Assembly (NCBI RefSeq): GCF_009931435.1 | Contig: NZ_CP043414.1 | DNA from: Escherichia coli | GTDB taxonomy: Bacteria > Pseudomonadota > Gammaproteobacteria > Enterobacterales > Enterobacteriaceae | Strand: one strand, 5' to 3' | Length of the DNA stretch: 64,000 nucleotides | In this document: in pieces, positions 1-64,000 of the stretch | Layout: the number at the start of each line of letters is the position of its first letter | Position numbering within the stretch: position 1 is the stretch's first letter | Translations under genes and position numbers: made by a program | The notes under the pieces: generated by a model | What the model was told of the DNA's origin: nothing | The model's input: the letters and a program-made list of their open reading frames with translations, nothing else | Databases searched by the model: none

Positions 1-53
1 CGGTGAGGCGCAATGTTGCGGGGGCTTAATCCCTGGTGGCATTGGTTGCTGGA

Positions 54-121
54 GAGAGAAAACCCCCGCACGTTGCAGATATTCACCTGACAACATCACG
101 GGGGCTAATCTTGAACCTAGA
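54..121 (-). ncRNA. rdl: Candidate Rdl antisense sRNA, unit 1 (position approximate)
   Basis: Nested hairpin (cccccg...caggt/acctg...cggggg) preceded on the + strand by gagagagaaaa, which reads as hairpin plus U-run on the - strand, about 50 nt upstream of the ldr ATG. Rdl is known to be encoded antisense to the ldr leader. Confidence 0.3.
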
Positions 122-170
122 CCACTCAAGAATAGCCGCGAAACGTTGTCATTACAACACAGGCGGCTAT

Positions 171-278
171 ATGACGCTCGCAGAACTGGGCATGGCCTTC
201 TGGCATGATTTAGCGGCTCCGGTCATTGCTGGCATTCTTGCCAGCATGATCGTGAACTGGCTGAATAAGCGGAAGTAA
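171..278 (+). CDS. ldr: Ldr type I toxin peptide, copy 1 (35 aa, MTLAELGMAFWHDLAAPVIAGILASMIVNWLNKRK)
   Basis: 35-codon ORF closely matching the K-12 LdrD peptide as recalled; followed by a stem-loop terminator. Confidence 0.85.
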   Translation: MTLAELGMAFWHDLAAPVIAGILASMIVNWLNKRK

Positions 279-328
279 CGTGTCAGACGGGCGTCAGGCT
301 GCCGTAATGGCAATTTGCGCCCGGACCA

Positions 329-362
329 GGCCGCAGAGATAAAACTCTGCGGCCTTTTTCGT
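329..362 (+). terminator. Intrinsic terminator after ldr copy 1
   Basis: GGCCGCAG...CTGCGGCC stem-loop followed by TTTTT. Confidence 0.6.
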
Positions 363-536
363 AAGAAAAATGCAACGGTTGCAAGCGGATAATATTCTGC
401 GGAATGCGCAGCACAGAGTGAAGAAGTGATGGATTCTGGAACAGAAAAACAGTCGTAGAATCAGCAGCAAGCCGGAAGGGTTCCGGTGAGGCGCAATGTT
501 GCGGGGGCTTTATCCCTGGTGGCATTGGTTGCTGGA

Positions 537-604
537 GAGAGAAAACCCCCGCACGTTGCAGGTATGCACCTGACAACATCACGGGGGCCATTCTTGCATC
601 CAAA
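537..604 (-). ncRNA. rdl: Candidate Rdl antisense sRNA, unit 2 (approximate)
   Basis: Same hairpin plus U-run structure at the equivalent position in unit 2. Confidence 0.3.
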
Positions 605-653
605 CAATACAAGAATAGCCGCGAAACGTTGTCATTACAACAGAGGCGGCTAT

Positions 654-761
654 ATGACGCTCGCAGAACTGGGCATGGCCTTCTGGCATGATTTAGCGGC
701 TCCGGTCATTGCTGGCATTCTTGCCAGTCTGATCGTGAACTGGCTGAACAAGCGGAAGTAA
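654..761 (+). CDS. ldr: Ldr type I toxin peptide, copy 2 (35 aa, ...ASLIVNWLNKRK)
   Basis: Same 35-codon ORF in repeat unit 2; M26L relative to copy 1. Confidence 0.85.
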   Translation: MTLAELGMAFWHDLAAPVIAGILASLIVNWLNKRK

Positions 762-811
762 CGTGTCAGACGGGCGTCAGGCTGCCGTAATGGCAATTTG
801 CGCCCGGACCA

Positions 812-845
812 GGCCGCAGGGATAAAACTCTGCGGCCTTTTTCGT
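812..845 (+). terminator. Intrinsic terminator after ldr copy 2
   Basis: Same GC stem-loop plus T-run. Confidence 0.6.
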
Positions 846-1020
846 AAGAAAAATGCAACGGTTGCAAGCGGATAATATTCTGCGGAATGCGCAGCACAGA
901 GTGAAGAAGTGATGGATTTCGACGAACAAAAATGGCCGTAGAATCAGCGGCAAGCCGGAAGGGTTCCGGTGAGGCGCAATGTTGCGGGGGGCTTTATCCC
1001 TGGTGGCATTGGTTGCTGGA

Positions 1021-1088
1021 GAGAGAAAACCCCCGCACGTTGCAGGTATGCACCTGACAACACCACGGGGGCCATTCTTGCATCTAGA
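1021..1088 (-). ncRNA. rdl: Candidate Rdl antisense sRNA, unit 3 (approximate)
   Basis: Same structure at the equivalent position in unit 3. Confidence 0.3.
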
Positions 1089-1137
1089 CCATTCAAGAAT
1101 AGCCGCGAAACGTTGTCATTACAACACTGGCGGCTAT

Positions 1138-1245
1138 ATGACGCTCGCAGAGCTGGGCATGGCCTTCTGGCACGATTTAGCGGCTCCGGTCATTGCTGGC
1201 ATTCTTGCCAGTCTGATCGTGAACTGGCTGAACAAGCGGAAGTAA
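1138..1245 (+). CDS. ldr: Ldr type I toxin peptide, copy 3
   Basis: Same ORF in repeat unit 3; peptide identical to copy 2. Confidence 0.85.
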   Translation: MTLAELGMAFWHDLAAPVIAGILASLIVNWLNKRK

Positions 1246-1295
1246 CGTGTCGGACGAGCGTCAGGCTGCCGTAATGGCAATTTGCGCCCGGACCA

Positions 1296-1328
1296 GGCCG
1301 CAGGGATAAAACTCTGCGGCCTTTTTCG
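1296..1328 (+). terminator. Intrinsic terminator after ldr copy 3
   Basis: Same GC stem-loop plus T-run. Confidence 0.6.
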
Positions 1329-1504
1329 TAAGAAAAATGCAACGGTTGCAAGCGGATAATATTCTGCGGAATGCGCAGCACAGAGTGAAGAAGTGATGGA
1401 TTTCGACGAACAAAAATGGCCGTAGAATCAGCGGCAAGCCGGAAGGGTTCCGGTGAGGCGCAATGTTGCGGGGGGCTTTATCCCTGGTGGCATTGGTTGC
1501 TGGA

Positions 1505-1572
1505 GAGAGAAAACCCCCGCACGTTGCAGGTATGCACCTGACAACACCACGGGGGCCATTCTTGCATCTAGA
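1505..1572 (-). ncRNA. rdl: Candidate Rdl antisense sRNA, unit 4 (approximate)
   Basis: Same structure at the equivalent position in unit 4. Confidence 0.3.
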
Positions 1573-1621
1573 CCATTCAAGAATAGCCGCGAAACGTTGT
1601 CATTACAACACTGGCGGCTAT

Positions 1622-1729
1622 ATGACGCTCGCAGAGCTGGGCATGGCCTTCTGGCACGATTTAGCGGCTCCGGTCATTGCTGGCATTCTTGCCAGTCTGA
1701 TCGTGAACTGGCTGAACAAGCGGAAGTAA
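1622..1729 (+). CDS. ldr: Ldr type I toxin peptide, copy 4
   Basis: Same ORF in repeat unit 4; unit appears identical to unit 3. Confidence 0.85.
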   Translation: MTLAELGMAFWHDLAAPVIAGILASLIVNWLNKRK

Positions 1730-1779
1730 CGTGTCGGACGAGCGTCAGGCTGCCGTAATGGCAATTTGCGCCCGGACCA

Positions 1780-1812
1780 GGCCGCAGGGATAAAACTCTG
1801 CGGCCTTTTTCG
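1780..1812 (+). terminator. Intrinsic terminator after ldr copy 4
   Basis: Same GC stem-loop plus T-run. Confidence 0.6.
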
Positions 1813-1987
1813 TAAGAAAAATGCAACGGTTGCAAGCGGATAATATTCTGCGGAATGTGCAGCACAGAGTGAAGAAGTGATGGATTCCGGAACAGAAAAA
1901 CAGTCGTAGAATCAGCGGCAAGCCGGAAGGGTTCCGGTGAGGCGCAATGTTGCGGGGGCTTAATCCCTGGTGGCATTGGTTGCTGGA

Positions 1988-2055
1988 GAGAGAAAACCCC
2001 CGCACGTTGCAGGTATGCACCTGACAACATCACGGGGGCTAATCTTGAACCCAAA
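1988..2055 (-). ncRNA. rdl: Candidate Rdl antisense sRNA, unit 5 (approximate)
   Basis: Same structure at the equivalent position in unit 5. Confidence 0.3.
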
Positions 2056-2104
2056 CAACTCAAGAATAGCCGCGAAACGTTGTCATTACAACAGAGGCGG
2101 CTAT

Positions 2105-2212
2105 ATGACGCTCGCAGAACTGGGCATGGCCTTCTGGCATGATTTAGCGGCTCCGGTCATTGCTGGCATTCTTGCCAGTCTGATCGTGAACTCGCTGAAT
2201 AAGCGGAAGTAA
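2105..2212 (+). CDS. ldr: Ldr type I toxin peptide, copy 5, variant (...ASLIVNSLNKRK, Trp30 to Ser)
   Basis: Same ORF frame in repeat unit 5; tgg to tcg change read directly in the sequence. Confidence 0.8.
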   Translation: MTLAELGMAFWHDLAAPVIAGILASLIVNSLNKRK

Positions 2213-2262
2213 CGTGTCATGCGGGCGTCAGGCTGCCGTAATGGCAATTTGCGCCCGGATCA

Positions 2263-2295
2263 GGCCGCAGGGGTGAAACTCTGCGGCCTTTTTCG
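2263..2295 (+). terminator. Intrinsic terminator after ldr copy 5, convergent with the bcsG 3' end
   Basis: Same GC stem-loop plus T-run, ending 4 nt before the bcsG stop. Confidence 0.6.
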
Positions 2296-2298
2296 TTC

Positions 2299-3978
2299 TT
2301 ATTGCGGGTAAGGCACCCAGTCGCCGCCGTTCAGGCGAACGTACGGTTTATCCTGGTATTGAATAACCACTGCATTTGAGTTCTCGGAGACCGGTGCTGT
2401 TTGTGGCAACCCACTGGTGAGTTTTTTCCAGTCAACATTGTCTTCGGTGAAAATCTTACCATCAAGAACGCGAACCACCAGATCGGAGATAGCCAGGAAG
2501 CTGCTCGGTTGGTCGATGACAATCGGTGCCCCCTGATGTGGTGCCTTCATGCCGAAGAATTTCACCCCAACGGGGACGTCTGTGATAGACGGGCTAGGGA
2601 TATCACGTAGGCCAGATACCTGCATTCTGTCGCCCTTCAGCGCGCCACCGTGTTCCGGCACCACTACCACCATCACTTTACGACCCGATTTCTCCAGTTC
2701 AGTAAAGAAGGCGTCCAGCTCATCAAAGAATTTCTGCGCTCGCGCTTTGTAATCCGCTGTTTTGCTGACGCCCGGATAATGGTTGCCGTCATGCAGTGGA
2801 AGCGTGTTGTAGAACGTGGCACTACGGCTGTTTTTATCTTTTTCGGTAACGTCCAGCCAGCGGTTAAGCACGGCGGTATCGTCATAAACCGGCGAACCAT
2901 CAAAGCCCAGCAAAATAACCGGCAGATTTGTTTGATCCATCAATTCGGTCTGCATGCCGCCATTTTCGCGAACTTCTTTCAAAAAACCGCCGAACTGGCC
3001 GTTATGTCCCATCATCAGGTGCTGGGTAAAGCCCAGTTTCGACAGGTTATCAAACAGATAGCAGTCGTTATTTGCCGGTTGATACAGATTAGTGTGCGAA
3101 GTCTGCCCGCAGCTGGCGCGCAGTAAACGGATCGCCGCCGGGCCACTGTAGGAGGTGGCGGAGTTAAAGTTCTTGAACTCAATATCGAAATGCGACCACA
3201 GCGGATGCGACATCAACCCGGCGGCTTCAATATCCGACCAGGAAAGCGAACAGATATTAATCACCAGTAGTTCAAATGGCTGAGCATCAGCGGGCAGCGA
3301 AGACGGGAAGGTCGATTTACGTTTCGCCTCCGCGTTATAGAAATTATTCAACCAGGCGTTAAGGTTCGCCGTTGTTGGCGGTGCAGTTTGTGCGGGCATA
3401 TCACCCACTACCGGTGCGCCACCCGTCGCCGCAACGGTTGCCGCTGCGTTACCACCCGTCGTTGTTACAGTGGTCGTCGGTTGACCGGCAGGCCACAAGG
3501 AGAAACTTGGTCCCGCCAGGGTAAGTACGTTCAGCCATAGCAGAATGGCAACCACAAAAACGGTAATGCGAATCCATTGTGACAGGAATAACCAGGCCAC
3601 TAATAAAACAAAAATGGCCCCAATCATCTGCCAGTTAATAAAGCGTGTGACAAGGTCGATTAAATAATCGGTACTGAACCCCGCCACCTGCGAACCCTGG
3701 CTCATTATGCTTTCCGGGCCCGGCAACCAGGTGTCATGCCAGAACAAAGCAAAGCCGATCGGCAGGGCAATCCAGTGGCGTAAGCGATGCAGGCTGTAGC
3801 GCGGAATGGGCATCAGCAGAAACGCGGCAAACACCAGATTGAGGAGCGGATGGAAGTTAAGATATCCCGCCCACAACAGGCCGAACTTAACCAGAAAATA
3901 GAAGTTCCAGCCGGAAAGGCCGCGCCAGTATTGCCAGAGGGAAGAAGGCATGGCGGTATTTTGCGTAAATTGAGTCAT
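2299..3978 (-). CDS. bcsG: Cellulose biosynthesis protein BcsG (phosphoethanolamine transferase)
   Basis: 559-aa ORF with N-terminal membrane segments and alkaline-phosphatase-like C-terminal domain; matches E. coli BcsG in sequence and position. Confidence 0.95.
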
Positions 3979-4166
3979 TTTTTGGTTGCCCTGGCTTTTT
4001 CCGTGCGGCGTAACGTCCCGGCCGGTTTAACATAACGAGGTTTAGCAAAGAACAAACGTAAGGTGTCGCGAATGCGTCGCAAAGAGTGCCGCGCCAGATA
4101 GCCCAGCGGGAAAAATATCAGTGCGCAAACGACAATAATTTCAATGATATCGCTGATGGTCATCAT
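3975..4166 (-). CDS. bcsF: Cellulose biosynthesis small membrane protein BcsF
   Basis: 63-aa ORF, 4-nt overlap with bcsG; matches BcsF. Confidence 0.9.
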
Positions 4167-5734
4167 GATGAGCGCTCCACAGTATCATCTAACAGTCGCA
4201 TTGGTTCTGGTATTCTTCGCCAGTGGCGACCATCGTGCTCGGCATTGATGACCGGTTTAGAACTTTGCGTTAAAGGCAGCGGCATGCCCCATTGTTCTGG
4301 AGCAAGCAGGCGCATCTGCACCAGCTCGGCACTGATTTGATCATCTTCAAACCAGACCATACGGTTTGAGAAAATGTCGCCAGTCGGCAATGGGAAAATA
4401 TGATTCAACGCGGTATCCAGATCGTTAATCCGACAGAATGAGAGAAACAGCACCAGCCGATTACCGCCAATGGTCATGATATCGCCGGTACGGTTAGGGC
4501 GACACAGCGTCAGGGCTTGCTCAACGCGGATACCCGGTACCGGACGTAGGGCAACCAGAACGCCTTTACCATGTGCAGGCAAGAGAGGGTTATTCATCAT
4601 GTTGTTAACGGCATTACAGAACACATCCCACTTCTGGAAACCACGTAGTTTGAGCGGCTGGGTCATTGACAGCAAGGTAGTGATATCTTCCGGCACATAG
4701 CGACTAAACTTCTGCCCTTGCACGCTTTCGATCATCGTCAGACAGCGGGAGAGTGGCGCATTCCACGGGATAACCATATTTGCACCGCAGGCCAATAACA
4801 AACGTTCATCGGTGGCGCGCAGGCTTGCGGTATTTTCCCGTACGAGGATTTTCATCGCACTACCGCGCTGGCGACGCAGAGTATGAATGCTGCGGGCCAG
4901 TGGCTCGATTTGCGCATTTTGCTGTAAAGAAAAGACCACCGTCGCCGCCTGAGCGGTACGGGCTTCATTGAACAGAACTTCGTTATTGTTGAACAGTTGC
5001 CAGTGTTCCGATAGCGGCGGCGCACCTTCCAGTACAGCAACATTACTCAGAATGCGTTTTTCGTCGCTGCGTGGTTGGATCTCTGCCTCTTCGCTTTGAA
5101 CTAATGTCCAGATACCTTTTTGTTGCTGAACGCTAAGCTGCTGACGGGCGCTGACCCCTTTTTCGTTGCACCAGAAGGCAATATCCAGCAAATGTTGGTC
5201 GCCCTGAAAACGCAAACTGGCAAGACCAAAAAGTGAACGGTATTCCTCAAGCAACAATGAAAATTGTTTATCGTTATTATTTCCGGGATTAATTACCAAA
5301 AGCGAACAATGGTTTAACCTGCTCCATTTATTCATTTTATCCAACCATGAGCGAAGCCGTTCGGCAGGAATGTTTTGCCATGCGTTATTTGCGCAAACAA
5401 GAATAAAAAGGTAATTATTGGGATCAATAGAACACTGCAAATCACGGGCCAAATAGTATAGACCTTTTTCATGATTTAGCATTGAAAATAATTTTATTTT
5501 TTCCGGCCCTTGAGAATCATCTAATTGAAAGATTTTCGCCGGATCGCTGTCCATGCTAATGACCGCGACGTGTGCGGTTTCAGCCTGGGATGCAATTGTT
5601 TGATTCGCCAGACTGATAGCATCTTCATGGCGATCGACGTTAAACCACCAGACGCCGCCTGCTGGCATATGTCGCAGCTCATCCCATAATGATGAGATAC
5701 CGATAGAGAATACAGGGTCCACAATGTCCCTCAT
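4163..5734 (-). CDS. bcsE: Cellulose biosynthesis c-di-GMP-binding protein BcsE
   Basis: 523-aa ORF, 4-nt overlap with bcsF; matches BcsE. Confidence 0.95.
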
Positions 5735-6005
5735 GTCATCATTTTGTCTGATTATCAGTTTACTAGCGAAAGCTAAGAAATAAACCTACCATTGAAATTA
5801 AAACTTATCAGATTTAGCATGTGAATCAATTTAGCAGGTCACAAGACGTGTGATTTTAGTCTTTTCGTTTTTAACTTTTTTTGTTGCGTAACGGAAAGTC
5901 AAAAAGTGAGCAAATTCCCGTCTCGCCGTAAACAATAAACCGGCGAAATGCTCACGGTTAGAATTGTCTCATGAACGGTACGGTTATTTCATAGGGATCA
6001 AGCAA

Positions 6006-6194
6006 ATGAATAACAATGAACCAGATACTCTGCCTGATCCCGCGATAGGCTATATCTTCCAGAATGATATTTTGGCGTTAAAGCAGGCGTTTTCACTGCC
6101 TGATATTGATTATGCCGATATTTCCCAACGCGAACAGTTGGCCGCGGCATTAAAACGCTGGCCGTTGCTGGCAGAGTTTGCGCAACAAAAGTAG
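6006..6194 (+). CDS. bcsR: Cellulose biosynthesis protein BcsR (62 aa)
   Basis: Starts MNNNEPDTLPDPAIGYIF...; matches BcsR (YhjR). The track ORF begins 14 codons upstream at 5964. Confidence 0.85.
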   Translation: MNNNEPDTLPDPAIGYIFQNDILALKQAFSLPDIDYADISQREQLAAALKRWPLLAEFAQQK

Positions 6195-6205
6195 GGGATT
6201 GGTGA

Positions 6206-6958
6206 ATGGCCGTACTGGGATTGCAGGGGGTGCGGGGAGGCGTGGGAACAACAACCATCACTGCCGCATTAGCCTGGTCATTACAAATGTTGGGAGAAGA
6301 TGTCCTGGTGGTCGATGCCTGCCCGGACAACTTGTTGCGCCTGTCATTTAACGTCGATTTTACCCACCGTCAGGGCTGGGCCAGAGCCATGCTGGACGGT
6401 CAGGACTGGCGTGACGCCGGGTTGCGCTATACCTCGCAACTCGATTTGCTGCCTTTTGGTCAGTTATCCATTGAAGAACAAGAAAATCCACAGCACTGGC
6501 AAACCCGGCTGAGCGATATTTGCTCCGGCTTACAGCAACTAAAAGCCAGCGGGCGTTACCAGTGGATTTTAATCGACTTACCGCGTGATGCCTCGCAGAT
6601 AACCCACCAGCTGCTGAGTTTGTGCGATCACTCGCTGGCAATCGTCAATGTGGATGCCAACTGCCATATCCGGCTGCATCAGCAGGCGCTGCCGGATGGC
6701 GCGCATATTTTGATTAATGACTTCCGTATCGGCAGTCAGGTTCAGGACGATATTTACCAGCTTTGGTTGCAAAGCCAGCGCCGATTACTGCCAATGCTCA
6801 TTCATCGTGATGAAGCGATGGCTCAATGCCTGGCGGCTAAGCAACCAGTCGGTGAATACCGCAGTGATGCGCTGGCGGCTGAAGAGATACTGACGCTGGC
6901 TAACTGGTGCCTGTTGAACTATTCCGGGCTGAAAACACCAGTCGGGAGTGCATCATGA
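6206..6958 (+). CDS. bcsQ: Cellulose biosynthesis protein BcsQ (ParA/MinD-like ATPase), intact
   Basis: 250-aa uninterrupted ORF; codon 6 is TTG (Leu), where K-12 is recalled to have a TAG stop. Confidence 0.95.
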   Translation: MAVLGLQGVRGGVGTTTITAALAWSLQMLGEDVLVVDACPDNLLRLSFNVDFTHRQGWARAMLDGQDWRDAGLRYTSQLDLLPFGQLSIEEQENPQHWQTRLSDICSGLQQLKASGRYQWILIDLPRDASQITHQLLSLCDHSLAIVNVDANCHIRLHQQALPDGAHILINDFRIGSQVQDDIYQLWLQSQRRLLPMLIHRDEAMAQCLAAKQPVGEYRSDALAAEEILTLANWCLLNYSGLKTPVGSAS

Positions 6959-9573
6959 GTATCCTGACCCGGTGGTTGCTTCTCCCGCCGGTCAACGCGC
7001 GGCTTATCGGGCGTTATCGCGATTATCGTCGTCACGGCGCGTCGGCTTTCAGCGCGACGCTCGGTTGTTTTTGGTTGATCCTTGCCTGGATTTTTATCCC
7101 GCTGGAGCACCCGCGCTGGCAGCGTATTCGCGCAGAACATAAAAACCTGTATCCGCATATCAACGCCTCGCGTCCGCGTCCGCTGGACCCGGTCCGTTAT
7201 CTCATTCAAACATGCTGGTTACTGATCGGTACATCGCGCAAAGAAACGCCGAAACCGCGCAGGCGGACATTTTCAGGTCTGCAGAATATTCGTGGACGTT
7301 ACCATCAATGGATGAACGAGCTGCCTGAGCGCGTTAGCCATAAAACACAGCATCTCGATGAGAAAAAAGAACTCGGCCATTTGAGCGCCGGGGCGCGGCG
7401 GTTGATCCTCGGTATCATCGTCACCTTCTCGCTGATTCTGGCGTTAATCTGCGTTACCCAGCCGTTTAACCCGCTGGCGCAGTTTATCTTCCTGATGCTG
7501 CTGTGGGGTGTAGCGCTGATCGTACGGCGGATGCCGGGGCGCTTCTCGGCGCTAATGTTGATTGTGCTGTCGCTGACCGTTTCTTGCCGTTATATCTGGT
7601 GGCGCTACACCTCTACGCTGAACTGGGACGATCCGGTCAGTCTGGTGTGCGGGCTTATTCTGCTGTTCGCTGAAACGTACGCGTGGATTGTGCTGGTGCT
7701 CGGCTACTTCCAGGTGGTATGGCCGCTGAATCGTCAGCCGGTGCCATTGCCGAAAGATATGTCGCTGTGGCCGTCGGTGGATATCTTTGTCCCGACTTAC
7801 AACGAAGATCTCAACGTGGTGAAAAATACGATTTACGCCTCGCTGGGTATCGACTGGCCGAAAGACAAGCTGAACATCTGGATCCTCGATGACGGCGGCA
7901 GGGAAGAGTTTCGCCAGTTTGCACAAAACGTGGGGGTGAAATATATCGCCCGTACCACTCATGAACATGCGAAAGCAGGCAACATCAACAATGCGCTGAA
8001 ATATGCCAAAGGCGAGTTCGTGTCGATTTTCGACTGCGACCACGTGCCGACGCGCTCATTCCTGCAAATGACCATGGGCTGGTTCCTGAAAGAAAAACAG
8101 TTGGCGATGATGCAGACGCCGCACCACTTCTTCTCACCGGACCCGTTTGAACGCAACCTCGGGCGTTTTCGTAAAACGCCAAACGAAGGCACGCTGTTTT
8201 ATGGTCTGGTGCAGGACGGCAATGATATGTGGGATGCCACTTTCTTCTGCGGTTCCTGTGCGGTGATTCGTCGTAAGCCGCTGGATGAGATTGGCGGCAT
8301 TGCTGTCGAAACGGTAACCGAAGATGCGCATACTTCTCTGCGTTTGCACCGTCGTGGCTACACCTCTGCATATATGCGTATTCCACAGGCGGCGGGGCTG
8401 GCGACCGAAAGTCTGTCGGCGCATATCGGTCAGCGTATTCGCTGGGCGCGCGGGATGGTGCAAATCTTCCGTCTCGATAACCCGCTCACCGGTAAAGGGC
8501 TGAAGTTTGCTCAGCGGCTGTGCTACGTCAACGCCATGTTCCATTTCTTGTCGGGCATTCCACGACTGATCTTCCTGACTGCGCCGCTGGCGTTCCTGCT
8601 GCTGCATGCCTACATCATCTACGCGCCAGCGTTAATGATCGCTCTGTTTGTGCTGCCGCATATGATTCACGCCAGCCTGACCAACTCGAAGATTCAGGGT
8701 AAATATCGCCACTCTTTCTGGAGCGAAATCTACGAAACGGTACTGGCGTGGTATATCGCACCACCGACGCTGGTGGCGCTGATTAACCCGCACAAAGGCA
8801 AATTTAACGTCACCGCCAAAGGTGGACTGGTGGAAGAAGAGTACGTCGACTGGGTGATCTCACGGCCCTACATTTTCCTGGTATTGCTCAACCTGGTCGG
8901 TATTGCGGTCGGTATCTGGCGTTACTTCTACGGCCCGCCAACCGAGATGCTCACTGTCATCGTCAGTATGGTGTGGGTGTTCTACAACCTGATTATTCTC
9001 GGTGGTGCGGTAGCGGTATCGGTAGAAAGCAAACAGGTTCGCCGATCGCACCGCGTGGAGATGACGATGCCCGCGGCAATTGCCCGCGAAGATGGTCACC
9101 TCTTCTCGTGTACCGTTCAGGATTTCTCCGACGGTGGTTTGGGGATCAAGATCAACGGTCAGGCACAGATTCTGGAAGGGCAGAAAGTGAATCTGTTGCT
9201 TAAACGCGGTCAGCAAGAATACGTCTTCCCGGCCCAGGTGGCGCGCGTGATGGGTAATGAAGTTGGGCTGAAATTAATGCCGCTCACCACCCAGCAACAT
9301 ATCGATTTTGTGCAGTGTACGTTTGCCCGTGCGGATACATGGGCGCTCTGGCAGGACAGCTATCCGGAAGATAAGCCGCTGGAAAGTCTGCTGGATATTC
9401 TGAAGCTCGGCTTCCGTGGCTACCGCCATCTGGCGGAGTTTGCGCCTTCTTCGGTGAAGGGCATATTCCGTGTGCTGACTTCTCTGGTTTCCTGGGTTGT
9501 ATCGTTTATTCCGCGCCGCACGGAGCGGAGCGAAACGGCACAACCATCGGATCAGGCTTTGGCTCAACAATGA
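6955..9573 (+). CDS. bcsA: Cellulose synthase catalytic subunit BcsA (872 aa)
   Basis: Start MSILTRWLL... overlaps the bcsQ stop (ATGA); glycosyltransferase motifs (DCDH, QRIRWA) and a C-terminal PilZ region are present. Confidence 0.95.
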   Translation: MSILTRWLLLPPVNARLIGRYRDYRRHGASAFSATLGCFWLILAWIFIPLEHPRWQRIRAEHKNLYPHINASRPRPLDPVRYLIQTCWLLIGTSRKETPKPRRRTFSGLQNIRGRYHQWMNELPERVSHKTQHLDEKKELGHLSAGARRLILGIIVTFSLILALICVTQPFNPLAQFIFLMLLWGVALIVRRMPGRFSALMLIVLSLTVSCRYIWWRYTSTLNWDDPVSLVCGLILLFAETYAWIVLVLGYFQVVWPLNRQPVPLPKDMSLWPSVDIFVPTYNEDLNVVKNTIYASLGIDWPKDKLNIWILDDGGREEFRQFAQNVGVKYIARTTHEHAKAGNINNALKYAKGEFVSIFDCDHVPTRSFLQMTMGWFLKEKQLAMMQTPHHFFSPDPFERNLGRFRKTPNEGTLFYGLVQDGNDMWDATFFCGSCAVIRRKPLDEIGGIAVETVTEDAHTSLRLHRRGYTSAYMRIPQAAGLATESLSAHIGQRIRWARGMVQIFRLDNPLTGKGLKFAQRLCYVNAMFHFLSGIPRLIFLTAPLAFLLLHAYIIYAPALMIALFVLPHMIHASLTNSKIQGKYRHSFWSEIYETVLAWYIAPPTLVALINPHKGKFNVTAKGGLVEEEYVDWVISRPYIFLVLLNLVGIAVGIWRYFYGPPTEMLTVIVSMVWVFYNLIILGGAVAVSVESKQVRRSHRVEMTMPAAIAREDGHLFSCTVQDFSDGGLGIKINGQAQILEGQKVNLLLKRGQQEYVFPAQVARVMGNEVGLKLMPLTTQQHIDFVQCTFARADTWALWQDSYPEDKPLESLLDILKLGFRGYRHLAEFAPSSVKGIFRVLTSLVSWVVSFIPRRTERSETAQPSDQALAQQ

Positions 9574-9583
9574 TGATAACGCG

Positions 9584-11923
9584 ATGAAAAGAAAACTATT
9601 CTGGATTTGTGCAGTGGCTATGGGGATGAGTGCGTTCCCCTCTTTCATGACGCAGGCGACGCCAGCAACGCAACCACTGATCAATGCTGAGCCAGCTGTA
9701 GCCGCCCAGACGGAACAAAATCCGCAGGTGGGGCAAGTGATGCCGGGCGTGCAGGGCGCTGATGCCCCCATCGTGGCGCAGAACGGTCCTTCGCGTGATG
9801 TGAAGCTGACCTTTGCGCAAATTGCGCCACCGCCGGGCAGCATGGTGCTACGTGGCATTAACCCGAACGGCAGCATTGAGTTTGGTATGCGCAGCGATGA
9901 AGTGGTGACGAAGGCGATGCTCAACCTCGAATACACGCCATCGCCATCGTTACTGCCTGTCCAGTCGCAGTTAAAGGTTTATCTCAATGATGAACTGATG
10001 GGCGTGCTGCCAGTGACCAAAGAACAGTTGGGTAAAAAAACGCTGGCACAAATGCCAATTAACCCACTGTTTATTACCGACTTCAACCGTGTGCGGCTGG
10101 AGTTTGTCGGTCATTATCAGGACGTGTGCGAAAATCCGGCCAGCACCACGCTTTGGCTGGATGTTGGGCGGAGCAGTGGACTGGATCTGACCTATCAGAC
10201 CCTGAATGTGAAGAATGATCTGTCACACTTCCCGGTACCATTCTTTGACCCGCGTGATAACCGCACCAACACCTTGCCGATGGTCTTTGCGGGTGCGCCG
10301 GATGTTGGGCTGCAACAAGCATCTGCCATTGTCGCCTCGTGGTTTGGTTCGCGTTCTGGCTGGCGTGGGCAGAACTTCCCGGTGCTCTATAACCAACTGC
10401 CGGATCGCAATGCCATCGTTTTTGCCACTAATGACAAACGCCCGGACTTCCTGCGCGATCATCCGGCGGTAAAAGCCCCGGTGATTGAGATGATCAACCA
10501 TCCACAGAATCCTTACGTCAAACTGCTGGTGGTCTTTGGTCGTGACGACAAAGACCTGTTGCAGGCAGCGAAAGGTATCGCTCAGGGTAACATTCTGTTC
10601 CGTGGTGAAAGCGTGGTAGTGAATGAAGTGAAACCGCTGCTACCGCGTAAGCCGTACGATGCGCCGAACTGGGTGCGTACCGATCGCCCGGTCACCTTTG
10701 GTGAACTAAAAACCTATGAAGAACAGTTACAATCCAGCGGTCTTGAGCCAGCAGCGATTAACGTTTCGCTAAACCTGCCGCCGGATCTCTACCTGATGCG
10801 CAGTACCGGCATTGATATGGATATCAACTATCGCTACACCATGCCGCCGGTGAAAGACAGTTCGCGGATGGATATCAGCCTGAATAACCAGTTCCTGCAA
10901 TCCTTCAACCTGAGCAGTAAACAGGAGGCGAACCGCCTGCTGCTGCGTATTCCGGTATTACAAGGTTTGCTGGATGGCAAAACGGATGTCTCTATTCCGG
11001 CGCTGAAACTGGGCGCGACCAACCAGTTGCGGTTCGACTTTGAGTATATGAACCCGATGCCGGGCGGTTCGGTGGATAACTGTATTACCTTCCAGCCGGT
11101 GCAGAATCATGTGGTGATTGGTGACGACTCCACCATCGACTTCTCGAAGTATTACCACTTCATCCCGATGCCGGATCTACGCGCCTTTGCTAACGCGGGC
11201 TTCCCGTTCAGCCGGATGGCGGATCTGTCACAAACCATCACCGTGATGCCGAAAGCGCCTAACGAAGCACAGATGGAAACCTTGCTGAATACCGTTGGCT
11301 TTATCGGTGCGCAGACGGGCTTCCCGGCGATTAACCTGACGGTGACCGATGATGGCAGCACCATTCAGGGCAAAGATGCCGACATCATGATCATCGGTGG
11401 TATCCCGGACAAACTGAAAGACGACAAGCAGATCGACCTGTTGGTGCAGGCGACCGAAAGCTGGGTGAAAACGCCGATGCGCCAGACCCCGTTCCCCGGC
11501 ATTGTGCCGGACGAGAGCGATCGCGCGGCAGAAACTCAATCAACGCTGACCTCTTCCGGTGCGATGGCAGCGGTGATTGGCTTCCAGTCGCCGTATAACG
11601 ACCAGCGTAGCGTGATTGCGCTGCTGGCAGATAGCCCACGCGGTTATGAAATGCTTAACGATGCGGTGAACGATAGCGGCAAACGCGCCACCATGTTCGG
11701 CTCGGTCGCGGTGATCCGCGAGTCCGGTATCAATAGCCTGCGTGTTGGCGACGTCTATTACGTTGGCCATCTGCCGTGGTTCGAACGCTTATGGTATGCG
11801 CTGGCAAACCATCCGATTCTGCTGGCGGTGCTGGCGGCAATCAGCGTCGTGCTGCTGGCCTGGGTACTGTGGCGTTTGCTGCGTATTATCAGCCGTCGTC
11901 GTCTTAACCCGGATAACGAGTAA
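9584..11923 (+). CDS. bcsB: Cellulose synthase periplasmic subunit BcsB (779 aa)
   Basis: Starts MKRKLFWICAVAMG... with signal peptide and C-terminal membrane anchor; matches BcsB. Confidence 0.95.
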   Translation: MKRKLFWICAVAMGMSAFPSFMTQATPATQPLINAEPAVAAQTEQNPQVGQVMPGVQGADAPIVAQNGPSRDVKLTFAQIAPPPGSMVLRGINPNGSIEFGMRSDEVVTKAMLNLEYTPSPSLLPVQSQLKVYLNDELMGVLPVTKEQLGKKTLAQMPINPLFITDFNRVRLEFVGHYQDVCENPASTTLWLDVGRSSGLDLTYQTLNVKNDLSHFPVPFFDPRDNRTNTLPMVFAGAPDVGLQQASAIVASWFGSRSGWRGQNFPVLYNQLPDRNAIVFATNDKRPDFLRDHPAVKAPVIEMINHPQNPYVKLLVVFGRDDKDLLQAAKGIAQGNILFRGESVVVNEVKPLLPRKPYDAPNWVRTDRPVTFGELKTYEEQLQSSGLEPAAINVSLNLPPDLYLMRSTGIDMDINYRYTMPPVKDSSRMDISLNNQFLQSFNLSSKQEANRLLLRIPVLQGLLDGKTDVSIPALKLGATNQLRFDFEYMNPMPGGSVDNCITFQPVQNHVVIGDDSTIDFSKYYHFIPMPDLRAFANAGFPFSRMADLSQTITVMPKAPNEAQMETLLNTVGFIGAQTGFPAINLTVTDDGSTIQGKDADIMIIGGIPDKLKDDKQIDLLVQATESWVKTPMRQTPFPGIVPDESDRAAETQSTLTSSGAMAAVIGFQSPYNDQRSVIALLADSPRGYEMLNDAVNDSGKRATMFGSVAVIRESGINSLRVGDVYYVGHLPWFERLWYALANHPILLAVLAAISVVLLAWVLWRLLRIISRRRLNPDNE

Positions 11924-11929
11924 TTGAAG

Positions 11930-13036
11930 ATGAATGTGTTGCGTAGTGGACTCGTGACGATGCTGCTGCTGGCTGCCTTTAGTGTTCAGGCAGCCTGCAA
12001 CTGGCCTGCCTGGGAGCAGTTCAAAAAGGATTACATCAGTCAGGAAGGGCGCGTCATCGACCCCAGCGACGCGCGCAAAATCACCACCTCCGAAGGGCAA
12101 AGTTACGGCATGTTCTTTGCCCTGGCGGCTAACGACCGTGCAGCTTTCGATAATATTCTCGACTGGACGCAGAACAATCTCGCTCAGGGTTCTTTAAAAG
12201 AACATTTGCCCGCCTGGCTGTGGGGCAAGAAAGAGAACAGTAAGTGGGAAGTGCTGGACAGCAATTCGGCCTCTGATGGTGATGTCTGGATGGCCTGGTC
12301 GTTGCTGGAGGCGGGGCGTTTGTGGAAAGAGCAGCGTTATACCGACATCGGCAGCGCGTTGTTAAAACGTATTGCGCGGGAGGAAGTGGTGACGGTGCCT
12401 GGGCTGGGTTCCATGTTGTTACCGGGCAAAGTGGGATTTGCTGAGGATAACAGCTGGCGTTTTAACCCCAGCTACCTGCCGCCGACGCTGGCGCAGTATT
12501 TCACCCGCTTTGGCGCGCCGTGGACTACGCTGCGCGAAACCAATCAACGTTTATTGCTGGAAACCGCCCCGAAAGGCTTTTCACCAGACTGGGTGCGCTA
12601 TGAGAAAGACAAAGGCTGGCAGCTAAAAGCCGAAAAAACATTGATCAGCAGCTACGACGCTATCCGTGTTTACATGTGGGTAGGCATGATGCCTGACAGC
12701 GATCCGCAAAAAGCGCGGATGCTCAACCGGTTTAAACCGATGGCGACATTCACCGAGAAAAACGGCTATCCGCCGGAAAAAGTCGATGTGGCTACGGGGA
12801 AAGCGCAGGGTAAAGGACCGGTCGGTTTTTCTGCCGCCATGCTGCCCTTTTTACAAAACCGCGATGCACAGGCCGTTCAGCGCCAGCGCGTGGCCGATAA
12901 CTTTCCCGGCAGCGATGCCTATTACAACTATGTGCTGACCCTGTTTGGACAAGGCTGGGATCAACACCGTTTCCGCTTCTCGACAAAAGGTGAGTTATTA
13001 CCTGACTGGGGCCAGGAATGCGCAAATTCACACTAA
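11930..13036 (+). CDS. bcsZ: Endo-1,4-beta-glucanase BcsZ (GH8 family)
   Basis: 368-aa ORF with signal peptide, starting MNVLRSG...; matches BcsZ. Confidence 0.95.
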
Positions 13037-16000
13037 ACATATTCACGCTTTCCCTCGGTCTGGCCGTCATGCCGATGGTCGAGGCAGCACCAACCGCTCA
13101 GCAACAGTTGCTGGAGCAAGTTCGGTTAGGCGAAGCGACCCATCGTGAAGACCTGGTGCAACAGTCGTTGTATCGGCTGGAACTTATTGATCCAAATAAC
13201 CCGGACGTCGTTGCCGCCCGTTTCCGTTCTCTGTTACGTCAGGGCGATATTGATGGCGCGCAAAAACAGCTCGATCGGCTGTCGCAGTTAGCGCCGAGTT
13301 CAAATGCGTATAAATCGTCGCGGACCACAATGTTACTTTCTACGCCGGATGGTCGTCAGGCACTGCAACAGGCAAGATTGCAGGCGACTACCGGTCATGC
13401 AGAAGAAGCTGTGGCGAGTTACAACAAGCTGTTCAACGGTGCGCCGCCGGAAGGTGACATTGCCGTCGAGTACTGGAGTACGGTGGCGAAAATTCCGGCT
13501 CGCCGTGGCGAAGCGATTAATCAGCTAAAACGCATTAATGCGGATACGCCAGGCAATACGGGCCTGCAAAACAATCTGGCGCTATTGCTGTTTAGTAGCG
13601 ATCGCCGTGATGAAGGTTTTGCTGTACTGGAGCAGATGGCGAAATCGAACGCCGGGCGCGAGGGAGCCTCTAAAATCTGGTACGGGCAGATTAAAGACAT
13701 GCCTGTCAGCGATGCCAGCGTGCAGGCGCTGAAAAAATATCTCTCTATCTTTAGCGATGGCGACAGCGTAGCTGCTGCGCAATCGCAACTGGCAGAACAG
13801 CAAAAACAACTGGCCGATCCTGCTTTCCGCGCACGTGTGCAAGGTTTAGCGGCGGTGGACTCTGGCATGGCGGGTAAAGCCATTCCCGAACTACAACAGG
13901 CAGTGCGGGCGAACCCGAAAGACAGTGAGGCACTGGGGGCGCTGGGCCAGGCGTATTCTCAGAAAGGCGATCGCGTCAATGCGGTGGCGAATCTGGAAAA
14001 AGCCCTCGCACTGGACCCGCACAGCAGCAACAACGACAAATGGAACAGTCTGCTGAAAGTAAACCGCTACTGGCTGGCGATCCAGCAGGGTGATGCCGCG
14101 CTGAAAGCCAATAATCCTGACCGGGCAGAACGCCTGTTCCAGCAGGCGCGCAGTGTCGATAACACCGACAGCTATGCGGTGTTGGGGCTGGGCGATGTGG
14201 CGATGGCGCGAAAAGATTATTCCGCCGCCGAACGCTATTACCAGCAGACGCTGCGCATGGACAGCGGCAATACCAACGCCGTGCGCGGGCTGGCGAATAT
14301 TTACCGCCAGCAATCGCCAGAAAAAGCAGAAGCGTTTATCGCCTCGCTCTCTGCCAGCCAGCGGCGCAGCATTGATGATATCGAACGTAGCCTGCAAAAC
14401 GATCATCTGGCACAGCAGGCAGAGGCACTGGAAAACCAGGGCAAATGGGCGCAGGCAGCAGCACTTCAGCGGCAACGACTGGCACTGGACCCCGGCAGTG
14501 TATGGATTACTTACCGACTTTCGCAGGATCTCTGGCAGGCCGGACAACGCAGCCAGGCCGATACGTTAATGCGCAATCTCGCGCAGCAGAAGCCGAACGA
14601 CCCGGAGCAGGTTTACGCTTACGGGCTGTACCTCTCAGGTCACGACCAGGACAGAGCGGCACTGGCGCATATCAACAGCCTGCCGCGCGCGCAGTGGAAC
14701 AGCAATATTCAGGAGCTGGTTAATCGGCTGCAAAGCGACCAGGTGCTGGAAACCGCTAATCGCCTGCGAGAAAACGGTAAAGAGGCAGAAGCAGAAGCGA
14801 TGCTGCGCCAGCAACCGCCTTCCTCGCGTATTGATCTGACGCTGGCTGACTGGGCGCAACAACGACGTGATTACGCTGCTGCCCGTGCTGCATATCAGAA
14901 TGTCCTGACGCGGGAGCCAACTAACGCTGATGCCATTCTTGGCCTGACGGAAGTGGATATCGCTGCCGGTGACAAAGCGGCGGCACGTAGCCAACTGGCG
15001 AAACTGCCTGCCACCGATAACGCCTCCCTGAACACACAGCGGCGCGTGGCGCTGGCGCAGGCGCAGCTTGGCGATACCGCAGCGGCGCAGCAGACATTTA
15101 ACAAGCTGATCCCGCAGGCAAAATCTCAGCCACCGTCGATGGAAAGCGCGATGGTACTGCGCGACGGTGCGAAGTTTGAAGCGCAGGCGGGCGATCCAAC
15201 GCAGGCGCTGGAAACCTACAAAGACGCGATGGTCGCATCCGGTGTGACCACGACGCGTCCGCAGGATAACGACACCTTTACCCGGCTGACTCGTAACGAC
15301 GAGAAAGATGACTGGCTGAAACGCGGCGTGCGCAGCGATGCGGCAGATCTCTACCGCCAGCAGGATCTTAACGTCACCCTTGAGCATGATTATTGGGGAT
15401 CGAGCGGCACCGGTGGTTATTCCGATCTGAAAGCGCACACCACTATGTTGCAGGTGGACGCACCGTATTCTGACGGGCGGATGTTCTTTCGCAGTGATTT
15501 CGTCAATATGAACGTCGGCAGTTTCTCCACGAATGCCGATGGCAAATGGGATGACAACTGGGGCACCTGTACATTACAGGACTGTAGCGGCAACCGCAGC
15601 CAGTCGGATTCCGGTGCCAGCGTGGCGGTCGGCTGGCGAAATGACGTCTGGAGCTGGGATATCGGCACCACGCCGATGGGCTTCAACGTGGTGGATGTGG
15701 TCGGCGGCATCAGTTACAGCGATGATATCGGGCCGCTGGGTTACACAGTTAACGCCCATCGTCGGCCCATCTCCAGTTCTTTGCTGGCCTTTGGCGGGCA
15801 AAAAGACTCCCCGAGCAATACCGGGAAAAAATGGGGCGGCGTGCGTGCCGACGGCGTGGGGCTAAGCCTGAGCTACGATAAAGGTGAAGCAAACGGCGTC
15901 TGGGCATCGCTTAGCGGTGACCAGTTAACCGGTAAAAATGTCGAAGATAACTGGCGCGTGCGCTGGATGACGGGCTATTACTATAAGGTCATCAACCAGA

Positions 16001-16491
16001 ATAATCGCCGTGTGACCATTGGCCTGAACAATATGATCTGGCATTACGACAAAGACCTGAGTGGGTACTCACTCGGTCAGGGCGGTTACTACAGCCCGCA
16101 GGAATACCTGTCGTTTGCCATTCCGGTGATGTGGCGTGAACGGACAGAAAACTGGTCGTGGGAGCTGGGGGCGTCTGGTTCGTGGTCGCATTCGCGCACC
16201 AAAACCATGCCGCGGTATCCGCTGATGAATCTGATCCCGACTGACTGGCAGGAAGAAGCTGCGCGGCAATCCAACGATGGCGGCAGCAGTCAGGGCTTTG
16301 GCTATACGGCGCGGGCATTACTTGAGCGTCGCGTCACATCCAACTGGTTTGTCGGTACGGCAATTGATATCCAGCAAGCGAAGGATTACGCGCCCAGCCA
16401 TTTCCTGCTCTACGTACGTTATTCCGCCGCCGGATGGCAGGGTGACATGGATTTACCGCCGCAGCCGCTGATACCTTACGCCGACTGGTAA
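13018..16491 (+). CDS. bcsC: Cellulose synthase outer-membrane subunit BcsC (TPR repeats plus C-terminal beta-barrel)
   Basis: 1157-aa ORF overlapping the bcsZ 3' end by 19 nt; matches BcsC. Confidence 0.95.
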
Positions 16492-16572
16492 GTTTTCAGA
16501 TAGCGCCTCTCTTAATGCCGCTGCGATCGGGTATACTCGGGCGGCAATCTGGGATTTCCGGGGGGAGACAAT

Positions 16573-18561
16573 TTGCGCGTAAGTCGCTCGTTAACAATCA
16601 AGCAGATGGCAATGGTGGCAGCCGTTGTCCTGGTGTTCGTTTTTATTTTTTGCACCGTTTTGCTGTTCCATCTGGTCCAGCAGAATCGCTATAACACGGC
16701 TACGCAACTGGAAAGCATTGCTCGCTCTGTCCGCGAACCCTTATCTTCTGCCATTTTGAAAGGCGATATTCCCGAAGCGGAAGCTATTCTTGCCAGCATT
16801 AAACCGGCAGGCGTGGTCAGCCGTGCCGATGTGGTGCTGCCTAACCAGTTCCAGGCGCTGCGTAAAAGTTTTATTCCAGAGCGTCCGGTGCCGGTAATGG
16901 TTACTCGCATGTTTGAGCTACCGGTGCAAATCTCGCTGGGCGTTTACTCGCTGGAACGTCCGGCAAACCCGCAGCCAATTGCCTATCTGGTGCTACAGGC
17001 GGATTCCTTCCGCATGTATAAGTTCGTGATGAGCACCCTCTCGACGTTAGTGACCATTTACTTACTTTTGTCGTTAATATTGACGGTGGCGATTAGCTGG
17101 TGCATTAACCGCCTGATTTTGCATCCGTTACGCAATATTGCTCGTGAACTTAACGCCATCCCAGCCCAGGAGCTTGTTGGTCACCAACTGGCATTACCAC
17201 GTCTGCATCAGGACGATGAAATCGGTATGCTGGTGCGCAGTTACAACCTCAACCAGCAATTGCTGCAGCGCCATTATGAAGAACAGAACGAAAATGCGAT
17301 GCGCTTCCCGGTGTCGGATTTGCCGAACAAAGCCTTGCTGATGGAGATGCTGGAGCAGGTTGTCGCGCGTAAACAAACCACCGCGCTGATGATTATCACC
17401 TGTGAAACCCTGCGTGATACTGCGGGCGTGCTGAAAGAGGCGCAACGAGAAATTCTGCTGCTGACGCTGGTGGAAAAACTCAAATCGGTACTGTCGCCAC
17501 GTATGATCCTCGCGCAGATTAGTGGTTATGACTTTGCTGTCATTGCCAACGGTGTACAGGAGCCGTGGCATGCTATTACTTTAGGTCAGCAAGTGCTCAC
17601 TATCATGAGCGAGCGCCTGCCGATTGAACGTATTCAACTCCGTCCGCACTGTAGCATTGGCGTGGCGATGTTCTACGGCGATCTCACCGCCGAACAGCTT
17701 TACAGTCGCGCTATTTCTGCGGCATTTACCGCTCGCCATAAAGGTAAGAATCAGATTCAGTTCTTTGATCCGCAGCAGATGGAAGCCGCCCAACAGCGGT
17801 TGACGGAAGAGAGCGATATCCTTAATGCACTGGAAAATCATCAGTTTGCGATTTGGTTACAGCCACAGGTCGAGATGACCAGCGGTAAACTGGTCAGTGC
17901 GGAAGTGTTACTGCGTATCCAGCAACCGGATGGCAGTTGGGATCTGCCGGATGGCTTAATCGATCGCATTGAGTGCTGTGGGCTGATGGTTACCGTCGGT
18001 CACTGGGTGCTGGAAGAGTCCTGTCGACTGCTGGCTGCCTGGCAAGAGCGCGGCATTATGTTGCCCTTGTCGGTAAACCTCTCAGCGCTGCAACTGATGC
18101 ACCCGAATATGGTAGCGGATATGCTGGAACTGTTAACCCGCTATCGCATTCAGCCGGGAACACTGATTCTGGAAGTGACAGAAAGCCGACGTATTGACGA
18201 CCCTCATGCAGCGGTGGCAATCCTCCGCCCGTTGCGTAATGCCGGCGTTCGGGTGGCGCTGGATGATTTCGGCATGGGCTACGCAGGGCTGCGTCAGCTG
18301 CAGCATATGAAATCGTTGCCAATCGACGTGTTAAAAATCGACAAAATGTTTGTTGAAGGCTTGCCGGAAGATAGCAGCATGATTGCTGCAATTATCATGT
18401 TGGCGCAAAGCCTGAACTTACAAATGATTGCCGAAGGCGTGGAGACTGAAGCACAACGCGACTGGCTGGCAAAAGCGGGCGTTGGTATTGCCCAGGGCTT
18501 CCTTTTTGCTCGCCCACTCCCTATTGAAATCTTCGAAGAGAGTTACCTGGAAGAAAAGTAG
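16573..18561 (+). CDS. pdeK: c-di-GMP phosphodiesterase PdeK (YhjK), membrane GGDEF-EAL protein
   Basis: 662-aa ORF with N-terminal TM segment and EAL region. The track start at 16573 is TTG; the nearest in-frame ATG is at about 16606. Confidence 0.9.
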
Positions 18562-18707
18562 CTACCCCAAACTGATTACAAAACTTTAAAAAGTGCTGGT
18601 TTGTGCGAGCCAGCTCAAACTTTTTAACCTTTTTGTTTCAATTATGATCCAGGTACATTTCTGTGATGTTGTCTGGGTGTTATTTTAAGGCCGCAGGTAC
18701 CCCATAA

Positions 18708-20030
<1,323 letters not shown>

Positions 20031-20043
20031 TCTCACCACTTAT

Positions 20044-20124
20044 GCCCGCACTCCCTTCCCCGAATGCGGGTGTTTGCGCATAATTGACCCCTGTGCCTGA
20101 ACTTACCACCTGGGTGAGTTCAGG
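20044..20124 (+). terminator. Two tandem stem-loops downstream of dctA
   Basis: cccgcactcccttccccgaatgcggg followed by tgttt, then cctgaact...agttcagg followed by tttattt. Confidence 0.45.
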
Positions 20125-20249
20125 TTTATTTCACTTCTTCCGTGACATTTTCATGTTCTTGCGGTCTAACACGAAGTGTTTTTAACGTCATTTAGACTGA
20201 CCGACAACGGGCAGTTTTTTATTACCAGGATAGTTGATCAGGGGTTCAC

Positions 20250-21746
20250 ATGCAGGGCACAAAAATTCGACTTTTAGCGGGCGGTTTGCTGATGATGGCC
20301 ACTGCTGGCTATGTGCAGGCAGATGCGCTCCAGCCTGATCCAGCATGGCAACAGGGGACGCTTTCCAACGGTTTACAGTGGCAAGTGCTGACCACGCCCC
20401 AGCGTCCCAGCGATCGCGTTGAAATTCGCCTGCTGGTTAATACCGGTTCGCTCGCCGAAAGTACACAACAGAGCGGTTACAGTCACGCCATCCCTCGTAT
20501 TGCGTTAACGCAAAGCGGTGGCCTTGAAGCAGCACAGGCGCGTTCATTGTGGCAGCAGGGGATCGACCCTAAACGCCCGATGCCGCCGGTAATTGTCTCT
20601 TATGACACCACGCTGTTTAATCTGAGTTTGCCCAATAACCGTAACGACTTGCTGAAAGAAGCGCTCTCTTATCTGGCAAATGCCACTGGCAAACTGACTA
20701 TCACGCCAGAAACCATCAACCACGCGCTGCAAAGTCAGGACATGGTGGCAACCTGGCCTGCCGATACTAAAGAGGGCTGGTGGCGCTATCGTCTGAAAGG
20801 ATCAACCTTGTTAGGTCACGATCCTGCCGATCCGCTGAAACAACCCGTTGAAGCGGAAAAGATTAAAGATTTCTATCAGAAATGGTACACCCCGGATGCA
20901 ATGACGCTGCTGGTGGTGGGAAACGTGGATGCGCGCTCGGTTGTCGACCAAATCAACAAAACGTTTGGCGAACTGAAAGGCAAACGTGAAACACCGGCTC
21001 CGGTGCCGACGCTTTCTCCGCTGCGTCCTGAAGCGGTGAGTATTATGACCGATGCGGTACGTCAGGACCGGTTATCTATCATGTGGGATACGCCGTGGCA
21101 GCCAATTCGTGAATCAGCCGCACTGCTGCGCTACTGGCGTGCGGACCTGGCCCGTGAGGCGCTGTTCTGGCACGTTCAGCAAGCGTTAAGCACCAGTAAC
21201 AGCAAAGACATCGGTCTTGGATTTGACTGCCGTGTGCTGTATCTGCGTGCGCAGTGTGCCATCAACATCGAATCACCAAACGACAAGCTGAACAGCAACC
21301 TTAATTTGGTAGCGCGTGAGCTGGCAAAGGTTCGCGATAAAGGTCTGCCGGAAGAAGAGTTCAATGCGTTAGTGGCGCAAAAGAAACTGGAGCTGCAGAA
21401 ACTGTTTGCCGCCTATGCGCGAGCTGATACCGATATTTTGATGGGTCAGCGGATGCGTTCGTTGCAAAATCAGGTCGTTGATATCGCGCCGGAGCAATAT
21501 CAGAAACTGCGCCAGGACTTCCTTAACAGCCTGACGGTGGAGATGTTAAATCAGGATCTGCGTCAGCAGTTGTCGAACGATATGGCGTTAATTCTTCTGC
21601 AGCCGAAAGGCGAGCCAGAATTTAACATGAAAGCGTTGCAGGCGGCCTGGGATCAAATCATGGCCCCATCTACTACTGCTGCCACAACCTCAGTTGCCAC
21701 GGATGACGTACATCCTGAAGTGACGGATATTCCACCCGCACAGTAA
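20250..21746 (+). CDS. yhjJ: Periplasmic M16 peptidase-like protein YhjJ
   Basis: 498-aa ORF with signal peptide; matches YhjJ. Confidence 0.9.
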   Translation: MQGTKIRLLAGGLLMMATAGYVQADALQPDPAWQQGTLSNGLQWQVLTTPQRPSDRVEIRLLVNTGSLAESTQQSGYSHAIPRIALTQSGGLEAAQARSLWQQGIDPKRPMPPVIVSYDTTLFNLSLPNNRNDLLKEALSYLANATGKLTITPETINHALQSQDMVATWPADTKEGWWRYRLKGSTLLGHDPADPLKQPVEAEKIKDFYQKWYTPDAMTLLVVGNVDARSVVDQINKTFGELKGKRETPAPVPTLSPLRPEAVSIMTDAVRQDRLSIMWDTPWQPIRESAALLRYWRADLAREALFWHVQQALSTSNSKDIGLGFDCRVLYLRAQCAINIESPNDKLNSNLNLVARELAKVRDKGLPEEEFNALVAQKKLELQKLFAAYARADTDILMGQRMRSLQNQVVDIAPEQYQKLRQDFLNSLTVEMLNQDLRQQLSNDMALILLQPKGEPEFNMKALQAAWDQIMAPSTTAATTSVATDDVHPEVTDIPPAQ

Positions 21747-21841
21747 TGCCTGATGGTGATGAGTTAGCACAACCATCAGGTATTTATGGATGAGCTGGAT
21801 AGAGGGGTAACACTTTATCCAGCCTTTTGCATATGCTGCTT

Positions 21842-22771
21842 TTACGCAGGCATCGCTTCACGCGGGATAATCGCGCCGCGATACTGAATAACGGTACTTG
21901 CGGTCAGGTGCCCGCGTTTCGCCGCATTTTCCGCACTGCCGCCCGTCAAACGTACCGCCAGATAACCAGCACTGAAAGAGTCGCCAGCTGCGGTGGTATC
22001 GATCACTTTTTCTTTCGGCAGTTTCACCGCCGGGACATCCACTAACCCTTCGCCAGCAATGGACACCAGGCAAGAATCCGCCCCGCGTTTCACCACCACT
22101 TCTTTCACGCCCGCGTTATGGGTGCGCGCAATGACGTCTTCCACCGGTTGTTGACCCCACAGCGCGTCTTCGTCGTCCAGCGTCAGGAAGGCGATATCCG
22201 TGCATTCCAGCATTTGCTGGTACATCTGCTGTGTCTCTTCTTTGCTGGCCCACAAGCGCGGACGGTAGTTATTGTCGAAAATTACTTTTCCGCCGTTGGC
22301 GCGGCATTCGCGCAGCAGGGAAAGCAGCTTTTCGCGGCTGGTCGGGCTTAAGATTGCCAGGCTAATCCCGCTCAGGTAGAGATAATCAAAATTCGCCAGC
22401 TCTGCACAAATCGCTGCGGATTGCTCACTCTCCAGCCAAAATTTGGCGGCGGCTTCGTTACGCCAGTAGTAGAACGTACGTTCGCCAGTGCTGTCGGTTT
22501 CAATGTAGTAAAGACCCGGCAGACGATTTTCCATCCGCTGGGTCAGGGAAGTATCAACGTTCTCGCCTTGCCAGGCGTCCAGCATCTGCTGACTAAAACT
22601 GTCCGTTCCCAGCGCCGTCACGTAATGAACGGTTAATGCCGCAGGATCGACCTGACGGGCGATATAGACGGAAGTGTTCAGGGTATCGCCGCCGAAACCG
22701 CGCTTAACGTCCGCGCCTTTCTCGGAAAGCTCAATCATGCATTCGCCAATCACGGCAATCTTTTTGGACAT
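21842..22771 (-). CDS. kdgK: 2-dehydro-3-deoxygluconokinase KdgK (309 aa)
   Basis: Starts MSKKIAVIGECMIEL...; the 425-aa track ORF is an upstream extension. Confidence 0.95.
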   Translation of the reverse strand: MSKKIAVIGECMIELSEKGADVKRGFGGDTLNTSVYIARQVDPAALTVHYVTALGTDSFSQQMLDAWQGENVDTSLTQRMENRLPGLYYIETDSTGERTFYYWRNEAAAKFWLESEQSAAICAELANFDYLYLSGISLAILSPTSREKLLSLLRECRANGGKVIFDNNYRPRLWASKEETQQMYQQMLECTDIAFLTLDDEDALWGQQPVEDVIARTHNAGVKEVVVKRGADSCLVSIAGEGLVDVPAVKLPKEKVIDTTAAGDSFSAGYLAVRLTGGSAENAAKRGHLTASTVIQYRGAIIPREAMPA

Positions 22772-23002
22772 AGTCGTGAACCTGATCTGTAAAAAATTAG
22801 CGTTAGTTTGCGCTGTGGTGGTTTGCTGGTCAACCATATTAAAACAGTGTTCCATTATTTTTTTGAGCCAGAACGTATTCCTGAAAGATTCCGTAGTGGA
22901 GTGGGGAAATTTAACCCGGTCAGGCGGTAAAGTTCTGCTCTTGCGCGCCGATAATCTTTGTCGAGTCCGGGCAGCATCACTTTTAAACACAGGACATCTT
23001 TG

Positions 23003-23770
23003 ATGATAAGGCAGGTTATCCAGCGAATAAGCAACCCTGAAGCAAGCATCGAGAGCTTGCAGGAGCGGCGTTTTTGGTTGCAGTGTGAGCGTGCTTACAC
23101 CTGGCAGCCGATCTATCAAACCTGCGGACGGTTAATGGCCGTGGAGCTATTAACGGTGGTCACGCATCCCTCGAACCCTTTACAACGTCTGCCGCCGGAT
23201 CGCTATTTTACTGAAATCACCGTCAGCCATCGGATGGAGGTTGTGAAAGAGCAGATTGATTTGCTGGCGCAAAATGCCGACTTCTTTGTCGAGCACGGCC
23301 TGCTGGCATCGGTCAATATTGATGGTCCTACGCTCATCGCCCTGCGTCAGCAACCAAAAATCCTGCGCCAGATTGAGCATCTTCCCTGGCTGCGTTTCGA
23401 ACTGGTGGAACACATCCGTCTGCCGAAAGATTCAACCTTTGCCTCGATGTGTGAATTTGGCCCGCTGTGGCTGGATGATTTTGGCACCGGGATGGCAAAT
23501 TTCTCTGCGCTAAGTGAAGTGCGTTATGACTACATCAAAATCGCGCGAGAGCTGTTTGTGATGCTGCGTCAGTCGCCGGAAGGACGCACACTCTTTTCTC
23601 AGCTTTTACATCTCATGAATCGCTATTGTCGCGGGGTGATCGTCGAGGGCGTAGAAACGCCGGAAGAGTGGCGCGATGTACAGAACTCGCCCGCATTCGC
23701 CGCACAAGGCTGGTTTCTTTCACGCCCGGCACCGATAGAAACGCTGAATACGGCGGTTCTGGCGCTATAA
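23003..23770 (+). CDS. pdeH: c-di-GMP phosphodiesterase PdeH (YhjH), EAL domain
   Basis: 255-aa ORF starting MIRQVIQRISNPEAS...; matches PdeH. Confidence 0.95.
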   Translation: MIRQVIQRISNPEASIESLQERRFWLQCERAYTWQPIYQTCGRLMAVELLTVVTHPSNPLQRLPPDRYFTEITVSHRMEVVKEQIDLLAQNADFFVEHGLLASVNIDGPTLIALRQQPKILRQIEHLPWLRFELVEHIRLPKDSTFASMCEFGPLWLDDFGTGMANFSALSEVRYDYIKIARELFVMLRQSPEGRTLFSQLLHLMNRYCRGVIVEGVETPEEWRDVQNSPAFAAQGWFLSRPAPIETLNTAVLAL

Positions 23771-23839
23771 GCTGCCTCATTTTCCGCCTGGCTGGACTAT
23801 CTTTAGGACTGGCACAGGAAGAATATGAGGAAGCGAACG

Positions 23840-25900
23840 ATGAGCAAGGCAGGCAAAATAACCGCTGCTATTTCAGGGACTTTCTTGTTGTTGATTGTCG
23901 TGGCGATCATTTTGATTGCAACATTTGACTGGAATCGACTCAAACCGACCATCAACCAGAAAGTCTCTGCGGAGTTGAATCGTCCATTCGCTATCCGTGG
24001 CGATCTGGGCGTGGTGTGGGAGCGGCAAAAACAAGAAACCGGCTGGCGCAGCTGGGTGCCGTGGCCTCATGTGCATGCAGAAGACATCATTCTTGGCAAT
24101 CCGCCGGATATTCCCGAAGTAACAATGGTGCATTTGCCGCGGGTAGAAGCGACGCTGGCCCCGCTGGCGTTGCTGACCAAAACGGTCTGGCTACCGTGGA
24201 TAAAACTGGAGAAGCCCGACGCGCGTCTGATTCGTCTCTCTGAAAAGAACAATAACTGGACCTTTAATCTCGCCAATGATGACAACAAAGACATGAATGC
24301 AAAGCCGTCTGCGTGGTCGTTTCGACTGGATAATATTCTGTTCGATCAAGGGCGGATCGCTATTGATGACAAAGTAAGCAAAGCGGATCTGGAAATTTTT
24401 GTCGATCCGTTAGGCAAGCCGCTGCCGTTCAGTGAAGTTACCGGATCGAAAGGTAAAGCGGACAAAGAAAAGGTGGGCGATTACGTTTTTGGTCTGAAGG
24501 CGCAGGGACGTTATAACGGTGAACCGCTCACGGGCAAAGGTAAAATCGGCGGTATGCTGGCACTACGCGGCGAAGGTACACCGTTTCCGGTACAGGCTGA
24601 TTTCCGCTCCGGGAATACTCGCGTCGCTTTTGATGGCGTCGTGAATGACCCAATGAAGATGGGCGGTGTCGATTTACGGCTTAAATTTTCTGGCGATTCG
24701 CTGGGTGATCTCTATGAACTGACGGGCGTTCTGCTGCCCGATACCCCGCCGTTTGAAACCGATGGTCGGCTGGTCGCGAAAATCGACACTGAAAAATCGT
24801 CGGTATTTGATTATCGAGGCTTTAATGGGCGCATTGGCGATAGTGATATTCACGGTTCTCTGATCTACACCACCGGCAAGCCACGGCCAAAACTGGAAGG
24901 TGATGTCGAATCGCGGCAATTGCGGCTGGCAGATTTAGGGCCATTGATTGGCGTTGATTCTGGAAAAGGTGCAGAAAAGTCGAAACGGTCTGAGCAGAAG
25001 AAAGGCGAAAAAAGCGTTCAGCCTGCGGGCAAAGTGCTGCCTTATGACCGCTTCGAAACCGATAAATGGGACGTCATGGATGCCGATGTCCGCTTCAAAG
25101 GTCGGCGCATTGAACATGGTAGTAGCTTGCCGATTAGCGATCTCTCTACCCATATCATCCTCAAAAATGCTGACCTGCGCCTGCAACCGCTGAAATTTGG
25201 CATGGCAGGCGGCAGCATTGCGGCGAATATTCATCTGGAAGGTGATAAAAAACCGATGCAGGGGCGGGCTGATATTCAGGCGCGTCGGCTGAAACTGAAA
25301 GAACTGATGCCCGATGTAGAACTGATGCAGAAGACGCTGGGGGAAATGAACGGTGACGCGGAACTACGCGGTAGCGGTAACTCGGTGGCGGCGCTTTTAG
25401 GCAACAGTAACGGCAACCTGAAACTGTTGATGAATGACGGGCTGGTGAGCCGCAACCTGATGGAGATTGTCGGCCTGAATGTCGGCAACTACATTGTCGG
25501 TGCGATATTTGGTGATGATGAGGTGCGGGTGAACTGCGCGGCGGCGAATCTGGATATTGCCAACGGTGTGGCGCGTCCGCAGATTTTTGCTTTTGATACT
25601 GAGAATGCGTTGATCAATGTTACCGGCACGGCAAGTTTTGCTTCGGAACAGCTGGATTTAACTATCGATCCAGAAAGTAAAGGGATTCGCATTATCACAC
25701 TGCGTTCGCCGCTGTATGTGCGTGGGACATTTAAAAATCCGCAGGCTGGGGTGAAAGCCGGGCCGTTGATTGCCCGTGGTGCTGTTGCGGCGGCACTGGC
25801 AACGCTGGTAACACCGGCGGCGGCGTTACTGGCGCTGATCTCTCCTTCCGAAGGGGAGGCTAATCAGTGTCGGACGATTTTGTCGCAGATGAAGAAGTGA
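23840..25900 (+). CDS. yhjG: AsmA-family inner-membrane-anchored protein YhjG
   Basis: 686-aa ORF starting MSKAGKITAAISGTFLLL...; matches YhjG. Confidence 0.9.
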   Translation: MSKAGKITAAISGTFLLLIVVAIILIATFDWNRLKPTINQKVSAELNRPFAIRGDLGVVWERQKQETGWRSWVPWPHVHAEDIILGNPPDIPEVTMVHLPRVEATLAPLALLTKTVWLPWIKLEKPDARLIRLSEKNNNWTFNLANDDNKDMNAKPSAWSFRLDNILFDQGRIAIDDKVSKADLEIFVDPLGKPLPFSEVTGSKGKADKEKVGDYVFGLKAQGRYNGEPLTGKGKIGGMLALRGEGTPFPVQADFRSGNTRVAFDGVVNDPMKMGGVDLRLKFSGDSLGDLYELTGVLLPDTPPFETDGRLVAKIDTEKSSVFDYRGFNGRIGDSDIHGSLIYTTGKPRPKLEGDVESRQLRLADLGPLIGVDSGKGAEKSKRSEQKKGEKSVQPAGKVLPYDRFETDKWDVMDADVRFKGRRIEHGSSLPISDLSTHIILKNADLRLQPLKFGMAGGSIAANIHLEGDKKPMQGRADIQARRLKLKELMPDVELMQKTLGEMNGDAELRGSGNSVAALLGNSNGNLKLLMNDGLVSRNLMEIVGLNVGNYIVGAIFGDDEVRVNCAAANLDIANGVARPQIFAFDTENALINVTGTASFASEQLDLTIDPESKGIRIITLRSPLYVRGTFKNPQAGVKAGPLIARGAVAAALATLVTPAAALLALISPSEGEANQCRTILSQMKK

Positions 25901-25907
25901 TGGAAAC

Positions 25908-26005
25908 TGCCGGATGCGGCGTGAACGCCTTATCCGGCCTACAAATCCTTGCGAATTCAATATATTTTATGGAAGTTCAGGCCTGATAAGCGTAGCGCAT
26001 CAGGC
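25908..26005. repeat. REP/BIME elements between convergent yhjG and yhjE
   Basis: gccggatgcggcgtgaacgccttatccggcctac and gcctgataagcgtagcgcatcaggc are classic REP palindromes. Confidence 0.75.
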
Positions 26006-26019
26006 AATTTTCAACCTTA

Positions 26020-27342
26020 TTACAACGACTGATGTCGCGTCTCATGGGTCAGCAGCAGGGCGATTAACGTCAAGCCAGCCATCGCCGCCAGATATAACCC
26101 CACCGCACCTAACCCGTAGTTAGTCTGCAACCAGGCTGCGATATATGGTGCAACGGAAGCCCCGAGAATCGACGCTACGTTGTAAGAGAACGATGCTCCG
26201 GTGTAACGCACTTCTGTCGGGAACAGCTCTGGTAACAGCGCGCCCATCGGCCCGAAGGTCAGTCCCATCAGACTTAACCCCAGCAGCAGGAAGGCAAAAA
26301 CCAGAATCGGGTTGCCAGAACCGAGCAGCGGGTTAAAGGCGAACAGCGCGAACAGGATGATCAGCGTGGTGATGATTACCATGCTTTTACGGCGACCAAA
26401 GGCATCAGCCAGTAATCCGGCGACTGGCACCATCACGCCAAAACCAATCACTGCCATCATCAGCATCCACAATACTTCGTTACGCGGCAGGCCAAGCCCA
26501 ACTGGCGCGGCGGCGGTACTGAAGGTCATTGAGTAGACCGTCATGATGTAAAACAGCGTATAGGTTGCCAGCATAATGAACGTACCCAGTACGGTTACGC
26601 GAACATGTTTGGTCAGCAGCGTACCCAGCGGGATCTTCACCTGTTTTTTCGCTTTAGCGACTTTCTCAAACACCGGCGACTCATGCAGCGATACGCGAAC
26701 ATACAGGCCGATAATGACCAGCACCGCCGAGAAGATAAATGGCACCCGCCAGCCCCAGCTCATAAACTGCTCGTCGGTCAGTAGCCAGGAAAGCAGTAAG
26801 AAAGTGCCGTTGGCAAAGAAGAAGCCAATCGGTGCGCCCAGTTGCGGGAAGGAGCCATACAGTGCACGTTTGCGCGGTGGTGCGTTCTCGGTTGCCAGCA
26901 GCGCCGCTCCGCCCCATTCGCCGCCTAAGCCCAGACCCTGACCAAATCGAGCCAGTGCCAGCAGCAGCGGGGCGAAAATACCAATCGTGGCATAGCCCGG
27001 CAGCAGACCAATCACCACGGTCGAAATCCCCATCGTTAGCAACGAGGCGACCAGCGTCGCTTTACGCCCAACGCGATCGCCAAAATGACCAAAGACGGCA
27101 GAGCCAATAGGGCGCGCGACGAAGGCGATGGCGAAGGTGGCAAGCGACTGTAGCGTTGCTGCCGTAGGATCGCCCTGCGGGAAGAAGATATGCGGAAACA
27201 CAATAACGGCCGCAGTGGCGTAAATATAAAAGTCGAAGAACTCAATGGCCGTGCCAATGAGAGAGGCGACAAGGACTTTATTACGCGAGTTGATCGGCGT
27301 GTATTCTTGCTCGTGGTCGAGTGTTGTGGCTGTTGCTTGCAT
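26020..27342 (-). CDS. yhjE: MFS metabolite:H+ symporter YhjE
   Basis: 440-aa polytopic membrane ORF; matches YhjE. Confidence 0.9.
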   Translation of the reverse strand: MQATATTLDHEQEYTPINSRNKVLVASLIGTAIEFFDFYIYATAAVIVFPHIFFPQGDPTAATLQSLATFAIAFVARPIGSAVFGHFGDRVGRKATLVASLLTMGISTVVIGLLPGYATIGIFAPLLLALARFGQGLGLGGEWGGAALLATENAPPRKRALYGSFPQLGAPIGFFFANGTFLLLSWLLTDEQFMSWGWRVPFIFSAVLVIIGLYVRVSLHESPVFEKVAKAKKQVKIPLGTLLTKHVRVTVLGTFIMLATYTLFYIMTVYSMTFSTAAAPVGLGLPRNEVLWMLMMAVIGFGVMVPVAGLLADAFGRRKSMVIITTLIILFALFAFNPLLGSGNPILVFAFLLLGLSLMGLTFGPMGALLPELFPTEVRYTGASFSYNVASILGASVAPYIAAWLQTNYGLGAVGLYLAAMAGLTLIALLLTHETRHQSL

Positions 27343-27651
27343 AATCTTTTCTTATTTTTTGGCTAACGAATAGCCATATTACGCACAGCAAAAGTGATAT
27401 TTCAATGTGTAACAAATCGCGGAGTTGGTCGAAAATCAGCCAAAAAGGGAATAATGTTTAAGCTGGTGATTTTTCTTCTATGAAATGCTTCACATAATTT
27501 CATAAATGGTGGATAAAACTGGTTTTAGGTTAAATAAAAGTTACCAACTGGATTTATATGCTGGAGTAATGAGTTGGAATGAAATTGTTTGCTCCTAAGA
27601 GATGACAGAAAAGGCTCTGGGGAAGAGTTTAAGTGGTTATGTGCGCATGAT

Positions 27652-27735
27652 AGCCGGATGCGATGCTGGCGCATTTTATCCGGCCTACGGGGAGCCAGGC
27701 CGAATAAATTCGTAGGCCGGATAAGGCGTTACGCT
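27652..27735. repeat. Inverted pair of REP elements (BIME) downstream of yhjD
   Basis: gccggatgcgatgctggcgcattttatccggcctac and gtaggccggataaggcgttacgctgcatccggc. Confidence 0.75.
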
Positions 27736-27749
27736 GCATCCGGCATATT

Positions 27750-28763
27750 TTAAGACTGCGTTTTCCCCGGCATTCTCGGGTCGTCTTTGTATTCGGCGGT
27801 GGCAATCCACGCCGCGCAAAACAGCGTCAGACGAGCGAAGAAGTAGAAAAACGCCATCAGTCCCAGCACGGAGCCAAATGCTGCGCCAGACGGAGATTTC
27901 ATCAGCGATGGCAGTGTGTAGGTCATCACGATTTTAATCACTTCAAAACCTATAGCAGCAAGAAATGTTCCGCGAATTAGCGCTTTTTTGCGCGGACGGT
28001 GGCGCGGCAATCGCCAAAAGATCCAGAAGAAAAGCAGATAGTTGGCGAAGATGGAAATCGCAAGACCAATCAACCGCCACGTTGGTTTCAGCCACTCAAT
28101 GCTGTTCAGGTGCAGGGCGCTAATAATCATTTGCTGCGCCGAACCGGCAACCGAGGTGATCGAAAGCGTCACAATGAGCGCAATCAACAAACCAATCAGC
28201 GAAATAAAATCACGCAGATATTTAACCCAAAATTTTTCCTGATCCTGTGGCGAACGTTCCCAGACATCGCGCGATTGAGCGCGAATCGCTTCACGCAGGT
28301 TACCCATCCAGTTGATGCCGGAATAAAGCGCCACCGCCAGGCCGACAAGCCCTACCGTCGTACGCTGTTGAACGGCGGTATTGATGGTGTTTTTCAATGT
28401 AGCTGCCAGCGTCGGATCGCTAATATTTTGCAGAATTTTGTCGAAGATATCCTGCAGCAGCATCGGATGGGAGGCCAGAACGAAACCAGCGGCGGCAAAC
28501 GACACCATCAAAATCGGAATCATCGACAAAAATGAGAAATAGGTGATAGCCGCACCAAACTGATTCCCCAGCCGATCGTTAAAGCGTTCAGTCGCGCGAA
28601 TCAGGTGCGCAATAATCGGTTGGCGTTGGACTTTTTCGGCAGTAGTGGTGACGGTTTCCAGCGCCTGGCTAACTTTGCCGCCTTTCTCGCTATTATCCAG
28701 CGGTTTAATCGGCTCGAGCTCCAGATCCTGGGTGGGACGTTTAATCTCGTTTTCCTGCGTCAT
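27750..28763 (-). CDS. yhjD: YihY/BrkB-family inner membrane protein YhjD
   Basis: 337-aa membrane ORF; matches YhjD. Confidence 0.9.
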   Translation of the reverse strand: MTQENEIKRPTQDLELEPIKPLDNSEKGGKVSQALETVTTTAEKVQRQPIIAHLIRATERFNDRLGNQFGAAITYFSFLSMIPILMVSFAAAGFVLASHPMLLQDIFDKILQNISDPTLAATLKNTINTAVQQRTTVGLVGLAVALYSGINWMGNLREAIRAQSRDVWERSPQDQEKFWVKYLRDFISLIGLLIALIVTLSITSVAGSAQQMIISALHLNSIEWLKPTWRLIGLAISIFANYLLFFWIFWRLPRHRPRKKALIRGTFLAAIGFEVIKIVMTYTLPSLMKSPSGAAFGSVLGLMAFFYFFARLTLFCAAWIATAEYKDDPRMPGKTQS

Positions 28764-28811
28764 CCGCTCTTTTATCCTTCTGTCTTGATCATTCTTAAAA
28801 AGTATAGTCGG

Positions 28812-29711
28812 TCAGTCCAGGTACTCTTTCATTACGCCAGCCAGCCACTGCATAAACAGGTTTACACGCCGGGAAAGCTCCCGACGCTGCGGATAAACCA
28901 GCGAAAGGGAGAGCGGCTCGGCACGGTAGCCAGGTAATACTTCAATAAGCCGCCCGGCACGCAGGGCTTCGCGCACGGCAATGCGCGGGATCTGAATAAT
29001 CCCCAGACCGGCAAGACCGGCGGCGAGATAGTTTTCGCTACTGTTTACCGTCAACATGCCGCCAGACTTAAACCACTGGACACCATTAACGCTGGCAACC
29101 TCAAAACCTAACGGATGTACGCCCAGGTGCGGTGTGTAACGCACTATTGCGTGTGAAGTCAGATCATCGGGGCTTTGCGGATAACCAAAGCGCGTCAGAT
29201 AGTGCGGACTGGCACAGTTGACCATGGTCAGTTTGCCGAGGGGACAGGCGATAACACCATCTTCCGATAACGCGCCAGTGCGTATCACGCAATCAAAACC
29301 ATCATGAAGAATATCTACCGGACGGTCATGGCTACTCAGTTCCAGCTCAATTCCCGGATGCTGATAGAGAAATTCCGACAGGCGCGGCAGTAACAGGCTT
29401 TTCGCGATTCCTGGTGGGATGTCGATGCGTAATTTACCGCTGATACTGGTGGCATCCTGTTGAAACAGACCGTCCAGTTCGTTGAGATTACTCAACACAT
29501 CTTTTGCCCGTTGATAATAGGTCATGCCTTCTGGCGTGAGTTTGACCCGTCGCGTGGTGCGCTGGAGAAGCTGGGTGCCAAGTTGATGTTCCAGTGCCTG
29601 TATCTGGCGCGAAACACTTCCCTTTGGCAAAGCAAAGAAATCCGCTGCGCGGGAAAAACTTTCCAGCTCCGCGACTTTGATGAACAACTGCATTGCGTGA
29701 ATTTTATCCAT
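28812..29711 (-). CDS. yhjC: LysR-family transcriptional regulator YhjC
   Basis: 299-aa ORF with N-terminal HTH; matches YhjC. Confidence 0.9.
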   Translation of the reverse strand: MDKIHAMQLFIKVAELESFSRAADFFALPKGSVSRQIQALEHQLGTQLLQRTTRRVKLTPEGMTYYQRAKDVLSNLNELDGLFQQDATSISGKLRIDIPPGIAKSLLLPRLSEFLYQHPGIELELSSHDRPVDILHDGFDCVIRTGALSEDGVIACPLGKLTMVNCASPHYLTRFGYPQSPDDLTSHAIVRYTPHLGVHPLGFEVASVNGVQWFKSGGMLTVNSSENYLAAGLAGLGIIQIPRIAVREALRAGRLIEVLPGYRAEPLSLSLVYPQRRELSRRVNLFMQWLAGVMKEYLD

Positions 29712-30229
29712 TTCTTTGACCGATTGTTGTTCACAGCGAAACAGTAACGCGCATATCGCATTGTTTATTGTTTTTCTAACATCTAATGCCGGGTTTCACA
29801 ATGTTGTCATGACGAATGTGGCGATTTCTCAGTAGGAAAAGGGGAGAATAGCTTTATGAGAACGGTGAATCCCCTTAAACAGAGCGTATTTTTCAGCGAT
29901 TCCCTTTAAAGTGAACAGAGGACGTATTGGCTATTTGTGCTTATTTTTGTCTCATTGCCGTTTGTTATTTTGGCTTGTGGTCGCGGAATTTCATTTTTAA
30001 TTGCATGCGTACTAGCCATCAATATAAGGAAATCCTCAAAATTGTTTTAAATAATGCCCTCGACATGTAATTTCAGGCGTTTAGCTGTAACTATTTATAT
30101 CGGTAACTATTTTCTACGCGTCATCTCTGTAGAATGGCCACCGCCAAATGGCGAATTCTTATTTTTTCTCGCGGGTAATACCCTTCCACTACTTAAGTCT
30201 TTTTAACGTATTCAGGTGGAGATTCAGTT

Positions 30230-30832
30230 ATGCAAATAGTCATGTTTGACAGGCAGTCAATATTTATTCATGGAATGAAAATCAGTTTACAGCATCGTAT
30301 TCCAGGAGTGAGTATTCAGGGGGCCAGTCAGGCAGACGAGTTATGGCAAAAGCTGGAAAGTTACCCTGAAGCCTTAGTGATGCTCGATGGCGATCAGGAT
30401 GGTGAGTTTTGCTACTGGTTGCTGCAAAAAACCGTGGTGCAATTTCCTGAGGTTAAGGTGTTAATTACGGCGACGGATTGCAACAAACGGTGGTTACAGG
30501 AAGTTATTCATTTTAATGTGCTGGCCATTGTGCCTCGTGATTCAACCGTCGAGACATTTGCGTTGGCGGTCAATAGTGCGGCGATGGGGATGATGTTTCT
30601 GCCGGGAGACTGGCGAACGACGCCGGAAAAGGACATTAAAGATCTCAAATCGTTAAGCGCCCGCCAGCGGGAGATTTTAACCATGTTAGCGGCGGGCGAA
30701 TCAAATAAAGAGATCGGCAGGGCGCTGAATATCAGTACCGGAACGGTAAAAGCGCATCTGGAATCCCTGTATCGCCGTCTGGAAGTGAAAAATCGCACCC
30801 AGGCGGCAATGATGTTAAATATCTCCTCCTGA
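30230..30832 (+). CDS. yhjB: LuxR/FixJ-type regulator YhjB
   Basis: 200-aa ORF with C-terminal LuxR HTH; matches YhjB. Confidence 0.9.
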   Translation: MQIVMFDRQSIFIHGMKISLQHRIPGVSIQGASQADELWQKLESYPEALVMLDGDQDGEFCYWLLQKTVVQFPEVKVLITATDCNKRWLQEVIHFNVLAIVPRDSTVETFALAVNSAAMGMMFLPGDWRTTPEKDIKDLKSLSARQREILTMLAAGESNKEIGRALNISTGTVKAHLESLYRRLEVKNRTQAAMMLNISS

Positions 30833-30882
30833 AGAGGATAATTTTACAGCCAGCAGGACGTTAGCGGCTGGCTGTAAAAATA

Positions 30883-32562
<1,680 letters not shown>

Positions 32563-32936
32563 TTATCGGGCTTTTCTTTAAGGGTAGTCATTCGCTCCGC
32601 CTGGTGGGCGACAAAGCGTGCGGTGGATCACGTTTATTAACTTGTCAAAAAATATAACGCACTAATATCAATAGAATTTATAAAAATACGGATTCCGTGT
32701 TGTTTTTCATTTTCAGAACATTCAATCCTGCTCTCGCCGCAATCATGATATGCCATTCCTGCTCTGTATAATAGGTACAGACTATCTTATTGATAGTTTA
32801 TATTCATGTAATTGATTGATTCCTATCAAAAAGCGTATTTCCCTGTTTTTTATGATGGCTTTGTCTCGCAGAGACGTTTGCAGCATTCTGGAAAATTTTC
32901 TGGGTCACAATAACTCACCACCGTGAGGGAAGAATA

Positions 32937-34334
32937 ATGAAAATGGTCTCACGTATTACCGCGATCGGCCTGGCTGGCGTCGCGATTTGCTATTTAGGGT
33001 TATCTGGTTATGTGTGGTACCACGATAATAAACGCAGTAAACAGGCCGATGTTCAGGCATCTGCTGTCAGTGAAAATAATCAGGTTTTAGGTTTTCTTCG
33101 CGAAAAAGGATGCGACTATTGTCATACGCCTTCGGCAGAATTACCCGCCTATTATTATATTCCTGGCGCGAAACAGTTGATGGATTACGACATTAAGCTT
33201 GGATATAAATCTTTTAACCTCGAGGCCGTGCGTGCGGCTCTGTTGGCAGATAAACCCGTTTCGCAAAGCGATCTGAATAAGATTGAATGGGTGATGCAGT
33301 ATGAAACTATGCCGCCAACGCGTTACACCGCGCTACACTGGGCGGGTAAGGTGAGTGATGAAGAGCGGGCGGAAATACTTGCCTGGATTGCAAAACAGCG
33401 CGCGGAATATTACGCCAGTAATGATACTGCTCCGGAGCATCGCAATGAACCGGTGCAGCCTATTCCGCAAAAACTGCCTACCGATGCGCAAAAAGTGGCG
33501 TTGGGTTTTACGCTGTATCATGATCCCCGTTTATCGGCTGATAGCACCATTTCATGTGCACATTGCCATGCGTTAAATGCGGGTGGCGTTGATGGCAGAA
33601 AAACGTCGATTGGTGTTGGTGGTGCCGTTGGACCGATTAACGCACCGACGGTATTTAACTCAGTATTTAACGTTGAGCAGTTCTGGGATGGTCGTGCGGC
33701 AACATTGCAGGATCAGGCGGGTGGACCGCCGTTGAACCCGATTGAAATGGCGTCGAAATCCTGGGACGAAATTATTGCTAAGCTGGAAAAAGATCCGCAG
33801 CTTAAAGCGCAGTTCCTCGAAGTCTATCCGCAAGGTTTCAGTGGCGAAAATATTACTGATGCTATTGCTGAATTTGAGAAAACATTAATTACGCCGGATT
33901 CCCCATTTGATAAATGGTTGCGTGGAGATGAGAATGCGCTGACGGCGCAACAGAAAAAAGGCTATCAATTATTTAAAGATAATAAATGTGCAACTTGTCA
34001 TGGTGGTATTATTCTCGGCGGACGTTCTTTCGAGCCGTTGGGGCTGAAAAAAGACTTTAACTTTGGGGAAATTACGGCGGCGGATATTGGTCGTATGAAT
34101 GTTACTAAAGAAGAGCGTGATAAATTGCGTCAGAAAGTACCCGGTTTACGTAACGTTGCTTTAACGGCACCGTACTTCCATCGCGGTGACGTGCCGACGC
34201 TGGACGGGGCGGTAAAACTGATGCTGCGCTATCAGGTAGGCAAAGAGCTGCCGCAGGAAGATGTGGATGATATCGTAGCTTTCCTGCACAGTCTGAACGG
34301 GGTATATACGCCGTATATGCAGGATAAACAATAA
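32937..34334 (+). CDS. yhjA: Di-heme cytochrome c peroxidase YhjA
   Basis: 465-aa ORF with CxxCH motifs (CDYCH, CAHCH, CATCH). Confidence 0.9.
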   Translation: MKMVSRITAIGLAGVAICYLGLSGYVWYHDNKRSKQADVQASAVSENNQVLGFLREKGCDYCHTPSAELPAYYYIPGAKQLMDYDIKLGYKSFNLEAVRAALLADKPVSQSDLNKIEWVMQYETMPPTRYTALHWAGKVSDEERAEILAWIAKQRAEYYASNDTAPEHRNEPVQPIPQKLPTDAQKVALGFTLYHDPRLSADSTISCAHCHALNAGGVDGRKTSIGVGGAVGPINAPTVFNSVFNVEQFWDGRAATLQDQAGGPPLNPIEMASKSWDEIIAKLEKDPQLKAQFLEVYPQGFSGENITDAIAEFEKTLITPDSPFDKWLRGDENALTAQQKKGYQLFKDNKCATCHGGIILGGRSFEPLGLKKDFNFGEITAADIGRMNVTKEERDKLRQKVPGLRNVALTAPYFHRGDVPTLDGAVKLMLRYQVGKELPQEDVDDIVAFLHSLNGVYTPYMQDKQ

Positions 34335-34445
34335 TTAATTTGATCGCCCGAACAGGAATGTTTGGGCGATTTTTATTACGACAATAAAGTCTGTTTTTAA
34401 TATTATCATGTTAAACGTTTATATTATAAAAAGTCCTTTTTCTGC

Positions 34446-34465
34446 TTAGGATTTTGTTATTTAAA
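34446..34465 (+). promoter_or_regulatory. GAD box upstream of gadA (GadE/GadX/GadW binding site)
   Basis: Exact TTAGGATTTTGTTATTTAAA about 80 bp upstream of the gadA ATG. Confidence 0.8.
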
Positions 34466-34544
34466 TTAAGCCGGTAATGCCTTGCTTCCATTGCGGATAA
34501 ATCCTACTTTTTTATTGCCTTCAAATAAATTTAAGGAGTTCGAA

Positions 34545-35945
34545 ATGGACCAGAAGCTGTTAACGGATTTCCGCTCAGAACTACTCGATTCACGTTTTGG
34601 CGCAAAGGCCATTTCTACTATCGCGGAGTCAAAACGATTTCCGCTGCACGAAATGCGCGATGATGTCGCATTCCAGATTATCAATGATGAATTATATCTT
34701 GATGGCAACGCTCGTCAGAACCTGGCCACTTTCTGCCAGACCTGGGACGACGAAAACGTCCATAAATTGATGGATTTGTCGATCAACAAAAACTGGATCG
34801 ACAAAGAAGAATATCCGCAATCTGCAGCTATCGACCTGCGTTGCGTAAACATGGTTGCTGACCTGTGGCATGCGCCTGCGCCGAAAAATGGTCAGGCCGT
34901 TGGCACCAACACCATTGGCTCTTCCGAGGCCTGTATGCTCGGCGGGATGGCGATGAAATGGCGTTGGCGCAAGCGTATGGAAGCCGCAGGCAAGCCAACG
35001 GATAAACCTAATCTGGTGTGCGGCCCGGTACAAATCTGCTGGCATAAATTTGCCCGTTACTGGGATGTGGAGCTGCGTGAAATCCCTATGCGCCCCGGTC
35101 AGTTGTTTATGGATCCGAAACGCATGATTGAAGCCTGCGACGAAAACACCATCGGCGTGGTGCCGACTTTCGGCGTGACCTACACCGGTAACTATGAATT
35201 CCCGCAACCGCTGCATGATGCACTGGATAAATTCCAGGCCGACACCGGTATCGACATCGACATGCACATCGACGCCGCCAGCGGTGGCTTCCTGGCACCG
35301 TTCGTCGCCCCGGATATCGTCTGGGACTTCCGCCTGCCGCGTGTGAAATCGATCAGTGCTTCAGGCCATAAATTCGGTCTGGCTCCGCTGGGCTGCGGCT
35401 GGGTTATCTGGCGTGATGAAGAAGCGCTGCCGCAGGAACTGGTGTTCAACGTTGACTATCTCGGTGGTCAGATTGGGACTTTCGCCATCAACTTCTCCCG
35501 CCCGGCGGGTCAGGTGATTGCACAGTATTATGAATTCCTGCGCCTCGGTCGTGAAGGCTATACCAAAGTACAGAACGCTTCCTACCAGGTTGCCGCTTAT
35601 CTGGCGGATGAAATCGCCAAACTGGGGCCGTATGAGTTCATCTGTACCGGTCGCCCGGACGAAGGCATCCCGGCGGTTTGCTTCAAACTGAAAGATGGTG
35701 AAGACCCGGGATACACCCTCTACGACCTCTCTGAACGTCTGCGCCTGCGCGGCTGGCAGGTTCCGGCCTTCACTCTCGGCGGTGAAGCCACTGACATCGT
35801 GGTGATGCGCATTATGTGCCGTCGTGGCTTCGAAATGGACTTTGCTGAACTGTTACTGGAAGACTACAAAGCCTCCCTGAAATACCTCAGCGATCACCCG
35901 AAACTGCAGGGTATAGCCCAGCAGAACAGCTTTAAACACACCTGA
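34545..35945 (+). CDS. gadA: Glutamate decarboxylase GadA (466 aa)
   Basis: Starts [19 protein letters not shown]...; called gadA and not gadB because gadX follows. Confidence 0.95.
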
Positions 35946-35964
35946 TAACATAATTTTGTAAAAA

Positions 35965-36010
35965 CCGAATGCCCCGACCTTAAAAAACAGGTGGGGCATT
36001 CGGTTACTTA
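35965..36010 (+). terminator. Stem-loop downstream of gadA
   Basis: ccgaatgcccc...ggggcattcgg palindrome; weak U-tail. Confidence 0.4.
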
Positions 36011-36313
36011 TTCATGCAATAATATATTGGCTGTTTATTCATCGTGTTGATAAGATATATGTTATATGAATGTTATTAAGGGTGGCGAGACCGTTTAATA
36101 TCACAATAAGGGATTATTTGCTTACTAATAATTTCCCTGCGTTTTTAACGCCTTTTTTTGTATTATAAATCCAGTTATCCAGCCCGACTATCATCACACA
36201 TCATCATCCTGTTTTCCCGCTTCGTTTAAATTTATTTATCAATCAATTTGACTTAAGAGGGCGGCGTGCTACATTAATAAACAGTAATATGTTTATGTAA
36301 TATTAAGCCGACT

Positions 36314-37138
36314 ATGCAATCACTACATGGTAATTGTCTAATTGCGTACGCAAGACATAAATATATTCTCACCATGGTTAATGGTGAATATCGCTATTTT
36401 AATGGCGGTGAACTGGTTTTTGCGGATGCAAGTCAAATTCAAGTGGATAAGTGTGTCGAGAATTTTGTATTAGTTTCAAGGGACACGCTTTCATTATTTC
36501 TCCCGATGCTCAAGGAGGAGGCATTAAATCTTCATGCACATAAAAAAGTTCCTTCGTTACTCGTTCATCACTGTACCAGAGATATTCCTGTTTTTCAGGA
36601 GGTTGCGCAACTATCGCAGAATAAGAATCTGCGCTATGCAGAAATGCTCCGTAAAAGAGCATTAATCTTTGCGTTGTTATCTGTTTTCCTGGAGGACGAG
36701 CAGTTTATACCGCTGCTTCTGAACGTTTTGCAACCGAACATGCGAACACGAGTTTGTACGGTCATCAATAATAATATCGCCCATGAGTGGACATTAGCCC
36801 AAATCGCCAGCGAGCTGTTGATGAGTTCAAGCCTGTTAAAGAAAAAATTGCGCGAAGAAGGTACGTCATATTCACAGTTGCTTACTGAGTGTAGAATGCA
36901 ACGTGCTTTACAACTTATTGTTATACATGGGTTTTCAATTAAAAGAGTCGCAGTGTCCTGTGGTTATCACAGCGTGTCGTATTTCATTTACGTTTTTCGA
37001 AATTATTATGGGATGACGCCCACAGAGTATCAGGAGCGATCGGCACAAGAATTGCCGAACCGTGACTCGGTGGCAAGTATTGTTGCACAAGGGAATTTTT
37101 ACGGCACTGACCGTTCTGCGGAAGGAATAAGATTATAG
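36314..37138 (+). CDS. gadX: AraC-family acid resistance regulator GadX
   Basis: 274-aa ORF matching GadX. Confidence 0.95.
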   Translation: MQSLHGNCLIAYARHKYILTMVNGEYRYFNGGELVFADASQIQVDKCVENFVLVSRDTLSLFLPMLKEEALNLHAHKKVPSLLVHHCTRDIPVFQEVAQLSQNKNLRYAEMLRKRALIFALLSVFLEDEQFIPLLLNVLQPNMRTRVCTVINNNIAHEWTLAQIASELLMSSSLLKKKLREEGTSYSQLLTECRMQRALQLIVIHGFSIKRVAVSCGYHSVSYFIYVFRNYYGMTPTEYQERSAQELPNRDSVASIVAQGNFYGTDRSAEGIRL

Positions 37139-37154
37139 AGTTTTACTCAGACAT

Positions 37155-37260
37155 AAAAAAAACCCGGCATAGGGGACCGGGAAGAGGATAGTCTGCCGTC
37201 TCCAGACTAATAAACCGTTATAACACTCCCTGTTGGCACGGGAAACTTTGTGCTCTCAGT
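37155..37260 (-). ncRNA. gadY: GadY small RNA, antisense to the gadX 3' UTR
   Basis: Reverse complement begins ACTGAGAGCACAAAGTTTCCCGTGCCAACAGGG... and ends in CCCGGTCCCCTATGCCGGGTTTTTTTT, matching GadY as recalled. Confidence 0.8.
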
Positions 37261-37506
37261 AAGTTAAATATAACTTTTACTGGAAATAAGATCAGCCATT
37301 TTTTTATAAACATAAGCTATACGCTGTGTGAAAATATATTGGTGTTGCATTTACTTATTATCAATTAACTGTTATGCAAAACTACTTTGTGGATAAATTT
37401 TGGTCCTACCAAATATGGCAGTTTTTGCACTAAGAAACAGTCTGGCGTCATTTCATTAGTATACTGAAATTGAAATAATCGCAGTAATGAAATATAAGGG
37501 ATAGTC

Positions 37507-38235
37507 ATGACTCATGTCTGCTCGGTGATCCTCGTTCGTCGTTCATTGGATATTCATCATGAACAGCAAAAAATATCGTTGCACAACGAAAGTATTCTAC
37601 TGCTGGATAAAAATTTGGCAGATGATTTTGCGTTTTGTTCACCGGATACGCGACGGCTGGATATCGATGAGCTGACAATTTGCCATTACTTACAAAATAT
37701 TCGTCAGCTACCACGCAATTTAGGGTTACATAGCAAAGACCGTTTGTTAATTAACCAGTCCCCCCCCATGCCTCTGGTGACGGCGATTTTTGATAGTTTC
37801 AATGAATCCGGGGTAAATTCGCCGATAATGAGCAAGATGCTTTACCTTTCCTGTTTATCAATGTTTTCTCATAAGAAAGAACTTATCCCCTTACTTTTCA
37901 ATAGTATCAGTACTGTTTCAGGAAAAGTTGAACGCCTTATTAGCTTTGATATCGCTAAACGTTGGTATCTACGCGATATCGCGGAAAGAATGTATACCAG
38001 CGAGAGTCTCATCAAAAAAAAGTTGCAGGATGAAAATACCTGTTTCAGTAAAATATTACTCGCCTCCAGGATGTCGATGGCCAGACGATTACTCGAGTTA
38101 CGTCAAATTCCTCTACATACTATTGCAGAAAAATGTGGGTATAGCAGTACGTCGTACTTTATAAACACATTTCGACAATATTATGGTGTAACGCCACATC
38201 AGTTTGCGCAACATTCTCCGGGTACCTTCTCCTGA
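37507..38235 (+). CDS. gadW: AraC-family acid resistance regulator GadW
   Basis: 242-aa ORF matching GadW. Confidence 0.95.
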   Translation: MTHVCSVILVRRSLDIHHEQQKISLHNESILLLDKNLADDFAFCSPDTRRLDIDELTICHYLQNIRQLPRNLGLHSKDRLLINQSPPMPLVTAIFDSFNESGVNSPIMSKMLYLSCLSMFSHKKELIPLLFNSISTVSGKVERLISFDIAKRWYLRDIAERMYTSESLIKKKLQDENTCFSKILLASRMSMARRLLELRQIPLHTIAEKCGYSSTSYFINTFRQYYGVTPHQFAQHSPGTFS

Positions 38236-38597
38236 CCTATTTCGTATTTGAATATTGGTCAGGATCTCGCACCTGCTTCATGTGAAACTCTTTCCTGATG
38301 ATCTCTTCCGGGCTACCGGCAAGATCTCTTTCGTAGTTAGCCAGGCGGTATAGGTATTTTCAGGAGGAAAAGACTCGGCATGTTTGGGATTATTAAGCTG
38401 ACAATTCATACGATTACGGGAATGTGGGTCAGTATTGTGCTGTTCAAATTGATGACGAATGGCTGGAGTGGCTTCTACTTTCAGTGCTGTGTACTAAGCC
38501 TGGTATTCCTGACGGTCAGCTGGTTGTTGAGTGGTGAATGGTTAGCAGGAAAGAGTAAGGCTGAACCCTCACGTTCAACCTTACTCTCATTTACACG

Positions 38598-41500
38598 TTA
38601 CGCTTTTTTAAAGCGGGCAAAGAGATGTTCCACTACAACGAAAAAGACTGGAACGAAGTAAATGGCCAGCACTGTTGCGGCAAACATCCCGCCCATCACG
38701 CCGGTACCTACCGCGTTTTGCGCGCCGGAACCGGCACCATGACTGATTACCAGCGGCAGCACGCCGAGAATAAAGGCCAGAGAGGTCATCAGGATTGGGC
38801 GTAAACGCATTCGCGCCGCTTCGATGATCGCCTCTATCGGCGTTTTCCCTTCTTTCTGCATCATCTCAACGGCAAATTCGACGATCAGGATGGCGTTCTT
38901 GGCGGAAAGCCCGATGGTAGTCAGCAAACCAACCTGGAAGTAGACGTCATTACTTAAGCCGCGCAGATCGGTGGCCAGTAATGCGCCAACGACGCCTAAC
39001 GGTACAACCAACATCACCGAGAACGGAATTGACCAGCTCTCATAAAGTGCGGCAAGGGCGAGGAACACCACGACCAGTGAAATGGCATACAGCGCGGGAG
39101 CCTGGTTTGAGGATAACGCTTCCTGATAAGACAGTCCGGTCCATGAGTAGCCGACGCCTGCCGGAAGTTTAGCGACCAGGTCTGCCATAAATTTCATGGC
39201 GTCACCGGTACTTTTCCCGGCCGCCGCTTCTCCTAAAATCTCCATTGACGGGATACCGTTGTAGCGTTCCAGTCGCGGCGAACCATAGGTCCATTCGGTA
39301 GACGAATAGGCAGAAAGCGGTGCCATCGTGCCAGAGGCGTTGCGTACATACCACTGGTTGATGTTATCCGGCAACATACGGAACGGCGTGCCTGCCTGGA
39401 CATACACTTTTTTCACCCGTCCCTGGTTGAGGAAGTCGTTCACGTAGCTGCTGCCGAAGGCGGTGGAAATTGTCTGGTTGATATCGGACAGCGCCACGCC
39501 CATTGCCTCGGCTTTCGCGGCATTGACGTTAACTTTGAACATTGGCGTATCTTCCAGGCCGTTCGGGCGTACCCCGGTAACCTGGTTCGGCGATTGCGCA
39601 GCCAGTGATAACAGCTCGTTTCGCGCCTGGGTCAGTTTTTCGTGCCCCAGGTTACCGTTGTCCAGCAGTTCCATATCAAAACCTGATGCGGTACCCAGTT
39701 CAGCCACCGCGGGTAAGTTGAACGGGAAGACGACGGCTTTATTGATACTGCTTAGCGCAATCATTGCCCGCTGAATGATCGCGGTAACTGAGTTTTCCTC
39801 GCCGACACGTTCAGACCACGGCTTGAGGCTGATAAACGCCAGACCGTTGTTTTGCCCCTGGCCACTGAAGCCAAAGCCGCCAACGGTAAACACCGACTGA
39901 ACATTATCTTTCTCTTTTGTCAGATAATAATCAGTCACCTGTTGCAGCACTTTCGTGGTGTTAACCATGGTTGCACCGGAAGGTAACTGCGCGGTGGTCA
40001 TAAATACCCCCTGATCCTCTTCTGGTAAGAAAGAGGTCGGCGTACGCAGGAACAGCACCGCCATCCCGGCGCAAATCAGCAGGTAGACCACCATGTAGCG
40101 ACCGGTACAACGCAACAGTGAGCGGGTGCTATCGGTATAGTGCTGAGTTGATTTTTCAAACAGCGTGTTGAAGCGTGCGAACAGGGCGTTAGGTTTGTGA
40201 CCGCCTTCCGGCGCGGCTTTCAGAATGGTGGCGCACAGGGCAGGGGTCAGGCTCATTGCGACAAATACTGAAAGCAGCATCGAGGAGATCAGCGTGATGG
40301 AGAACTGTCGGTAGATCTCCCCGGTTGCACCGCTCATAAAGGCCATCGGCATAAACACTGCGGAAAGCACAACGGCAATCCCGACCAGCGCACGTTGGAT
40401 CTGCCCCATGGATTTATGCGTTGCTTCCTTCGGCGGTAGCTTATCTTCCGCAATGACACGCTCGACGTTCTCCACCACCACGATGGCGTCATCCACCAAC
40501 AACCCTATCGCCAGCACCATCCCGAACATGGTGAGGGTGTTGATGGTGAAACCGACCGCCGACAAGATCGCAAACGTCCCGAGAATAACCACCGGTACGG
40601 CAATCGTCGGGATGATTGTGGCTCGGAAATTCTGCAAAAACAGATACATGACCAGGAAGACGAGGATGATAGCCTCAACCAGCGTTTTGAAAACTTCCTG
40701 AATAGAAATTTTGATAAACGGTGTGGTGTCGTAAGGATAAACCGTCTTCAGGCTTGCGGGGAAATAAGCCGATAAACGGTTCAGCTCCTCTTTCACCGCT
40801 CGCGAGGTATCCAGGGCGTTTGCTCCGGTAGCCAGTTTGATGGCGATACCGGCAGCAGGTTTGCCGTTATAGCGCGCCACGGTGGAATAATCTTCCGCCC
40901 CAAGTTCGACGCGGGCGACATCACGCAGCAGCACTTGCGAGCCATCTTGCTGAACTTTCAACAGGATTTTGCCAAATTCTTCCGGCGTTTGCAGACGCGT
41001 CTGCACAATGATCGAGGCGTTCAGTTGCTGGTCTGCCGCCTGTGGCATGCCACCCAGTTGACCACCAGAAATCTGGTTGTTTTGCACCTTAATCTGGGAA
41101 ATAACATCGGAAGGTACCAGGTTGTATTTATTGAGTTTTTGCGGGTCCAGCCAGATACGCATGGCATACTCGGAACCAAAGAGTTGTACGCTACCAACGC
41201 CCGCGGTACGGCTTAGCGGGTCTTTGATATTAGACGCTACATAGTCCGCGATATCGTACTGGTTGAGACTGCCGTTATCAGAAATGAACGCCGCTACCAT
41301 CAGGATATTACTGCTCGACTTATCGACGCTAATACCCTGCTGCTGCACCGCTTCAGGTAATGAAGGCATAGCGAGTTGCAGTTTATTTTGCACCTGAACC
41401 TGCGCGATATCAGGCGATGTCCCCGTCTCAAAGGTCAGAGTGATGGAGGCATTACCCGCCGCATCGCTGGTTGAAGACATGTACATCAGGCCATCAAGCC

Positions 41501-41711
41501 CATTCATATTTTGCTCAATCACCTGAGTGACCGAGTCTTCTACCGTTTGCGCATCGGCACCCGGATAGGTTGCGCTGACGGTAATGGTTGGTGGCGCAAT
41601 CTGCGGATATTGCGCAACCGGTAAGTTCATGATCGCCAGACCACCTGCAAGCATCATAATAATGGCAAGTACCCAGGCAAAAACCGGGCGATCAATAAAA
41701 TAGTTAGCCAT
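38598..41711 (-). CDS. mdtF: RND multidrug efflux transporter MdtF
   Basis: 1037-aa ORF matching MdtF (AcrB family). Confidence 0.95.
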
Positions 41712-41735
41712 GAAAGTCCCCTTAAGCCTGCAACG

Positions 41736-42893
41736 TTATTGTTTCGATTCGGTGCTGGCGTTTTCCTGGCTGGAGGAAATTGCACGTGCTTTGATACCCG
41801 GATGAATACGTTGCAAACCGGAAACGATCACCCGATCGCCAGCCTGCAAGCCAGAGGTGACAACCCACTGGTCGCCGATGGCTTTGCTGGCTTCAATTTC
41901 GCGTAGCTGCACAACATCGTCTTTATCCAGAATGAGCGCCGTTGCTTTACCCTGGGCGTTGTGGGTGACGCCTTCCTGCGGCACCAGTAATACATTCTGG
42001 CGGCTACCTTCATCCACTAATGCCGTGACATACATACCTGGCAGCAAGTCACCATTTGGGTTGGGGAAAATCGCCCGTAACGTCACGGAGCCCGTGGTTT
42101 CATCCACCGTCGGGTCGGAGAATTTCAGCGTGCCGGTCTGGCTGTAACGTTTACCATTTTCCAGATTGAGCTGTACTGGCGTACTGCCCTGAACCTGTTT
42201 GATTTGTCCACTGGCGACCTCTTCTTTCATGCGCAAAAAATCCTGCACCGACTGCGTGAGATCGACATAAATCGGGTCCAGACGTTGCACGGTAACCAGT
42301 GAATCGGCTTGATTAGCGGTAACGAGTGCGCCGACGGTCACCGACGATTTCCCGCTGACGCCCGTAATCGGCGAGGTGACATTCGCGTATTGCAGATTGA
42401 TCGTCGCCTGTTCAACAGCCGCTTTGGCGACGGTGACATTGGCTTCTGCTTCATTCAGCTGGGTGCGCGCGGTGTCGTAATCCTGACGGCTAACGTAGTT
42501 GGTCTTCAGCAATGATGCCTGGCGGTTAAAGGTGATGCGGGCATTGCTGGCGGTTGAGAGTGCTTTCGCCAACGAGCCTTTGGCGGAGTTTAGATCGGCC
42601 TGTAAAGGCGCAGGATCAATCTGATACAGCGAATCGCCCTGGTTCACTTTATCGCCTTCGATAAAGTTGCGTTTAATGATAATACCGCCCACCTGAGGGC
42701 GTATCTCGGCAACTTCATAAGGAACGGTTCTACCAGGCAATTCGCTCAACACATTGACCGAACCGGGGGAGAGTGTGACGACACCGACCTCAGGCGTCAT
42801 GGCGGCGGCGTTTTCCGTCGATTTGTCATCGCAGGCGGTGAGCATCGCGCCGCAGAATAACAACGGTATTAACAGTTTTCTTCTTCTGTTCAT
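41736..42893 (-). CDS. mdtE: RND efflux membrane fusion protein MdtE
   Basis: 385-aa lipoprotein-type ORF matching MdtE. Confidence 0.95.
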   Translation of the reverse strand: MNRRRKLLIPLLFCGAMLTACDDKSTENAAAMTPEVGVVTLSPGSVNVLSELPGRTVPYEVAEIRPQVGGIIIKRNFIEGDKVNQGDSLYQIDPAPLQADLNSAKGSLAKALSTASNARITFNRQASLLKTNYVSRQDYDTARTQLNEAEANVTVAKAAVEQATINLQYANVTSPITGVSGKSSVTVGALVTANQADSLVTVQRLDPIYVDLTQSVQDFLRMKEEVASGQIKQVQGSTPVQLNLENGKRYSQTGTLKFSDPTVDETTGSVTLRAIFPNPNGDLLPGMYVTALVDEGSRQNVLLVPQEGVTHNAQGKATALILDKDDVVQLREIEASKAIGDQWVVTSGLQAGDRVIVSGLQRIHPGIKARAISSSQENASTESKQ

Positions 42894-43231
42894 TTTAGTC
42901 CCTGAAAATTCTTGAGATATAACGGTTCTTTAAATTGCGCGCGAGGAGAGGTATGAGGGATTTACAGACCAGCGGCATAGTGGGGTTGTCAGCCAGTAAG
43001 ATGGGATGCAAGCACAGTGATCGACATGGTGAGGTCAACGACAAAAAAAATGTTGCCGTTCTGCCAACAGTTCCTGCCAGCATTCGGGCAACGAAGGGTT
43101 CTACTGGTGGATACACATACCAGGGGAATAAAGTCGTTTTCGCCTCTCCTTTAGTCATCACCGGGGATAATGAAATCAGCATCTGCATCCCTCTTCATGC
43201 CTGCCATCATTTTCAGTTAATTATGTCCTGA

Positions 43232-43759
43232 CTAAAAATAAGATGTGATACCCAGGGTGACGATGTCGCTCATACGTCTTAGTTTCAGCTTGTACATAAT
43301 GTTGAATTTCTGAATCTTTAATGTTTGTTGCGAAATATTGAGCGTTGACGTGATATTGCTTTCGTTTTTGTTTTTCAGAATCAGCTGCATAATTTTGAAC
43401 TGATTATGTGAAAAACATAATTGTGAATTCTTATGGGGCAAGTGTTTACCATAAGTAATCTCAAGAAGATTTTTGATACTTTCTTTGCGGCTGACAAAAT
43501 AAATAGGCGCTTTAGCTTTTAGTTTACTGATGTGATAAGGTGCCAAAACAATAATTCTCTCGGCGTCTAATTTCTCCAGAAATTTAATCGCTTCTTCATC
43601 AAGGATATGGTTGTGATAGGTATCAATGATAACCTTGAAGGGTTTATTACCTACTTTTTTGATCTCTGACAGGGAATTGATTTTTATCATTTCGTGATTA
43701 TCTTTCAACTGCCAAAAGCCCTGTAAAAGAAAAGAATCTTTCGTCATGAGAAAAATCAT
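43232..43759 (-). CDS. gadE: LuxR-family acid resistance activator GadE (175 aa)
   Basis: Starts MIFLMTKDSFLLQGFWQ...; the 201-aa track ORF is an upstream extension. Confidence 0.9.
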   Translation of the reverse strand: MIFLMTKDSFLLQGFWQLKDNHEMIKINSLSEIKKVGNKPFKVIIDTYHNHILDEEAIKFLEKLDAERIIVLAPYHISKLKAKAPIYFVSRKESIKNLLEITYGKHLPHKNSQLCFSHNQFKIMQLILKNKNESNITSTLNISQQTLKIQKFNIMYKLKLRRMSDIVTLGITSYF

Positions 43760-44557
43760 AACTTGCTCCTTAGCCGTTATCGTTTCGAACATGTCATCCT
43801 TTTCATTATTTACATCCCTGTCCGAATCGTTGTTCAATATAGTAAACGCCTATAAGAACCTTGCCCTTCGTGAACTAATACGTCTATTAACACTAATCAA
43901 TACTTCAGATTTATCCATCACGCACTCCATATATTGATCCTAAGTAAAATTCCTGGTTGTTATCAGATTGTAAACTGCAAACAAAAAATTAACGTTTGCG
44001 GATTACTGCCCAAGAATAAGTTATCAATAACCAGTTTGTGATCTCTGAAGAATATTACTAAAGTTAAAATGTAATCCGATTTAAATATCGAGTCTCCTTG
44101 TTTCGACTTAAGCTGGCAATTGGATTGCCAGCTTTCTTTTAACGCATTGAAATTACCTGAGTAAATAACTCATTCATGTCTTCAGGTTTTTATATAGCGT
44201 CTGGAGACACGGATATTTATGCAATGTAATCAACGCCAGTTGCAAAAAAATGAACCCGGATTACTTATTTAACCGCCCATAGCATCAACGTTTACGGAAC
44301 TCTTTGTTCACTTTCCCACAGCACTTTTAAAACATTAAACCTGACTACGGAAAATATCAGCCATGATAATGTTTGAAATGGCTAATTTGCCATGCAATGA
44401 AAAAAATCAGATAAAATTCAGTAGGTTGAAATACTCATCAGCAGGTAATTATTTCAATGATAGCGCGCAATTGATCTAAAATGCTGTGTAGCGGAGAGAG
44501 TATTAATTGGATCATAGTCACATCAAGTGACTATGATCCAGGTGGCAATAGGGATAA

Positions 44558-45130
44558 TTATTGCTTTTTAACAAACAAACTGGCGAAGCTGAACAGGCTA
44601 GCGGCGCTAAATATCAGTTCAATTCCCACTAGTGTGGAAACCAGCGTTACAGAAACCATCGGCGTAGCACCAAGGAATATCCAGGCAATGACGATATCCA
44701 GCACACCAATAACGAGCTGTAGCCAACTGCCTTTCATTGAACGCTGACGATACCAACTCATCAGGCGAATAACCCCTGCCACACAGAACAAACCGGCAAT
44801 AAATGCCGCAATGGCAAAAATGCCCAGCTCTGGTGCGCGGATGAAGAAATAGCCGATCAATAAATAGGCGACTGCGACGAGGAAACCGGATAATACCGGC
44901 CAGAAATTATGACTGCGGTTGCTGAATAACCCGACAATAAGCGCAATACCCGAGCAGATTAATAATGCACCCACTACTGTGCTTAAAATATCGCCAGAGA
45001 CGAACGGAAAACTGATACACAGCAACCCGACGATAAACAGCAGCACGGCAATAAACTGGATTGCTCTGCGATGTTTTTTAAGCATCTCCAGATCAAACTT
45101 CAAAATTGTTGCCTTATCTATATATAACAT
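44558..45130 (-). CDS. hdeD: Acid resistance membrane protein HdeD
   Basis: 190-aa membrane ORF matching HdeD. Confidence 0.95.
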   Translation of the reverse strand: MLYIDKATILKFDLEMLKKHRRAIQFIAVLLFIVGLLCISFPFVSGDILSTVVGALLICSGIALIVGLFSNRSHNFWPVLSGFLVAVAYLLIGYFFIRAPELGIFAIAAFIAGLFCVAGVIRLMSWYRQRSMKGSWLQLVIGVLDIVIAWIFLGATPMVSVTLVSTLVGIELIFSAASLFSFASLFVKKQ

Positions 45131-45384
45131 AGAACCACCCTATAAAATTAAGAAGAAAATCCCCTGCTATCAATCTATGCCAAAAACGCGTCTAAGAATG
45201 CAGTCGATTTAATAAAAATTTCCTAATTACAGTATCAGATGCATCTGTAACTCATTGTATTAAAATAAAAATATCTGATTTTGATATTTTCCATCAACAT
45301 GACATATACAGAAAACCAGGTTATAACCTCAGTGTCGAAATTAATTCGTGACGGCTCTTTCACTTTATAGTTGAGGATATTACG

Positions 45385-45717
45385 ATGAAAAAAGTATTAG
45401 GCGTTATTCTTGGTGGTCTGCTTCTTCTGCCAGTGGTGAGCAATGCAGCGGATGCACAAAAAGCAGCTGATAACAAAAAACCGGTCAACACCTGGACCTG
45501 TGAAGATTTTCTGGCTGTGGACGAATCCTTCCAGCCAACTGCAGTTGGTTTTGCTGAAGCACTGAACAATAAAGATAAACCAGAAGATGCGGTTTTAGAT
45601 GTTCAGGGTATTGCAACCGTAACCCCAGCGATCGTTCAGGCTTGTACTCAGGATAAACAAGCCAACTTTAAAGATAAAGTTAAAAGCGAATGGGACAAAG
45701 TTAAGAAAGATATGTAA
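45385..45717 (+). CDS. hdeA: Periplasmic acid stress chaperone HdeA
   Basis: 110-aa ORF with signal peptide matching HdeA. Confidence 0.95.
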   Translation: MKKVLGVILGGLLLLPVVSNAADAQKAADNKKPVNTWTCEDFLAVDESFQPTAVGFAEALNNKDKPEDAVLDVQGIATVTPAIVQACTQDKQANFKDKVKSEWDKVKKDM

Positions 45718-45832
45718 TTCCGGGAATACGTTACATCGTACTTCCTTGCATATTGAACAGGTAGGAATACCTTCTTCAAAAGCAGCTATTCCTTCTGTTC
45801 ATATTTAATCTCTATATTGAATGGGTTACAAA

Positions 45833-46159
45833 ATGAATATTTCATCTCTCCGTAAAGCGTTTATTTTTATGGGCGCTGTAGCGGCTTTGTCACTGGTGAA
45901 CGCACAATCTGCGCTGGCAGCCAATGAATCCGCTAAAGATATGACTTGCCAGGAATTTATTGATCTGAATCCAAAAGCAATGACACCGGTTGCGTGGTGG
46001 ATGCTGCATGAAGAAACAGTTTATAAAGGTGGTGATACTGTTACTTTAAATGAAACCGATCTTACTCAAATTCCTAAAGTGATCGAATACTGCAAAAAAA
46101 ATCCGCAGAAAAATTTGTATACTTTCAAAAATCAAGCATCTAATGACTTGCCGAATTAA
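45833..46159 (+). CDS. hdeB: Periplasmic acid stress chaperone HdeB (108 aa)
   Basis: Starts MNISSLRKAFIFMGAVAALSL...; matches HdeB. Confidence 0.95.
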   Translation: MNISSLRKAFIFMGAVAALSLVNAQSALAANESAKDMTCQEFIDLNPKAMTPVAWWMLHEETVYKGGDTVTLNETDLTQIPKVIEYCKKNPQKNLYTFKNQASNDLPN

Positions 46160-46222
46160 TGGGGCACAAGTAAAAAGGAGTAGCAAGTTGAGCCATCTTG
46201 CTGCTCCTTTTTGCATTTTTAT

Positions 46223-46870
46223 ATGACAGCAGAATTTATTATACGTCTTATACTCGCAGCAATTGCCTGTGGCGCTATTGGCATGGAAAGGCAAATGCGC
46301 GGCAAAGGAGCAGGGTTACGCACACATGTATTAATTGGCATGGGAAGCGCCCTGTTTATGATTGTTTCGAAATATGGTTTTGCTGACGTGCTGTCTTTAG
46401 ATCACGTCGGACTGGACCCCAGCCGTATTGCTGCTCAGGTGGTGACGGGCGTCGGGTTTATCGGTGCAGGTAACATTCTCGTTCGTAACCAAAATATTGT
46501 AGGTCTGACGACGGCAGCGGATATCTGGGTGACCGCCGCCATTGGTATGGTTATTGGTAGCGGTATGTACGAACTGGGCATTTATGGTTCAGTGATGACC
46601 TTACTGGTGCTGGAAGTCTTCCATCAATTAACCTTCCGCCTGATGAATAAAAATTACCATTTACAGCTGACATTAGTGAACGGTAATACGGTATCAATGC
46701 TCGACTGGTTTAAGCAGCAAAAAATAAAAACGGATTTAGTTTCGTTGCAGGAAAATGAAGATCATGAAGTGGTCGCCATTGATATCCAGCTTCATGCCAC
46801 GACGTCGATAGAAGATCTGTTGCGATTATTAAAAGGTATGGCAGGGGTGAAAGGCGTTTCAATTAGCTAA
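46223..46870 (+). CDS. yhiD: MgtC-family inner membrane protein YhiD
   Basis: 215-aa ORF starting MTAEFIIRLILAAIACG...; matches YhiD. Confidence 0.9.
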   Translation: MTAEFIIRLILAAIACGAIGMERQMRGKGAGLRTHVLIGMGSALFMIVSKYGFADVLSLDHVGLDPSRIAAQVVTGVGFIGAGNILVRNQNIVGLTTAADIWVTAAIGMVIGSGMYELGIYGSVMTLLVLEVFHQLTFRLMNKNYHLQLTLVNGNTVSMLDWFKQQKIKTDLVSLQENEDHEVVAIDIQLHATTSIEDLLRLLKGMAGVKGVSIS

Positions 46871-46890
46871 TCTATATAGTTATTTATTCG

Positions 46891-46924
46891 CAGGAGTACC
46901 AGAGCGGTACTCCTGTTGGTTTTA
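46891..46924 (+). terminator. Intrinsic terminator of yhiD, overlapping the chuV stop
   Basis: caggagtaccagagcggtactcctg stem-loop followed by ttggtttt. Confidence 0.6.
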
Positions 46925-47692
46925 ATGATCGAGGACGATCAGTGGTGAATGGTTGGCAGGATCTTTAAGTACGGTAATATCCGCGCCGTAGAGCATTGTC
47001 AGCGCCTGCTGTGTCAATACGTCCTGCGGTTTACCATTTGCGATAACCTTTCCTTTTTGCATTAATACAACACGGTCTGCATAACGCGCGGCAAGATTTA
47101 GATCGTGCAATACGCAGCAAACATTGAACTGCCGTTCGTGAACTAGCTGGCGTAATAAACGAAACAAGTGCTGCTGATGGTGAATATCCAGCGCCGAAGT
47201 TGGTTCATCAAGAAATAACCATTTCGGTGAGGGAGTTGGTTCCCAGAGTTGCACCAGCAGGCGCGCTAATTGCACGCGCTGTTGTTCACCACCGGATAAT
47301 TGCCGATAGTCGCGGTTTGCTAACGCCTGACAGTCACATAACGCCATTATTTGTGCTGTTTCATTATCCTGATTACCAGTACGATGCGGATGCCGCCCCA
47401 TCTGGATAACTTCTTGTACGCTGAATGGAAACGCCATGTGGCTATTTTGACGCATCACGGCCCGGTGTTTCGCCAGTTCAGTAATCGACCATTCATTTAA
47501 TGGCTTATTAAACAACCGACATTCGCCGCTATCAGGTTGAAGATAGCCGGTTAACTGGCGAAGCAGCGTAGATTTTCCCGCACCATTAGGGCCGAGAATG
47601 GCAACAATTTCCCCACCGGGAAAAGTCAGCGAGACATTATCAGTCAGACGCCGCCCCTGAAGGCTATAAACCAGATTCTGGGCGCTGATCAT
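46922..47692 (-). CDS. chuV: Heme ABC transporter ATP-binding protein ChuV
   Basis: 256-aa ORF starting [11 protein letters not shown]... with Walker [10 protein letters not shown] and ABC signature LSGGEQQR; 4-nt overlap with chuU. Confidence 0.9.

Positions 47693-64000: not shown

What the first reader, a model, noticed from the sequence alone, without database searches (positions are those of the whole stretch)
43760..44557. Long regulatory region upstream of gadE, about 800 bp without a long ORF
The gadE-hdeD interval is unusually long, AT-rich and free of long ORFs, consistent with the known multi-promoter gadE control region that integrates many regulators and contains the ArrS antisense sRNA. 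I cannot place ArrS precisely from sequence alone.
Basis: partly seen in the sequence, partly recalled or inferred. Interest (0 to 1): 0.25.

Follow-up and report, generated by a model that had tools for sequence, protein, structure and literature searches.

The report
Known gadE control region with ArrS
This 798-bp gene-free stretch is the well-studied multi-promoter control region in front of the E. coli acid-resistance master regulator gadE, and the small antisense RNA gene arrS sits in it at 44071-44140 on the + strand; it is ordinary and already known.

Summary
Window 43760-44557 is exactly the 798-bp hdeD-gadE intergenic region (both genes on the - strand). It has 35.6% GC against 49.9% for the window and is the largest ORF-free gap in the 64 kb. 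It aligns without gaps to E. coli K-12 MG1655 3657568-3658365 (96.2% identity).

K-12 arrS (b4704) maps to window 44071-44140 (+), 70/70 identical. It has a sigma-S-type -10 (C-TAAAGT) 7 nt upstream of its start and an 11-bp terminator hairpin plus U-tract at its end.

The published gadE start sites (-566, -324/-317, -124, -21) map to 44325, 44083/44076, 43883 and 43780 (-).

Substitutions against K-12 are strongly clustered:
- hdeD-proximal 164 bp: 11.6%, about neutral (flanking-gene dS is 0.08-0.10).
- Central 405 bp carrying P3, ArrS and P2: 0.5%.
- Last 229 bp: 3.9%.

The same conserved islands hold across the other Escherichia lineages compared.

Side findings:
- A covarying 14-bp hairpin just after hdeD, matching a K-12 Term-seq 3' end.
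- A gadE-sense 3' end opposite the ArrS terminator.
- A conserved 26-codon upstream ORF with no coding signature.

Nothing here is new; interest is low.

The parts
43760..44557 (-). hdeD-gadE intergenic region: the 798-bp gadE(-mdtEF) control region ('sensory integration region')
   Evidence: Gapless alignment to K-12 3657568-3658365 with 30 mismatches. GC 35.6%. Largest ORF-free gap in the window. Literature: PMC3708157.
43232..43759 (-). gadE coding sequence (175 aa), the gene controlled by the region
   Evidence: ORF list. 98.5% identical to K-12 gadE with no amino-acid change. Annotated as gadE in 5,400+ genomes.
44558..45130 (-). hdeD coding sequence (190 aa), the upstream neighbour
44071..44140 (+). 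arrS: 70-nt antisense small RNA gene, complementary to -312..-381 of the long gadE leader
   Evidence: K-12 arrS b4704 (3657985-3658054) maps here at 70/70 identity. Predicted fold -20.2 kcal/mol, z -3.84. K-12 Term-seq 3' end at 3657984/5 corresponds to window 44140. Present in 5,411 of 5,426 E. coli genomes and identical in 4,095. Only 1-4 substitutions in the other Escherichia lineages, plus a 3-nt deletion in E. albertii.
44110..44140 (+). ArrS intrinsic terminator: 11-bp stem (44110-44120 / 44124-44134), 3-nt loop, then TCTTTT
   Evidence: Terminator scan, inverted repeat I3, fold. The stem is invariant across Escherichia apart from one A-to-G change that keeps a G-U pair.
44058..44064 (+). 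Putative ArrS promoter -10 element C-TAAAGT (-13C plus TAAAGT at -12..-7 from the 44071 start), a sigma-S-type element
   Evidence: Read directly from the sequence. The pattern aCTAnAnT is kept in all Escherichia loci. Sigma-S and GadE dependence comes from the literature (PMC6755755). Assigning this hexamer as the -10 is my inference.
44325..44360 (-). P3 promoter: T3 start site at 44325 (-566), -10 TAATGT at 44337-44332, -35-like CTGATA at 44360-44355
   Evidence: TSS position from PMC3708157, mapped through the gapless alignment. The block -625..-545 is 95-100% conserved across Escherichia. The hexamer assignment is my inference.
44076..44083 (-). T2 start sites (-317 and -324) of promoter P2. 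They lie inside arrS, so T2 mRNA and ArrS overlap by 6-13 nt at their 5' ends
   Evidence: Literature positions mapped. No substitution against K-12 between -410 and -230.
43883..43883 (-). T1 start site (-124) of the GadE-autoactivated promoter P1
   Evidence: Literature position mapped. -188..-105 is identical to K-12. -203..-1 is largely conserved across Escherichia: 82-100% identity per 40-bp bin from -180.
43780..43780 (-). T start site (-21), a weak promoter or a processing site
   Evidence: Literature. The window has G at -31 where K-12 alone has A, inside the presumed -10.
44504..44540 (-). hdeD 3'-end hairpin: 14-bp stem (44540-44527 / 44521-44508), 5-nt loop, with the mapped hdeD-sense 3' end 4 nt after the stem (44504)
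   Evidence: Perfect inverted repeat I1. Fold -23.7 kcal/mol, z -7.7. Three of 14 pairs have compensatory changes and 93.8% of cells are paired. K-12 Term-seq 3' end at 3657621 (+).
44394..44557 (.). Fast-evolving, hdeD-proximal spacer part of the region (apart from the hairpin)
   Evidence: 19 of 164 mismatches against K-12, similar to synonymous divergence of the flanking genes. Only 17 of 5,426 genomes are >=99% identical over window 44400-44557 (158 bp).

Best explanation
The interval is the hdeD-gadE intergenic control region of the E. coli acid fitness island. It works here as it does in K-12.

Shown here:
- The region is collinear with K-12.
- arrS is identical to K-12, and no substitution lies within 45 nt upstream of the P3, P2 and P1 starts.
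- Its central 405 bp is under strong purifying selection.

Taken from the K-12 literature:
- The AT-rich DNA is silenced by H-NS/StpA.
- It is opened by several activator circuits (EvgA-YdeO, GadX/GadW, GadE autoactivation, ArcA, MnmE).
- These circuits fire three to four promoters, giving gadE-mdtEF mRNAs with leaders of 566, 324/317, 124 and possibly 21 nt.
- From the opposite strand, a sigma-S- and GadE-dependent promoter makes the 70-nt ArrS RNA (44071 to 44140, +), which ends at an intrinsic terminator.
- ArrS is perfectly complementary to -312..-381 of the longest (P3) leader. Pairing makes an RNase III substrate, and overexpression stabilises gadE mRNA and raises acid resistance.
- ArrS also binds Hfq and acts in trans: it activates cfa through its 5' end, and it represses fepA through its terminator loop.

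Inferred: the hdeD-proximal ~160 bp is mostly neutral spacer, apart from a conserved hairpin that defines the hdeD mRNA 3' end.
For: - Identity and collinearity: gapless alignment, 768/798 identical; arrS 70/70; gadF 91/91. K-12 annotation. The locus is present in 5,416 of 5,426 E. coli genomes.
- ArrS anatomy: the terminator found by an independent scan lies at 44110-44134 with a U-tract to 44140. Fold z -3.84. C-TAAAGT lies at -13..-7 from the start. C7, the base mutated to break cfa pairing, is present (PMC6755755).
- Expression in K-12: Term-seq places an ArrS 3' end exactly at the equivalent of 44140, with 171,112 reads in LB OD 2.0 and 982,952 in M63, and none listed in LB OD 0.4. 5'-RACE start sites are reported in PMC3708157.
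- Mechanism papers: RNase III site in ArrS (PMC6212723). Hfq, cfa and acid-stress targets (PMC5145812; PMC6755755). fepA via the terminator loop (PMC11979758). H-NS/StpA occupancy (PMC12266141; PMC3708157). CsrA binding to the gadE leader (PMC11210196).
- Constraint: substitution density is 11.6% / 0.5% / 3.9% in the distal, central and proximal segments (chi-square p = 2e-9), against dS of 0.078-0.102 in hdeD, gadE and mdtE. The same conserved islands (-625..-545, -381..-250, -203..-1) hold in E. albertii, E. whittamii and other Escherichia lineages, while -500..-385 is missing there.
Against: - Nothing contradicts the assignment.
- No transcription data exist for this strain, so every start site and regulator is transferred from K-12.
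- The sigma-70 consensus scan found no more promoter-like sites than shuffles do (4 against 4.0 expected). None of the four coincides with a published gadE start site. This is expected for activator-dependent promoters, but it means the sequence alone does not prove them.
- A GAD-box consensus scan was uninformative in this AT-rich DNA.
- In K-12, deleting arrS gave no acid-survival phenotype (PMC6755755), so the physiological weight of ArrS is uncertain.
- The window carries G at -31 where K-12 has A, inside the presumed -10 of the weak -21 promoter, so that start may differ.
Confidence: 0.95

Rival explanations
1. The interval hides an unannotated small protein gene or a regulatory leader peptide. 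The best candidate is the 26-codon ORF at 43930-43850 (- strand, MECVMDKSEVLISVNRRISSRRARFL). It lies in the P2/P3-derived gadE leader, and its translation could modulate gadE in the way EvgL does for evgA.
For: The ORF is intact, in frame and of the same length in all eight Escherichia lineages compared. It has an AGGA motif 7 nt before the ATG. A leader peptide (EvgL) exists upstream of evgA in the same regulatory cascade (PMC11210196).
Against: Variable sites fall 3/5/4 on codon positions 1/2/3, so there is no excess at the third position, and most changes alter the amino acid. The invariant middle of the ORF coincides with the P1 promoter, and the AGGA is part of a TTAGGAT motif upstream of P1, so DNA-level constraint explains why the ORF is preserved. 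The curated K-12 record annotates no CDS here. A literature search found no report. The other candidate, a 38-aa + strand ORF at 44363-44479, is broken by stop codons in K-12, O157:H7 and others.
Confidence: 0.06
2. The interval is largely non-functional AT-rich spacer left by horizontal acquisition of the acid fitness island, and only a short promoter next to gadE matters.
For: It has low GC like the rest of the island. The hdeD-proximal 164 bp evolves at about the neutral rate and is very variable among E. coli. About 110 bp (-500..-385) is dispensable in the other Escherichia lineages.
Against: The central 405 bp, which lies 230-634 bp from gadE, shows 0.5% divergence against dS of 0.08-0.10. 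It also contains blocks of 95-100% identity across species. Published deletion analysis shows that P3 at -566 contributes most of the anaerobic activity (PMC3708157).
Confidence: 0.03
3. arrS is present but silent or functionally irrelevant in this strain, a conserved sequence kept only because it overlaps the P2 promoter and the long gadE leader.
For: In K-12, deleting arrS gave no acid-survival or cfa phenotype under the conditions tested (PMC6755755). P2's start sites and its -10 lie inside arrS, so part of the conservation may serve gadE.
Against: The terminator hairpin and U-tract have no known role for P2, yet they are invariant across Escherichia species while the sequence immediately 3' of them is lost or diverged. 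ArrS is among the strongest Term-seq 3' ends in K-12 in M63. Overexpression phenotypes and compensatory-mutation-verified pairing with cfa are published.
Confidence: 0.08

Closest known systems
E. coli K-12 hdeD-gadE intergenic 'sensory integration region' (Ma et al. 2004; Sayed & Foster 2009; reviewed in PMC3708157)
   Same: Same position, same 798-bp length, gapless alignment at 96.2% identity. No substitution within 45 nt upstream of the mapped P3, P2 and P1 starts.
   Different: There are 30 substitutions, 19 of them in the hdeD-proximal 164 bp. This distal allele is rare: only 17 of 5,426 complete genomes are >=99% identical. The window has G rather than the K-12-specific A at -31, in the -10 of the weak -21 promoter.
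ArrS small RNA (arrS, b4704; Aiso et al. 2011, 2014)
   Same: 70/70 identical. Same antisense position in the gadE leader, same terminator, same 5' seed including C7.
   Different: Nothing in the sequence differs. Expression was not tested in this strain. Rfam 15 gave no match to it, and PGAP leaves it unannotated in the RefSeq genomes sampled.
GadY, the other cis-antisense sRNA of the same island (Rfam RF00122; window 37150-37263, - strand)
   Same: Both are sigma-S-linked, Hfq-binding antisense RNAs. Each overlaps an acid-regulator mRNA and also has trans targets by RIL-seq (PMC5145812).
   Different: GadY overlaps the 3' end of gadX in the gadX-gadW intergenic region. ArrS overlaps a 5' leader. 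The two sequences are unrelated.
Bidirectional terminator hairpins (Ju et al. 2019, cited in PMC7815308)
   Same: The ArrS terminator hairpin also has a mapped 3' end 4 nt after its complement on the gadE-sense strand in K-12 (3658019 +).
   Different: The gadE-sense side has no U-tract and only about 0.15% of the ArrS read count. It may be a processing or trimming stop rather than a termination site.

Membership tests
hdeD-gadE gadE control region of the E. coli acid fitness island | Lies between the hdeD stop and the gadE start, with both genes co-oriented and mdtEF downstream of gadE | tested here: met
   ORFs and gene order; annotations of matching genomes.
hdeD-gadE gadE control region of the E. 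coli acid fitness island | About 798 bp and collinear with the K-12 reference sequence | tested here: met
   Gapless alignment, 768/798 identical.
hdeD-gadE gadE control region of the E. coli acid fitness island | Sequence preserved at the mapped start sites and promoter cores (-566, -324/-317, -124) | tested here: met
   No substitution against K-12 within 45 nt upstream of T3, T2 or T1. These blocks are conserved across Escherichia species.
hdeD-gadE gadE control region of the E. coli acid fitness island | Sequence preserved at the weak -21 promoter | tested here: inconclusive
   G at -31 where K-12 has A. All other lineages compared have G, so K-12 is the odd one out. The literature doubts that this promoter is active.
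hdeD-gadE gadE control region of the E. coli acid fitness island | AT-rich DNA bound and silenced by H-NS/StpA | tested here: inconclusive
   AT-richness is met (35.6% GC). Protein binding is known only for K-12 and cannot be tested with these tools.
hdeD-gadE gadE control region of the E. coli acid fitness island | Transcription actually initiates at these sites and responds to EvgA/YdeO, GadX/W, GadE and ArcA | not testable with these tools
   Needs RNA or reporter experiments in this strain.
ArrS sRNA | Sequence homology to K-12 arrS (b4704) | tested here: met
   70/70 identical.
ArrS sRNA | Encoded antisense to, and wholly within, the P3-derived gadE 5' leader | tested here: met
   arrS is on the + strand at -312..-381, gadE is on the - strand, and T3 is at -566.
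ArrS sRNA | Rho-independent terminator with a 3' U-tract (the Hfq-binding module) | tested here: met
   11-bp stem, 3-nt loop, then UCUUUU. The K-12 3' end maps to the last U.
ArrS sRNA | Sigma-S / GadE-dependent promoter | tested here: inconclusive
   A sigma-S-like C-TAAAGT lies at -13..-7 and is conserved. GadE-box scanning is not discriminating in this DNA. The dependence itself is known only from the literature.
ArrS sRNA | Expressed as a ~70-nt RNA in stationary phase or acid | not testable with these tools
   K-12 Term-seq supports it; there are no data for this strain.
Canonical intrinsic terminator (for the hairpin after hdeD) | Stable stem-loop immediately downstream of the gene | tested here: met
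   14-bp perfect stem, -23.7 kcal/mol, z -7.7. Three pairs show compensatory changes.
Canonical intrinsic terminator (for the hairpin after hdeD) | U-rich tract directly after the stem | tested here: not met
   The stem is followed by AAUUAAUACU and was not called by the terminator scan. It therefore works like a 3'-end-defining hairpin (K-12 3' end 4 nt after the stem) but is not a textbook intrinsic terminator.

The most novel reading that the evidence does not exclude
The ArrS terminator hairpin may be a two-way element. On the gadE-sense strand it may also create a premature 3' end in the P3-derived leader (K-12 Term-seq 3' end at -347, equivalent to window 44106). In that case part of P3 transcription would be attenuated or processed into a ~220-nt leader RNA before reaching gadE. 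Together with the conserved 26-codon upstream ORF further down the leader, this would add an unexplored post-initiation layer to gadE control.
Probability: 0.15. Interest if true: 0.3.

Novelty: already known. Interest (0 to 1): 0.07.

Why it matters
gadE is the master switch of glutamate-dependent acid resistance, which lets E. coli and Shigella survive the stomach. Its long control region is a textbook case of many signals converging on one gene. For this window the value is annotation only:
- arrS, which automatic pipelines left unannotated and which got no Rfam match, is placed to the base.
- The published start sites are transferred to window coordinates.
- Selection is shown to concentrate on the central P3-ArrS-P2 block, while the hdeD-proximal part drifts.

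No new biology is claimed.

Tried and rejected
- Rfam: no family matched arrS, even at E <= 1 on a sequence identical to K-12 arrS. I read this as a gap in the library, not evidence against the gene. The weak TtnuHACA25 snoRNA hit at 44448-44559 (26 bits against a gathering score of 100) is a chance match driven by the hdeD hairpin.
- Sigma-70 consensus scan: 4 sites against 4.0 expected, and none coincides with a published gadE start site. It is uninformative for activator-dependent promoters.
- GAD-box (TTAGGATTTTGTTATTTAAA) scan: the best score was 13/20, while shuffles average 13.2. It cannot locate GadE sites in this AT-rich DNA.
- 38-aa + strand ORF at 44363-44479: rejected as a gene because stop codons interrupt it in K-12, O157:H7 and others.
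- 26-codon - strand upstream ORF: kept only as a note, since it shows no codon-position bias and no report turned up in the literature.
- The idea that the rare distal allele reflects something special (diversifying selection or import): rejected in favour of neutral drift, because its divergence from K-12 (11.6%) is close to the synonymous divergence of the flanking genes (0.08-0.10).
- Primary papers not held in the library: Aiso 2011, Thomason 2015 and the RNase III supplement. ArrS start and cleavage details therefore rest on the K-12 annotation and on secondary citations.
- Protein searches, structure prediction and covariance-model building were not used, because nothing in the interval called for them.

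Full report
**1. The observation**

The window carries the E. coli acid fitness island. gadE is the - strand ORF ending at 43232 with its annotated ATG at 43759. hdeD is 44558-45130 on the - strand.

- Composition: GC is 35.6% against 49.9% for the whole window, in the lowest 3.8% of 798-bp windows (profile).
- Length: it is the largest part of the 64-kb window not covered by an ORF of at least 80 or 100 aa. It is also the longest of the intergenic gaps I worked out from the 39 features annotated in 41 kb around the locus in a strain with an identical copy.
- ORFs: the lack of long ORFs is real but is what the composition predicts. Shuffles give a longest ORF of 56 +/- 15 aa.

**2. What it is**

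Megablast finds the locus in 5,416 of 5,426 complete E. coli genomes, always with hdeD and gadE on either side. Against K-12 MG1655 (locus L001) the interval aligns without a single gap to 3657568-3658365, with 30 mismatches (96.2% identity).

[quoted passage not shown] It reports start sites at -21 (T), -124 (T1), -324/-317 (T2) and -566 (T3) relative to the gadE ATG, and more than ten regulators. Because the alignment is gapless, position -N maps to window 43759+N. That gives:

| Start site | Position relative to the gadE ATG | Window coordinate (- strand) |
|---|---|---|
| T3 | -566 | 44325 |
| T2 | -324 / -317 | 44083 / 44076 |
| T1 | -124 | 43883 |
| T | -21 | 43780 |

No substitution against K-12 lies within 45 nt upstream of T3, T2 or T1. 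A plausible P3 core reads CTGATA-17-TAATGT (44360-44355 and 44337-44332); this assignment is my inference.

**3. Placing ArrS**

The curated K-12 record annotates arrS (b4704) at 3657985-3658054, on the strand opposite gadE. This maps to window 44071-44140 on the + strand, 70 of 70 bases identical. Several independent features agree with that placement:

- A blind terminator scan calls an 11-bp stem with a 3-nt loop at 44110-44134, followed by TCTTTT ending at 44140.
- The RNA folds at -20.2 kcal/mol, z -3.84.
- C-TAAAGT lies at -13..-7 from the 44071 start. This is a sigma-S-type -10 with the -13 C (inference). It fits the reported sigma-S and GadE dependence (PMC6755755).
- K-12 Term-seq (Adams et al. 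2021, PMC7815308, Supplementary file 1) lists an ArrS 3' end at 3657984/5, the equivalent of 44140. It has 171,112 reads in LB OD 2.0 and 982,952 in M63 glucose, with no entry in LB OD 0.4.

ArrS spans -312..-381. It is therefore fully complementary to the P3 leader, and it overlaps the 5' end of the P2 transcripts by 6-13 nt.

Rfam 15 gave no match to it, and PGAP leaves it unannotated in the genomes sampled. That explains why it is easy to miss.

**4. How it works**

This section is transferred from K-12; it was not tested in this strain.

- The AT-rich DNA is covered by H-NS/StpA and opened by activators (PMC12266141; PMC3708157).
- ArrS pairs in cis with the long gadE leader. An RNase III cleavage site has been mapped in ArrS (PMC6212723). 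Overexpression stabilises gadE mRNA and raises acid survival.
- ArrS also binds Hfq and acts in trans. It activates cfa by masking an RNase E site, with pairing verified by a C7G compensatory mutation. It represses fepA through its terminator loop (PMC11979758).
- CsrA binds the gadE leader (PMC11210196).
- One caveat: an arrS deletion had no acid-shock phenotype in K-12.

**5. Evidence of constraint obtained here**

Substitutions between the window and K-12 are strongly clustered (chi-square p = 2e-9):

| Segment | Mismatches / length | Divergence |
|---|---|---|
| -798..-635 (hdeD-proximal) | 19 / 164 | 11.6% |
| -634..-230 (P3, ArrS, P2) | 2 / 405 | 0.5% |
| -229..-1 | 9 / 229 | 3.9% |

Synonymous divergence of the flanking genes is 0.078 (hdeD), 0.083 (gadE) and 0.102 (mdtE). 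The distal part therefore evolves at about the neutral rate, while the central block is some 16-fold slower.

Other E. coli lineages show the same contrast. So do two whole-collection searches. The 70-nt arrS is identical in 4,095 genomes and within 1-3 mismatches in the other 1,316. The distal 158 bp is >=99% identical in only 17 genomes.

A GadE-based scan of species-representative genomes found the locus only in Escherichia. In the E. albertii, E. whittamii and three further Escherichia loci the conserved islands are -625..-545, -381..-250 and -203..-1. About 110 bp just 3' of the ArrS terminator (-500..-385) is missing in four of those loci: E. albertii, E. whittamii, strain E69 and Escherichia sp. 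E1V33.

**6. Other things inside the interval**

*(a) A hairpin after hdeD.* A perfect 14-bp hairpin with a 5-nt loop lies at 44508-44540, 17 nt after the hdeD stop codon.
- It folds at -23.7 kcal/mol, z -7.7.
- Three of its 14 pairs show compensatory double changes, and 93.8% of cells are paired across eight sequences. Every shifted register gives no more than 48%.
- The outermost pair is U-A in the window and C-G in K-12.
- K-12 Term-seq has an hdeD-sense 3' end 4 nt after the stem (3657621, equivalent to 44504).
- It has no U-tract, so it defines the hdeD 3' end without being a canonical intrinsic terminator.

*(b) A gadE-sense 3' end.* Term-seq also lists a gadE-sense 3' end at 3658019 (-347, equivalent to 44106). 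It lies 4 nt after the complement of the ArrS terminator hairpin, with about 0.15% of the ArrS signal. It could be a weak bidirectional stop or a trimming product.

*(c) A 26-codon upstream ORF.* A 26-codon ORF at 43930-43850 (- strand), with an AGGA 7 nt upstream, is intact in all eight lineages. Its variable sites fall 3/5/4 on the three codon positions, and it overlaps P1. I see no evidence that it codes.

*(d) A 38-aa ORF.* The 38-aa + strand ORF at 44363-44479 is broken by stop codons in other strains.

**7. Verdict**

The region and ArrS are already known. The only additions are base-level placement in this window and a description of where selection acts. Interest is low.

Noticed in passing
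window 44508-44540 (- strand); 3' end equivalent at 44504: Perfect 14-bp hairpin 17 nt after the hdeD stop. Three pairs show compensatory changes across Escherichia, including U-A in this window against C-G in K-12. A K-12 Term-seq hdeD-sense 3' end lies 4 nt after the stem. There is no U-tract, so this is not a textbook terminator.
   Followed up: yes
window 44106 (- strand), opposite the ArrS terminator 44110-44134: K-12 Term-seq (M63 glucose) lists a gadE-sense 3' end at 3658019 (-347), 4 nt after the complement of the ArrS terminator hairpin, with 1,432 reads against 982,952 for ArrS. It could be a weak bidirectional stop or a processing product of the P3 leader. The source paper does not discuss it.
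   Followed up: partly
window 43850-43930 (- strand): A 26-codon upstream ORF (MECVMDKSEVLISVNRRISSRRARFL) in the P2/P3 gadE leader, with AGGA 7 nt before the ATG. It is intact in all eight Escherichia lineages but shows no third-codon-position bias, and it overlaps the P1 promoter.
   Followed up: partly
window 44394-44557: The hdeD-proximal ~160 bp is very variable within E. coli. This window's allele is >=99% matched in only 17 of 5,426 complete genomes. Most others are 80-95% identical or are not detected by megablast. The divergence is close to the local synonymous rate, so neutral drift is enough to explain it.
   Followed up: yes
window 43790 (-31 from the gadE ATG): K-12 has A here, and every other lineage compared (this window, O157:H7, three other E. 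coli strains and the other Escherichia lineages) has G. The site lies in the presumed -10 of the weak -21 'P' promoter reported for K-12, so that start may be a K-12 peculiarity.
   Followed up: partly
window 43043-43133 (- strand): GadF, the sRNA derived from the gadE 3' UTR (Rfam ES205, 105 bits), is 91/91 identical to K-12 gadF. PGAP annotates a 92-aa 'hypothetical protein' (WP_001205315.1) on the opposite strand across it, within the window's 98-aa + strand ORF 42935-43231 and ending at the same stop codon. This is probably a spurious call.
   Followed up: partly
loci L005-L008, equivalent to window about 44144-44259: About 110 bp immediately 3' of the ArrS terminator (-500..-385) is absent in the E. 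albertii, E. whittamii and two other Escherichia loci, while arrS itself is kept almost unchanged.
   Followed up: partly
window 1-2296: Tandem array of 484-bp units (4.7 copies, 95% matches, running off the left edge) carrying five Rfam rdlD antitoxin RNA matches (57-2056, - strand). From memory, not checked here, K-12 has a single ldrD/rdlD unit at this locus.
   Followed up: partly
window 37150-37263 (-), 52786-52817 (+), 61495-61812 (-): Other Rfam matches in the window: GadY; the shuA/chuA 5' UTR thermoregulator (so the chu haem-uptake island lies inside the acid fitness island, and this is a chuA-positive lineage unlike K-12); and two AgrB antisense RNAs.
   Followed up: no
loci L009 and L010: Contigs labelled Flavobacterium paronense CECT 8460 and Streptomyces sp. 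DH24 carry E. coli gadE-region DNA. The L009 intergenic region is 96% identical to the window, with single-base indels typical of a long-read assembly. This is most likely contamination of those assemblies.
   Followed up: partly
locus L015 (E. coli strain 3059, NZ_CP103559.1): In this blood isolate a Tn3-family transposase remnant replaces everything from inside the glutamate decarboxylase gene through gadX, gadW, mdtEF, gadE and about two thirds of the intergenic region. The strain therefore lacks gadE and arrS.
   Followed up: partly
locus L011 (E. coli strain N96): This strain's hdeD-gadE region is 100% identical to the window, but it has an IS66 element inserted in mdtF, which is intact in the window. 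The window is therefore from a related but different genome.
   Followed up: no
window 44326-44378: Nested inverted repeats flank the P3 core: TTTAAAACATTA / TAATGTTTGAAA, 29 nt apart, with AGCCAT-N13-ATGGCT inside. The -620..-581 part is 95-100% identical in every Escherichia locus compared, and the -10-proximal arm has single changes in four of them. They are candidates for a regulator-binding site; I could not assign a protein.
   Followed up: no
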